Part shown: positions 1-64,000 of the stretch, one piece after another
How positions within the stretch are numbered: the stretch's first letter is position 1
Layout of the letters: the number at the start of each line of letters is the position of its first letter
Assembly (NCBI RefSeq): GCF_035946395.1
Contig: NZ_DASYZI010000140.1
Location: forward strand, 29 to 64,028
Length of the DNA stretch: 64,000 nt
Direction: 5' to 3'
Source: Actinocrinis sp.
GTDB lineage: Bacteria > Actinomycetota > Actinomycetes > Streptomycetales > Catenulisporaceae
Translations under genes and position numbers: made by a program
Notes under the pieces: generated by a model
What the model was told of the DNA's origin: nothing
Database searches by the model: none
The model's input: the letters and a program-made list of their open reading frames with translations, nothing else

Positions 1-1923
1 GCACTGCCGAGCACCGCCAGTGCTGCGGCTGGAGCCGGCACGTACACCATCGTCAACAACGCCAGTGGTCTGTGCCTGGACCTGCCCGGCTCCAGTACCG
101 CCGCCGGCGTGCAACTGGACTTGCAAGCCTGCACCGGGGCAGCCAACCAGTCCTGGACCCTGACTGCTTCCGGTAGTGGGTTCGCCATCACCACTCCGGT
201 CAGTGGTCTGTGTCTGGGCATCATCGGCAACAGCACTTCCGCTGGCAAAGCTGTTCAAACCCAGGCCTGCAACAACACCACCATCCAGCAATGGACCCCC
301 ACCCCCAGCACCACCGGCAGCACGTTCTACCACGTGATCAACACCGGCGCTGCCAAATGCCTCAACGCCAGCAGCAGCGACACCACGCCCGGCACCCTGG
401 TCGTGCAAAACAGCTGCGACACCAGCGCCACCAAATCCTGGGACCTCAACCCCACCACCACACCCACCAACACCCCCAGCACCACCCCCACCAGCACACC
501 CAGCCCCAGCCCCAGTTCCAGTCCCACCGCATCCGCAACACCCACCCCCACCACCACAACACCACCACCGCAGCCCGGAGAACCGAGCGTGCCCGGTACG
601 TGTGCGACAGTGGCGGCGCAGCTGGCCAAGCCGAGCAACGAACTGTTCACCAGCGCGCAGGAGTCCGCGCCGCCGGACACCTCCCGCATCCAGTCGGCGC
701 TGAACACCTGTGCCGGCACCGGGAAGGCGGTGGAGCTTCAGGTGAGCGGCGGCAACTCGGCGTTCCTGTCCGGGCCGCTGACGATCAACGCCAGTGAGGT
801 GCTGCTGGTCGATACCGGCGTCACGCTGTACGCCTCCCGCAACCCCGCCGACTACCAGATCTCCGGCCAGCCGACCTGCGGCACCATCGGCGCCGCGGAC
901 GGCAGCACGATGGGCACCGCCACCGGCTGCCTGCCGTTCATCGCCATCCGCGGCGACAGTTCCGGCGTCATGGGCACGCAGAGCGGCTCCGGTTCGCAGG
1001 GCACCATCAACGGCCGCGGCGACCAGGACATGCTCAACACCAGCACCACTTGGTGGGCGCTGGCCGAATCGGCGCACAGCGACACCACCAAGCAGCAGGA
1101 GAACCCCAAGCTGATCACGGTCTACGGCGCGTCGAACGACACGCTGTACCACATCAGCCTGACCCAGTCGCCGATGTTCAACGTGCTGGTCGACGGCGGT
1201 AGCGGGTTCACCGCGTGGGGCATCCGGATCGACGAGCCGGACAACGCGCGCAACACCGACGGCGTCGATCCCGACAGCGCCAGCAACGTCCTGATCACCG
1301 ACAGCTTCATCAACGACGGTGACGACGGCGTCGCGGTCAAGGCGGACGCCGGCGGCCCGGCGACCAACATCACGGTCAGCAACAACAACTTCTGGGGCAT
1401 CCACGGCCTGTCGGTCGGCAGCCAGACCAACGGCGGGGTGTCGAACGTCACCTTCTCCGGCAACAACATCCACGGCGGCACCGACATCCACGGCACCACC
1501 GCCTCCAGCAACAACGGCGCGCGGGTCAAGAGCGACACCAGCTTCGGCGGCACCGTCACGGGCGTCAGCTTCGTCAACACCTGTGAGACCGGCGTCGAGC
1601 ACCTGATCCTCATCGACCCGCAGTACCTGAGCGGCAACGGCACGACGACCCCCAACTTCGCGGGCATCACCGTCAACGGCCTGAAGGCGGTCAGCTCCTC
1701 CTCCGGGAAGTCGACCCTCAACGGCTACTCCGCCTCGTTCCCGCTGAACCTGACCCTGGAGAACGTGCAGCTGGACGCCACCAGCGTCGCGTCCCAGTAT
1801 GCCAATATCAAGATGTACAACTCCAACATCTCGCCCTCGGGCACCGGCGTCACCGTGACCAGCTTCACCGGGACCGGCAGCGTTCCCAGCTGTAGCAGCC
1901 TTCCGGCCTGGCCCGGCCTGTAA
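1..1923 (+). CDS. Secreted GH28 polygalacturonase with N-terminal ricin-B (CBM13-like) lectin domain and Thr/Pro/Ser linker; 5'-truncated by the window edge
   Basis: Frame 1 is open from base 1 (ALPSTASAAAGAGTYTIVNNASGLCLD...). QxW ricin repeats (NQSW, IQQW, TKSW) precede a TPTS linker. GH28 catalytic motifs NTDG, GDD, GIHG and RVK are present. Confidence 0.9.
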   Translation, partial: ALPSTASAAAGAGTYTIVNNASGLCLDLPGSSTAAGVQLDLQACTGAANQSWTLTASGSGFAITTPVSGLCLGIIGNSTSAGKAVQTQACNNTTIQQWTPTPSTTGSTFYHVINTGAAKCLNASSSDTTPGTLVVQNSCDTSATKSWDLNPTTTPTNTPSTTPTSTPSPSPSSSPTASATPTPTTTTPPPQPGEPSVPGTCATVAAQLAKPSNELFTSAQESAPPDTSRIQSALNTCAGTGKAVELQVSGGNSAFLSGPLTINASEVLLVDTGVTLYASRNPADYQISGQPTCGTIGAADGSTMGTATGCLPFIAIRGDSSGVMGTQSGSGSQGTINGRGDQDMLNTSTTWWALAESAHSDTTKQQENPKLITVYGASNDTLYHISLTQSPMFNVLVDGGSGFTAWGIRIDEPDNARNTDGVDPDSASNVLITDSFINDGDDGVAVKADAGGPATNITVSNNNFWGIHGLSVGSQTNGGVSNVTFSGNNIHGGTDIHGTTASSNNGARVKSDTSFGGTVTGVSFVNTCETGVEHLILIDPQYLSGNGTTTPNFAGITVNGLKAVSSSSGKSTLNGYSASFPLNLTLENVQLDATSVASQYANIKMYNSNISPSGTGVTVTSFTGTGSVPSCSSLPAWPGL

Positions 1924-1958
1924 GCCGATCCGGACCGCCTGAAGCGCGCCGAGCGGCG

Positions 1959-1982
1959 GGCCGCCGGTACTGGCCGGCGGCC
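1959..1982 (+). terminator. GC-rich hairpin downstream of the GH28 gene
   Basis: GGCCGCCGG (1959-1967) and CCGGCGGCC (1974-1982) form an inverted repeat about 35 nt after the stop codon; there is no U-tract. Confidence 0.4.
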
Positions 1983-2083
1983 TGTCCGCACGGAACGGCC
2001 CGCAGGCGCGCACTGGTATTCGAGACCGGACAGAGTCCTCTTCGAGACCTGCACGCAAGCCTCCCGCGCTCCGGGGCGGCGGT

Positions 2084-2926
2084 GTGACGATGACTCGCAT
2101 GTCAGTGAGCGCTCCGATCGGCGTCACGCCGTCTGCCGTGCCGCCCGGCTTGTTGTCGGCCTGCCGGGACCTCGCGGTGCGCTATCGGGGGATCTACTCG
2201 CCGGAGACCGTCCTGCGTACGGCGTATGAGTCGTATCAGCTGTTCGTCGCAACATCGGGTTCGGCAATCCGGACGGGTGAAACGGCTGACGCTGTGGACA
2301 GTGATGAAACCGTGGACAGTGCAGGGGAAGCCGCGGTCGTTCACGCGACCCGTTTCGCGGCGGACTGGCTCGCTGACGCGGCGCGTGGCCGCATGGTTCA
2401 ATGCGCAGTCCAGCGCGCGGTTTCACCGATGGCGCGGCGGCCGCGCGTGCTGTTCGTATGCTTACATGGCACGGGCCGCGCCCAGATGGCGGCGGCGCTG
2501 CTGCGCCGACGTGCCGGCGGCCGGGTCGCCGTGCTGTCGGCCGGGCCGGTGGCGGGCCGTGCGATTCAGCCGACGGTCGTACGGGCCATGGCTGAACTCG
2601 GTATCGGCATATCCGAGGAGTATCCGCAGCCGCTGCTCGACGACATCGTGCGAGCCACGGATGTCGTCGTCACGATGGGTTGCGGTGACATCTGCCCGGT
2701 CTATCTGGGCAAACGGTATCTCGACTGGCAGCTGCGCGATGCGGTCGGGAACGGCGTCGCGGCGGTTCGATCCGTCCGGGACCAGATCGATGAGCGCGTG
2801 GAACACCTGCTGGAGGAGATGACGGCGAATCGCGCGCGGCGATCCGGACGTGCGGACCATTCGCAGAATACGCACCGTGGTGAGGCCATCGAAGTGATGG
2901 CCTCACCACGGTCGTGCCCGAACTAG
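2084..2926 (+). CDS. ArsC/low-molecular-weight phosphatase family protein with N-terminal helical extension and divergent P-loop
   Basis: RVLFVCLHGTGRAQMA is a CX5R loop; VVTMGCGDICP and YLDWQL.D match actinobacterial ArsC. Confidence 0.8.
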   Translation: MTMTRMSVSAPIGVTPSAVPPGLLSACRDLAVRYRGIYSPETVLRTAYESYQLFVATSGSAIRTGETADAVDSDETVDSAGEAAVVHATRFAADWLADAARGRMVQCAVQRAVSPMARRPRVLFVCLHGTGRAQMAAALLRRRAGGRVAVLSAGPVAGRAIQPTVVRAMAELGIGISEEYPQPLLDDIVRATDVVVTMGCGDICPVYLGKRYLDWQLRDAVGNGVAAVRSVRDQIDERVEHLLEEMTANRARRSGRADHSQNTHRGEAIEVMASPRSCPN

Positions 2927-2979
2927 GAAAGCTTGGAGAAGGCCGGGATCCGGCCGCCAGCAGGAGCCGTCAGGAGCTG

Positions 2980-3873
2980 TCAGGAGCCGAGAGCGGCCTC
3001 GACGGCCCTGGCCATCGCGGCTTCGCCTGCCGCGTTCGGATGGAAGGGCGCGGCGGCCGCGAGCGGTATGGCGCCCTCGATCCACTTCGTCCCGGGCAGC
3101 TGGCAGATGTCGTGCCCGATCGTCGGCGTGTACGTATCTACGTACCGTGCGTTGTTCGCGGCGGCGACGGTGGCGAGCATCGCGTTGAGCCGCTTCTCGG
3201 TCGCCCTCAGGTACGACACGTCGCCATACGCGAGAGGCTGGAGCGGCCAGCAGCCGTTGTTGTACTCGGGCAGGATGTCCGGATAGCCGACCACCAAGAC
3301 CCCGGCCTGCGGGGCACGCTGGTGGATGGCTTGCAGCACGGCGGCGACTTTCGGCGCGGTCGCGTTGATCGCGGCGGTGAGCTGGTCGGTGCCGCCCGTG
3401 GTGTAGTGATCGGTGCAGGGGTCGCCGAACGGGCTGGTCAGGCTCTCGGCCGCGCAGGTCAGGATGATGTTGAGGAAGCCGATGTCGTTGCCGCTGATGC
3501 CCAGGGTGACCAGGCTGTCGGCGGAGGTGACCGCGTTCAGCTGCGGACCATTGATGGTGATCGGGCCGTCGGCCTGGGAGTGTGCCATGTTGTCGGTGGT
3601 CGCGCCGGCGCAGCTGGCGTCGGAGAACGCCGAGAAGCCGCGTGCGCCCGCGACCAGCGACGGGTAGTTGCGGTCGGAGCGAAGACAACCGAGGTCGACC
3701 TGGTTCGGGATGAGCGGGCCGGACACGTACGAGTCGCCGAGGGACACGTATGCGCCGGTGGGAGCAGCCGCGGCGGCGGTCGCGGTCGTGGCGGCGAGTA
3801 ATAGCGCGCCGCCGATGACCGCCGCGGTGCGAGTGCGCATGGCGAGAGGCATGGGGGACTCCAAGCGCGACAA
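2980..3873 (-). CDS. Secreted SGNH/GDSL lipase-esterase (start probably 3852 or 3840)
   Basis: Signal peptide; SLGDSY (block I), GNDIGF (block III) and D..HPN (block V). Confidence 0.92.
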   Translation of the reverse strand: MSRLESPMPLAMRTRTAAVIGGALLLAATTATAAAAAPTGAYVSLGDSYVSGPLIPNQVDLGCLRSDRNYPSLVAGARGFSAFSDASCAGATTDNMAHSQADGPITINGPQLNAVTSADSLVTLGISGNDIGFLNIILTCAAESLTSPFGDPCTDHYTTGGTDQLTAAINATAPKVAAVLQAIHQRAPQAGVLVVGYPDILPEYNNGCWPLQPLAYGDVSYLRATEKRLNAMLATVAAANNARYVDTYTPTIGHDICQLPGTKWIEGAIPLAAAAPFHPNAAGEAAMARAVEAALGS

Positions 3874-3948
3874 GATGAAGGTTGACGAGTGCGAGTAGTG
3901 GGTTACTCGCCAGTAGCTATGCAGCTGCCGGTGATACTGGACGCCCCG

Positions 3949-4794
3949 TTACCTCACGTCAACAAGGCTGCCGTGCTCAACGTCCTGCTTGGCCAGGTCT
4001 TTACGCGCCGTCACGTGCCGCCGCAACAGCGTCCTTACGGTCCGCTGCGCGATCAGCGCCGCGACGAGCAGCACCACCGCGACGATCCCGTCGGCCCAGT
4101 AGTGATTCCCGGTGGCCGTGACGACGAATATGGTCGCAGCCGCGTGCGCCATGCCCAGGTAACGCCATCGTGAAGTGCTGACCCGGTATGCGCACACGGC
4201 GACCAGCACGGCCCAGCCCACGTGCACCGACGGCATCGCCGAGAGCTGGTCGGGATCGAACCCGCCGGCCGCGCTGTAGACCGACTGCCCGTACTTCACC
4301 GCGGTGTCGACCATGTCCAGGCCCGGGATCATCCGCGGCGGGGCGACCGGGATCAGCTGGATCAACAGGCACGCCGCGGTGACCAGGGCGATCGTGGTGC
4401 GCCAGCGCGAATAGGCCTCCTGATGCCAGGCGAACAGCCAGACCAGGAAGAAGATCATCACGCCGAAGTGCATGATGTCGTAGTACAGGTTCGCGGCCTG
4501 GACGATGACCGGATGGGGCAGGATCCACCCCTGGACCGTGCGCTCGCTCGGCAGCAGCGCCGAGCGCTCGGTGTTCCAGATCCACTGCCCCCGCCCGACC
4601 GCGGCGTACGTTCCCGAACCCGCCAGCGAGCCGGCGAACTGCCATAGCCCGTACAACCCGATGATCAGCGCGGTCTCGCGCAGAAACGGCTGGGCGCGCT
4701 GCCAGGCCCGCAGCCGCCGCAACACGACCCAGCCGGCCGTGAGCAATCCGGCGACGGCCACGGCCTCCTGCCAGGTCCACATCAGGTTCGGCAT
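3949..4794 (-). CDS. PAP2-family (AUR1/PAP2_3-like) integral membrane phosphoesterase or phosphotransferase
   Basis: Multiple TM segments; PVAPPR, AMPSVHVGWA and TGNHYWADG motifs. Confidence 0.85.
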   Translation of the reverse strand: MPNLMWTWQEAVAVAGLLTAGWVVLRRLRAWQRAQPFLRETALIIGLYGLWQFAGSLAGSGTYAAVGRGQWIWNTERSALLPSERTVQGWILPHPVIVQAANLYYDIMHFGVMIFFLVWLFAWHQEAYSRWRTTIALVTAACLLIQLIPVAPPRMIPGLDMVDTAVKYGQSVYSAAGGFDPDQLSAMPSVHVGWAVLVAVCAYRVSTSRWRYLGMAHAAATIFVVTATGNHYWADGIVAVVLLVAALIAQRTVRTLLRRHVTARKDLAKQDVEHGSLVDVR

Positions 4795-4846
4795 GCTCGG
4801 CCATTCTGCTAAGCGGTGATCCGGACTCGGCTGATTATCCGATCTT

Positions 4847-5557
4847 ATGAGTCAAGGGACTTGGATGAGTGTTGCTGCCGGATACTCGGGCCCGGGCGGC
4901 AAGATGGGGCTTATGTTCTGGATTGTTGCCCGTACCCTGTTTCGTACTGCCGGCGAAGTGATGATCACATGCGGCGTGGTCATTCTGCTGTACATCGTCT
5001 ACCTGCTGTGGTGGACCGACGTCGTCGCACACCGGGCGGCTGCGGGCAATGTGTGCGAGCTGGGCCGGGCGTGGGCGAAGTCGGAGTCGATCGTGCCGGC
5101 GCCGGGACAGCCGTTCGCCACGATCCAGATCCCCGGCATCCGCAATCCGGAGACCTGGCCGGTGCTCGACGGCATCAAGCAGCCGGAGCTGATGCAGGGC
5201 GTCGGCTGGTATCCGACGACCCAGCTGCCCGGCCGGGCCGGCAACTTCGCGGTCGCGGCGCATCGGCGCACGTGGGGCGACATGTTCCGCTACCTCGACG
5301 AGGTGAAGGCCGGCGACAAGATCGTGGTGCGCGAGGGCAACACCGTGTACACGTACCGCATCGTCAAGGATCCCGTGTACATGCCGGCGACGGCCGTCGA
5401 AGTGCTCGCCCCGATTCCCGGCCGCTCGGGCCTGAGCCGGCCGGGCAGCTACATCACGCTCACCACCTGCGATCCGGTGTTCAACGCCTACCGGAGGATG
5501 GCCGTGTTCGGCACGCTGGAGTCCGAGCACACGACCGCGAGCGTTCAGGTCTGCTGA
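4847..5557 (+). CDS. Class E sortase (start uncertain)
   Basis: N-terminal TM anchor; GNFAVAAHR (His), ITLTTC (Cys) and a downstream RR (Arg). Confidence 0.9.
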   Translation: MSQGTWMSVAAGYSGPGGKMGLMFWIVARTLFRTAGEVMITCGVVILLYIVYLLWWTDVVAHRAAAGNVCELGRAWAKSESIVPAPGQPFATIQIPGIRNPETWPVLDGIKQPELMQGVGWYPTTQLPGRAGNFAVAAHRRTWGDMFRYLDEVKAGDKIVVREGNTVYTYRIVKDPVYMPATAVEVLAPIPGRSGLSRPGSYITLTTCDPVFNAYRRMAVFGTLESEHTTASVQVC

Positions 5558-5643
5558 ATGCGCAGTGCTGATCGCGGGCAGGCTGCGTGCTTCACATCTG
5601 CGGTTAACGGTCCGTTCCCACGGTCCGGTTAGACTCCGCGATC

Positions 5644-6288
5644 ATGCGCTTCGAGGTGGACGCCCTGCTGTTCGACATGGACGGAACGCTGGTCGACTCC
5701 ACGGCTTCGGTCCTGCGCAGCTGGGACACGGTGTCCGCCGAGTTCGCGATTCCCGGCGAACTTCTCGCCGTGGTGCCCCGGCACGGCCGCCCGGCTACCG
5801 AGATCCTCGCCGATCTGGTGCCTCCCGACGTCATCGGTCCGGCCGCCGCACGGCTGGACGAGTTGGAGATGACCGATACCGCCGACGTCAAGTTGCTGCC
5901 CGGTGCCGCGCAGCTCATGGCTGCCGCTCCGCTCGGGCGCTGGGCCGTGGTCACCTCGGCCGGGCGCGCGCTCGCCCGGATCCGGCTGGCTGCCGCGGGG
6001 ATCGACGCGCCGCGCGTCGTCACGATCGACGACGTGAGCCGTGGCAAGCCGGACCCCGAGCCCTTCCTGCTCGGCGCGAAGCTGCTCGGCGTCTCGCCGG
6101 AACGGTGCCTGGTCTTCGAGGATGCTCCGGCCGGGCTCGCGGCGGCGCGCGCCGCCGGGGCGAGCACCGTCGCCGTAACGACCACGCACACCGCCGATCA
6201 GCTTGAAGCCGATCTGATCGTCCCGGATCTGACGGCGGTCCACATCGAGCGGGGCGGCGACGGGCAGCTTGTCGTACTGCGGCGGTGA
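5644..6288 (+). CDS. HAD-superfamily sugar phosphatase
   Basis: FDMDGTLVDS (motif I), VVTS, GKPDPEPF and FEDAPAG. Confidence 0.92.
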   Translation: MRFEVDALLFDMDGTLVDSTASVLRSWDTVSAEFAIPGELLAVVPRHGRPATEILADLVPPDVIGPAAARLDELEMTDTADVKLLPGAAQLMAAAPLGRWAVVTSAGRALARIRLAAAGIDAPRVVTIDDVSRGKPDPEPFLLGAKLLGVSPERCLVFEDAPAGLAAARAAGASTVAVTTTHTADQLEADLIVPDLTAVHIERGGDGQLVVLRR

Positions 6289-6324
6289 CGTTCGGTTCGC
6301 AGCCATTCAGCGACTATTCCGCGA

Positions 6325-9312
6325 CTATTGCGCCGCAATGCCGCCGAGGCCGGGCTCTGACTTGCGCCGCCGCCTGATCCACCACGCCTCGCCTATGACA
6401 ACAGCCACCAGGATCACCGCCGTCCCGGCCGTGAGCGTGTACGCGATGGTTCCGTGCGGTGCGGCGAAGTTCAGGGTGACGGTGTGCGTTCCTGCCGGGA
6501 CCGAGACGGCTACCACGCCCTCGTCGGCGGGGAGCAGTGGTGCCTTCTTGCCGTCCACGGCGGCCGTCCAGCCGACCTGGTCCGCGTCCGCAACTACCAG
6601 ATAGCCCTGGCCGTTCGCGTTCACCGTGGCGGACACGGTGTCGAGGCCGTCCTCGTCCACGTCCACCGAGGCGGGCTGGCCGGCGGCCTGCGGGCCGCCG
6701 CTGGAGAGCAGCACCGAGTCGCCGTCAACCTGCCCGGCGGCGAGCATCTGCACGCGCTGGTTCTGATCGGTGACGACCTGGCTGTTCGACGCCCAGCGGA
6801 TGCGCGGCTGCGCGGTCGTGCGCTGGTAGATCGCGCTGGTGCCCACGTGCACCAGCTTCAGGCCGTCGGCGGCCCCGGCCACCGTGGTCAGCGCCGGAGC
6901 GGCGCCGTTGGTCGCGGCCAGCGTCAGCGGGGCGGTGGCGTGCAGGGTGATCGTCGCGGTCAGCCGGGTGCCGGAGGCCACCGAGTCGGCCGTCACCGGG
7001 AACAGGAACGGGTCGCTCGTGTTCAGCTCGTTGGTCATCCGCTTGGACTGGGCCACCTGCGTCCCGGACGGGTCGCGCAGCGTGACCTGGATCCAGCTGT
7101 CCGGATCGCTGGCGCCCAGGGCGTCGGGGATCGTGCCCTGTGCCGTGATGCCGACGCCGCGCAGCGCCCCGATCGCCGGGACCGGCTCGCTGACCGACTG
7201 CCCGGGGCGCAGGGTGAGCTGGGAGCCGTCGCTCTTCGCCGCGGTCTCGGTGCCCAGGATCGGGTCGCTGAGCGCGGTCACGAAGTACTTCGTGCCGAGC
7301 GTGTCGAGGATCGGGCTGGTGGCCGCGGCGGTCGAAGCGTCGATGTCGATGTAGGTCGCGAACGGCACCGGGTTGCCCGGGATGCCCTTGAGCAGCGCGG
7401 TGAACGCGGTGTTGATGAACGCGTGCCCGTCGACCGAGCGCAGGTCGTATGCCACGTTCGTGCCGAAGACCATTCCGCTGCCGCCCGCCGCGTACCGCTG
7501 CTCGCCGAGGTTCGCGGCCAGATACGAGTGGGTGTCGGTGACCGGGTAGAACGTGTCGGTGCTCGACTTCGGATAGTACTCGGTCAGCAGGTTGATGCTC
7601 TGGCCCGCGATCAGCAGCGGCAGCGCCGCGGCGGCGGCGAAGCGGATCCTGCGCCACGTCCGCTCGCCGCCGGGCAGTTCCCGCCGCCGCGCCGCGATCC
7701 ACAGCAGCGCCACGCAGGCGATCGCGGCCAGGATCAGCAGCCACGAGTAGATCATCTGGTGCCAGAACGTCGGCCACGGCGTGCCCGGGGCGTGCGCCTG
7801 CCTGAGCAGCCGCTGCTCGGTGCGCGAGTCCTTAACGCCGAAGTACATCAGGACCGCGGTGACCCCCGTCGTGACCACCACGACGCCGGCCGCCCAGCGT
7901 GTGCCGGACCGGGACCGGGCCGCCGCGCGGTGCCGCAGCAGCAGTTCGAAGCCGACGCCGGCCAGCACGGCCAGCAGGAAGCCGAGCACGCTGCGGGAGC
8001 GGCCGATGTAGTTGATCGAGAACACGGAGCGCAGTCCCGGCAGGTCCTGCACCGCCACCAGCGGCCAGCCGCCGAGGTAGATCAGCCCGCCCCAGGCCAG
8101 CGTCGCGGCGGCGAAGAAGACCCACACGCCGCGCGGCAGCATCGCGCGCGCCGAGCGCTGCAACGCGAAGGCCACCAGCACCAGGACCGCCGCCGCCGCG
8201 CTGATGTAGCTCAGCGACTCGACGAGGTTGGGGCCGACGTAGGACACCGGCGGGTTGTTCGCGTTGACACCGCCGAAGGCCCAGGGGGCGAACGCGGTCA
8301 GCAGGGTGGTCGGGTCGAGGTGCTGTGCACCGTTCTGCGCACGGCCGTCGGTGTACCAACTGTGCAGGAATGCGGAGAACGGCAGTAGCTGGAACGCGGC
8401 CAGCCCCACGCCCGCCGCCGCGCCCAGGCCGGTGCCGACGAGCGGCCGCCATGCCTTGCGCAGCGTGGAACGGTGCTCGACGGCGATGCGCGTCAGTGCG
8501 TACGCACCCGCGGTCAGTACCGCGTAACCGGCGACTGCGGGGAAGCCGCCGAGCAGCATCGAAGCGAGCGGGAGGGGGATCAGCGCCGCGTCGCGCAGCC
8601 GCCGCTCCTGAAGGTACCGCTCGATCGTCCAGAACAGCGCTGGAATGAAGGCCGCCACCCGGGTCTGCGGGAAGTTCAGCCACGCGACCACGAAGCCGCT
8701 GGTCGCGAACACCATGCCGGCCGTGATCGCGGCTGGACGGGACAGCTTGAGCCGGCGCAGGAACAGGTAGCAGCCGCCGACGCAGACGAGGACCTCAAGC
8801 AGCCGCTCGTAGGCCGGGGCAAGCCACGTCGGCAGCGCGTAATAGACGAGCGAGAGCGGGGAGGCCAGCGCGTAGTTCGGCGTCGAGGCGAGCGGCACGC
8901 CGCCGCTCATGTACGGATCCCACTGGCCGTTGGTCAGGCCGCCCTTGAGCGCCGACTTGTACAGGATGACGCTGGGAAAGAGCGAGGTGTACGTATCGTC
9001 GAGGTATGCGTTGGTTGTCGTGCTCCCGACGAATCCGGACTCGGCGTAAGGACTCTCGCCGACCATCTCGCTGGTCGAGGTCAGGGACGAGGTGCCGATC
9101 AGCGGAGTGCCGATGCCCCAGAGCGCGAACAGCGCCACGGCGAGGAGCGAGACCACGGTCAGCGCGGCCGGCCGCCGCCGTGCGCCGGAGCGGGCCGCCT
9201 GGCCGTCCCCGCTCGCCGCGCCGTCGGGCACCTCGCCCGGACGGCCCTGCACAGCGCTGGGGTTCTCGGTGGTCACGGCGTCGGTTTCCCTGGTCATCTG
9301 TTCCCGTTGCAA
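6325..9312 (-). CDS. YfhO-family polytopic membrane protein (GT-C-type glycosyltransferase)
   Basis: About 995 aa with many TM helices. W.PY...G.P.AS.P in the first loop, a large extracytoplasmic domain, a C-terminal ...GWTA.VDGKKA......V.VPAGTH.V segment and a final TM match the YfhO architecture. Confidence 0.8.
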   Translation of the reverse strand: MQREQMTRETDAVTTENPSAVQGRPGEVPDGAASGDGQAARSGARRRPAALTVVSLLAVALFALWGIGTPLIGTSSLTSTSEMVGESPYAESGFVGSTTTNAYLDDTYTSLFPSVILYKSALKGGLTNGQWDPYMSGGVPLASTPNYALASPLSLVYYALPTWLAPAYERLLEVLVCVGGCYLFLRRLKLSRPAAITAGMVFATSGFVVAWLNFPQTRVAAFIPALFWTIERYLQERRLRDAALIPLPLASMLLGGFPAVAGYAVLTAGAYALTRIAVEHRSTLRKAWRPLVGTGLGAAAGVGLAAFQLLPFSAFLHSWYTDGRAQNGAQHLDPTTLLTAFAPWAFGGVNANNPPVSYVGPNLVESLSYISAAAAVLVLVAFALQRSARAMLPRGVWVFFAAATLAWGGLIYLGGWPLVAVQDLPGLRSVFSINYIGRSRSVLGFLLAVLAGVGFELLLRHRAAARSRSGTRWAAGVVVVTTGVTAVLMYFGVKDSRTEQRLLRQAHAPGTPWPTFWHQMIYSWLLILAAIACVALLWIAARRRELPGGERTWRRIRFAAAAALPLLIAGQSINLLTEYYPKSSTDTFYPVTDTHSYLAANLGEQRYAAGGSGMVFGTNVAYDLRSVDGHAFINTAFTALLKGIPGNPVPFATYIDIDASTAAATSPILDTLGTKYFVTALSDPILGTETAAKSDGSQLTLRPGQSVSEPVPAIGALRGVGITAQGTIPDALGASDPDSWIQVTLRDPSGTQVAQSKRMTNELNTSDPFLFPVTADSVASGTRLTATITLHATAPLTLAATNGAAPALTTVAGAADGLKLVHVGTSAIYQRTTAQPRIRWASNSQVVTDQNQRVQMLAAGQVDGDSVLLSSGGPQAAGQPASVDVDEDGLDTVSATVNANGQGYLVVADADQVGWTAAVDGKKAPLLPADEGVVAVSVPAGTHTVTLNFAAPHGTIAYTLTAGTAVILVAVVIGEAWWIRRRRKSEPGLGGIAAQ

Positions 9313-9488
9313 GTTCGGAAGCGGCGGCGTGCGCGGCCGGGACTGAGCGAAGATAGAGAGCCAGCATGAAGGCTAGCTGAGCCTCTCCTGCCGCAGGGCG
9401 AAGAGTTCCGGCGGGCGCGTGGCCAAACGTTAGCAGCGCTGACTACCCTGGGGACGCCCACGGTCCAACTGGAAGGGAACCTGCACGA

Positions 9489-10448
9489 GTGTTGCTCACA
9501 GATCCGGCCAAGCCGACGGCCGCCGCGGCGTCGGCTGACGGCACGCCATCCCGCGGCGGCGAAAATCCGCACGTCACGGTGGTCCTGCCGTGTTACAACG
9601 AGGACGCCCACGTCCTGATGGAGATCAAGCGGATCAGCGCGGCGCTGGACGGCGCCGGGTACAGCTACGAACTGCTCGCCGTGGACGACGCGTCGACCGA
9701 CACGACGCTCCAGGTGCTCCTCGCCGCCGAGGAGGAGTTCCCGAACCTCAAGGTGGTCGCCTTCCGCCGCAACGGCGGGGCCGGCACGGTGCGCCGGATC
9801 GGGTCGCAGATGGCGCGCGGCGAGATCGTCGTGTGGACCGACGCGGACATGACGTATCCGAACGAGCGCATCCCCGAGCTGGTCCGGATGCTCGACACCG
9901 ACCGGAGCATCGACCAGGTCGTCGGCGCGCGCACCACCGAGGAGGGCACGCACAAACTGCTGCGCGTCCCGGCGAAGTGGCTCATCCGCAAGATCGCCGA
10001 GCGGCTGGTCAACCAGAAGATCCCGGACCTCAACTCGGGTCTGCGGGCGATGCGCCGCGAGGTCGCGCAGCCGTACCTGCGGCTGCTGCCCCCGGGGTTC
10101 TCCTGCGTCACGACGATCACGCTGGCGTTCCTGTCCAACCAGCACGACGTGGCCTACGTGCCGATCGAGTACGGCAAGCGCTCCGGCGTCTCGAAGTTCA
10201 AGTTCGTCAAGGACGCCTACCGCTACATCCTCCAGGTGCTGCGGATGGTCATGTACTTCAACCCGCTCAAGGTCCTGATGCCCCCGGCGCTCTGGCTGGT
10301 CGGTATCGGTGCCGCGAAGGGCGTCTACGACCTGGTGGCGCACCCGCTGCGGATCGCCGGGGACACGGTGCTGGTCTTCCTGACCGGAATGATCATCGGC
10401 GCGATCGCGCTGCTCGCGGACCTCATCGTCCGCTCCCGGGGCGAGTGA
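9489..10448 (+). CDS. GT2 polyprenyl-phosphate glycosyltransferase (DPM/GtrB-like)
   Basis: VLPCYNE, VDDASTD and WTDAD (DXD) motifs, plus two C-terminal TM helices. Confidence 0.9.
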   Translation: MLLTDPAKPTAAAASADGTPSRGGENPHVTVVLPCYNEDAHVLMEIKRISAALDGAGYSYELLAVDDASTDTTLQVLLAAEEEFPNLKVVAFRRNGGAGTVRRIGSQMARGEIVVWTDADMTYPNERIPELVRMLDTDRSIDQVVGARTTEEGTHKLLRVPAKWLIRKIAERLVNQKIPDLNSGLRAMRREVAQPYLRLLPPGFSCVTTITLAFLSNQHDVAYVPIEYGKRSGVSKFKFVKDAYRYILQVLRMVMYFNPLKVLMPPALWLVGIGAAKGVYDLVAHPLRIAGDTVLVFLTGMIIGAIALLADLIVRSRGE

Positions 10449-10566
10449 CACCCCGGTGCAAGTAGGTGGTAGCGCTGTGGGCGGCGTTACCACCTAGTGC
10501 TGTAGCGGCCGGCCTTAGCTTGCAACAAGGCGCGCCAGGGCAGGGCTAAGGTCGGCCGCCACAGCA

Positions 10567-11388
10567 CTAACCAGCAGCCCGCTGGCTCGCCGGCAGTTGC
10601 GCCCTGGCGACCAGACCCGTGCCGTTGCGCGGGAATCCGCGCTGCATGTACCGGAACGGGGCGGTGCCGAAGCGGGCGACCCCTCCGTACAGCGAGCCGC
10701 GCGGCTGGTACAGCCGGGCCGAGGCGCCGGTCAGTTCCTCCATCGACGCCTTGGGCGCCGCGGCCAGCCGCCGCCGGCCGACCACGTTGCGTCCGGCCTC
10801 CAGCAGGAAGCCCAGCGGCATCCCGTACTCGCGTACCTCGACCCGCTCGAAGCCGGTCTTCTCCAGCAGCGCGGTCAGGCCCGCGGGCTCGTAGCGGCGG
10901 AAGTGCCCGGCGATCTCGTCGAAGGCGGAGAAGCGGGCCTGGTGCGCCGGGACCGACAGCAGCAGCCAGCCGCCGGGGCGCACCCGGCTGGCCCAGGACT
11001 CCAGCGCCCCGCCGTCGTCCTCGATGTGCTCCAGCACCTCGAAGGCGCACACCAGGTCGAAGCACTGGTCGGCGGGCAGGTCCTCGGCAAGCACGTTGCG
11101 CACCTCGCCGCGGCCGCTGCTTGCGATACGCGCCTCGGCCACGGCGAACGACTCAGGGCTCGGCTCCAGCCCGAGGTAGTCGTACTGCGCGGCGAGGCGC
11201 ACACCGACCGCGCCCATGCCGCAACCGATCTCAAGGACGTCCCGTACGGTCGGCGGGATCATCCGGCGGACCAGGTCGTACCGCAGCCAGGCGTTCGGCG
11301 CCAGCGGGGCCAGCCGGTCCAGCGCAGTCCGGGTCGGCGCGATGCTCGGTCCGTTCGCGCTGTGGTCGCTCATTGCGGGGCCTCTCAA
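10567..11388 (-). CDS. Class I SAM-dependent methyltransferase (start probably 11373)
   Basis: VLEIGCGMG (motif I), FDLVCAFEVLEH and VRPGGWLLLSVP. Confidence 0.9.
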   Translation of the reverse strand: MRGPAMSDHSANGPSIAPTRTALDRLAPLAPNAWLRYDLVRRMIPPTVRDVLEIGCGMGAVGVRLAAQYDYLGLEPSPESFAVAEARIASSGRGEVRNVLAEDLPADQCFDLVCAFEVLEHIEDDGGALESWASRVRPGGWLLLSVPAHQARFSAFDEIAGHFRRYEPAGLTALLEKTGFERVEVREYGMPLGFLLEAGRNVVGRRRLAAAPKASMEELTGASARLYQPRGSLYGGVARFGTAPFRYMQRGFPRNGTGLVARAQLPASQRAAG

Positions 11389-11392
11389 CAGC

Positions 11393-12541
11393 TCACGTGG
11401 GTCGTCGTACGGCGGCGGGGACGAGTTCGTCGAGCCGCTTGATCAACGGTCTGACGATCTGCTCGGAGGCGAACGAGCTTAGCGCGAGGTGCGCAGCCGC
11501 CTCGCGGGCCCGGCGCAGCCCGGCCCGGTCGCCGGCCAGCCGCAACAGCGCCTCGGCGAGCGCGTCCGGGTCTCCCGCCGGGACGAATACGGCGGCCTCG
11601 CCGAGGGTCCGGCGCTGCGGGGCGGTGTCGGAGGTGACGATCGCGCAGCCGGCGGCCGCTCCCTGGAAGACCTTGTTCGGCACCACGCGCAGCGCCTTCG
11701 GACCGGTGCCGAAGATCCCGAGACACACGTCGTGCGCCGCGACCAGCGCGGGCAACTCGTCCGGGGCGACCCAGTCCAGCCAGCGCACGGCGCCGTTGGC
11801 CGAGGCCGCCTGCCGGGTCTCCGCCGCGTCCTGGCCCTTCCCGATCATGGTCGCCTCGACCGGTGAGCCGGAAAGGCGCGCAAGGGCCTTTCCGATGACC
11901 GGTGTTCCCTGGAGCGGGGTGTACAGCCCGAAGAACAGCACGCGCAGCGGCGGATGCTCCCGCGTGCCATCGGCTGGATCATCAGCTGGCGTAAGGGCGG
12001 CGTCGAACCACGTACGCGGCGCACCGACCGGCACCACCACGGCGCGGTCGCGGTACTCCGGAGGCAGAGTGCTGAGGTGCTCGTCGGTGTCCACGACGAC
12101 CAGGTCGGCCGAACGCAGGGCGCCGGAGTCGATCGCGCGCAGCAGAACCTGCCGGAACCCGCCGGACAACTGCCGGTCGCGCGCCGTGTCGCTCGCGCCG
12201 ATGAGGTGGTCGAGGACGATCGGGGTGCGCCGGAACAGCAGGCGGGCCAGCCGAACGTCGAAGTGTCCGAGGTAGCCGACGAGCACGAAGTCCGGCCGCG
12301 GCTGGCGGCGGGCGATGCCGATGAGCCGCAGCCAGCGCCGTGCCAGTGTGCCGAGCAGCACCGGCACTCGCCACGGTTGCGCGAGAATGGCCACGCGCGC
12401 GGCGGTGTCCAGGCCGAGCGGGGCGTTGCACTCCTGCACCTCGTAGCCGTGAGCGCGCAGGCCGTCGGCGATGATTCCGACGCGGGGGTGCGCTTTGACG
12501 TCATAGGTGCCGAACACCGTCACTCGCATGCCACCAGACAA
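11393..12541 (-). CDS. GT4-family (GT-B) glycosyltransferase
   Basis: GT-B layout with VLFFGLYTPLQG and VVPNKVFQGAAAGCAIVTSD (donor-binding helix). Confidence 0.88.
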   Translation of the reverse strand: MSGGMRVTVFGTYDVKAHPRVGIIADGLRAHGYEVQECNAPLGLDTAARVAILAQPWRVPVLLGTLARRWLRLIGIARRQPRPDFVLVGYLGHFDVRLARLLFRRTPIVLDHLIGASDTARDRQLSGGFRQVLLRAIDSGALRSADLVVVDTDEHLSTLPPEYRDRAVVVPVGAPRTWFDAALTPADDPADGTREHPPLRVLFFGLYTPLQGTPVIGKALARLSGSPVEATMIGKGQDAAETRQAASANGAVRWLDWVAPDELPALVAAHDVCLGIFGTGPKALRVVPNKVFQGAAAGCAIVTSDTAPQRRTLGEAAVFVPAGDPDALAEALLRLAGDRAGLRRAREAAAHLALSSFASEQIVRPLIKRLDELVPAAVRRPT

Positions 12542-12583
12542 TAGCCGGGATGCCTGATGCGGAATGCCCGTTAAGCTCGCCCT

Positions 12584-13603
12584 GTGAGAGAGCGGACGAC
12601 CATCGTGCGTGAATCGGCTGACGGCGACGCCACGGCCGAGGCGCAGCCCGCAGAGATCCCGTCCCGGTCGCTCACGTCACGCGTCACCGCGCTGCTCGGC
12701 AGCAGGGCCGTGCGCGTCGTGTTCGTCCTGGCGACCGTGGCGCTCGGCGGTTACGCGGTGGCCGATCAGTGGCCGCAGGTGCGCTCGGGTTTCGCCGACT
12801 TCGGCGTCGGCGCGCTTCTCGGATCGTTCGCGTTCGTGCTGCTTTCGCTGGTGGCGACGATGCAGGTGTGGCGCTCGCTGCTGGCCGCCGCCGGGTCACG
12901 GGTGCCGGTCGCACCGGCGGCGCGGATCTTCTTCGTCGGGCAGATCGGCAAGTATCTGCCGGGTGCGGTGTGGCCGGTGCTGGCTCAGATGGAACTCGGC
13001 CAGGCACAGCGGATTCCGCGGCGCCGCTCGGCGACCGTCGCCGTGGTCACCATGCTCGTCTCGCTGGCCGCCGGGCTGCTGACCGCGGCCGTGGCGGCCG
13101 TGGCGGGCCTGACCGGCTCGGCCACCGGGGGATACGGCTGGGCCTTCCTCGCCACGCCGGTGCTGCTCGTCGGCCTGCATCCGCGCGTGCTCAACCCGAT
13201 GATCGACCGGCTGCTGCGGCTGGCCCGCCGACCGCCCCAGGAGGTGCCGCTGACCGGTCGCGCGATCGTCGTGGCGACGCTGTGGGCCATCCTGTACTGG
13301 GTGCTGAACGGCGCGGCGGTCTGGCTGCTCGCGACGCGGCTCGGCGCGGCCGACGGCCGCACTTTCCTGCTGGCCACCGGCGGATTCGCGTTCGCGTGGT
13401 GCGCCGGCTTCCTGGTCGTGCTGGCCCCGGCGGGCGCGGGCGTGCGTGAGGTCGTGCTGGTCGCATCGCTCTCGCCGGTGCTCAGCGTGGGCAAGGCCAC
13501 CGCGGTCGCGCTCGCCTCCCGCCTGCTCACCACCGTCGGCGATCTGCTGTCCGCTGGGTTGGCCGCCTGGGTCGGACGGCGTCGAGGGCACGACCACGAC
13601 TAA
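12584..13603 (+). CDS. Lysylphosphatidylglycerol-synthase-TM (UPF0104) flippase-like membrane protein
   Basis: Hydrophobic polytopic protein with GQIGKYLPG and APAGAGVRE family motifs. Confidence 0.85.
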   Translation: MRERTTIVRESADGDATAEAQPAEIPSRSLTSRVTALLGSRAVRVVFVLATVALGGYAVADQWPQVRSGFADFGVGALLGSFAFVLLSLVATMQVWRSLLAAAGSRVPVAPAARIFFVGQIGKYLPGAVWPVLAQMELGQAQRIPRRRSATVAVVTMLVSLAAGLLTAAVAAVAGLTGSATGGYGWAFLATPVLLVGLHPRVLNPMIDRLLRLARRPPQEVPLTGRAIVVATLWAILYWVLNGAAVWLLATRLGAADGRTFLLATGGFAFAWCAGFLVVLAPAGAGVREVVLVASLSPVLSVGKATAVALASRLLTTVGDLLSAGLAAWVGRRRGHDHD

Positions 13604-13613
13604 GCGGGCCGGG

Positions 13614-13946
13614 TCAGCAGGTGAGCAACTCCGCCTCGACCAGGCGGCGCAGTTGATCCCGGATGCGGTCGAGTTCGGCGCGCTGCGCGGACCACGCGGC
13701 GTAGGCACGCAGCCGCCAGCGGCTCGGCCGGGCGGCCAGCCAGGCGTCCCGCGCGACCCGCCAGCAGACCTCCTCGACGGCCGCCTTCAGCAGCGTCGGT
13801 GACTTGGCCACCATCGCCGCCGGAATGCGGATGCCGATCGACTCGAAGCGCAGGTTCCACGACTCGCCGTCCGGCTGCTGGTCGCGGCGCCGCTCCCGGC
13901 GCCCCCGCCGGCCCCTGCGGCCGCGGTCGCTGCTTTCGGGTTCCAT
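13614..13946 (-). CDS. Small Arg-rich hypothetical protein
   Basis: GGAGG RBS 5 nt before ATG at 13946; about 110 aa ORF with GC3-biased codons; no recognisable domain. Confidence 0.55.
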   Translation of the reverse strand: MEPESSDRGRRGRRGRRERRRDQQPDGESWNLRFESIGIRIPAAMVAKSPTLLKAAVEEVCWRVARDAWLAARPSRWRLRAYAAWSAQRAELDRIRDQLRRLVEAELLTC

Positions 13947-14438
13947 GTTCGCCTCCTGACGCCGAGCCGCTCGCGCGAGGCTCCGCCCCTTCACGATCGC
14001 ATACGGCACGGGGTTTAAGCACGCTTCGAATGGCATCGGTCAAACACGCGCCGAGCTTCGCCAGGCGTGCCAGTGTTCGTAGTGCGGCGGTGGAACGCGA
14101 GTGCGCCGCGAGGAGCACGGTCGTCGGGTGACGATTCACCCGACGAAGGCGGCGCCGACGTGCGCGTCTTCATCGTGGACGACCGCAAGATCGTCCGGCG
14201 CGCTGATCAGGACACGGCATCCGTTCAGCGCCGTGTGCGTGCGCTGAGTTCGCACTCTTACAGTCCGCACTCTTACAGTTGCGTGCTCTGATCGGGAAGA
14301 AGAGCTATCGCGTCGGGCGCACCATGCTGCCCCGCTGCCCCGGCGCGGCGCGTTAATCACGTACCGCGTGCAACAATCGTCGGCATCCCTGACCACATGC
14401 ATTGTCACAGCTGTCACAAGCGTCACTGAGGAATCAGG

Positions 14439-15338
14439 TTGCGAGTAGACGTCCACCAGCACCTATGGACGGCGGGGTTCATCCAAGCGCTGCGCGAGCG
14501 TACGGCGCCGCCGTTGCTCGATGGATGGACGCTCGTCCTCGACGGCGAGCCGGACTACCCGATCAACCCGCGCGACCACGACGTACCGCACCGGTTAGGG
14601 TTGAACCGCGCCGACGGGCTAGGTCTCGCCCTTGTCTCGCTCTCTTCACCACTCGGCATCGAACTGCTGCCGGCGGACGAGGCCGCGCCGTTGCTCGATG
14701 CGTATCACCTTGGCGCGCTCGCGCTGCCGGAGGGCTTCGGCGCGTGGGCTGCCGCCTGCGTCACCGAACCGGACCGCTCAGCACTCGGCGCCTGGCTCGA
14801 TGCCGGGTGCGTTGGCCTCCAATTACCGGCGACCGTGCTGGCGGACCGCGCGGGCTTTGCGCGCTGCGAGCCGCTGCTGCGGGTGCTGGAGGAGCGCGGC
14901 AAGCCGCTTTTCGTGCATCCCGGGCCGGCGACCTCGCGCAACGCTCCCGCGTGGTGGGCCGCGAATGTGGACTACGTCCAGCAGATGCATACGGCGCACC
15001 ACGCTCTCGCCGCGTTCGGGCGCGCGGCGCACCCGACGCTCAAGGTGTGCTTCGCCATGCTCAGCGGCCTCGCGCCGCTGCACCGGGAGCGTGCCGCGGC
15101 GCGCGGCGGCCCGGACCTCGCCGCCGATCCGGCGGTGTGGTTCGACACCTCTTCTTATGGCGCGGTCGCGATCGCGGCGGTCGGCGCGGCGCTTGACGCG
15201 GCGCGTGGCGGTTCTGCGTCACTCGTGCTCGGCTCCGACCGGCCGTATGCCGTACCCGCCGTGCTCGCGGACGAGGCGGGTGCCGAGCGCGCGACCGCCG
15301 AACTGCTCGGCCTGCCCACAGGGCTCAGTTGTGAATAG
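14439..15338 (+). CDS. Amidohydrolase-2 family metal-dependent hydrolase or decarboxylase
   Basis: VDVHQH (HxH), FVHPG and LGSDRPY metal-ligand motifs. Confidence 0.85.
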   Translation: MRVDVHQHLWTAGFIQALRERTAPPLLDGWTLVLDGEPDYPINPRDHDVPHRLGLNRADGLGLALVSLSSPLGIELLPADEAAPLLDAYHLGALALPEGFGAWAAACVTEPDRSALGAWLDAGCVGLQLPATVLADRAGFARCEPLLRVLEERGKPLFVHPGPATSRNAPAWWAANVDYVQQMHTAHHALAAFGRAAHPTLKVCFAMLSGLAPLHRERAAARGGPDLAADPAVWFDTSSYGAVAIAAVGAALDAARGGSASLVLGSDRPYAVPAVLADEAGAERATAELLGLPTGLSCE

Positions 15339-15786
15339 TCAGACAGGCCGTCTGGTTCAGCGTGGTGTCGGTGAAGCAGAAGTTGTCCCCGTTGGCCAGC
15401 CACACCCCGCCGCCTGACGCCCAGCTGACGGTCAGGTGGTGGTTCGTCGGGTGACCGTAGATGCTGATCACTCCGGCCGTGTCCCACAGGTGTCCCCAGT
15501 CTGAGTCCGGACCGTCGGTCTCGCCGGTGACCGATTGCACGTTGAGGCCGCTGCCGACGACGGTGATGCAGACGTGCGCGCCACTCCAGTAGTCATAGGT
15601 GTGGCAGCCCGTGCCGGTGAACGGCCGGACGAGATGGGGCCTGATCGCACCCGTGTTTGTACTCGGCGACGCTGTTGACGCCGTTTTCGCGGCGGCGGTG
15701 CCCGTCGGGCCGGCCAGCGTGCACAGCAACACCGCCGCCACGACCAGGACGGAGCGCCCGGCTCCACCGAGAATCCCGCTGTGCAT
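15325..15786 (-). CDS. Secreted small four-Cys protein of unknown function
   Basis: Hydrophobic signal peptide ending AAA, Ser/Thr spacer, then about 100 aa of beta-type sequence with 4 Cys. Confidence 0.65.
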   Translation of the reverse strand: MHSGILGGAGRSVLVVAAVLLCTLAGPTGTAAAKTASTASPSTNTGAIRPHLVRPFTGTGCHTYDYWSGAHVCITVVGSGLNVQSVTGETDGPDSDWGHLWDTAGVISIYGHPTNHHLTVSWASGGGVWLANGDNFCFTDTTLNQTACLTIHN

Positions 15787-15970
15787 CAGGCCCTCCGCCA
15801 CTGCTGCGCCACTGTGTATGACACTGCCGTCCACCGGGACGCGGTGGACGGCAGCCGTCACTTGTGGCACAGAGTACGTGGGTTGCCTTGTGCGAACCAG
15901 GTGGGGGAACCGGATCGGCCAGTTCCCGCCACTTTCACGCAGATAATCTGCCTGCTTAGATAAACCGCGC

Positions 15971-16945
15971 CTAGATCAGGCCCTGAGACGTCAGCCAGTC
16001 CTTGGCCACCGTGGCCGGGTCCTGCTTCTGCGACTGCACCTTCACGTCCAGCGAGAGCAGCGTCGCGCTGTCCAGCTTGGCGTCCACCGCGTTGAGCGCC
16101 GTGACGCCGGACGCGCTGAGCGCACTCTTGTTCACCAGCGGCAGCACGTTCTGAAGCCCGAAGATGTTCTTCGGGTCGGCCAGCGTGACCAGGCCGTTCT
16201 GACTGATCGTCGGGTCGGTGGTGAACAGGTCGCCCGCGTCCACCGCGTTCTGGGACAGCGCCGTCTCGGTCAGCGTGCCGCCCGCGTCCAGCGACTTGAA
16301 GGTGATCTGCGAGGCCTTGAGCCCGTAGGCCTGCTCCAGGCCGAGGATGCCCTGGTAGCGGGTCTGGAACTCGGCCGCCGCGCCGATCGACACCGGGCCG
16401 CCGTTCAGCGCCGTGACGAAGTCGGCGATCGACGCGCCCGCCTTCAGGTTGTACTTGCCCGCAGCGCTCTTGCTCAGCGTCAGGGTGTCGTTGTCCTGCG
16501 CCTGCGCCGGGTCGAGGACCTCAAGGCCCGGCGCGAGCTCGGTGACGATCGCGCTGTCCACCTGGGCCGTCGAGGTCTGCGGCGAGGTCTTGCCGGCCAG
16601 CTTGTCCAGGTATGCCAGCAGCGCGCCGTTGTACTCCGGCTTGAGGGTGATCTGGCCGTTCTTGAGCAGGCCGTAGGTGACCTCACGGCTGGCGATGTTC
16701 AGCTTGTAGCTGACCTTGTAGCCCTTGGCGGCCAGCGCCTGGCCGTAGACGTCGGCGAGCAGCACGCTCTCCAGGAAGTTGTCCGACCCGACCACGATGG
16801 AGCCGCCGGCCTGGTTCCCGCCGCCCCCGGTGAGCGGGTTCGACGTCGTGCCGCCGCTACTGCTGCTGCAACCCGCGAGGAACGCGCCGGTCAGAAGTGC
16901 AGCGGACGCGGCGGCGGTGAACCGCGTGGTAACCCTGGAATTCAC
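15971..16945 (-). CDS. Osmoprotectant (glycine betaine/choline) ABC transporter substrate-binding lipoprotein
   Basis: AAGGAG RBS and GTG at 16945; lipobox LAGC; IVVGSDNF.ES.LLA, PEY.G.LL and LADPKN motifs of the OpuAC/OsmF type. Confidence 0.9.
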   Translation of the reverse strand: MNSRVTTRFTAAASAALLTGAFLAGCSSSSGGTTSNPLTGGGGNQAGGSIVVGSDNFLESVLLADVYGQALAAKGYKVSYKLNIASREVTYGLLKNGQITLKPEYNGALLAYLDKLAGKTSPQTSTAQVDSAIVTELAPGLEVLDPAQAQDNDTLTLSKSAAGKYNLKAGASIADFVTALNGGPVSIGAAAEFQTRYQGILGLEQAYGLKASQITFKSLDAGGTLTETALSQNAVDAGDLFTTDPTISQNGLVTLADPKNIFGLQNVLPLVNKSALSASGVTALNAVDAKLDSATLLSLDVKVQSQKQDPATVAKDWLTSQGLI

Positions 16946-17300
16946 AGTGGCTCCTTCAGCCCGGAGGTCCGCGGCGGGCGGGTTCCCGGCGCGGAATGCA
17001 GGAAATGCCCTTATGCAATCCAATCGACCGGGCCGACGGGCAGTCAACCAGCGTTCGATCACCGATAGGTATCGCTTGCGCACTCAAACAACCACGGTCA
17101 ACAACCGCGACCAACGTCGACAACCGCCGTCCCGCGGCTGTTAATCCCGCCGGAACAAACCGCCGAGTGACCGGATGGCGACAAACCGGCGCCTGATTCG
17201 ATACTGTGCTGCCCGGCTCGGATCTAAAGTCTGATCATCATGTCGAGGCCGCCCAATTTGCACTCGGACGGCGTACTCGGCGCCCGGGGAGGCAAGCACT

Positions 17301-19658
17301 GTGACTGTGCGCAGCGGGCAGGAGCAGGGACGTCCGGCGCACGGCCGCAGACCGGAACGGCGGCTCGACCGGGTTCCGTTCCGGCGCAAGCTCGACGCCC
17401 TGATCGCGCTGCCCGCCGTCGGCATCATCGTGCTGCTCACGCCGCTGGTGACCCAGCAGGTCAACTCGGCCCGCGACTGGGAGAGCGCGGCCTCGTACAT
17501 GAACACCACCGAGCAGGTCAGTACACTGATCAACGACCTGAGCCTTGAGCAGGAGGACGGGCTCGGGGTGATCGGCAGCATCCAGCTCGTCGACATCACC
17601 GCGTACGACCGCGCCATGGAGACCACCGACAAGCAGCGGGTCGTGGTGCTCGCGGCGTACAACGACAACCCGCCGCAGAAGATGCGCGACGCGCTCGACC
17701 AGGTCGGCAAGCTCGCCCACGTGCGCAAGCTGGTACACAGCGGGTCGATCAACGGCACCATCCTGTTGGATTCCTACACGAAGACGATGGGCGACCTCAA
17801 CGGCGCGATCGGCCTGGAGCAGATGGCCTCCGACCCGGTCCCGTCCGCCGTCCCCGCCGCCGAGCTCAACACCCTCTTCGCGACCGACCTCGCCGCCAAC
17901 GAGCGAGAGGCCGCCCTCACCGACATCGCGGACAACCCGACCGAGGCGGCCGTCCAGTACCCGCTGGCCGAACAGTACGACGGCGTGGCCTCCGCGTACG
18001 CCACGTCACTGGAGGGCTTCGTCCCGCACGCCGACTACGTGATGTTCGCGGGCATCCACGACAACTCGCAGCAGGAGACGATCGACCAGTTCGAGGAGAG
18101 CGCCGGCGCGGCGTTCATCTCCGGCGACAAGGTCGCGCTGATCCAGCTGACCGGCTACTCCCGCCAGATCAGCGACGACGTGCTCGCCCAGAGCGATGCG
18201 CGGTCGATCATGGAGCACACCATCACGGACAACGTGGTGAGCCGGGCCGCGCACAGCGCGTCGGTGGCCGCCTGGACCGCCGTCGCGCTGGTCCTGCTGG
18301 CCCTGGCGCTGCTGACCGGCCTGGTCGTGCTGAGCGTGATAATCCGGCACTCGATCGCCCGCCCGGTCCTGAGGCTGACCAGGGCGGCCACCCGCATCGC
18401 CACCGTCGCGGAACAGGATCTCCAGCGGGTCGCCGACGACGATCTCGGGCAGGACGGCGGCGCCCCCGAGTTGGAACACGTCTCGATCGCCACCCGCGAC
18501 GAGATCGGCGACCTGGCCGAGTCGTTCAACCGGCTCCAGGGCACCGCGGTGCGGGTCCTGGAGCGCCAGGTGCTCGTCCGGCGCAACACCGCCGAGATGT
18601 TCGGCAACGTCGGGCGGCGCATCTACAACCTCACCGGCCGCCAGCTCGCGCTCATCGACGCGATGGAGCGCAGCGAGACCGACCCGGTGCTGCTCGAACG
18701 GCTCTACCGCATCGACCACCTCGCGGTGCGCCTGCAACGCGGCGCGGACAGCCTGGTGCTGCTGTCCGGGGAGCGCGAGCCGGCCGTCGACGCGACCCCG
18801 ATGCGGCTGACCGACGTGGTGCGCTCGGCGATCGGCCGGATCGAGGGCTACCAGCGGGTCGTGCTCGGCACCGAGGGCGACTCGATGGTCACCCCGTCCG
18901 CGATCGGCGACCTGACCCTGATGATCGCCGAGCTGGTGGAGAACGCGGTGGCGTTCTCGCCGACCTCCAGCACGGTGGACGTGGCGGTGCGCAGCGCCTC
19001 GCACGGCGCGGTGGTCGAGATCGTGGACCGCGGCGTCGGGATGACGACGCAGCGCCTGATGCAGGAGAATGAGCAACTGGTCCGGCGCGAGCGGCTGGAC
19101 CTGGTTCCCACCAAGGTGCTCGGCCTGTTCGTGGTCGGGCGGCTGGCCCAGCGCACCGGAGCGCAGGTCACGCTGTTGCAGACCGCGGGCGGCGGGCTGA
19201 CCGCCCGGATCGCCGTGTCCGACGAGCTCCTGCTCGGCCCGGTGGAACTGGCGCAGCGCGGTACGGGCGGGTCCGCCCCCGCGCCCCGCACCGTCCCCAC
19301 CCCGCCGATGCCGGAGCAGCGCCGGGACCAGGAGACACCGGTGGCCGCGGGATTGGCGCCGCGTCCGGCGGGCAGGCAGTTGGAGGGATCGATGGCGCAG
19401 CGGCCGCCCACGCTGCCGCGCCGGGTCCGCGGCGCGGGACCCGCACCGCAGACCTCCGCCGCCGGGGGCATCTCGCTCGCCCCGGCGACGCAGCTCGACG
19501 CGGAGGCGGCGCGCGCGGCGATCGAAGAGTTCGAAGCCGGGGTCGACCAGGCGTTGCGCGACAGCGCGCAGGGTCTGCCGATCCAGCCTCCCGGGGCGGA
19601 CGGTGACGTGCCGCCGCCCATGGGGGACACCGACGAGGAGAAGGGAGAGAGGCAATGA
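17301..19658 (+). CDS. Conservon sensor histidine kinase (CvnA-like): TM, extracellular sensor, TM, HAMP, kinase
   Basis: RDEIGDLAESFN (HAMP), LYRIDHLAVR (phospho-His region), ELVENAVAFS (N box), DRGVGM (G1) and Pro-rich tail. Confidence 0.9.
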   Translation: MTVRSGQEQGRPAHGRRPERRLDRVPFRRKLDALIALPAVGIIVLLTPLVTQQVNSARDWESAASYMNTTEQVSTLINDLSLEQEDGLGVIGSIQLVDITAYDRAMETTDKQRVVVLAAYNDNPPQKMRDALDQVGKLAHVRKLVHSGSINGTILLDSYTKTMGDLNGAIGLEQMASDPVPSAVPAAELNTLFATDLAANEREAALTDIADNPTEAAVQYPLAEQYDGVASAYATSLEGFVPHADYVMFAGIHDNSQQETIDQFEESAGAAFISGDKVALIQLTGYSRQISDDVLAQSDARSIMEHTITDNVVSRAAHSASVAAWTAVALVLLALALLTGLVVLSVIIRHSIARPVLRLTRAATRIATVAEQDLQRVADDDLGQDGGAPELEHVSIATRDEIGDLAESFNRLQGTAVRVLERQVLVRRNTAEMFGNVGRRIYNLTGRQLALIDAMERSETDPVLLERLYRIDHLAVRLQRGADSLVLLSGEREPAVDATPMRLTDVVRSAIGRIEGYQRVVLGTEGDSMVTPSAIGDLTLMIAELVENAVAFSPTSSTVDVAVRSASHGAVVEIVDRGVGMTTQRLMQENEQLVRRERLDLVPTKVLGLFVVGRLAQRTGAQVTLLQTAGGGLTARIAVSDELLLGPVELAQRGTGGSAPAPRTVPTPPMPEQRRDQETPVAAGLAPRPAGRQLEGSMAQRPPTLPRRVRGAGPAPQTSAAGGISLAPATQLDAEAARAAIEEFEAGVDQALRDSAQGLPIQPPGADGDVPPPMGDTDEEKGERQ

Positions 19659-20113
19659 CCGCCTCCACCACCGACGCGGACGGCATTCGTGCCGCGGCCG
19701 CCGATTTCACCTGGATGGTCAGCCGCTTCGCCGCGGAGACCGCGGGCGTGGTCGACGCGATAGCGGTCTCCTCCGACGGACTGCTCATAGCCGTGTCCCG
19801 ACCGGGGGACCAGGCCGACTCCGAGCGGCTGGCCGCCATCGTCTCGGGCATCACCAGCCTCGCGATGGGGGCTGCGGGCAACTACGGGCTCGGCGCGCTC
19901 AACAAGGTCATCATCGACATGGCGGGCGGCCACCTGCTGGTCTCCTCTATTGGCAGCGGCTCGGTGCTCGGCGTGGTCGCCTCGAAGGACGCCAAGCTCG
20001 GCAACGTCGCGTACGAGATGACCCTGTTCGCCAACCGGGTCGGCACCATCCTGAGCCCGGCGCTGATCGTGGAGTTGAAGAACACCGTCGGCGCCGCCGG
20101 AGCGACGGGGTGA
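19655..20113 (+). CDS. Roadblock/LC7 protein (CvnB-like)
   Basis: AIAVSSDGLL and LAAIVSGITSL motifs; ATGA overlap with the kinase gene. Confidence 0.92.
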   Translation: MTASTTDADGIRAAAADFTWMVSRFAAETAGVVDAIAVSSDGLLIAVSRPGDQADSERLAAIVSGITSLAMGAAGNYGLGALNKVIIDMAGGHLLVSSIGSGSVLGVVASKDAKLGNVAYEMTLFANRVGTILSPALIVELKNTVGAAGATG

Positions 20114-20556
20114 GCAAGCAGGGCGGGCGGCAGCAGAACCCGGCGGGCCCGGCGGCGGGGCGCGACGGGGCGCCGCAGGGCGCCGGCGCGGATCGCGCCT
20201 CGGCGGTCCGCCCGTTCATGGTCACCGACGGCCGGGTCGCCGCCGAGGCGGGCCTGCCGGTCGAGACGCAGGTGGTGGCGACCGCCGAGGGACTCGGGAA
20301 GATCGGCGCGCTGGCCTTCGAGCGGCGCGCGATCGTCGAGGCCTGCGGCGCCCCGCTGTCCCTGGCCGAGGTGGCCGTCAAGCTTCGACTGCATCTCAAC
20401 GTGGTCCGGGTGCTCGCGGGGGACCTCCGGGCCGGCCAGTTCCTGGCGGTGCACGTGCCGCGTGCCGGCACGGCATCGGACATCGACGTACTGCGAAGGG
20501 TGATCGATGGACTCCGCGCCATCCCCACTTCCGTCGGCTCACGGGATGCCGACTGA
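20110..20556 (+). CDS. DUF742 protein (CvnC-like)
   Basis: GTGA overlap with cvnB; VRPFMVTDGR and SLAEVAVKLRLHLNVVRVL.GDL motifs. Confidence 0.88.
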   Translation: MSKQGGRQQNPAGPAAGRDGAPQGAGADRASAVRPFMVTDGRVAAEAGLPVETQVVATAEGLGKIGALAFERRAIVEACGAPLSLAEVAVKLRLHLNVVRVLAGDLRAGQFLAVHVPRAGTASDIDVLRRVIDGLRAIPTSVGSRDAD

Positions 20557-21139
20557 GGTGTACACAGAGACGGTGCCGGCCACGCGACCGCCGCTGCCGG
20601 TCAAGATGGTCGTCGCCGGCGGCTTCGGGGTCGGCAAGACCACGGCCGTCGCCTCGGTCTCCGAGATCGAGCCGCTGACCACCGAGGCCTCGATCACCGA
20701 GGTCGCCTCCGGCGTCGACGACGTCTCGCTGACCCCGAACAAGACCACCACCACGGTGGCGATGGACTTCGGCTGCCTCACGCTCGACCCGACGCTCAAG
20801 CTGTACCTGTTCGGCACGCCGGGCCAGGACCGCTTCGGCTTCATGTGGGACGACGTGACCGAGGGCGCGCTCGGCGCCCTGGTCGTGGTGGACAGCCGGC
20901 GCCTGGACGACTGCTTCCCCGCGGTGGACTACTTCGAGCGCAAGGGCATGCCGTTCGCCGTCGCGGTCAACACGTTCGACGGTGAACTCACCCACCCGAT
21001 CGACGCGGTACGCGAGGCACTGGATGTGGTCGACGAGGTACCGGTTATCTCATTCGACGCGAGGGACCAAGGCTCGGTACGCGATTCACTGGTCGTGGTG
21101 CTTGAGCACGCTTTGGCGCGAGCAGTCGCCGCCGCATGA
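20546..21139 (+). CDS. Small ATP/GTP-binding protein (CvnD-like)
   Basis: GGFGVGKTT (G1), TTVAMDFG (G2), GTPGQDRF (G3) and AVNTFD (G4). Confidence 0.93.
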   Translation: MPTEVYTETVPATRPPLPVKMVVAGGFGVGKTTAVASVSEIEPLTTEASITEVASGVDDVSLTPNKTTTTVAMDFGCLTLDPTLKLYLFGTPGQDRFGFMWDDVTEGALGALVVVDSRRLDDCFPAVDYFERKGMPFAVAVNTFDGELTHPIDAVREALDVVDEVPVISFDARDQGSVRDSLVVVLEHALARAVAAA

Positions 21140-21202
21140 GGCAGTACGGGATCAGAAGCGTGCGCCGAAAATGCGGCGGTAGGAATTTCGAACCAATCGA
21201 GT

Positions 21203-21260
21203 GCACGTTTGTGCAAACGGCCCCGGGATGAATTTCCCGGGGCCGTTTGCACAAACGTGC
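21203..21260. terminator. Perfect 26-bp inverted repeat, probable bidirectional terminator
   Basis: GCACGTTTGTGCAAACGGCCCCGGGA (21203-21228) and its exact reverse complement (21235-21260), with a 6-nt loop, between convergent genes. Confidence 0.8.
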
Positions 21261-21309
21261 GATGGCGGGTACTGATTCGGCTTTTCCGCTTTCCGCCCGG
21301 GTGACCGGT

Positions 21310-21981
21310 TCAGTCGCGGCGGCGCAGGCCGGGTGAGACCAGCAGCCGGGAAAGCAGCGCGAACAGGGCGAGCGTCGCCAAGGAGAGCATCGTGACCAGG
21401 AACGCCCCGCCGACGACCTGGTTGTAGTCGTACTCGAACAGGCCGTCCACCACGTAGCGGCCCAGGCCGCCGAAGGAGATGACCGCGGCGATCGTCGTGG
21501 TCGCCACCACCTGCACCGCCGCGGTGCGCAGCCCGCTGAGGATCAGCGGCAGCGCGGAAGGGACCTCGACCCGCAGCAGGATCTGCATCGGCCGCATGCC
21601 CATCCCGCGCGCCGCGTCGACCACCGAGCGGTCGACCGCGCGCAGCCCCTCGTGCGTCGTCAGCAGGATCGGCGGAACGGCCAGCGCCACCAGCGGGATG
21701 AGTGCGGCGTAGAAGCTGAACACGCCGATCTTGACCGCCAGCAGCACGATGAGCCCGAGGCTCGGCATGGCCCGCCCGACCGCGGCCAGCGCCGAGATCG
21801 GGCCGTCGCCGCGCCCGGTGTGCCCGGTCAGGAAGGCCAGCGGCAGCGCGATCGCGGCGGCGCAGGCGATCATGATCAGCGAGTACCAGCAGTGCTCGGC
21901 CAGCCGCTGCCAGATGCTGTCGTAGCCGGAGTGGAACTTCGGGTCGCCGAAGAAGGCGCGGATGTCGTTGACCAGGTTCAC
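21310..21981 (-). CDS. Osmoprotectant ABC transporter permease
   Basis: GTG at 21981 overlaps the upstream stop; EAA-loop-like VVDAARGMGM; TM helices. Confidence 0.92.
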   Translation of the reverse strand: MNLVNDIRAFFGDPKFHSGYDSIWQRLAEHCWYSLIMIACAAAIALPLAFLTGHTGRGDGPISALAAVGRAMPSLGLIVLLAVKIGVFSFYAALIPLVALAVPPILLTTHEGLRAVDRSVVDAARGMGMRPMQILLRVEVPSALPLILSGLRTAAVQVVATTTIAAVISFGGLGRYVVDGLFEYDYNQVVGGAFLVTMLSLATLALFALLSRLLVSPGLRRRD

Positions 21982-22628
21982 GCGCGTGCGCCTCTCCGGT
22001 CGGCCCACGGGGTCAGCAGCCGCTGCACGCCGCGCAGCGCGACATCGGTCAGCAGGCCCAGCGCGAACAGGGTGAACAGGCCGAGCCAGACCAGGCGCTG
22101 GTCGAAGAAGCGCAGGCCCGTGATGAACAGCTCGCCGAAGCCGCCGAGGTTGCCGAGCACCGCGCCGACGCTCATCAGGCTGATGCTGGAGACCGCGGCC
22201 ACCCGCACCGCGGCCATGATGTTCGGCGCGGCGATCGGCAGCTCCACCTGGAAGTAGCGGCGCGCCGGGCCGAAGCCCATGGCGTCCGCGGCGATGCGCA
22301 CCTCCGGCGGCACCGCCCGGATGCCGTCCACCACGCCGGGCACCAGGACCGCCAGGCTGTAGACGGTCAGCGGGATGAAGATCGTGGTGTCGGTCAGCCC
22401 GAAGTAGTCGACCAGGAACACGAACAGCGCCAGCGACGGGATCGAGTACGCGATGGTGACCAGCGAGAGCACCGGCGGGTAGACGAACCGCCAGCGCGCG
22501 CTCGCCTGCCCGATCGGCAGCGAGATCAGCAGGCCCGCCCCGGTCGCGCCGAACGAGACCTTCAGCTGCTCGCCGAGCAGCCCGAGATAGGAGTGCTGGA
22601 TGTAGCTCGGCAGGTCGAAGATGCTCAT
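21978..22628 (-). CDS. Osmoprotectant ABC transporter permease
   Basis: ATGA overlap with the ATPase gene; YSIPSLALF and AADAMGF...RYFQVELP motifs. Confidence 0.92.
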   Translation of the reverse strand: MSIFDLPSYIQHSYLGLLGEQLKVSFGATGAGLLISLPIGQASARWRFVYPPVLSLVTIAYSIPSLALFVFLVDYFGLTDTTIFIPLTVYSLAVLVPGVVDGIRAVPPEVRIAADAMGFGPARRYFQVELPIAAPNIMAAVRVAAVSSISLMSVGAVLGNLGGFGELFITGLRFFDQRLVWLGLFTLFALGLLTDVALRGVQRLLTPWADRRGARA

Positions 22629-23812
22629 CGGGCCTGCTCCATCGGCGCCGCGGCCGTGTCCTGCGGCTGCGCCTCCTCGCGCTGCTGCTCCGCGCTCTTG
22701 CTCTCGTGGGCGTGCGCGGCGCGGATCGCCGCGGCGATCGCCTCCTGGCTGATCACGCCGAGCACCCGGCCGTCGGCGTCGGTGCCGACGGCCCAGCCGG
22801 TGGGGGAGAGCACCGCCGCGTCGAGGGCGGCGCGCAGCGAGTCGGTACCCGCGGCGAACGCGTGCCCGAATCCGGTCAGCCGGGCCCGGCCGATCGGTCC
22901 CTCGCCCGGCAGCGCGGCCGGGTCCGCCCAGCCCAGCGGTCGCCGGCCGGCGTCCACGACGAGCAGCCACGGCGTCCCCGCGGCGAGCGCCGCGTCGCGG
23001 GCGGACAGCGCGGGCGTGTCCGCCGCGACCACCGGCGCCTCGGTCAGGCTCAGCCCGTCGCTCGGATAGAAGGTGAGCCGGCGGATGCCCCGGTCCACGC
23101 CGAGGAACTGCTCCACGAACGCGTCCGCGGGCTCGGCCAGCAGCCGGTCCGGCGGGTCGAACTGGGCCAGCACGCCGCCGGCGCGCAGCACCGCGATCCG
23201 GTCGCCGAGCTTGACCGCCTCGTCGATGTCGTGCGTGACGAACAGGATCGTCTTGGCGATCTCCGACTGGATGCGCAGGAACTCCTCCTGGAGCCCCTTG
23301 CGTACGATCGGGTCCACCGCGGAGAACGGCTCGTCCATCAGCAGCACCGGCGGGTCGGCGGCCAGCGCTCTGGCCACCCCGACGCGCTGCTGCTGCCCGC
23401 CGGAGAGCTGGTACGGATACCGCTTGGCCAGCGCCGGGTCGAGTCCGACCAGGGCCATCAGCTCGTGCGCCCTGGCCCGCGCCGAGCGTTTGTCCCGGCC
23501 GAGCAGCCGGGGCACGGTGGCGATGTTGTCCACGACGGTCCGGTGCGGGAAGAGCCCGGCGTGCTGGATCACGTAGCCGATGGACCTGCGCAGCTCGGCG
23601 GCGGGCCGGGCGCGCACGTCCACCCCGTCGATCGCGATGCGGCCCTCGGTCGGCTCGATGAGCCGGTTGACCATGCGCAGTGAGGTCGTCTTGCCGCAGC
23701 CCGACGGGCCGACCAGCACCGTGATCGCCCCGTCCGGCGCGACGAGGCTCAGCTCGCTCACCGCGACCGTGCCGTCCGGATACCTTTTCGTCACCCGCTC
23801 GAAGGATATCAA
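22625..23812 (-). CDS. Osmoprotectant ABC transporter ATP-binding subunit (OpuCA/ProV-like)
   Basis: GGAG RBS and TTG start; GPSGCGKTT, LSGGQQQRVG, LLMDEPF and VTHD motifs. Confidence 0.95.
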   Translation of the reverse strand: MISFERVTKRYPDGTVAVSELSLVAPDGAITVLVGPSGCGKTTSLRMVNRLIEPTEGRIAIDGVDVRARPAAELRRSIGYVIQHAGLFPHRTVVDNIATVPRLLGRDKRSARARAHELMALVGLDPALAKRYPYQLSGGQQQRVGVARALAADPPVLLMDEPFSAVDPIVRKGLQEEFLRIQSEIAKTILFVTHDIDEAVKLGDRIAVLRAGGVLAQFDPPDRLLAEPADAFVEQFLGVDRGIRRLTFYPSDGLSLTEAPVVAADTPALSARDAALAAGTPWLLVVDAGRRPLGWADPAALPGEGPIGRARLTGFGHAFAAGTDSLRAALDAAVLSPTGWAVGTDADGRVLGVISQEAIAAAIRAAHAHESKSAEQQREEAQPQDTAAAPMEQAR

Positions 23813-24004
23813 GGTACTCCCTAACCAGGGCGGCCCGCGAAGCCTCAATCGTTCCCGGACGAAGTCGGGACTGTCAACCTGCGATATTAGCCGCCGGCGC
23901 AGACGGCATCGCGGCGGCTCTTCGAACAGGGATCCCGGCTACTGGTCACCGCTGCGGCGCGCCGGGGGCGCCAAACGGTCGCCAACCGGCAGGGTGTGGG
24001 ATAA

Positions 24005-25549
24005 ATGTTGAATATGGAACTCGCCGCCTCGCACCGCCGGCCGCTGCCCAACTCCGAACTGCTCGGTCCGGTCGATCCCGACGAGCACATCCAGGTCTCG
24101 CTTTATCTGCGGCGCCGACAGAACCTGCCCGCCGACGTGGCGGCCGGCCGGCTCCGGCTGACCCGCGACGAGTTGCGCACCCGCTACGGCGCGCACCCCG
24201 ACGACGTCGAGCACGTCCGCGAAGCCCTGGTACGGCACGGCATCGAGGTCGTCGAGGCGGACCCCGGCGCGCGCCGCATGGTGCTTGCGGGAGCTGTGTC
24301 AGCCTTCTGCGAAGCGTTCGGCACCGCGGTCTCCCGGGTGCGCACGGCGCACCCGCAGGCCCCGGACGGCGTGGCCCACCGCTACCGCACCGGGCCGCTG
24401 AACCTGCCGAACGCGCTGTCCGGTGTGGTCACCGCCGTGCTCGGGATCGACGACCGGCCACAGGCGCGCGCGCACTTCCGCTTCGCCGCCGCCGCGAGCG
24501 CCGCGACCTCGTACACGCCGGTGCAGGTCGGCACGGCCTACGGCTTCCCGGCCGGCTTCGACGGCTCGGGCCAGATCCTGGCGATCATCGAGCTCGGCGG
24601 CGGCTTCGCGCAGGGCGACCTCGACACGTACTTCGGCGGCCTGGGCCTGGCGACCCCCGCGGTGACCGCCGTTGCGGTGGACGGCGGCGCGAACAGCCCC
24701 ACCGGCGACCCGAACGGCCCGGACGGCGAGGTCCTGCTCGACATCGAGGTCGCCGGCGCGCTGGCCCCCGGCGCGGGCCAGGCGGTGTACTTCGCGCCGA
24801 ACACCGACCAGGGCTTCGTGGACGCGGTGGCCGCCGCCGCGCACGCCACCCCCGCCCCGGCCGCCATCTCGATCAGCTGGGGCGGCCCGGAGGACTCGTG
24901 GACCGCGCAGGCCCGCGACGCGCTCGACCAGGCCTGCGCCGACGCCGTGGCGCTCGGCGTGACGGTCCTGGCCGCCTCCGGCGACAACGGTTCGAGCGAC
25001 AACGCGCCGGACGGCGCGCCGCACTGCGACTTCCCGGCCTCCAGCCCGCACGTCCTCGGCTGCGGCGGCACCCGGCTGACCGTCGACGCGGCCGCATGGA
25101 ACGAAACCGTGTGGAACGAAACCGTGTGGAACGACGGCACCGGCGGCGGCGCGACCGGCGGCGGCGTCTCCACCGTCTTCCCGGCTCCGGACTGGCAGAC
25201 CAACGCCGGCGTCCCGTCCTCGGGCCGCGGGGTGCCTGATGTCGCGGGCAACGCGGACCCGCAGACCGGTTATCAGATCTACGTTGACGGCCAAGAGGGG
25301 GTCGTCGGCGGCACGAGCGCGGTGGCCCCGCTCTGGGCCGCGCTGGTGTGCCGCTTGGCGCAGCGGGCCGGCAAGCCGCTCGGCCTGCTCCAGCCGACGC
25401 TCTACGCGAATGTCGCCCCAGGCGTCGCGCAGCCCGGATTCCACGACATCACGCATGGCAACAACGGGGCGTATCGCGCAGGACCGGGCTGGGACGCGTG
25501 CACCGGCCTCGGCACCCCGGACGGTGGGACGCTCCAGGCTTTGTTCTGA
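24005..25549 (+). CDS. S53 (kumamolisin/sedolisin-like) serine-carboxyl peptidase with pro-domain
   Basis: GEVLLDIEV (Glu/Asp), SISWGG, ASGDNG, GGTSAVAP (catalytic Ser) and GWDACTGLGTP. Confidence 0.93.
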   Translation: MLNMELAASHRRPLPNSELLGPVDPDEHIQVSLYLRRRQNLPADVAAGRLRLTRDELRTRYGAHPDDVEHVREALVRHGIEVVEADPGARRMVLAGAVSAFCEAFGTAVSRVRTAHPQAPDGVAHRYRTGPLNLPNALSGVVTAVLGIDDRPQARAHFRFAAAASAATSYTPVQVGTAYGFPAGFDGSGQILAIIELGGGFAQGDLDTYFGGLGLATPAVTAVAVDGGANSPTGDPNGPDGEVLLDIEVAGALAPGAGQAVYFAPNTDQGFVDAVAAAAHATPAPAAISISWGGPEDSWTAQARDALDQACADAVALGVTVLAASGDNGSSDNAPDGAPHCDFPASSPHVLGCGGTRLTVDAAAWNETVWNETVWNDGTGGGATGGGVSTVFPAPDWQTNAGVPSSGRGVPDVAGNADPQTGYQIYVDGQEGVVGGTSAVAPLWAALVCRLAQRAGKPLGLLQPTLYANVAPGVAQPGFHDITHGNNGAYRAGPGWDACTGLGTPDGGTLQALF

Positions 25550-25610
25550 CGCTGTCTTTGTTCTGACGCCGTGCTCTTCTGACACTGTGCTTGTCTGACA
25601 TCTTTGTCCC
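25541..25610 (+). repeat. Degenerate tandem array of about 17-bp units (about 4 copies)
   Basis: TTGTTCTGACGCTGTCT / TTGTTCTGACGCCGTGC / TCTTCTGACACTGTGC / TTGTCTGACATCT. Confidence 0.75.
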
Positions 25611-26534
25611 ATGCGCGAACTGGTGGTGCTCGGCACGGCGAGCCAGGTCCCGACCCGCACCCGGAACCACAACGGCTACTTCCTGCGCTGGGACGACGAG
25701 GGTTTCCTGTTCGACCCCGGCGAGGGTACGCAGCGGCAGATGACGTTGGCGGGCGTCTCGGCGTCCGACGTTGACCGGATCTGCGTCACGCACTTCCACG
25801 GCGACCACTGCTTCGGCCTGCCCGGTGTCCTGGCCAGGGTCGCGCTCGACAACGTCGATCACCCGGTGCACTGCCACTATCCGGCGTCCGGACGAGAAGC
25901 CTTCGCGCGGCTGGCCTGGCGGTTCCCTGATCCGGACATGATGCTGCCCGGGGATCGCATCGAAGGGCCCGCAGAGGGGGAGCGGGCCGTCCTGGCCGAC
26001 GAGCGCTTCGGCCGGCTGAGCGCGGTCCGCCTGGACCACGGCATCGATGCCTACGGCTACCGCCTCACCGAACCGCGGGTGCTACGCATGCTGCCCGAAC
26101 AGTTGGCGGCGCGAGGCATCAGCGGTCCGGCAGTCGGTCGGCTTCAGCGAGAGGGCACGATCGAGCATGGCGTCCGGACCGTCACCCTCGGCGAAGTGAG
26201 TGTCATGCGTCCGGGCCAGGCCGTTGCGTTCGTCATGGACACGCGGTTGTGCGACGGCGTCTACGAACTGGCCGAAGGCGTGGACCTGCTCATCATCGAG
26301 TCGACGTTCCTGGCCGCGGACACCGCGCTCGCCGCCGCGTACGGCCATCTGACCGCGGGCCAAGCCGCGCGCGTCGCCGCCGAATGCGGGGTGCGCACGC
26401 TGGTGCTCACCCACTTCTCCCAGCGCTACCAGGACTCTGCCGCGTTCGAACTCGAAGCACGGGAGCACTTCGACGGCGAGCTTTACGTCGCCGAGGATCT
26501 AATGCGCGTGCCGGTACCCAAGCGCCGTGCGTAA
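25611..26534 (+). CDS. rnz: Ribonuclease Z
   Basis: [32 protein letters not shown] and HLTA...LTHFSQRY motifs. Confidence 0.93.
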
Positions 26535-26538
26535 AGCC

Positions 26539-27630
26539 TCAGTGCACCGGTGCGGACGCGCGTAACCCGGTCGCCAGGGGCAGGGTGTGCGCGAAGGCCA
26601 GATGATGCCGCCGGTCGCAGAACTCGACGAATCCGTCCCGCTCCTCCGCCGCGGCGTGCGTCGCGACCCGGGCGAGTTCGACCTCGGCCGCGTCGTGCCC
26701 GGAGACCGTCACATAACCGGCGATGGCCGGGCCGCGATCCTGCGGCGGGCCGGCCATGCCCACCACCACCGAGGTCGCGCCGCTCACCCCGGGCGGCAGG
26801 AAGGCCGAGCACGCGGCCGCGTCGAGGCCGCCGACGCCGCGCGGCCAGCGCTTGACCCAGCTGGTGGCGTGCCACCAGCTGGACAGCTGCCGCGGGCCGA
26901 CCAGCCCGGTGATCGCCACCGACCGGGGCGCGGTGGCGTCCACCTCGGTCGGCTGCCACGCGTTCTCGCCGGGGCGCGGGCCTATCGCGCCGCGGCCGGG
27001 CAGGATGAGCGCGCCGAGCAGCGCGGTCACCGCGTTGCGGTCCAGCGGCACCAGCGGGCCCAGCCGCGCGCCGCCGGTGCCGTTCGCGCTCAGCCGGGCG
27101 AAGACCTCACCGGCCGCCTGCGCCGCGATCGCGGTCAGCCCGCGCTCGCCCTGCGCGAACCGGGTCGCTTGGCTCACCAGTTCGGCCGTGTACGCAAACC
27201 CCGCGACAGCGTACGCGCGGGTACGCCCCGCCGGACCCGGTACCTGGCACAGCAGCTGAAGCCGGGTCAGCGGGACCGGGCTGGAGCCGGCGGCGACCAG
27301 CATCTCGCCGAGGCGTGCGCCGAGATCCCCGGCCTCGGGACCGCGCATCACCGCGGGGGAGATCTCGGCGACCGCCAGGATCGTGCCCGCGCCGCCGTGC
27401 AGGAACAGCGCCGGGTCTCGCGAGCCGGTGGGCGCCGGAAGCCAGTGCAGGCCGCCGATGCCGAAGGGCTCGGGGCGCCGGGCGGTCCACTTGGGCAGGT
27501 GCAGCAGATGCGAACGGGTGCGCCGGCGCCGGATCCACAGCGTGAAACCGCCGGGTGCGGGTCCCGGGGTGATCGCGGACCTGGCCGCGGGCCGGGCCAC
27601 CGTGTCCCGGTGCTGGGTCTGCGGGTTCAT
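26539..27630 (-). CDS. Type VII secretion EccE-like protein lacking the N-terminal TM helices
   Basis: Collinear similarity, recalled from memory, to actinomycete EccE: LQLLCQV, WHATSWVKRWP, GYVTVSG and a terminal HTLPLATG. Confidence 0.6.
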   Translation of the reverse strand: MNPQTQHRDTVARPAARSAITPGPAPGGFTLWIRRRRTRSHLLHLPKWTARRPEPFGIGGLHWLPAPTGSRDPALFLHGGAGTILAVAEISPAVMRGPEAGDLGARLGEMLVAAGSSPVPLTRLQLLCQVPGPAGRTRAYAVAGFAYTAELVSQATRFAQGERGLTAIAAQAAGEVFARLSANGTGGARLGPLVPLDRNAVTALLGALILPGRGAIGPRPGENAWQPTEVDATAPRSVAITGLVGPRQLSSWWHATSWVKRWPRGVGGLDAAACSAFLPPGVSGATSVVVGMAGPPQDRGPAIAGYVTVSGHDAAEVELARVATHAAAEERDGFVEFCDRRHHLAFAHTLPLATGLRASAPVH

Positions 27631-27924
27631 GGTGCCCCGCCCGAGCGGCCGCCGAGGCACGATGAGCGAGTTTGTGGCGCCACGTGCGCAGTGTCGCACA
27701 GCCTCGGGGCACCTCGCAGGCGACCTGCCGCGCCGGGTCGCGCCGAGGTCACGCTCGGCTGACGTCTTGTCTGCCCAGCGTAGCGCTGGTAACTTGCGGA
27801 TCGGTGCTCTGCGATGGCCGGTATCGGCCGCCGCCGGGCCCGGGAAAGTCCGTGTCCCAGGGGGAGCAGGCGGCACGTCGGCTCCGCCGCCGCCAGCAGC
27901 CCTCGCTCGTGTAGGGGGAGGACG

Positions 27925-30852
27925 ATGCGTGTGCCGGACCGATCGGCCAAGCGGTCGGAACGGTCGATCCTCGCCGCGCTCGCGGCCTGGGTCCTGCTCG
28001 CGGTTCTCGTCCTCGGCGTCCCGCTCGGCCTCGCGTACCTCATCGGCTGGCCGCTGAGCGGCGTACACGTCCCGCTCGGCCTGCCGCACCGGCCTTGGAC
28101 GGCGCACACGCTGTTCCGCGTCGCGATGTTCGTGATCTGGCTGCTGTGGGCGCAGTTCGCCGCCAGCGTGATCGTGGAGTTCCGCTCCGCGCTGACAGGG
28201 ATCGAAATACCTACGCGGATACCCGGCGCGGCGCTGAGCCGGACCGCGGCGCGTGCGATCGTCGCCGTCGCGTTGACGGCTTCCGTGGCGGGCGCCACGG
28301 TGACTGCCGCGTCCGCGCGCCCCGTGGCCGCGGTGAGCATCGACGTCGGCGGCGTTCGGGCCCACCTCCCGCAGCAGGCGAGCGGACCCCTGGCCAGAAC
28401 ACCGCAACCCGTGGCGCAGGCGCAGACCAGGCAGCCTGCCGTCCTGACCGACTTAGCCGGCCCGCACGTCGCCTCGAACACGGTTGCAACGAACACGGTT
28501 GCAACGAACACAGAGGCCGCCGCGATGGCGACCCTGAAGTACTACGTCGTCGAGCCGCCGGGCGGGCGGCGCCACGATTCCCTCTGGGATATCGCCCAGC
28601 GCTATCTCGGCGACGGGCGCCGGTACCGTGAGATCTTCGCCCTCAACGTCGGCCGCTTGCAGCCCGACGGCACGCAGCTTCAGCACGCGAGCCTGATCCG
28701 GCCCGGCTGGGTGCTCGTGCTGCCCTCCGACGCGCAGGGCCCGGGACTCAGCGTGCAGCTGCCCGCGAGCGCCTCCGCGTCGACACCCTCGCCCCAGTTG
28801 CCGCAAACGTCGCTGCCGCCGATCCAGTCCACGCCCGTGCACGATCCCACCACGTCCGCCACACAGACGAACGGCGACGGTGAAGCGCCGAAGACCTATG
28901 CGATGCCAGGTTCGCAGAACGGGACGAACCCGGCCACCGTGACCCCTGGCTCGGGCGCCATCCCGCACCCCGTCGCCTCGCGTCCCGCGTTGCCGCACGA
29001 GCAACCGGCCGGACCGCACTCCTCGGACGGCTCGGTCCTGCATTCGATCAGCGACGTGCTGCCGTACGTCGGGCTGATCGGGTCGCCGGTGCTCGCCGCC
29101 GCGCTGCTGGCCGGACTGACCGCCGCGGCCCGGCGCCGCCGCCGCGACCACCCGGCCGCGACGATCGCCGCCCCGCCGGACCCGGCCATCGCCGAGGTCG
29201 AGCGCACCATCCGTGCCGCAGCCTCCTGCGACACCATCGACTTGGTCGAGCGGGCGATGCGTGCGCTGCGCGGCGGGTGCGAGGTCGAGGGCCGAGTGCC
29301 GCCGGACCTGCGTTACGTGCGCACCGACCCGGACGGCCTCTACCTCGTGCTCGGCCGACCGGACACGCGGGCCCCCGCGCCGTGGTCGGTGCTCGCCGGT
29401 GACCAGCAGTGGCGCTTCGACAGCGAGGCGCCGCTCCCGGACGAGCCGACGCGCCACGCCGTGCCGTATCCGCTGCTGCTCGCGGTCGGCTCGCTCGGCG
29501 AGGAGCAGATCCTGGTCAACCTGGAGGCCTCCGCCGGCCGCTGCACCGCCGTCACCGGACCCAGCCGGCAGCGCCGTGCCGTGCTGGCCGCCGCCGCGGC
29601 GACCCTGGCCGCCGCGCCGTGGGCCGACCAGATCCGGATCGAGGCGGTCGGCCTGCCCGCAGAACTCGCCCTGCTCGCGCCGGAGCGGCTGCGCGTGCAT
29701 CCCGACCTGCCCGCGGCGCTCGGCGCCCTTGAGGAGCAGGCCGCCGCCACCAGCCCGCACCTGGTCCGCCTGCTGATCGCGGAGAGCGTCGCGCCGGAGG
29801 ATGCCGACCGGCTCAGGGTCCTGACGGCTGGGGCGGACGGCAGCACCGCGGCGCTGGTCGGCACGGAGCAACCGTGGCCCGACTTCACCGTTCTGACCGT
29901 GGACCCGGTCGGCAGGCTGCGCGTTCCCGGCGTCCCCGGCGACCTGACAGCCGCCCGGCTGCCCGACGCGCTGGCCGCCGCACTCGGCGCCCTCTTCCGC
30001 GTTGCCGCCGCGCCGCGCTACGCGCCCGCGTTCCGGCCCGCCGACGCGGAGGCGTTCGGCGGCGCAGACCTGGCCGATCAGCCGGTGGGAGTACGCGCGC
30101 GCATCCTCGGGCCCGTCGAGCTGACCGGCGTCGGCCCGGCCGACGCGGCGCGTGGACCGCTGTTCACCGAGGCGCTGGTGCTGCTGCTGTTCCACCGCGC
30201 CGGGCTGCCGGCGCCGGTGTTCGCCCGCGCGCTGTGGCCGCGCGGAATCACCCCGGCGGCGCGCGACCGGATGCTGCGTGACATGCGCGACTGGCTCGGC
30301 GAGGGCGTCGACGGCCCGCGCCTGACCGTCGCTCAGGACGGGCTGGTGCGCCTGACCGACGACGTGCGCGCCGACTGGGAGGAGTTCCAGGCCGCCTACC
30401 GGGACGCAGGGCGCTTGGCCGACGGTGCAGCACACTGGGACGCAGCCGAGGCGGCTCTCGTCCGCGCGCTTCACCTGGTGCGCGGCGAACTGCTGGCCGA
30501 TCGGCCGGCGGGCCGGTACTCCTGGCTCGGATTCGGCACGCAGGAGACCGAGGTCCCCGCCGTCATCGCCGACGCCGCGTACCGCCTGGCGGCGCAGCGG
30601 CTCGCCCGCGGCGACGCCGCCGGCGCGCAGTGGGCTGCGGAGAAGGGCCTGCTCGGCGCCCCCGACGACGAGCGGCTGGTGCAGATCAAGATCCGCGGCA
30701 TCGCGGCGCAGGGCGACCGGGAGCGGCTGCACGACGTCATCGCCGACCTCAAGGTGCGCGCGTGGTACCGCCACGGCGAGACCGACCTGCACCCGAGCAC
30801 CAGCGCCGTCGTGACAGAGCTCTTCGAAGGACTCCAGGGCCTGCGCGCATGA
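27925..30852 (+). CDS. Membrane protein with extracellular LysM domain and cytoplasmic C-terminal BTAD domain
   Basis: GGAGG RBS and ATG at 27925; N-terminal TM helices; DSLWDIAQRYLGDGRRY.EIF.LN...LIRPGW.L.LP (LysM); Pro/Thr linker; TM followed by RRRRR; ARILGPVEL and AL.LVRG.LL....Y.W (SARP/BTAD-type). Confidence 0.85.
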   Translation: MRVPDRSAKRSERSILAALAAWVLLAVLVLGVPLGLAYLIGWPLSGVHVPLGLPHRPWTAHTLFRVAMFVIWLLWAQFAASVIVEFRSALTGIEIPTRIPGAALSRTAARAIVAVALTASVAGATVTAASARPVAAVSIDVGGVRAHLPQQASGPLARTPQPVAQAQTRQPAVLTDLAGPHVASNTVATNTVATNTEAAAMATLKYYVVEPPGGRRHDSLWDIAQRYLGDGRRYREIFALNVGRLQPDGTQLQHASLIRPGWVLVLPSDAQGPGLSVQLPASASASTPSPQLPQTSLPPIQSTPVHDPTTSATQTNGDGEAPKTYAMPGSQNGTNPATVTPGSGAIPHPVASRPALPHEQPAGPHSSDGSVLHSISDVLPYVGLIGSPVLAAALLAGLTAAARRRRRDHPAATIAAPPDPAIAEVERTIRAAASCDTIDLVERAMRALRGGCEVEGRVPPDLRYVRTDPDGLYLVLGRPDTRAPAPWSVLAGDQQWRFDSEAPLPDEPTRHAVPYPLLLAVGSLGEEQILVNLEASAGRCTAVTGPSRQRRAVLAAAAATLAAAPWADQIRIEAVGLPAELALLAPERLRVHPDLPAALGALEEQAAATSPHLVRLLIAESVAPEDADRLRVLTAGADGSTAALVGTEQPWPDFTVLTVDPVGRLRVPGVPGDLTAARLPDALAAALGALFRVAAAPRYAPAFRPADAEAFGGADLADQPVGVRARILGPVELTGVGPADAARGPLFTEALVLLLFHRAGLPAPVFARALWPRGITPAARDRMLRDMRDWLGEGVDGPRLTVAQDGLVRLTDDVRADWEEFQAAYRDAGRLADGAAHWDAAEAALVRALHLVRGELLADRPAGRYSWLGFGTQETEVPAVIADAAYRLAAQRLARGDAAGAQWAAEKGLLGAPDDERLVQIKIRGIAAQGDRERLHDVIADLKVRAWYRHGETDLHPSTSAVVTELFEGLQGLRA

Positions 30853-30888
30853 GGGGCCTGATGAGAATGAGAAGCCTGAGGAGCCGCT

Positions 30889-31902
30889 GTGGTCAGTTCC
30901 GCTAGGGCGAACCCGCCCGCCGGCGGCCCGGCGGGCGGCGCGTTGGTGCTGCCGCCCGACCGGCGGCTCGTGGTGCCCGTCCTGTCCGGCAGCGGCGGCG
31001 TCGGCCGCACGACGGTCGCCGCGCTGCTCGCCGCCACCCTGCACCGGCACACCGTCGGCGCGCTCGGCGACACGCGCGGGAGCGCCGTGCTCGACTGCGC
31101 CGCACGCGGCCACACGCCGTGGCCCGCATGGGTGACGACCCCGGCGTCCTCGGGCACCGGCACGCTCGCCGGATACCGGGGTTCGGCGGCCGGCGCGGAT
31201 GCCGACCTGGCGGAGCTCACCGACGCGGCGACGTCACACCTCGCCGTGGCCACGCACAGCCCGCTGTGGGTGCTCACCGACACCGGGCCGGCGTCAGGGT
31301 CCTACCTCGGCGGCGATCCCGGCCCGCGCTGGTGGCTGCCGGTCCTGCCGTCGCTGCGCGTGGCGGTCGTGGACGGCGACGCGCTCGAAGGCGCGCGCTT
31401 GGCCGCGCAGACGGTCGGCGGGCCGCTCTCCACGATCGGATCGTGGTTCGCGACACCGTTCCTCAACACCGCCGCCGTCTGGGTGACCGACACCGGTGAG
31501 GCGTCGCTTCAGCGCACCATCGACGCCCTGACATGCATCGCGGAAGTCCGCCTGCCCGCAGACCGCATCGTGGTCGCGATCACCGACCGTCGTGGCGTAC
31601 GCCGTCGCGGCGGCAGCTCCCTGCCGGAGAGCTGGCACGACCTGATCGCGGGCCGGGTCGGCGCCCTCGTCGACCTCGGCCACGACCGTACGCTCGACGA
31701 CCAGGGCGGCTGCCCGTCGCTCGACGCCGCCGCACTGGACCGCCCTGAAGTGGTCGAACTGGCCCGCGCCGTGGCCGTCGCGGCGCGCCTGCACTGGATC
31801 CCGGAGGGCGAGCCCGCCGTCTACGACCCGGCCAACAGCGTCCCTGCGTCCGACCTGACCGAACTGATGCTGCGTCAGGCGGGCCGCGCCGCGCTGCGGT
31901 AA
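30889..31902 (+). CDS. MinD/ParA-like P-loop protein with deviant Walker A
   Basis: VPVLSGSGGVGRTTVAALLA at the N-terminus; AVVDGD; terminal ...DLGHDRTL...L..LA.AV, as in the MinD fold. Confidence 0.65.
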   Translation: MVSSARANPPAGGPAGGALVLPPDRRLVVPVLSGSGGVGRTTVAALLAATLHRHTVGALGDTRGSAVLDCAARGHTPWPAWVTTPASSGTGTLAGYRGSAAGADADLAELTDAATSHLAVATHSPLWVLTDTGPASGSYLGGDPGPRWWLPVLPSLRVAVVDGDALEGARLAAQTVGGPLSTIGSWFATPFLNTAAVWVTDTGEASLQRTIDALTCIAEVRLPADRIVVAITDRRGVRRRGGSSLPESWHDLIAGRVGALVDLGHDRTLDDQGGCPSLDAAALDRPEVVELARAVAVAARLHWIPEGEPAVYDPANSVPASDLTELMLRQAGRAALR

Positions 31903-31945
31903 CTCGCGGTAACTCGCAGGGGCTATGCCGGTTGCGTCACCTTCG

Positions 31946-32902
31946 TCACCTTCTCGCGAAGTCGGCGAGTGCTTCTTCGAGCACGCGGGCCATCGTCGTG
32001 CTCCCGGTGTGGCCGGAGTCCTCGACGACGACGAGACGGGCGTCCGGCCACGCCTGAGCCAGTTCCCAGGCGGTGCCGATCGGGCTGCCCATGTCGAGGC
32101 GGCCGTGCACCAGCAGCCCGGGGATGCCCGCGAGGCGGTCGGCGTTGCGCAGCAGCACGCCCTCTTCCAGCCACGCGGCGTGCGAGAAGTAGTGCGCGCA
32201 GATGCGCACGAACGCGAGTTTCGCGGTGTCGGGGCGGTCGCTGTACGCGTTCGGCTTGCCGTTCGGCTCTGCCGAGATGACTGCGTCCTCCCAGGCGAGC
32301 CAGCTGTTCGCCGCTTTGGCGCGCGTGTCGGGATCCGGGTGCTCCATTAGCCGCGCGTACGCGGCCACGAGGTCGCCGCCCCGCTCGGCCTCCGGCACGC
32401 CCGCACGGAAGCGGTCCCACGCCTCGGGAAAGAACCGGCCGACGCCCCGGTAGAGCCAGTCGACCTCCGAGCGGCGCGTGGTCGTGACGGCCGTGATGAT
32501 GATCTCCGAAACGCGCTCCGGGTGCCGCTCGGCGTACGCGAGGATCAGCGTCGAGCCCCACGAGCCGCCGTTCAGCAGCCAGCGCTCGACACCCAGGTGC
32601 GTGCGCAACAGTTCCATGTCCGCGAGCAGATGCTCCGTCGTGTTCACGCTCATGTCCGTCGCCGGGTCGCTCGTGTGCGGGGTGCTGCGTCCGCAGCCGC
32701 GCTGATCGAAGACGATGACGCGGCAGCGCTCCAGATCCCACCCCGACGGCCGTCCGGGCGCGAACCCGCTGCCGGGGCCGCCGTGCACCTTGAGCACCGG
32801 TTTACCGCTGGGATTGCCCCAGGCCTCCCAGTACACGCGGTTGCCGTCGCCGACGTCGAGCATCCCGTGCTCGTTCGGCCGCTCGGAGTCGTTCTCGGTC
32901 AT
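31946..32902 (-). CDS. pip: Proline iminopeptidase
   Basis: VHGGPG, FDQRGCGRS, GGSWGS (nucleophile), HGRLD and GH motifs. Confidence 0.93.
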   Translation of the reverse strand: MTENDSERPNEHGMLDVGDGNRVYWEAWGNPSGKPVLKVHGGPGSGFAPGRPSGWDLERCRVIVFDQRGCGRSTPHTSDPATDMSVNTTEHLLADMELLRTHLGVERWLLNGGSWGSTLILAYAERHPERVSEIIITAVTTTRRSEVDWLYRGVGRFFPEAWDRFRAGVPEAERGGDLVAAYARLMEHPDPDTRAKAANSWLAWEDAVISAEPNGKPNAYSDRPDTAKLAFVRICAHYFSHAAWLEEGVLLRNADRLAGIPGLLVHGRLDMGSPIGTAWELAQAWPDARLVVVEDSGHTGSTTMARVLEEALADFARR

Positions 32903-32976
32903 GCCTCGCCAACCTCCCGGGGAGCGTCGAATAAAGTCGGATCATTGCAAGCAACGACACGAGACGCAGGGAATTC

Positions 32977-34902
<1,926 letters not shown>

Positions 34903-34998
34903 TATGAATTTATATACAGGCTGACATGCGGATTATCGGATCATATGGATTCGAAACCTCTGGACGGCGCCCTTGCCCCGGCACATTTGAAACGAGCC

Positions 34999-35160
34999 TT
35001 GTTGCCTCGCCAGCCTGTGCTGTCTCGCGAGTTGGTGCTGTCTCGCGAGGTTGCGTTGTGAGGTGGCACTGTGTCGTGGGCCTGTGTTGTCTCCCGAGCC
35101 GGTGTTTTCTCGTGGGCGGATTTTGTCGCTGTCTCGTGGGGGTGTGTTGCCCCGCGAGCG
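34999..35160 (+). repeat. Degenerate 18-bp tandem array (about 9 units)
   Basis: Units such as GTGCTGTCTCGCGAGTTG, GTGCTGTCTCGCGAGGTT, GTGTTGTCTCCCGAGCCG and GTGTTTTCTCGTGGGCGG. Confidence 0.8.
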
Positions 35161-35267
35161 CGCGCCATCCGCCAAGCGAGTGCCGTGCCGCCACGCCGCA
35201 AGCTCGTCTCGCCTAGCAAGCCCGTGTCGCCGCCCCTTGGCTGATCACCATCCGTGGCAGATCACAC

Positions 35268-35452
35268 CCACAGTTGCTCGTTACCGGCGACTGATTGTCG
35301 CCGACAGCTGCCCGTCACTGACAGCTGCTCGCCAGTGACGGCTGCTCGTCACCCGCTCGTCCGCTGCCCGTCGTCTCCGGTGCCTTCGTCTGCGGTGCCC
35401 CTGTCCTGCCCCTGTCCTGTCCTGCCCTGTCCCTGTTTTCCCTGTCCTGCCT
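35268..35452 (+). repeat. Second degenerate array (GACAGCTGCYCG-type units) followed by CCCTGT/CCTGT microrepeats
   Basis: GACAGCTGCCCGTCACT / GACAGCTGCTCGCCAGT / GACGGCTGCTCGTCACC, then CCCTGTCCTG-type repeats up to the whiB stop codon. Confidence 0.7.
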
Positions 35453-35871
35453 CAGGCCGCGATCGAGCGTGGCCGGGGGATCCGGCGGCCGAAGGAGCGG
35501 CCGAAGCCGATCTCGCGGTCCGTCTCGCTCAGGCCGCCCCAGATGCCGAACAGCTCCGGGGTCTGGAGCGCGTGGTTCCGGCACTCGCGCAGCACCGGGC
35601 AGCTCGCGCACACGCGCTTCGCCGCGCCCTCCCGGGCCTCGCGGTCACGGATGCGCTCCTTCTCCGGCCCGAAGAACAGCCGCGCGTCGGAGCCCTGGCA
35701 GGCCGCCCGTTCCTGCCAACCCAGCCGCAGTTGCGCGACCGGGGGGATGCGCGCCGCGTTGCGCGCCGAACGCCGCTCCGGCAGCAGCGCCACCTGCTGG
35801 TTCTCCGCCCGTACGCCCGCCTTCCCCACGCGCGCCGAACCGCCAGCCCTGTCGTTGTCGTCCGCCAACAC
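35452..35871 (-). CDS. WhiB-family Fe-S transcriptional regulator
   Basis: WQERAACQG..LFFGP, VCASCPV..ECRNHAL and GIWGGLSE: four conserved Cys plus the G[IV]WGG turn. Confidence 0.95.
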   Translation of the reverse strand: MLADDNDRAGGSARVGKAGVRAENQQVALLPERRSARNAARIPPVAQLRLGWQERAACQGSDARLFFGPEKERIRDREAREGAAKRVCASCPVLRECRNHALQTPELFGIWGGLSETDREIGFGRSFGRRIPRPRSIAA

Positions 35872-36273
35872 AATCCCCTCCGAGTGTGTCCTGTCCGTTA
35901 CAACGGACGCGGCGTCGCCGGTGTTCCTGGCGCCGCCACGCCTTGTTCCCTCCCCCTCGCCGTTGAGACGACCGAAGTGGCGCGATCGTTCCCGCGTTCT
36001 GGGCGAGTCGCGCCGATGGACCGGCGGATGTTCGACGGCGAGTCTCGTCGGGTTTCCCCCGTACCTGGCGCAACTCGCGGAATCGGCCGTGCCACGTGCG
36101 ATGGCTGGAATCGTGACATGAGGACTCGCACAGGACGTCCCGTAGCACGATCGAGTGGAATCGCCCCCGCAGCTCCCTGATCCGGGCTACGTTACAACCC
36201 GGGTTCAGTCGGGGCCACTCTGCGCTGATCCCGCGCACGCGCACCGTGAACGCCGCAGGAAGGAGTCCGGGCG

Positions 36274-37950
36274 ATGCCCCAGGCGACGCCGCCACGGCAG
36301 GGTCATGCGCGCACCTCGTCCCACACGACGCACGGGATACCCGGGCCGTCCGTCCCCCCGCCGCCGAGCGCGAGCGGTGCAGCCGGGGGTGCGGGCGAGC
36401 CCGGGGCCTCGGCGGGTCAGGGGAATCAGGGCGGCCAGGGCAACCAGGCGCTGCGGCAGCTGCGGCTGCGGCGCTTCTGGACTCAGGCGGACTTCGCGTC
36501 TGCGTTCGAGGCGCGTTCACGGCAGATCGGCCGCCCGCTGTCGTTGTCGGTGCGGCAGGTGCGCCGGTGGGAGAGCGACAGTCCGCCGCTGCCACTCCCG
36601 GCGTACCAGGCGGTGCTCGAAGCGCTGTTCGGTGTGCCGATCGAGCGGATGGGCTTCCAGCCGCAGTGGGTGCGCGAGGAGGTGGCCGGTCCGTTCGATC
36701 CGGGCTTGAGCGCGACGGCCGAACCGGCGTCGGCCGATTGGGTCTGGGCCGCCGGGCCCGGTCCGGTGACGCGCGGGGGAGCAGGGGTCACTCGGTCGCC
36801 GCAGGACGACCACGAGAGGCACGACCCGGTGAAGAGACGACAGTTCATGACCAGCGCGGTGGCGCTCGGCTCCGGCGGGCTGGCCGCCGCTGTGCCGACA
36901 ACCGCGCGCGCTTCAACGTACCCGCAGCCTCCGGCGCAGGCGGACCCACCCGCGTTCGCCGAATCAGGCGCCGCGTACCGACTGGCCGAATACACGAACG
37001 GCGACTCCGGCGCGTCCAGCGCGTCGAGTGTCGATCCCACGCTGGTGGCCGGATACGCGGTGATCACGGCCCAGCATCGGGCGCTGTACTGGAGCGTGGC
37101 CGCCTCGGCGATGTTCGCCCCGGTGGCCGCGCACTCCGAACTCGGCCTCGGCCTGCTGCACGCCGCCGGCTCCCCGGCGCTGCGGGCCCGGCTCGCCCTC
37201 CCCGTCGGCGAGACCGCGCTGCTGGCAGCCCGGCTGGCCTTCTTCGACCTGCAACAGCCGCAACTTGCCGACGGCTACTTCGCCGTCGCGCTCGACGCCG
37301 CCCGCGAGTCGGCGGACCGGGCGCTGATCGGCGCGGTGCTGGCACACCTGGCGTTCGCCCCGGCCTTCGCGGGCCAGGCGCGGCGTGCACGGGACCTGAT
37401 GGCCGAGGCGCACCGGCAGGCGCGCGGCGCCGTCGGCCCGGTGCAGCGCTCGTGGATGTACGCGGTCGAATCCGAGATCGAGGCCCGCGTCGGCGGCGGC
37501 TTGGCGGCGAACGACTTGATCGCGCGCGCGGAGGGCGAACTGTCGCCGGTCGGCGGCGACGGTCTGGCCGGGGACGAGCCGGAGTGGCTCGACTACTACG
37601 ACGCCTCGCGGCTCGCCGGATTCAAGGGCTACTGCCAGCTGAGCACCGGCCGCAACGGCGAAGCCGCCGCCTCGCTGGAGCACACTCTGCGCACGCTGCC
37701 CCCCACGGGGGTGAAGCAGCGCTCGATCGTGCTCGCCGACCTGGCGCAGGCACGCGCGCAGCAGGGCGAGTTGGAAGAGTCGGCGAGGCTGCTCGGCGGT
37801 GCCATCGCCCAGCTGCGCCGCGCCTGGTACGCGACCGGCCTGGACCGGGTGGACTCGGTGCGGCGCGGGCTGGCCGCGGTCAACGCCCCTGTCAGGGTCC
37901 TGGCTCCGGTGGAGGAGGCCAGGCACGCCCTTGAGGCGGTAAGGCCCTGA
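36274..37950 (+). CDS. XRE-type HTH transcriptional regulator with C-terminal TPR-like helical domain
   Basis: LRQLRLRRFWTQADFA...VRRWES...YQAVLEALF (HTH); KRRQFM linker; helical AARLAFFD...A..YF..AL..ARE domain typical of actinomycete regulators. Confidence 0.8.
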   Translation: MPQATPPRQGHARTSSHTTHGIPGPSVPPPPSASGAAGGAGEPGASAGQGNQGGQGNQALRQLRLRRFWTQADFASAFEARSRQIGRPLSLSVRQVRRWESDSPPLPLPAYQAVLEALFGVPIERMGFQPQWVREEVAGPFDPGLSATAEPASADWVWAAGPGPVTRGGAGVTRSPQDDHERHDPVKRRQFMTSAVALGSGGLAAAVPTTARASTYPQPPAQADPPAFAESGAAYRLAEYTNGDSGASSASSVDPTLVAGYAVITAQHRALYWSVAASAMFAPVAAHSELGLGLLHAAGSPALRARLALPVGETALLAARLAFFDLQQPQLADGYFAVALDAARESADRALIGAVLAHLAFAPAFAGQARRARDLMAEAHRQARGAVGPVQRSWMYAVESEIEARVGGGLAANDLIARAEGELSPVGGDGLAGDEPEWLDYYDASRLAGFKGYCQLSTGRNGEAAASLEHTLRTLPPTGVKQRSIVLADLAQARAQQGELEESARLLGGAIAQLRRAWYATGLDRVDSVRRGLAAVNAPVRVLAPVEEARHALEAVRP

Positions 37951-38128
37951 GCGTACTGCGCAAAGTCCGCCCGAGGTCCGGTCCGAGGCCGGTCGCAGAC
38001 CCCTTGATCAAGGTAGCGCGCCACGGCCGCACCGTGCCAACGTAGCTACTCGTCACAAGTCGGATCCGCCCGGTTGCAGCACGTGAGCGGGTGGATCACC
38101 GACAGTTCCGGTCCGGAGGGACGTACTC

Positions 38129-47290: not shown

Positions 47291-48400
47291 GTGCGAACGG
47301 ACCCCGGCATGACCGACAGCGACGAATCCGCCCCGGCGGGCGACCCGGCCGAGGCGCCGACCATCGAGCTGGACCTTCCGGGCCTGGCGTCCGGGCTCGC
47401 CTGTCCGTCCTGCGGCGCCGAGGTGCTGCCCGGGGACGGGTACTGCGAGGAGTGCGGCGCCGACCTGATGGTGCGCCGGGCCGCGCCGCCCGACGCCGCG
47501 CAGGCACCGTGCCCGGACTGCGCCGGGACCGCGTTCACCGACGGGTACTGCGACAACTGCGGCCGGCTCGCCCCCTCGTCGCGCGACCGGATCGAGCGGG
47601 ACCTCGGCACCGTGGCCGGCGTGACCGACCGCGGGCTGCGGCACAGCCGCAACGAGGACGCGATGGCCTTCGCCGTGATCGGCGCGGACTCGGGCCGGAC
47701 GGCGAGCGTCATCGTGGTCTGCGACGGCGTGTCGACCTCAGCCGAGCCGCAGCTCGCCTCGCAGATCGGCGTGGACACGTCGCTGGAGCACGTGGTGCAC
47801 GCGCTGCGCCGGGGCGAGAGCGCCGCCGCGGCCGTCACCGCCGCGATCGACGCCGCGCAGGTCGCCGTCAGCGCCCTGGCCGACGACTATCCGGACCGCT
47901 CCACCGCGCCGTCGTGCACCATCGTCACCGCCGTGGTCGAACCCGGCCTGGTCACGGTGGGCTGGGTCGGCGACAGCCGGGTCTACTGGCTGGCCGCCGA
48001 CGGCGGGAGCTCGCGCCGGCTGACCGAGGACGACACCTGGGCCGGGCAGCTGATCGCCGGGGGAGCGGTCGAGGAGGCCGAGGCGTACAAGGCCCCGCAC
48101 GCGCACGCGATCCTGCGCTGGCTCGGCCCGGACGCCCCGCCCGAGCCGGCGCACGTGCACGAGCTCCTCCCGGACGGCCCCGGCCTGGTGCTGGCGTGCA
48201 GCGACGGGCTGTGGAACTACGTCTGGGACGCCGACGAGCTGGCCCGGCTGGCCGCGGGTCACCACGAACTGCTTGCCAAGGCCGCCGCGCTCACCACGGT
48301 GGCCCTCGACGGCGGCGGCCAGGACAACATCACCGCAGTGCTGGCCGTCTACCCGCCCGACCCGCCCGCAGAGCCGTCCGAGTCCGAGTTAGAGTCCTGA
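47291..48400 (+). CDS. PP2C/PPM-type protein phosphatase with N-terminal double zinc ribbon
   Basis: CPSCG..YCEECG..CPDC..YCDNCG; NEDAM, VCDGV, GDSRVY, CSDGLWN and GGQDNIT. Confidence 0.93.
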   Translation: MRTDPGMTDSDESAPAGDPAEAPTIELDLPGLASGLACPSCGAEVLPGDGYCEECGADLMVRRAAPPDAAQAPCPDCAGTAFTDGYCDNCGRLAPSSRDRIERDLGTVAGVTDRGLRHSRNEDAMAFAVIGADSGRTASVIVVCDGVSTSAEPQLASQIGVDTSLEHVVHALRRGESAAAAVTAAIDAAQVAVSALADDYPDRSTAPSCTIVTAVVEPGLVTVGWVGDSRVYWLAADGGSSRRLTEDDTWAGQLIAGGAVEEAEAYKAPHAHAILRWLGPDAPPEPAHVHELLPDGPGLVLACSDGLWNYVWDADELARLAAGHHELLAKAAALTTVALDGGGQDNITAVLAVYPPDPPAEPSESELES

Positions 48401-48412
48401 GGTGATCGAACA

Positions 48413-49723
48413 GTGAGCACCGGCCTGCCGCAGTTCAGCGTCAGCGTCTACCAGAACGAATACCTGCCCGAAGGCGCGAACGAGGTCAACGCGATCGTCA
48501 CGGTGACCTCCTCCGGCTCCACCGCCGGACCGTCCAACGCCCGCGCCGCCCAGGTCATCATGGTGGACTGCTCCGGCTCGATGGACTACCCGTCGACGAA
48601 GATGTCCGCCGCGCGGCAGGCCACGAAGGCGGCGATCGACGCGATCCGCGAGGGCGTGCCGTTCGCCGTGGTGGCCGGGACGCACGTGGCCCGGATGGTG
48701 TTCCCCAACACCGAGTACCTGGTGCCCGCCGACGCCTCCACCCGCGCCGCCGCGAAGGCCGCCGTGGACCGGCTCACCTCCGGTGGCGGCACCGCGATCG
48801 GCCAGTGGCTCGCGATGGCCGACCGGCTGTTCACCGGGCACGAGGACGCGATCAGGCACGCGATCCTGCTCACCGACGGCAAGGACGAGCACGAGAGCCC
48901 GTCCGACCTCGACCAGGCCATCGCCCGCTGCGAGGGCCGGTTCACCTGCGACTGCCGGGGCGTCGGCACCGACTGGGTCGTCGCCGAGCTGCGCCGGATC
49001 GCCGCGGGGCTGCTCGGCACGGTGGACATCGTGGCCGACCCGAGCGGCCTGGCCGCCGACTTCCGGCAGATGGTCGAGGGCGCGATGGGCAAGGCGGTCG
49101 CGGACGTGCGGCTGCGCCTGTGGTCCCCGCAGGGCGCATCGGTCAAGTTCGTCAAGCAGGTCGCGCCGAGCGTGGCGGACCTGACCGGCAAGCGCCTACA
49201 GACCGGCCCGCTGGCCGGTGACTACCCGACCGGCGCGTGGGGCGCCGAGTCGCGCGACTACCACGTCTGCGTCGCGGTGCGCGCCGGATCGGTGGGCGAC
49301 GAGATGCTGGCCGGCCGCGCCTCGCTGGTGTCGATCGACTCCTCCGGGCAGGCCGAGGTCCTCGGCCAGGGCCTGGTGCGCGCGGTGTGGACCGACGACG
49401 CGGCGCTGTCCACGAAGCTCAACCGGCAGGTCGCGCACTACACCGGGCAGGCCGAGCTGGCCGACGCGATCCAGGAGGGCCTGGAGGCGCGCAAGAACGG
49501 CGACTTCGACACGGCCACCGCGAAGCTCGGCCGGGCCGTCCAGCTCGCGAGCGAGTCGGGCAACGAGGAGACGACGAAGCTGCTGCGCAAGGTGGTCGAC
49601 GTCGAGGACCCGGCGACCGGTACGGTGCGCCTGAAGGCGCGCGTCAACGACGCGGACGAGATGGCCCTGGACACCAGGTCGAGCAAGACCGTCCGGGTCG
49701 GCAAGGGCAACAACCAAGGCTGA
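48413..49723 (+). CDS. von Willebrand factor A domain protein
   Basis: MIDAS motif DCSGSM, GGTA and LLTDGK. Confidence 0.92.
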   Translation: MSTGLPQFSVSVYQNEYLPEGANEVNAIVTVTSSGSTAGPSNARAAQVIMVDCSGSMDYPSTKMSAARQATKAAIDAIREGVPFAVVAGTHVARMVFPNTEYLVPADASTRAAAKAAVDRLTSGGGTAIGQWLAMADRLFTGHEDAIRHAILLTDGKDEHESPSDLDQAIARCEGRFTCDCRGVGTDWVVAELRRIAAGLLGTVDIVADPSGLAADFRQMVEGAMGKAVADVRLRLWSPQGASVKFVKQVAPSVADLTGKRLQTGPLAGDYPTGAWGAESRDYHVCVAVRAGSVGDEMLAGRASLVSIDSSGQAEVLGQGLVRAVWTDDAALSTKLNRQVAHYTGQAELADAIQEGLEARKNGDFDTATAKLGRAVQLASESGNEETTKLLRKVVDVEDPATGTVRLKARVNDADEMALDTRSSKTVRVGKGNNQG

Positions 49724-49766
49724 GCCGGACGGCAGGAACGCGACGAGAGGATCGGGGTGGCTTTCG

Positions 49767-50669
49767 ATGGCGCTGTGTCCCGCCGGGCATGAGTCGCAGA
49801 CCGCGGACTACTGCGACACCTGCGGCGCGCTGATGGGCGGCGCGCCGGTCACGGCCGCGCCCATGTCGGCCGCGGCCGCACCGGCCGTGCCGGCCGCAGC
49901 GCAAGGCGCGGGCGGCACATGCCCGCAGTGCGGAGCCGAGCGCGGCGGCCGTTTCTGCGAGGAGTGCGGGTTCGACTACGAGATGGCTGAGCTCGTGCCG
50001 CCGCCCGTGACATCCGGGCCCGCGCAGACACTGAGTCAGCAGACATTGAGTCAACAGGCACCAGGTCAGCAGACACTGAGCCAACAAACACCGGGCAAAC
50101 AGACACCGGCTCAGAACTCGGATCCGCTCGCGAAGACCGTCGAAGCCGGCCCGGACTACGACTTCGACGCCGAGTTCGAGAAGGCCGAGCGCGAGTTCGC
50201 GGCCTCCGGCAGCCGGCCCGGGACGTCGACCGCGCCCGAACAGGCTGGTCCTGCCGTTGCGCCGCGCCAGCTCGCGGCCCTGGTCGTCGCCGATCGCGCG
50301 TACTACGACGCGCAGATCGAGCGCGGCGACATCGTCGAGGGCGAATTCCCGTTCCCGAAGTACCCCGGCGAGCGCCGCTTCGTGCTGGACGCCGACCGGA
50401 TCAGGATCGGCCGCGCCTCGGTCAGCCGGGGCATCGCGGTGGAGATCGACCTGACCGGGCCGCCGCTCGACCCCGCGGTCTCCCACCTGCACGCCCAGTT
50501 GCTGCGCGCGGCGGACGGCTCGTGGTCGGTGGTGGATCTCGACTCCGCCAACGGCACCCGCCTCAACGGCGCCGAGGATCCGCTGCCCGCCGAGACCGAG
50601 GTGCCGGTCGGCGTGGGCGACCGCATCCACCTCGGCGTGTGGACCACGCTCATTCTCGAAGAGGCCTGA
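49767..50669 (+). CDS. FHA-domain protein with N-terminal zinc ribbons
   Basis: CPAGH..YCDTCG, CPQCG..FCEECG; FHA motifs RIGR, VSHLHA and DLDSANGT. Confidence 0.92.
   Translation: MALCPAGHESQTADYCDTCGALMGGAPVTAAPMSAAAAPAVPAAAQGAGGTCPQCGAERGGRFCEECGFDYEMAELVPPPVTSGPAQTLSQQTLSQQAPGQQTLSQQTPGKQTPAQNSDPLAKTVEAGPDYDFDAEFEKAEREFAASGSRPGTSTAPEQAGPAVAPRQLAALVVADRAYYDAQIERGDIVEGEFPFPKYPGERRFVLDADRIRIGRASVSRGIAVEIDLTGPPLDPAVSHLHAQLLRAADGSWSVVDLDSANGTRLNGAEDPLPAETEVPVGVGDRIHLGVWTTLILEEA
50025..50114 (+). repeat. Coding 15-bp tandem array (6 units) in the FHA linker
   Basis: Encodes QTLSQ QTLSQ QAPGQ QTLSQ QTPGK QTPAQ. Confidence 0.85.
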
Positions 50670-50678
50670 GAAAGATGC

Positions 50679-50724
50679 TCCGTGATCCCGCCGCGCGGCG
50701 CCGACCGCGCGGCGGGATCACGGA
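50679..50724. terminator. Perfect 20-bp inverted repeat, probable bidirectional terminator
   Basis: TCCGTGATCCCGCCGCGCGG (50679-50698) and CCGCGCGGCGGGATCACGGA (50705-50724), between convergent genes. Confidence 0.8.
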
Positions 50725-50790
50725 TGCCGCCCGTTTCCCGCACGGCCGGGCAGCGTGGTGCATTTCGGATGTCGGCTCAGGTCACGCGGT

Positions 50791-51036
50791 TCAGATCATG
50801 CCGTCGAACTCGCCGTCCTTGACTCCGGCGACGAAGGCGACCATCTCGGCGCGGGTGTAGACCAGCGCCGGGCCGTGCGGGTCGCGCGAGTTGCGCACCG
50901 CGACGGCGCCGTCCGCGAGCGCCGCGACCTCGACGCAGTTGCCGTTGTAGCCGCTGTGGCTGCTCTTGCGCCACACGGCGCCGTCCAGCCCGTCGGCCGA
51001 CATGCCGTTGACGATGTTCTGGTTCTGCGCTGCCAT
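50791..51036 (-). CDS. DUF397 domain protein
   Basis: WRKSSHSG.NGNCVEVA..VAVRNSRDP.GPAL.YT..E..AFVAGVK.GEFD. Confidence 0.93.
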   Translation of the reverse strand: MAAQNQNIVNGMSADGLDGAVWRKSSHSGYNGNCVEVAALADGAVAVRNSRDPHGPALVYTRAEMVAFVAGVKDGEFDGMI

Positions 51037-51051
51037 GGCCCCTCGCTCTCC

Positions 51052-51096
51052 TCTGAATACACAGTCTTCTGAACACAGTCTTCTGAATACGCAGTT
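51052..51096 (+). repeat. 14-16-bp tandem repeat (3 units) in the DUF397 leader
   Basis: TCTGAATACACAGTCT / TCTGAACACAGTCT / TCTGAATACGCAGTT. Confidence 0.75.
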
Positions 51097-51312
51097 CAAC
51101 CGAGTGCACGATCCGTATGCACGAGTCACTTGCACGTGCATCCGCCTAACGCAAAGTAGCACCGCCGCAGCCGGTTGCAAACGAGGACATGAGAATCAGA
51201 ATGTTGCCGAAAGGGTGCCTGAAGGCCAGGTCCGGCGGAGCGTCAGAATAGGTCGGGACTTAGACGAAGAAGAAAGCGGCCCGCCTCGGCGCAGACGTGC
51301 CGCGGGCGGGGA

Positions 51313-52185
51313 TCAGATCTCCTCGCGCACTTTCATCAGGAGCTGCCGGCTGCGCGCCGGGGTCTCCGCCTCCACGGCCAGCCGGTCCAGCGCACGGCTG
51401 TAGATCTCGACCTCCTCGGCCTTCTCCAGGTAGAGCGCGCCGGCCAGGTGCTCGACGTACACGATGTCCGCGAGCTCCGTCTCGGCGAACCGCAGCAGCG
51501 TGAACGGGCCCTCCGCGCCGTATCCGCTGGTCTGGTAGGGCACGATCTGCAACGAGATGTGCGGCTGCGTGGTCATCTCCAGCAGGTGGTCGATCTGCTT
51601 GCGCAGCACCCGCGGCCCGCCGAGGCGCCGGTAGAGCACCGACTCGTCGATGACGACCCACAGCTTCGGCGCCGACCTGCCGAGCAGGATCTTCTGTCGC
51701 TGCATGCGCAGATGCACTTTGCGTTCCGTCTCGCGGTTCGCGTTCTCCGGGCGGCCGCGACTGGCGATGGCCATCGCGTACTCCTCGGTCTGTAGCAGCC
51801 CCGGCACGAACTGGAGCTCGTACGCCTTGATCTGGGTGGCGGCCTCCTCCAGGCCCACGTAGTCCTCGAACCACTTGGGCATCAGGTCGCCGAAGGCGTG
51901 CCACCAGCCGTGCACGTTCGACTTCGCGACCAGGTCGAGGACCTTCGCCCGCTCCGTGTCGTCGATCACGCCGTAGAGGGTGAGCAGGTCGGCGACGTCG
52001 CGCTCCTTGAAGCCGACCCGGCCGCTCTCCATCCGGCTCAGCTTCGACTCCGACCCGCGGATGCTGTACGCGGCCGACGACCGGCTGATCCCGGCGTGCT
52101 CCCGCAGCCTGCGCAGTTGAGTGCCGAGAATCAGCCGTCTTACTGTCGGACCGAGCGGCTGATCCTCCTTGGGATCGTCGAACAC
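51313..52185 (-). CDS. XRE-family regulator with C-terminal DUF5753-type domain
   Basis: RRLILGTQLRRLRE, SKLSRMESG, FVPGLLQTEEYA, VVIDESVL and VYVEHL.GALYLE. Confidence 0.93.
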   Translation of the reverse strand: MFDDPKEDQPLGPTVRRLILGTQLRRLREHAGISRSSAAYSIRGSESKLSRMESGRVGFKERDVADLLTLYGVIDDTERAKVLDLVAKSNVHGWWHAFGDLMPKWFEDYVGLEEAATQIKAYELQFVPGLLQTEEYAMAIASRGRPENANRETERKVHLRMQRQKILLGRSAPKLWVVIDESVLYRRLGGPRVLRKQIDHLLEMTTQPHISLQIVPYQTSGYGAEGPFTLLRFAETELADIVYVEHLAGALYLEKAEEVEIYSRALDRLAVEAETPARSRQLLMKVREEI

Positions 52186-52301
52186 GGCGATGAACTCCTC
52201 ACATCGAACTTCTTGGCGCGTTTACGATTCTATTACGTGTCCTTACGCTAAGTTAAGTGCCGTCAGCTTTCTGGTTGTGCAAATGCGCCGGGAGACCGCA
52301 T

Positions 52302-53141
52302 ATGACGAAGAACACTGTCATCCCGTCCGAACCCTCCGTCCCGGTGGGCGTCGATCCGACCAGGGCGAGTATCGCCCGAGTGTACGACGCATTCCTCAAC
52401 GGCAAGGACAACTACGAGGTCGACCGGGCGGTGCTGCGCGGGGTGCAGAAGGCCGCCCCCGAGGCGGTGGACCTGGCCTTCGAGAATCGCGGGTTCCTGA
52501 TCCGCGCCTGCCGTTTCCTCGCCTCGCAGACCGGCGTCGATCAGTTCCTCGACTGCGGCTCGGGCCTGCCCACCGCGGAGAACGTGCATCAGGTCGTGCA
52601 GCGGCTCAACCCGGACGCGACGGTCGTGTACCTCGACAACGATCCGGTGGTGCTCGCCCACGGCCGCGCGCTGCTGGAGGAGAACGAGCTGACCCACCTG
52701 GTGTCCGCGAACATCTTCGACCCGCGCGAGGTGCTCGGCAACGAGGAGGTCCGCGACCGGATCGACTTCACCAGGCCGCTGGTGTTCCTCCAGATGGGCA
52801 CGCTGCACCACTACAACGGCGGTCGCGAGCGGCCCGCGCAGATCATGCGGGAGTTCATCGACGCGCTGCCGTCCGGCTCGTACGTGGCGATAAGCCACTT
52901 CTTCGACCCGGAGAACCAGTACAGCGAGGTGGCCCGCAAGATGGAGGAGATGTTCCTGCACAGCATGATGGGCTCGGGCACCTTCCGCACGCGGGCGGAA
53001 CTGCTTGAGCTGTTCGACGGGCTCGAACTGGTCGACCCGGGCCTGACCCTGTGCGCCGACTGGTGGCCGGACGGGCCGCGGCTCAAGCCGCTGAACCAGG
53101 TGCAGCAGTGCATCGCCGGGGCCGTCGGCCGCAAGCCTTGA
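52302..53141 (+). CDS. Actinobacterial SAM-dependent methyltransferase (PF04672-type)
   Basis: ASIARVYDAFLNGKDNYEVDR, NRGFL.RA, QFLDCGSGLPT..NVHQV and VYLDNDPVVLAHGRALL. Confidence 0.92.
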   Translation: MTKNTVIPSEPSVPVGVDPTRASIARVYDAFLNGKDNYEVDRAVLRGVQKAAPEAVDLAFENRGFLIRACRFLASQTGVDQFLDCGSGLPTAENVHQVVQRLNPDATVVYLDNDPVVLAHGRALLEENELTHLVSANIFDPREVLGNEEVRDRIDFTRPLVFLQMGTLHHYNGGRERPAQIMREFIDALPSGSYVAISHFFDPENQYSEVARKMEEMFLHSMMGSGTFRTRAELLELFDGLELVDPGLTLCADWWPDGPRLKPLNQVQQCIAGAVGRKP

Positions 53142-53164
53142 CCGGACGCCGGTCCACTCGCTGG

Positions 53165-53204
53165 GCCGTGTGCGCCCCTGCGGGGGTCCGGAGGCGCACA
53201 CGGC
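53165..53204. terminator. 12-bp inverted repeat between convergent genes
   Basis: GCCGTGTGCGCC (53165-53176) and GGCGCACACGGC (53193-53204). Confidence 0.6.
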
Positions 53205-53219
53205 TTCGCGATCCGGCCG

Positions 53220-54776
53220 TCAGCCGGTGTACTGGACGATGATCTTCGTGAAGTCGTACGGGTTCTGCGTGATGTTCGAGCACGTACCCGGTGCCCACGG
53301 CTCGACCGCGCCGGCCGGGCACTGGTAGTCCCGGTTCACCGACCAGAACGAGAACCAGGCCGGGTGGTTGGCCTTCACGAAGCCCAGCAGGGTGCTGAAA
53401 TCGGACTGGGTGAACAGCTCCGAGGGCTGGTCGGTGTGGCCGTTCATGATCTGGAAGCCCATGTGCGACCAGGCCGTCGCGGCACTCCAGCCGTAGATCG
53501 ACTCCAGCTGTCCCGCCGCGTCGTTCGCGACGGCCTCGGTCTGCGCGACCTCCGTGCCCGAAGTCAGGCCGGTGTCGAAGTCCATGATGTTGACGATGTC
53601 CAGCCGGGCGCCGTTCGCGATCGCCTGCTTGATCTCGTCGGTGCCGGTGCCGGGGAATCCGACCGTGGTCATCGGGATGGTCAGCGAGACCTTCAGGCCC
53701 GGGTTGTCCGACTCGATGATCTTGATCGCGCCGAACCGGACCGCGGTGTTCGAGTCCAGCGCGGTGTTCTCGTAGTCGAAGTCCACCCGGGTCAGCCTGT
53801 ACTTGGTGATCATCTGCTGGTACGCGCCGGCCAGCGCGGAGGCCGAGCCGCAGGTCGAGCCGAGCTCGGTGCCGTTGTAGCCGCCGAAGGACACCGCGAC
53901 GTCGCCGCCGGCCGCGCGGATCGTGTTGATGTCGGCCGCCACGGCCGTGTCCGAGGAGACCGGCATCGAGGAGTTGCCGTCCCACGCGGGCGTGCACCCG
54001 CCGGAGTCGAGCACGAAGGCGAGGTTGTACTGCGTCTCTCCGGAGCCGCTGATGATCGAGGACATCGCCGCCGGGCTGTTGTCGACCGGCATGAAGTACA
54101 CCGGGTGCGTGAACGAGCCGGTACCGCCGGTCGAGGTGACTGACGCGGACGGCGACGGCGAGGCGCTCGGTGATGACGACGGCGAGGGCGAAGGCGAAGC
54201 GCTCGTCGCGGACGGCGACGGCGAGGGGGAGCCGCCGGTGCCTGCCGGGCCGGTGAGCGCGAGGTCGTCGGCGTAGTAGGTGCCCTGCGCGTACCAGCCG
54301 TGTACGTACACCTGCACGCTGGTCTGGCTCGCGCCGGTGGTGAACGTCGTCGAAAGCTGCTGCCATGAGGTCGCCGACGGGGTCCAGTTGGAGGTACCGC
54401 CGGTGATCCCGATGTAGACGTACGCGCCCTCGACATAGCCGGAAAGCGTGTAACTGGTGTTCGCGAGCACGGAGACGGTCTGCGTGCACTGAGCGTCGTC
54501 CGAGTTGGTCGCGGCGCCGGCCAGCGCGTAGCTGCCGGAGTGCACCGGCGAGCCGACGACGGACCCGGTGCCCGCGTCGCAGGACCAGCCGGTCAGGTTG
54601 CCGGACTCGAATCCGGGGTTCGCCAGCAGGTTGGTGGTCGCCGCCCCGGCGGGCACGGCGAGGGCCGCGACGAGCCCCATGCCGCCGGCCGTCATGGCGA
54701 GCGCGGCGGCCGCGGCGGCGAGGCGCCTCGGCGGCCGGGCACCGCTTCGGTGAGCACTGTTTAGGACTGGACGCAC
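53220..54776 (-). CDS. Secreted GH18 chitinase with CBM4/9-type module and Ser/Pro linker
   Basis: AAGGAG RBS; signal peptide; NLLANPGFESG carbohydrate-binding module; VSFGG and VDFDYE (DxDxE). Confidence 0.92.
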   Translation of the reverse strand: MRPVLNSAHRSGARPPRRLAAAAAALAMTAGGMGLVAALAVPAGAATTNLLANPGFESGNLTGWSCDAGTGSVVGSPVHSGSYALAGAATNSDDAQCTQTVSVLANTSYTLSGYVEGAYVYIGITGGTSNWTPSATSWQQLSTTFTTGASQTSVQVYVHGWYAQGTYYADDLALTGPAGTGGSPSPSPSATSASPSPSPSSSPSASPSPSASVTSTGGTGSFTHPVYFMPVDNSPAAMSSIISGSGETQYNLAFVLDSGGCTPAWDGNSSMPVSSDTAVAADINTIRAAGGDVAVSFGGYNGTELGSTCGSASALAGAYQQMITKYRLTRVDFDYENTALDSNTAVRFGAIKIIESDNPGLKVSLTIPMTTVGFPGTGTDEIKQAIANGARLDIVNIMDFDTGLTSGTEVAQTEAVANDAAGQLESIYGWSAATAWSHMGFQIMNGHTDQPSELFTQSDFSTLLGFVKANHPAWFSFWSVNRDYQCPAGAVEPWAPGTCSNITQNPYDFTKIIVQYTG

Positions 54777-54928
54777 GAAGCGCTCCTTGTCATCGGTACA
54801 GCGGCATGCCGCAGAAGGCTGACGTGTACTGGAACGTGCGGTGATCCGGGTCGCCGTACCGGAGGAGAGCTGTTGCCGTGTGCATGTGTGCCGGGCACTG
54901 GTTCATCGCGCACGGGTGTATCGAGCAC

Positions 54929-54974
54929 TGTGGTCCAGACCATTGTGCTCTGTCAAGGTATGGTCTGGACCAAT
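54929..54974 (-). promoter_or_regulatory. Two DasR-responsive-element-like boxes flanking a TTGACA -35 hexamer (chitinase promoter)
   Basis: TGTGGTCCAGACCATT (54929-54944) and TATGGTCTGGACCAAT (54959-54974); TGTCAA at 54951-54956 reads TTGACA on the minus strand. Confidence 0.8.
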
Positions 54975-55216
54975 TTCGGGCCGTCAGCGGCCGGACCGCC
55001 GTGCGACGCGCGCGAGTGCCACACCTGCCGCCAGTACTGACATGCCGAGCGCCAGCGGCCACTTCGAGGCGGTCCCGGTCGCGGCCAGTACGCACGGGTA
55101 GCCACACTCGTTGTGTTAGGGCCGTGCCGCGGCACTTCCACTCTTTCGGCGCAGCTCCGTTGCGGTGAAGGAGGGAGGAGACTGATATATCAAGCTATTA
55201 ATTCTTGCTGCGCCGC

Positions 55217-56701
55217 CTACGCGATCAGGTCGGCCCGATGCTCCGCGGCCTGGCGCGGTCCCGGTGCCGTGCGGGCCAGCGCCAGCCTGCGTAACGCCTC
55301 GTGCAGCATCTCCGGCGGCTGCACGTAGGGCAGGCGCACGTAGCGCTCGAAGGTTCCCGGGTCGGCGCCGAAACGCGGTCCGGCGTGCAGCATCACTCCG
55401 TGCGTCTGCGCACGCTGCGCCAGCAGGGTCGCGTCCTCGCGGTCCATCCGCATCCACAGCGACAGGCCGCCCTCCGGCACCCGGTACGTCCAGTCCGGGA
55501 ACGTCTCGCCCACGGCCTGCATCAGCGCCGCGCGCTGCTCGCGCCAGTCGCGCCGATGCCCGTCCGCGTAGTCCTGGTCGCCGCGCAGCACGGCGGCCGC
55601 GGCCAGCTGGTCGAGCATCGGCGAGGCCAGGTCCATCGCGGCGCGCGCGGCGGCCAGTTCGTGCACTATGCGCGCCGGGCCGCGCAGCCAGCCGATGCGT
55701 AGCCCGCACCAGAAGGACTTGGCCATCGAGCCGCACACCAGCACCGACTCCGCGTCGGCCGGCCGGATCGTCGTCGCGAACGGCGGCGGCACGGGCACGT
55801 CGAGCGCCACCTCGGTGATCGTCTCGTCGGCCAGCAGCCACGACCCGGCGCGCCGGGCCGCGCGCGCGATCGAGCCCTGCATGTCGGCGTCCATCAGGTG
55901 CCCGGTCGGGTTCTGGAAGTGCGGGATCAGATACGCCAGCCGGGGCCGCAGCTGCGCGAGCGCGTTCTCGTAACCGCCCGGTACCCAGCCGTGCTCCTCC
56001 AGCGGCACCGGCATCGGGCGGGTCTGCGCGTTCCAGAACGTGTCGAGCGCGTTCGGGTACGTCGGGCTCTCCACCAGAACCCGGTCTCCCGCGCGGCACA
56101 GCAGCCGGGCCACCATCGTGATCGCGCCCTGAGACCCGTTGGTGACCAGGATCTGGTCCGGCGAGGTCGGCAGCCCGCGCGCGGTGTAGTGGTCCGCGAC
56201 GGCCTCGCGCAGCACGCCGAGCCCGTACGGCGCGTAGCCGCCTGCTCCGGAGTAGGCCGGCAGCTGGTCGGCCGCGGTGCGCAGCGCCGCCTGCAACACC
56301 GGCAGCGGGGCGGGTGGCGACGCGCACATCAGGTCGATGACGTCGGTGTCCGGCCAGCCGGTCTGCCAGCCGCCGCTGGTGCGTGCCGCCGCGCCGTCCG
56401 GCAGCGAGACGTACGTGCCCGAGCCCTGCCGGCTGACCGCGAACCCTGACTCGCGCAGCAGCGCGTACGCCACGGTGACCGTGGTGCGGCTGACGCCGAG
56501 CGCGGTGCTCAGCGTGCGCTCGGCGGGCAGCCGCGTGCCCAGCGCGAGCCGGCCGTCGAGCACCAGGCCGGTGATCCGCTCTGCGAGCGCGGCCTGTAGC
56601 GGCTTGCCGCGCCCGTCGCCGTCGGCGCTGCGCCACGGCCCGAGCCGCGCGGCGAGTTGGCCCGCCCCGATTGTCGCCGTCGGCACGACCGCTCCAGACA
56701 T
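55217..56701 (-). CDS. MocR/GabR-family PLP-dependent transcriptional regulator
   Basis: GntR HTH (LPAERTLS..LGVSRTTV..AY..L) followed by an aminotransferase fold (YLIPHFQNPTG, DET, GSMAKSFW.GLRIGW). Confidence 0.93.
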   Translation of the reverse strand: MSGAVVPTATIGAGQLAARLGPWRSADGDGRGKPLQAALAERITGLVLDGRLALGTRLPAERTLSTALGVSRTTVTVAYALLRESGFAVSRQGSGTYVSLPDGAAARTSGGWQTGWPDTDVIDLMCASPPAPLPVLQAALRTAADQLPAYSGAGGYAPYGLGVLREAVADHYTARGLPTSPDQILVTNGSQGAITMVARLLCRAGDRVLVESPTYPNALDTFWNAQTRPMPVPLEEHGWVPGGYENALAQLRPRLAYLIPHFQNPTGHLMDADMQGSIARAARRAGSWLLADETITEVALDVPVPPPFATTIRPADAESVLVCGSMAKSFWCGLRIGWLRGPARIVHELAAARAAMDLASPMLDQLAAAAVLRGDQDYADGHRRDWREQRAALMQAVGETFPDWTYRVPEGGLSLWMRMDREDATLLAQRAQTHGVMLHAGPRFGADPGTFERYVRLPYVQPPEMLHEALRRLALARTAPGPRQAAEHRADLIA

Positions 56702-56717
56702 CAGGCCACCTTCTTCA

Positions 56718-56775
56718 AATTGGCTATCGATTGCCGGTCCAATCTGTGACCAGAATGGCATCGCCAGGCCAATCT
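56718..56775. promoter_or_regulatory. Probable MocR operator in the divergent mocR-yczE spacer
   Basis: ATTGG (56719-56723) and CCAAT (56739-56743) form an inverted pair; GTCCAATCT (56737) and GGCCAATCT (56767) form a direct pair. Confidence 0.5.
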
Positions 56776-56777
56776 CG

Positions 56778-56861
56778 GCAAGAGGGCCGAGTGCAAGAGG
56801 CCGAGTGCAAGAGGGCTGAGTGCAACAGAGCCGAGCGTAAGAGAGCCGAGTGCAAGAGGGG
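56778..56861 (+). repeat. Degenerate 15-bp tandem array (about 5.7 units) in the yczE leader
   Basis: GCAAGAGGGCCGAGT / GCAAGAGGCCGAGT / GCAAGAGGGCTGAGT / GCAACAGAGCCGAGC / GTAAGAGAGCCGAGT / GCAAGAGGGG. Confidence 0.85.
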
Positions 56862-56869
56862 ACACGACG

Positions 56870-57643
56870 ATGGCCAAGCGGATCAACCAGACCGTACTCA
56901 CCGACGCGCTGGAGCGGGAGTTCGCCGCGCGACAGACCGACCGGATCAGCCGGCCGGTCGACCTGCGGCGGCTGGGCCGTACGTGGGGCCGGGCCAGGCG
57001 CGCGGCCCGCCGCGCGCTGCCGCACGATCAGCCCGCCGCGCGGTTGGTCCAGCTGACGCTCGGCCTGCTGGTCTACGGCGTCAGCGAGGCGTTGATGCTC
57101 GCCCCGTCGGTCGGCGTCGACCCCTGGGACGTGTTCCACACCGGCCTTGCCCGGATCACCGGAATCCCGGTCGGCACGGTGCTGATGTTGATCGGCGGCG
57201 TCGTACTGCTGCTGTGGATTCCGTTGCGGCAGTCGCCGGGCGTCGGCACGGTCGCGAACATCTTCGTCATCGGCGTCGCGATCGACGTGCTGCTCGTCGT
57301 GATGCCGGTGCCGCACGCCTTCTGGCTACGCTGGGGCGAGTTCGTCGCGGGTGTCGCCCTCAACGCGGTCGCCACCGGCCTTTACATCGGCGCCGGGCTC
57401 GGGGCCGGCCCGCGCGACGGCCTGACCACCGGCCTCGGCAGACGCGGCCGCTCGATCCGGGTCGCGCGCACCGGGATCGAGCTGTCGGTCCTCGCCGCGG
57501 GCTGGCTGCTGGGCGGCAACGTCGGCGCGGGCACCGTCGTCTACGCGGTCGGCATCGGCCCGCTCGTACACGTGACGATCCCGTGGTTCGCCCGGGAACG
57601 GGTCTGGCCGGGCGCGCTTTCAAGATCTCCGTCGGGCTCCTAG
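56870..57643 (+). CDS. YczE/YyaS/YitT-family membrane protein
   Basis: GVDPWDVFHTGL, LWIPLRQSPGVGT..N and GAGLGAGPRDGL..G. Confidence 0.9.
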   Translation: MAKRINQTVLTDALEREFAARQTDRISRPVDLRRLGRTWGRARRAARRALPHDQPAARLVQLTLGLLVYGVSEALMLAPSVGVDPWDVFHTGLARITGIPVGTVLMLIGGVVLLLWIPLRQSPGVGTVANIFVIGVAIDVLLVVMPVPHAFWLRWGEFVAGVALNAVATGLYIGAGLGAGPRDGLTTGLGRRGRSIRVARTGIELSVLAAGWLLGGNVGAGTVVYAVGIGPLVHVTIPWFARERVWPGALSRSPSGS

Positions 57644-58098
57644 GCGCCCTGGTCCAGCTCGACTCCCAGCTTCGCCGCGAGCGACCGCAGGACCACGTCC
57701 TGCGCCACGAGGTGCGCGGCGACCTGCTCCTGGCCGTGCAGCAGCGCCTCTGTGTCCTTATACGTCGCCTCGGAGCGCTTGTCCGCCGCGTCGGCCTGCA
57801 CGTTCTGGCCGACCATGATGATCGACAGCAGCACCAACTGTAGGAAGGTCTGGGCGATCCACGCGATCAGAGACGAGGCGCCGCCGCGGATCGCCGCCGG
57901 AAGGCTGATCAGGTCCATGGCGGCGAACGCGTAGGCGCACCACATGCTGCCGACCACCTTGGTCACGACGAGCGCGAGCCGCGTGTTGAAGCGGGCGAGC
58001 GGGTTGGCCGTGTTGTGCTGGTCTGCCACCTTGATCGGGCCGTGCGCCTTGCGGTGCTCGATGTGCGGGTGGACCACGTGGTCGTAAAGGCTGGTCAT
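57640..58098 (-). CDS. DUF1003-type small membrane protein
   Basis: VVGSMW.AY.F...FLQLVLLSIIMVGQNVQA. Confidence 0.8.
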   Translation of the reverse strand: MTSLYDHVVHPHIEHRKAHGPIKVADQHNTANPLARFNTRLALVVTKVVGSMWCAYAFAAMDLISLPAAIRGGASSLIAWIAQTFLQLVLLSIIMVGQNVQADAADKRSEATYKDTEALLHGQEQVAAHLVAQDVVLRSLAAKLGVELDQGA

Positions 58099-58228
58099 TG
58101 TCGAATGTTCCCCTCTGGTCGCCGTTTGTCCCTGTTCGACCGTGGTCCGGACCTGAGCGCGCCGGATCGCGAGTCGGGACAGGCTAGCGCCTCGGCGGCG
58201 GGAGCGGCATCGAGCGGGACAAGGGGTC

Positions 58229-58255
58229 TTGACGCGCCAACTGGACTAGACCATT
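58229..58255 (+). promoter_or_regulatory. TTGACG -35 followed by a DasR-type box (second chitinase promoter)
   Basis: TTGACG at 58229-58234 and ACTGGACTAGACCATT at 58240-58255. Confidence 0.82.
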
Positions 58256-58364
58256 GTCTGTTGGTGCACGGTGCTACGGCGACGCACCGGGCGTGTACGA
58301 ACGCGCAGTCCCCGCACGGGGCAGCGCACGGCCGCCCCGTCGTCCCGCCGAAGGAGAGCCCTCC

Positions 58365-59867
58365 GTGGCCCGCACCCAACTCCGCAACGCCCTAAAGCGC
58401 AGACAGTTCTACGCGATCGGCGCAGCGCTTGCCGCCCTCGTGCTGCCGGCGGCCGTGTACCTGGCCGCCGCTCCCGCGTCGGCCGCCGCCAACCTGCTGA
58501 CCAACCCCGGCTTCGAGACGGGCAGCCTGTCCGGCTGGACCTGTGACGCGGGCACCGCGACGGTGGTCTCCTCGCCGGTGCACTCCGGGTCGTACGCGCT
58601 CTCCGGCACGCCGACCTCGTCTGCGGACGCGCAGTGCACGCAGACCGTGTCGGTGCAGGCCAACACCAGCTACACGCTGTCCGGTTACGTCGAGGGCTCA
58701 TACGTCTACATCGGCGTGACCGGCGGCAGCTCGACCTGGACGCCGTCTGCCACCTCGTACCAGCAGCTGTCGGTGACGTTCACCACCACCGCGTCGCAGA
58801 CCTCGATTCAGGTCTTCGTACACGGCTGGTACGCGCAGCCCACCTACTACGCCGACGACCTGTCGCTGAGCGGCCCGGGTGGCACCGGCGGCTCGACTCC
58901 GCCGTCGACCCCGGCCTCCTCGCCGCCGGCGTCGCATTCGGCCAGCCCGAGCCCGAGTCCGTCCTCCACGGGCGTCGGCGTCGGCGGATCGGTCGGCAAG
59001 GTGGCGCCGTACGTCGACATGTCGAACAACCAGGAGCCGATGCTGTACTCGGCGGCCAAGGCGGGCATGAAGTCGTACACCGCGGCCTTCGTGATCGGTT
59101 CCGGCTGCACCCCGATCTGGGGCGACACGCTTCCGGTCACCAACGACCCGACCATGGACGGCGACATCTCCACCGCCAAGTCCGACGGCGCGACGCCGAT
59201 CGTGTCCTTCGGCGGCGCGGGCGGCAGCGAACTGGCGATGACCTGCACCACGGTCTCCAGCCTCCAGGCCGCCTACCAGTCGGTGATTAGCCACCTGGGC
59301 ATCAACCACATCGACTTCGACATCGAAGGCGCGCCGCTCGACTACACCGCCAACAACGACACCCGCTTCAAGGCCATCAACGGCCTGGAGTCCGCCAACC
59401 CCGGCCTGGTGGTCTCGGTGACCCTGCCGGTGCTGCCCACCGGCCTGGCTTCGGACGGCGTGGCGTTCCTCAACCTGGCCAAGCAGGACGGCACCCGCAT
59501 CGACCTGATCAACGTCATGGCGATGGACTACGGCTCGTCCTTCACCGGCGACATGGGACAGGAGGCCATCCAGGCCGCGCAGAGCACGCTGACCCAGGCC
59601 AAGGCCGACTGGTCCGGCGACACCTACGCCAACATCGGCGTCACCCCGATGATCGGGCAGAACGACAACTCCGCCGAAGTGTTCAGCGAGGCCAACGCGC
59701 AGGCCCTGGTCAACTGGGCGGACGGCAACCACCTCGGCCGCCTGGCGTTCTGGTCGGTGGACCGCGACCAGCCGTGCTCCGGCTCGGCCAGCGGCCTGCC
59801 CGCCTGCTCCGAGATCTCGCAGAGTCCGCTGGACTTCACCAAGATCTTCGACGGCTACAGCGGCTGA
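58365..59867 (+). CDS. Secreted GH18 chitinase with CBM4/9-type module, paralog of 53220-54776
   Basis: AAGGAG RBS and GTG at 58365; NLLTNPGFETG module; VSFGG, IDFDIE and NVMAMDYG. Confidence 0.93.
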   Translation: MARTQLRNALKRRQFYAIGAALAALVLPAAVYLAAAPASAAANLLTNPGFETGSLSGWTCDAGTATVVSSPVHSGSYALSGTPTSSADAQCTQTVSVQANTSYTLSGYVEGSYVYIGVTGGSSTWTPSATSYQQLSVTFTTTASQTSIQVFVHGWYAQPTYYADDLSLSGPGGTGGSTPPSTPASSPPASHSASPSPSPSSTGVGVGGSVGKVAPYVDMSNNQEPMLYSAAKAGMKSYTAAFVIGSGCTPIWGDTLPVTNDPTMDGDISTAKSDGATPIVSFGGAGGSELAMTCTTVSSLQAAYQSVISHLGINHIDFDIEGAPLDYTANNDTRFKAINGLESANPGLVVSVTLPVLPTGLASDGVAFLNLAKQDGTRIDLINVMAMDYGSSFTGDMGQEAIQAAQSTLTQAKADWSGDTYANIGVTPMIGQNDNSAEVFSEANAQALVNWADGNHLGRLAFWSVDRDQPCSGSASGLPACSEISQSPLDFTKIFDGYSG

Positions 59868-59878
59868 GCCGCCCGCGC

Positions 59879-59916
59879 GTCGCCCGCTCGCACGCACCGC
59901 AGTGCGAGCGGGCGAC
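59879..59916 (+). terminator. 15-bp perfect hairpin after the chitinase gene
   Basis: GTCGCCCGCTCGCAC (59879-59893) and GTGCGAGCGGGCGAC (59902-59916). Confidence 0.75.
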
Positions 59917-59936
59917 CGCCGTCGTTCGACGGAGCC

Positions 59937-60182
59937 ATGCTCTCCGACCTGCAACGCAAGAAAGCTCCAGCTGCGCTTCGCGCTCCTCGACACCGACGGC
60001 GACAGCCGATTGACTCAACAGGACTACGAACTGGTGTCAGCGTCCTGGGTATCGCCGTCACGGTCGTCGTGGCCGTCGCTATGCTGATCCTCGACATCGA
60101 CTTGCAGGGCGCATACGGCAGTGTGTTCAGCGTCTCACGGGTGCCGCTGGAGACCGTCGAGCAGCAGTTGGCAGCCGTGTAG
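59937..60182 (+). pseudogene. Frameshifted, truncated EF-hand calcium-binding protein joined to a hydrophobic fragment
   Basis: GGAG RBS then MLSDLQRKK; one extra base shifts into LQLRFALLDTDGDSRLTQQDY (EF-hand loop DxDxD). The original frame later reads a TM-like VLGIAVTVVVAVAMLIL. Confidence 0.6.
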
Positions 60183-60253
60183 TGAGTACGGGCTCGGACA
60201 CTCGGACGAACATGCTCTTCGCTCAACCGAGCCTTGCACGCTAACCTGGCGAT

Positions 60254-60478
60254 ATGCCGAGATACGAGTACCGATGCCGCGCCTGTGGCGACACCTTTGA
60301 GGAGACCCGCCCGATGAGCGAGGCCTCCGCCCCGATCGACTGCCCCAGCGGGCACTCCGACACGGTCAAGCTCTTCTCCATGGTCGCGGTCGGCGGCCTG
60401 GCGAGCGCCAAGGGCGCCGTGAGCCGTTCCGCCTCAAGCGGCGGCGGATGCTGTGGCGGGGCCTGCGGCTGCGGCTGA
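60254..60478 (+). CDS. FmdB-family zinc-ribbon protein
   Basis: MPRYEYRCRACG..FE...CPSGH and a Cys/Gly tail GGGCCGGACGCG. Confidence 0.9.
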   Translation: MPRYEYRCRACGDTFEETRPMSEASAPIDCPSGHSDTVKLFSMVAVGGLASAKGAVSRSASSGGGCCGGACGCG

Positions 60479-60567
60479 GCGTCCGTTCCCGCTAGGCTGC
60501 GATAAGGACCGGGTGACCCCGTCGGTCCGTACACGGCTCTCACGACAGGCCAAGGAGGCGCCCAGCC

Positions 60568-62052
60568 ATGAGCGAGGAACGCACGCCAGACAAGCCGGTC
60601 AAGGGCCGCAAGAACGGACTGTACGGCGGTATATCTGACGAGCTTGGGGCCGGGATGCGCTCGGGCTGGGCCGACACCGAACGGCACGACCTGGAGCCCT
60701 CGGAGCCGTCCGGTTACGCAGCCAAGCGCCGCAAGGCGGTGTCCGCCGCCTTCCCCGGCGAGCGGATCATCATTCCGGCGGGACGGCTGAAGACCCGGTC
60801 GAACGACCTGGACTACACGTTCCGCGCCGCGAGCGACTACGCCTATCTGACCGCCGATCAGACCGAGAACAGCGTCCTCGTGCTTGAGCCGCTGCCGGAC
60901 GGCGGCCACCTCGCCACGCTGTACCTGCTGCCACGCTCGAACCGGGAGAACGGCGAGTTCTGGCTCGACGGCCAGGGAGAGCTGTGGGTCGGCCGCCGCC
61001 GCTCGCTCGCCGAGGCGGCCGTCGAGCTCGGCTTGGAGATCCGGGACAGCCGCGAGGCCGCCGCGCGCATCGCCGAGGCGATCGCCGCCGCGCCGAACGT
61101 ACCGACCCGCATCCTGCGCGGCCACGACCTGCCCCTCGACGCGGCCCTGGCCGAGGCCGACGTGGTCCGCCGGGAAGAGGCGCAGCCGGCGGCCGAGCGC
61201 GACGAAGAGCTCAAGGTGTTCATGCACGGCCTGCGCCTGGTCAAGGACGACTGGGAGATCGAGCAGTTGCGCAAGGCCTGCGAGATCACCGTGCACGGTT
61301 TCGAGGACGTGGTCCGCGAGCTGGCCGCGGCCGTGGCCACGTCCGAGCGGTGGATCGAGGGCACCTTCTGGCGGCGCGCCCGCGTCGAGGGCAACGGCGT
61401 CGGCTACAACTCGATCGCCGCCGCCGGGCCGAACGCGACGATCCTGCACTGGATCCGCGACGACGGCGCGGTACGCCCCGGCGAACTGCTGCTGCTCGAC
61501 GCCGGAGCCGAGACCGAGGAACTGTACAGCGCCGACGTCACTCGCACCCTGCCGATCTCCGGCGAGTTCACCGAGCTCCAGCGCAAGATCTACCAGGCCG
61601 TGTACGACGCGCAGGAGGCGGGCATCGCCGCCGTCCGCCCCGGCGCCCGGTTCCGCGACTTCCACGAGGCCGCGCAACGGGTGCTGGCCGAGCGGCTGGT
61701 CGAGTGGGGCCTGCTGGACGGCCCGGTGGACCGGGTGCTCGAACTCGCCCTGCACCGCCGGTACACCCTGCACGGCACCGGCCACATGCTCGGCCTCGAC
61801 GTGCACGACTGCGCCGACGCCCGCTGCGAGGACTACGTGGACGGCGTCCTCGAACCCGGCATGGTGCAGACCGTCGAGCCAGGGCTCTACTTCCAGCGCG
61901 ACGACTTGACGGTGCCCGAGGAGTACCGCGGCATCGGCGTGCGCATCGAGGACGACATCCTGGTCACCGCCGACGGCAACGAGAACCTGTCCGGCGGCCT
62001 GCCGCGCAGCGTCGACGCGATCGAAGCCTGGATGCGCTCGCTGCGCGGCTGA
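60568..62052 (+). CDS. pepP: Xaa-Pro aminopeptidase (M24B)
   Basis: LRLVKD..EI, GPNATILHW, LLLDAG..YSADVTRT, HGTGHMLGLDVHD, TVEPGLYF and GVRIEDD. Confidence 0.93.
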   Translation: MSEERTPDKPVKGRKNGLYGGISDELGAGMRSGWADTERHDLEPSEPSGYAAKRRKAVSAAFPGERIIIPAGRLKTRSNDLDYTFRAASDYAYLTADQTENSVLVLEPLPDGGHLATLYLLPRSNRENGEFWLDGQGELWVGRRRSLAEAAVELGLEIRDSREAAARIAEAIAAAPNVPTRILRGHDLPLDAALAEADVVRREEAQPAAERDEELKVFMHGLRLVKDDWEIEQLRKACEITVHGFEDVVRELAAAVATSERWIEGTFWRRARVEGNGVGYNSIAAAGPNATILHWIRDDGAVRPGELLLLDAGAETEELYSADVTRTLPISGEFTELQRKIYQAVYDAQEAGIAAVRPGARFRDFHEAAQRVLAERLVEWGLLDGPVDRVLELALHRRYTLHGTGHMLGLDVHDCADARCEDYVDGVLEPGMVQTVEPGLYFQRDDLTVPEEYRGIGVRIEDDILVTADGNENLSGGLPRSVDAIEAWMRSLRG

Positions 62053-62117
62053 GCGGCCCGCACGTCCCGTGCCTGCAAGCTGATTCCGGCCAGGCACCCG
62101 AACAGCAGCGCCCTGAT

Positions 62118-62400
62118 CACAGTGTCTCCCGGCGTGCCGTCATCGCCGACGCCCGTCGCCGTCGCGCAGGCCAAGCCGATTGACACGTCGCTGGCCGCGC
62201 CAGCCGGCGACGCAAGGAGCAGCGACATCAAGCATGTCGCGGTCCTGATGCAGGGGAAACGTTCCTTCGACCTCTGCTTCAGTACCCTGCCCGGCGTGGC
62301 TGCTTCAGCGACCCGGCCTCCGACCAGTTTGCCGTTCAGTGTGGGTGGATTCCGTTACTCGGGTACGCTCGGCCACACTTCGGTGCTGCGCTTGATCGAG
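62118..62400 (+). pseudogene. Relic of a Tat-exported phospholipase C/phosphoesterase gene
   Basis: SRRAVI twin-Arg-like motif (shifted frame), SDIKHVAVLMQGKRSFDLCFSTLPGV (compare HVVILMQENRSFDHYFG), and GGFRYSGTLGHTSVLRLIE (compare FDHTSVLRFLE), with the middle missing. Confidence 0.6.
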
Positions 62401-62619
62401 ACCAGGCCCGTGCAGGCGGTGCTCAGCGTCCTGACCGGAACACTGGACGTCGGCATCGCGTACCCGCACGCTAGGAACATCGCCCTCAGTGCCAACGCCG
62501 TTGCGGCGTGTCATGGGCGTCCCATGGATGGTGTTCAACTCCAAAGAGTTAATCTAAGAACACGTCAGGTCATTCAAGCACCTAATGTCGCCTGCGTGAC
62601 AGTACCCGTAGCGCAGCGC

Positions 62620-63882
62620 GTGCCAAACCATACGCTCAGAGCGATCCGTCTTGCCCTGCGGATGAGCCAGAGCGAGTTCGCCTCTGCCGTCCGGCACGCG
62701 GGCGGCGTGCTCGGCGAGCCGAATACTTGCAACAAACGTCTCGTGCAGAAGTGGGAGTCGGGCGAACATACGGACTGCCGCCCGAACTACAAGCGCGCGT
62801 TGCAGGCGGTGACCCGCACGCCATATGAACAGCTCGGGTTCTCCGGCGCGGCGGCCCCGCTGCCGGACGCTCCGCTGCTGACCGGGCGGCTCGGCGGCGT
62901 GCTGCACCGCCACGCGGCGCAGCCGCTGCCGGGCGTCGTCGGGGAGCCGGGGGACCGGCTGCGCTTCGCGTTGGAGCGGCCCGGTCACGTCGACAACGAG
63001 GCGATCGCCATCGTCGAGACGAACACCGAGCGCTTGTTCGCGCTCGAACACCATCGTGCCGCGCGTACGATCGCCGGCGCCGTCAATCGGCACATCGACG
63101 ACGTGGCCAGGTTGTTGGCCGGAACCCGCCGCGAGCCGGTGCGGCGCAGGCTGGCCGTGGTGGGCGGCCGGTCGGCGGCGCTGGCCGGGTGGCTCGCGTT
63201 CGACCGCGGCGACGCGGCCAGCGCGCATCAGTACTGGGATTCGTCTCTGGCGGCGGCGCGCTACGCGGCTGACGGCCCGTTGCTGGCGTGCGTGTTGACG
63301 TACCTGTCGTATTCGGCGGCGGAGCGCGGCGACCCGGCCACCGCGTGGCAGTTGGCGCACACGGCGGTCTCGCACGCGGGCCGGGACCCGCGGGCGCGCG
63401 CGTGGATGGCGGGCCGGGCCGCCGAGGAGGCCGCGACGCTGGGTGAGCGCGCCGCGGCGCTGTCCGAGCTCGAACTCGCCCTCTCGCTCGGCTCCGACCT
63501 GCCGACGCCGACCCCCGACGACGACACGCTGCCCTGGCTGCGGTTCTTCGACACCAAACGGCTGGCCGCGATAGCGGCGAACGTGCACGGCAGGCTCGGC
63601 GACGTCCAGGCCGCCGTCGAGGCCGCCGAGTGGGCGATGCGCACGCTGGGCACCGAGCAGGTCAAGGTTCGCGCGGTCGTGCTCGCCGAGGTCGCATGCG
63701 CGGCGGCCCGCGCCGGGCAACTCGACCTGGTCGAACAGGTCGTCTTCGAAGCCGCGGACCTGGCGGACGGACTTGAGGTGACGCTCGCGCGCCGCAAGCT
63801 GCGCGCACTGCTACAACTACTCGGGCCGTACCGCGCGTCCGTCATCGCCCGCCGGGTCGTCGACCGGCTCGACGTGGAGTGA
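62620..63882 (+). CDS. XRE-type HTH regulator with TPR-like domain, paralog of 36274-37950
   Basis: LRAIRLALRMSQSEFA...VQKWESG...YKRALQAV (HTH); AGWLAFDRGD..SAHQY...LAAAR helical domain. Confidence 0.8.
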   Translation: MPNHTLRAIRLALRMSQSEFASAVRHAGGVLGEPNTCNKRLVQKWESGEHTDCRPNYKRALQAVTRTPYEQLGFSGAAAPLPDAPLLTGRLGGVLHRHAAQPLPGVVGEPGDRLRFALERPGHVDNEAIAIVETNTERLFALEHHRAARTIAGAVNRHIDDVARLLAGTRREPVRRRLAVVGGRSAALAGWLAFDRGDAASAHQYWDSSLAAARYAADGPLLACVLTYLSYSAAERGDPATAWQLAHTAVSHAGRDPRARAWMAGRAAEEAATLGERAAALSELELALSLGSDLPTPTPDDDTLPWLRFFDTKRLAAIAANVHGRLGDVQAAVEAAEWAMRTLGTEQVKVRAVVLAEVACAAARAGQLDLVEQVVFEAADLADGLEVTLARRKLRALLQLLGPYRASVIARRVVDRLDVE

Positions 63883-64000
63883 AGGCGACCGGGTGAGCTG
63901 TCTGAACCATCCGAGTACTGCTAGACCTGGGTCCGGCGCGGATTGGCGACGCTGTCGGGCCACAGGGTCTGATCGGCGCGGTGCGCGTTGCCGGCCCACC

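Follow-up and report, generated by a model that had tools for sequence, protein, structure and literature searches.

Three adjacent genes found in soil bacteria of the genus Actinocrinis most likely form a small regulatory module and not a secretion system, since their products are inactive-looking relatives of envelope-machine proteins, one of which is fused to predicted wall-binding and DNA-binding parts. In its specific form, which we put forward tentatively, at a little under an even chance, this reading sees a SARP regulator that is tethered to the membrane, senses the wall and works with two pseudo-enzymes as partners.

The genes lie within a 64,000-nucleotide stretch of DNA, the whole of which is referred to here as the window. 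ORF1 (26539..27630, minus strand, 363 aa) encodes a soluble homologue of the cytoplasmic domain of SCO6880/CmdC, ORF2 (27925..30852, plus strand, 975 aa) a membrane protein with LysM, transmembrane (TM), pseudo-ATPase and SARP parts, and ORF3 (30889..31902, plus strand, 337 aa) a soluble P-loop-like protein apparently of the ParA/MinD/Mrp type. All three are coding, with third-position GC contents (GC3) of 0.92, 0.90 and 0.91, respectively; the upstream extension of ORF1 at 27631-28407 is non-coding (GC3 0.71). The ATG of ORF2 at 27925 is preceded by the ribosome-binding site GGGGGAGGA. The downstream neighbour of ORF1 is a metallo-beta-lactamase-fold (RNase Z-like) gene at 25611-26534, and the other flank is an alpha/beta-hydrolase S33 (proline iminopeptidase-like) gene at 31946-32902. 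Searching the window by tblastn with the genome's own core proteins returned no homologue of EccB, EccC, EccD, MycP or the Tad and type IV cores, nor does the window hold a WXG100 gene. Genes for the core membrane channel or the active ATPase of a type VII, type IV or Tad system are absent from the locus. The original prediction of three genes of these positions and lengths, with no secretion core in the window, was thus confirmed by the GC3 values and the tblastn searches. The family labels required tools deeper than Pfam and NCBIfam scans, which gave nothing at E 1 or better for ORF1, only a sub-threshold LysM match for ORF2 and only a Walker-A stretch of 25 residues for ORF3.

ORF1 has no hydrophobic segment (maximum 19-residue Kyte-Doolittle score 1.37, below TM level) and carries neither a membrane anchor nor a nucleotide-binding motif; its conserved motifs are WWHATSWVKRWP and EFCDRRHHLAFAHTLPLATGL. 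The ORF1 family aligned with the SCO6880 family over 302 columns (hhalign P 9.6e-38, probability 99.9%, SCO6880 residues 115-506), and in a profile search of 1.84 billion representatives SCO6880 proteins ranked directly behind the orthologues, with E-values down to 5e-30. Within the genome itself hmmsearch with the ORF1 family returned SCO6880-type homology (1.8e-42), and the paralogue C175:14459-15982 is a true SCO6880 member (NF042935, 180 bits). ORF1 did not reach the NF042935 model even at E 1, and its homologues P0115 and P0072 likewise had no match in NCBIfam. With SCO6880/CmdC, ORF1 has in common the motifs WxHATxW..WP and E(F/W)CDR.HH.AF..TLP, whereas the N-terminal VirB3/PrgI-like membrane helix pair and two internal insertions are missing from it, and it has no VirB4-like ATPase gene after it and no VirB6-like or pilin-like genes before it. 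From these alignments, we assign ORF1 to a soluble side branch of SCO6880/CmdC, a family of the VirB3 plus VirB4 N-terminal-domain type. CmdC (SCO4128) belongs to the cmdABCDEF cluster of Streptomyces coelicolor (PMC2782261). In our analysis as in that study, SCO6880/CmdC genes always adjoin a gene for an ATPase corresponding to the C-terminal half of VirB4 (PMC2782261); the ATPases encoded 3' of SCO6880 genes align with VirB4 models over the C-terminal half alone. Pairing of the ORF1 fold with a domain of the FtsK/VirB4 class therefore has a precedent.

ORF1 had been called EccE-like. Homology to the EccE cytoplasmic domain stood up, as the ORF1 family aligned with the Streptomycetales EccE family over 271 columns (hhalign 95.6-96.3%, P 2e-9 and 1.3e-8), but the protein lies far closer to SCO6880/CmdC (P near 1e-37, against about 1e-8 to 2e-9 for EccE). 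ORF1 and EccE have the WH(T/A)xxW..P and C-terminal TLPLG motifs in common. The two N-terminal transmembrane helices of EccE, the region modelled by PF11203, are missing from ORF1, and this lack of membrane helices explains why Pfam PF11203 did not match it; unlike EccE (PDB 6UMM, 6SGW, 7B9F), ORF1 also sits outside any ecc locus. We accordingly class ORF1 as a distant homologue of EccE, much farther from it than from SCO6880. A profile search of PDB sequences gave no relative of ORF1. Its structure model, compared by Foldseek, matched the VirB4 protein TrwK of plasmid R388 best (E 1.5e-7, probability 1.0; TM-score about 0.5, normalised to the query), followed by ESX-3 chains (E 2e-3), which were taken as EccE3 from their size; sequence comparison gave no confirmation that 6umm_A is EccE3. 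As modelled, the fold of ORF1 resembles the N-terminal domain of VirB4. The two proteins have no detectable sequence similarity, and ORF1 is separate and soluble, with an ATPase domain neither attached nor adjacent. These comparisons lend statistical support to a shared ancestry of EccE, SCO6880/CmdC and the N-terminal region of VirB4, which bears on the kinship of type VII and type IV systems.

ORF2 contains four hydrophobic segments by the Kyte-Doolittle scale (residues 11-45, 62-86, 108-131 and 377-402) and reads, in order, as three N-terminal TM helices, a predicted LysM domain outside the membrane, TM4, a cytoplasmic stalk, a pseudo-ATPase domain and a SARP module. In the AF2 model the cytoplasmic domains have pLDDT values of 85-90. 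The LysM domain (28516..28728, plus strand, residues 198-268) was placed from Pfam, NCBIfam and the AF2 model. The Pfam score for ORF2 of this window was low (PF01476, E 0.035, 14.5 bits vs a gathering score of 20.9). LysM was matched in 5 of 10 aligned relatives, orthologues and paralogues together, with a best E of 1e-6, NCBIfam PRK11198 matches the region at 3e-4, and the model shows a beta-alpha-alpha-beta fold with pLDDT 80-90. A profile search of PDB sequences yielded no relative of ORF2.

The middle of ORF2 (29053..30009, plus strand, residues 377-695) comprises TM4, the helical stalk and an alpha/beta domain that Foldseek likened to FtsK and to the DUF domain of EccC. The best match was 6umm_E (E 3e-4), which is the N-terminal TM-stalk-DUF part of EccC3 (residues 1-403), followed by the FtsK motor 2ius (1.3e-3) and the EccC5 DUF domain 8rin_B (1.5e-3). 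The P-loop reads GPSRQRRA instead of GxxGxGK[ST], and the Walker B position LLIAES instead of hhhhDE. These degenerate motifs are conserved among orthologues and Tad-linked paralogues, and G545, R550 and R551 are invariant in the alignment. We attribute residues from about 380 to 700 to an EccC/FtsK-like domain with an inactive-looking P-loop. One could read ORF2 instead as a working FtsK/TraB-like translocase of DNA or protein, with ORF1 and ORF3 as helpers in a minimal secretion or DNA-transfer device. The fold matches to the FtsK motor and EccC speak for it, as does the order of TM, wall-binding, FtsK-like and winged-helix parts, which we take to parallel that of FtsK and Streptomyces TraB. 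We consider it highly improbable, given that neither the lysine of Walker A nor the aspartate of Walker B is present, in orthologues and Tad-linked paralogues alike, that ORF2 has a single ATPase-like domain instead of four, with no D1-D3 motor, and that its best match is a degenerate EccC DUF domain and not an active motor.

The last 260 residues of ORF2 show the winged-helix plus BTAD fold of SARPs (AfsR, 8HVR/8K60; EmbR, 2FEZ). This module (30091..30846, plus strand) combines an OmpR-type winged helix (residues 723-816) with a BTAD domain (817-974); in Foldseek it matched the SARP domain of AfsR (8hvr_I, E 1.9e-6, TM-score 0.65) and EmbR (2fez, 3e-5). The Pfam BTAD model (PF03704) did not match ORF2 of the window, and a profile search of PDB sequences with the C-terminus yielded no SARP. 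Two Tad-linked paralogues, however, match BTAD at 4.8e-8 over the region that aligns with the ORF2 module, and the pattern LGP.E...ALWP, which we take to be characteristic of SARPs, is kept in it. From the fold and these paralogues we assign the C-terminal region as a predicted SARP module. Soluble SARPs carry the module N-terminally, whereas in ORF2 it is C-terminal and membrane-tethered behind the pseudo-ATPase.

The closest paralogue of ORF2 (C271:18417-22322) closes the Tad locus of the same genome, which bears out the earlier description of ORF2 as a LysM/TM/BTAD protein with Tad-associated kin. A protein of this kind, PAGK_2369 with LysM and BTAD, also ends the Tad (Flp) operon on a Cutibacterium acnes plasmid (PMC3666418). 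ORF2 aligns with the Tad-ending proteins from end to end at 33-38% identity, with many invariant columns, and TM topology, LysM, pseudo-ATPase and SARP module are as in ORF2. The operons of the Tad-linked paralogues also encode a degenerate ParA-like (TadZ-like) protein; ORF2 instead stands outside a Tad operon, with a ParA-like gene of type IV lineage behind it and with ORF1 transcribed divergently from it. An origin of the ORF2-ORF3 adjacency as an old Tad/type IV operon junction on a conjugative element was considered and dropped, because neither this genome nor Catenulispora has a relative of ORF3 among the genes 3' of its Tad-linked LysM/SARP genes.

ORF3 has no hydrophobic segment (maximum 19-residue Kyte-Doolittle score 1.32). 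It has in common with the ParA/MinD/Mrp ATPases, including the machine-positioning TadZ and VirC1, the start of the fold, a beta-strand, P-loop and helix, and its later D-containing strands follow in a ParA-like order, as judged by eye. The Walker A motif, however, reads SGSGGVGRTT, with both lysines replaced, and so departs even from the deviant Walker A pattern xKGGxGK[ST]. S33, G36, G37, G39 and R40 are invariant in 15 ORF3 family sequences (pattern GGVGR[ST]), more distant relatives read GGSGRST and GGAGAST, and ORF3 also carries a conserved (S/T)PWPxW motif. Significant similarity to any ParA ends after about 30 residues: the Pfam ParA model (PF10609) scored 18.8 bits, short of its cut-off of 27.1, and covered no more than residues 28-54, it matched all 15 family members over about 27 residues only (E 1e-3 to a best of 2.4e-5), and MinD and Mrp structures were found in the PDB profile search through their P-loop stretches only (E 2e-3 to 0.2). 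The earlier name "MinD-like" does not hold up well, as it rests on this lysine-less Walker-A stretch. Loss of the Walker lysines in ORF3 likewise speaks against the trio being a working translocase with helpers. ORF3 has no paralogue in its own genome, and its only distant homologues are genes that head conjugative type IV operons. A derivation from the genome's TadZ-like or type VII-adjacent ParA-like protein was rejected, because hhalign found no similarity beyond the P-loop.

The order of ORF1 and ORF2-ORF3 is identical in all nine Actinocrinis-clade genomes with intact contigs, from three GTDB genera. ORF2 and ORF3 are never separated in these nine and invariably diverge from ORF1, with protein identities of 55-83%; ORF2 is stop-free and full-length in every one, and in several genomes the ORF2 and ORF3 frames, from our own ORF calling, overlap by 8 nt. 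The dN/dS ratios were 0.28 for ORF1, 0.38 for ORF2 and 0.28 for ORF3, comparable with the 0.21-0.26 of the flanking genes. Within ORF2 the folded domains lie at 0.14-0.25 (LysM 0.14; TM4-stalk-FtsK/EccC region 0.22; SARP module 0.23-0.25), and the linkers are relaxed at 0.62-0.67. The trio is under purifying selection, so that the suspicion of a relic could be set aside in favour of a conserved unit.

That unit is not an obligatory one, because Actinospica has ORF1 at the same chromosomal position without ORF2 and ORF3. One further genus also has ORF1 without the other two genes. ORF1 therefore has a function independent of both, which speaks against the regulatory reading. Actinospica also lends some weight to the idea that there is no module at all, and that the genes are independently retained leftovers of mobile elements or duplications, side by side by chance, with functions that are unrelated or, though selected, minor. 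The three different origins of the parts agree with this, as does the restriction of the ORF1 family to one small clade (4 clusters at 50% identity among the 1.84 billion representatives). We nevertheless give it only a slight chance, in view of the invariable joining of ORF2 to ORF3 and its divergence from ORF1, of three intact genes with dN/dS well below 1, and of the intergenic region between ORF1 and ORF2, which is the most conserved DNA of the locus.

Two conserved non-coding blocks make up this evidence from the intergenic DNA, the neighbouring parts of which have a mean pairwise identity of 0.48-0.66 in the nine genomes. Block A (27668..27701, no strand assigned; mean pairwise identity 0.87) holds the palindrome GTGGCGCCAC and the inverted repeat GTGCG..CGCAC, and may be the promoter or operator of ORF1 (minus strand, GCGACA-17-CAAACT). 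A similar sequence, CTGTGCsACACTGCG, immediately precedes the ORF1 homologue of Actinospica (a weak match, E 0.16). Block B (27749..27816, plus strand; mean 0.92, minimum 0.76) contains a putative sigma-70-type promoter of ORF2-ORF3, in which 17 nt separate TTGTCT (27767-27772) from TAACTT (27790-27795); a consensus promoter scan did not report this promoter, so its hexamers were picked out by eye. The predicted first transcribed bases are invariant in the nine genomes. The putative promoter is preceded by the direct repeats TCACG (27750) and TGACG (27761), also read by eye and 11 nt apart, a geometry, ahead of a promoter-like element, that is used by OmpR/SARP-type activators. Block B occurs once in the genome, and a genome-wide search for further copies of the conserved intergenic motifs gave chance-level matches only. 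A riboswitch or sRNA was rejected for these blocks: they have no counterpart in Rfam, and conservation is poor in the leader that separates the promoter from the ribosome-binding site.

Envelope machines are encoded elsewhere in the genome. The expectation of a type VII system outside the window was borne out by a complete locus on contig C167, with eccE at C167:8260-9420 together with eccB, mycP, eccC and eccD; the genome further encodes a Cmd-type type IV-like system (C175/C335), a conjugative type IV system (C439) and a Tad pilus (C271). The view that the parts are specifically type VII-associated was not upheld, since ORF1 is closest to the type IV-like SCO6880/CmdC, ORF2 comes from Tad loci and the kin of ORF3 head type IV operons; in terms of sequence kinship, the parts stem mainly from type IV and Tad lineages. 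The three proteins could be trans-acting accessories for the assembly or positioning of one of these machines, with ORF2 as wall anchor, ORF3 as a positioner like TadZ or VirC1, ORF1 as cap or regulator of a VirB4- or EccC-class ATPase, and the SARP fold as a protein-binding module. The nearest kin of each protein are indeed encoded within machines (SCO6880 beside VirB4-like ATPases; the last gene of Tad loci, PMC3666418; the head of type IV operons), all four candidate machines are present, and Actinospica, in which ORF1 persists alone, has them too. The trio, however, never adjoins a type IV, Tad or type VII machine in the nine genomes, and its phyletic pattern tracks no single one: Catenulispora and Streptomyces have SCO6880 and Tad loci and no trio. 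The ORF2 winged helix, moreover, retains the sequence pattern of SARPs and is no less constrained than the other parts of the protein, which would be unexpected for a mere scaffold. We regard such an accessory role as unlikely, though worth keeping in mind.

If the trio is a wall-sensing SARP regulator with two partners, it would be a small, lineage-specific module whose three proteins were taken over from the gene sets of envelope machines and apparently all lack the features needed for transport or ATP hydrolysis. At its centre ORF2 would act as a membrane-anchored transcription activator of the SARP type: the LysM domain would bind peptidoglycan outside the cell, and the dead EccC/FtsK-like domain would serve inside as a platform for oligomerisation or docking. 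Both ORF1 and ORF3 would bind to the platform as partners in the cytoplasm and control how active the SARP output is, or where it is placed. For ORF1 and ORF2, contact between EccE and EccC was rejected as a model: in ESX-3, EccE3 touches EccD3 and not EccC3 (PMC6986878), so the type VII analogy predicts no contact between the two. A likely first target would be the module's own conserved divergent promoter, and further ones could lie in the genome's Tad, type IV-like or type VII loci.

Inactivated parts of type IV, type VII-like and Tad machines would, if this regulatory reading holds, have been recycled into a stand-alone regulatory unit. A bolder version, to which we give a rather low probability, is an exaptation of dead secretion-machine parts into an undescribed signalling device, a wall-tethered pseudo-FtsK/EccC ring or platform with its SARP output gated by ORF1-type and ORF3-type proteins. 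Such a device would couple the status of the wall or of envelope machines directly to transcription without phosphorylation. It would also follow that EccE, SCO6880/CmdC and the VirB3-VirB4-NTD unit belong to a single superfamily linking type VII to type IV machines. ORF2 can be viewed as a compact, genetically isolated version of a large unstudied LysM/pseudo-FtsK/SARP family that closes Tad operons of Actinomycetota, and the partners of this family could be identified at the trio locus with no pilus genes interfering. Actinocrinis puniceicyclus DSM 45618 is a cultured carrier of the trio.

The assembly that carries the three genes, on its contig C140, comprises 6.7 Mb at 70-75% GC, and its nearest relatives are Actinocrinis genomes. 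ORF1 (26539-27630, minus strand, 363 aa) is divergent from ORF2 (27925-30852, plus strand, 975 aa), which is followed by ORF3 (30889-31902, plus strand, 337 aa). Coding-type codon bias was seen in all three, with third-position GC of 0.92, 0.90 and 0.91, respectively; a 622-aa extended frame upstream of ORF1 lacked such bias. The ribosome-binding site GGGGGAGGA precedes the ATG of ORF2 at 27925. Hydrophobic segments were found in ORF2 (four), with none in ORF1 and ORF3. The trio is flanked by genes for an RNase Z-like protein of metallo-beta-lactamase fold and for an S33-type alpha/beta hydrolase. Within the 64-kb window neither a WXG100 gene nor any relative of the type VII, Tad and type IV core proteins that this genome encodes was detected. 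The original prediction, an EccE-like gene, a LysM-BTAD transmembrane protein and a MinD-like ATPase without a secretion core, thus described the locus correctly on every checkable point (frames, transmembrane segments, flanks, missing core genes).

ORF1 gave no match in Pfam, NCBIfam or a profile search of PDB sequences. Word-based and exhaustive searches retrieved orthologues, each annotated as a hypothetical protein, from Actinocrinis and Actinospica only, and the family formed four clusters at 50% identity among 1.84 billion representatives. Next in the search came proteins of about 500 aa, which NCBIfam assigns to the SCO6880 family. A paralogue in the same genome, found by tblastn (contig C175:14459-15982, 507 aa), scored 180 bits with the SCO6880/CmdC model NF042935, and its N-terminus forms a membrane hairpin. 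The next gene encodes an ATPase that matches VirB4 models over their C-terminal half only, and the pair is of the CmdC/CmdB type of Streptomyces coelicolor, where the cmd cluster influences sporulation and antibiotic production (PMC2782261). In profile-profile comparisons the ORF1 family aligned with the SCO6880 family at P 9.6e-38 over 302 columns and with the Streptomycetales EccE family at P 2e-9 and 1.3e-8 over 271 columns, so that "EccE-like" holds at the superfamily level only, the nearest family being SCO6880. The SCO6880 and EccE families aligned with each other at P 1e-23 over 364 columns that include two membrane helices (hhalign). The AlphaFold model of ORF1 (pLDDT 72) had its best match in TrwK/VirB4, from the type IV system of R388 (E 1.5e-7), followed at E 2e-3 by ESX-3 chains 285 and 241 residues long; judged from chain size only, these should be EccE3 (6umm_A among them). 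Because of these P values and model matches, we regard ORF1 as a member of the EccE/SCO6880 superfamily without membrane anchor, with a predicted fold like that of the VirB4 N-terminal domain and SCO6880 as nearest family.

EccE, SCO6880/CmdC and the VirB4 N-terminal domain, compared by profiles and models, appear to form one superfamily. Members in this genome include those at C175:14459-15982, C439:29127-30674, C167:8260-9420 and, in the window, 26539-27630. A protein from a type IV operon also exceeded the cut-off of the Pfam EccE model. No paper linking EccE to VirB3 or VirB4 was found in the literature searched; the fold of EccE3 was described in the ESX-3 paper as weakly glycosyltransferase-like (PMC6986878). 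A distant ORF1 homologue without transmembrane segment (P0115, L060:2-997, E 7e-59 to the family profile) is encoded on a metagenome contig next to an Rpf-LysM-M23 wall hydrolase gene (L060:1406-2536).

Direct Pfam analysis of ORF2 returned LysM only, below threshold. The protein aligned over its full length (33-38% identity) with the product of the 1301-aa last gene of the genome's Tad locus (C271), which stands after cpaB-, tadZ-, tadA-, tadB-, tadC- and three tadE-like genes, and equally with the corresponding genes in Catenulispora Tad loci. These Tad-linked paralogues have significant Pfam matches to LysM (1e-6) and BTAD (4.8e-8), and a LysM and BTAD gene after three tadE genes has been tabulated for a Cutibacterium acnes plasmid (PMC3666418). 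ORF2 belongs to this Tad-linked LysM/pseudo-FtsK/SARP family, on the function of which no paper was found in the literature searched. The AlphaFold model, built from 23 sequences and with pLDDT 85-90 in the cytoplasmic domains, has three transmembrane helices (residues 7-125), an outside LysM of beta-alpha-alpha-beta topology (198-266), a fourth transmembrane helix (388-408), a helical stalk (420-454), a beta subdomain with an alpha/beta domain (462-695), a winged helix (723-816) and a helical bundle corresponding to BTAD (817-974). The C-terminal 260 residues matched the SARP domain of AfsR (Foldseek E 1.9e-6, TM-score 0.65) and also EmbR, and as modelled ORF2 conforms to the structural definition of a SARP, a winged helix plus BTAD module. 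The middle part matched 6umm_E, the N-terminal TM-stalk-DUF part of EccC3 (Foldseek E 3e-4), the FtsK motor and the DUF domain of EccC5. At the P-loop and Walker B positions it reads GPSRQRRA and LLIAES, both kept in orthologues and Tad-linked paralogues; because both motifs are degenerate, and conservedly so, the alpha/beta domain is very probably not an ATPase. ORF2 is predicted to be anchored in the membrane and to bind the wall, with its EccC/FtsK-type domain dead and its SARP module seemingly intact.

In ORF3, residues 28-54 only matched ParA/Mrp/MinD models (Pfam ParA E 1e-3), and all 15 of the 15 family members did so over the same stretch (best E 2.4e-5). Its Walker A motif, SGSGGVGRTT, lacks the signature lysine and has an invariant arginine in place of the P-loop lysine; a (S/T)PWPxW motif follows. 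The MinD likeness originally predicted is confined to this stretch, where both Walker lysines are replaced. No ORF3 paralogue was found in the genome, nor any profile similarity to its TadZ-like family or to the intact ParA-like gene (KGGVGKTT, C167:4239-5132) beside its type VII locus. A relative at 44% identity (P0114) is translationally coupled into a type IV-type operon with genes for pilin-like, VirB6-like, 512-aa SCO6880/EccE-type, VirB4-like ATPase and NlpC/P60 hydrolase proteins, homologous to the type IV locus C439:27574-33464 of our genome. Sampling of 201 genomes of the class gave two weaker relatives, in which GGSGRST and GGAGAST stand at the P-loop and SPWPxW is kept; both are encoded directly before the pilin-like first gene of a type IV operon. 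Since its most distant detectable relatives adjoin type IV operons, ORF3 can be assigned, from sequence, to a putative lysine-less ParA-like family of type IV lineage. Genes of this family (GG[VSA]G[RA]ST, SPWPxW) at L059:437-1384, L062:1432-2355 and L063:1420-2379 directly adjoin conjugative-type type IV operons of actinobacteria, each lying just ahead of the pilin-like gene that opens the operon (3/3 distant cases); ORF3 is the sole member in its genome and is not beside such an operon.

None of the three proteins was recognized as EccE, SCO6880, ParA/MinD or FtsK in family membership tests, and the combination corresponds to no known system. That the trio works as a minimal translocase is contradicted by the dead motifs and is very improbable.

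The trio is confined to one small clade, and one of its carriers, A. puniceicyclus DSM 45618, is in culture. Five genera of the family have ORF1 orthologues; Catenulispora-sized genomes and Streptomyces have none, and only the full-length SCO6880 paralogue is found there. Orthologues of ORF2 and ORF3 occur in only three of the five, and in the nine genomes with intact contigs they are always adjacent, divergent from ORF1 and on one contig. Median pairwise dN/dS (Nei-Gojobori), rough because NG86 was applied at 90% GC3, was 0.275 for ORF1, 0.38 for ORF2 and 0.278 for ORF3, with 0.21-0.26 for four flanking genes. The decay (dN/dS near 1) that was to mark a relic was thus not found. Within ORF2 the folded parts are constrained (LysM 0.14, TM4 0.14, pseudo-ATPase 0.22, winged helix 0.23, BTAD 0.25) and the outside linkers are relaxed (0.62-0.67).

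The 294-bp region between ORF1 and ORF2 contains two conserved blocks, 27668-27701 (block A) and 27749-27816 (block B), with mean pairwise identities of 0.87 and 0.92, against 0.48-0.66 in neighbouring DNA; the intergenic DNA next to them and the ORF1 coding start are less conserved. Read by eye, block B holds a putative promoter directed to ORF2 (TTGTCT-17 nt-TAACTT), and directly before it are TCACG/TGACG repeats, 11 nt apart. A consensus promoter scan did not flag this promoter, no Rfam family matched the region, and the conserved motifs had no further copy in the genome. We infer a regulatory function for the block B promoter and repeats. A 14-nt insertion (27733-27746), present in the window only when compared with eight other Actinocrinis genomes, adds a third repeat at 11-nt spacing (GTCGCG/GTCACG/CTGACG) shortly before the putative ORF2 -35 element. 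The trio is conserved together with a conserved common control region; the strict synteny and promoter conservation speak against a fortuitous grouping of unrelated leftover genes, which seems improbable.

Our tentative proposal, to which we give slightly less than an even chance, is that ORF2 would be a one-component activator tethered to the membrane, with a pseudo-ATPase platform to which ORF1 and ORF3 would bind. These may gate or position ORF2, which would regulate at least its own locus. As to ORF1, the fold has a VirB4-class ATPase domain as its natural partner in the parent SCO6880 family; as to ORF3, the Tad-linked ORF2 paralogues share an operon with another degenerate ParA-like protein. 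In ESX-3 there is no EccE3-EccC3 contact (PMC6986878), which counts against a type VII analogy for the trio.

In Actinospica, a lone ORF1 homologue (L004:10001-11179) lies between an alpha-amylase gene and a neighbourhood made up of an MHYT/NIT-kinase conservon and a pro-kumamolisin gene. The window counterparts are the amylase gene at 33151-34902, the conservon at 17301-21139 and the pro-kumamolisin gene at 24005-25549. The Actinospica locus marks where gain or loss of ORF2, ORF3 and the hydrolase gene took place. As the lone homologue occupies a shared position, either the Actinocrinis lineage acquired ORF2 and ORF3 beside ORF1, or Actinospica lost them. A solitary ORF1 also fits the main rival to the activator proposal, in which the trio would act in trans on Cmd-type, conjugative, Tad or type VII machines, as accessories for their assembly or positioning. 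All of these machines are encoded elsewhere in the genome. We consider this rival unlikely, at roughly one chance in four.

Elsewhere in the genome, a small gene directly downstream of the genuine eccE (C167:7379-7942) encodes a product that looks by eye like another degenerate FtsK-like domain. Two VirB4-like (CmdB-type) ATPase genes, C175:15986-17311 and C335:19592-21178, look about 90% identical by eye, each after an SCO6880-type gene and at a contig end. They represent a pair of Cmd-like loci or else strain heterogeneity within the assembly.
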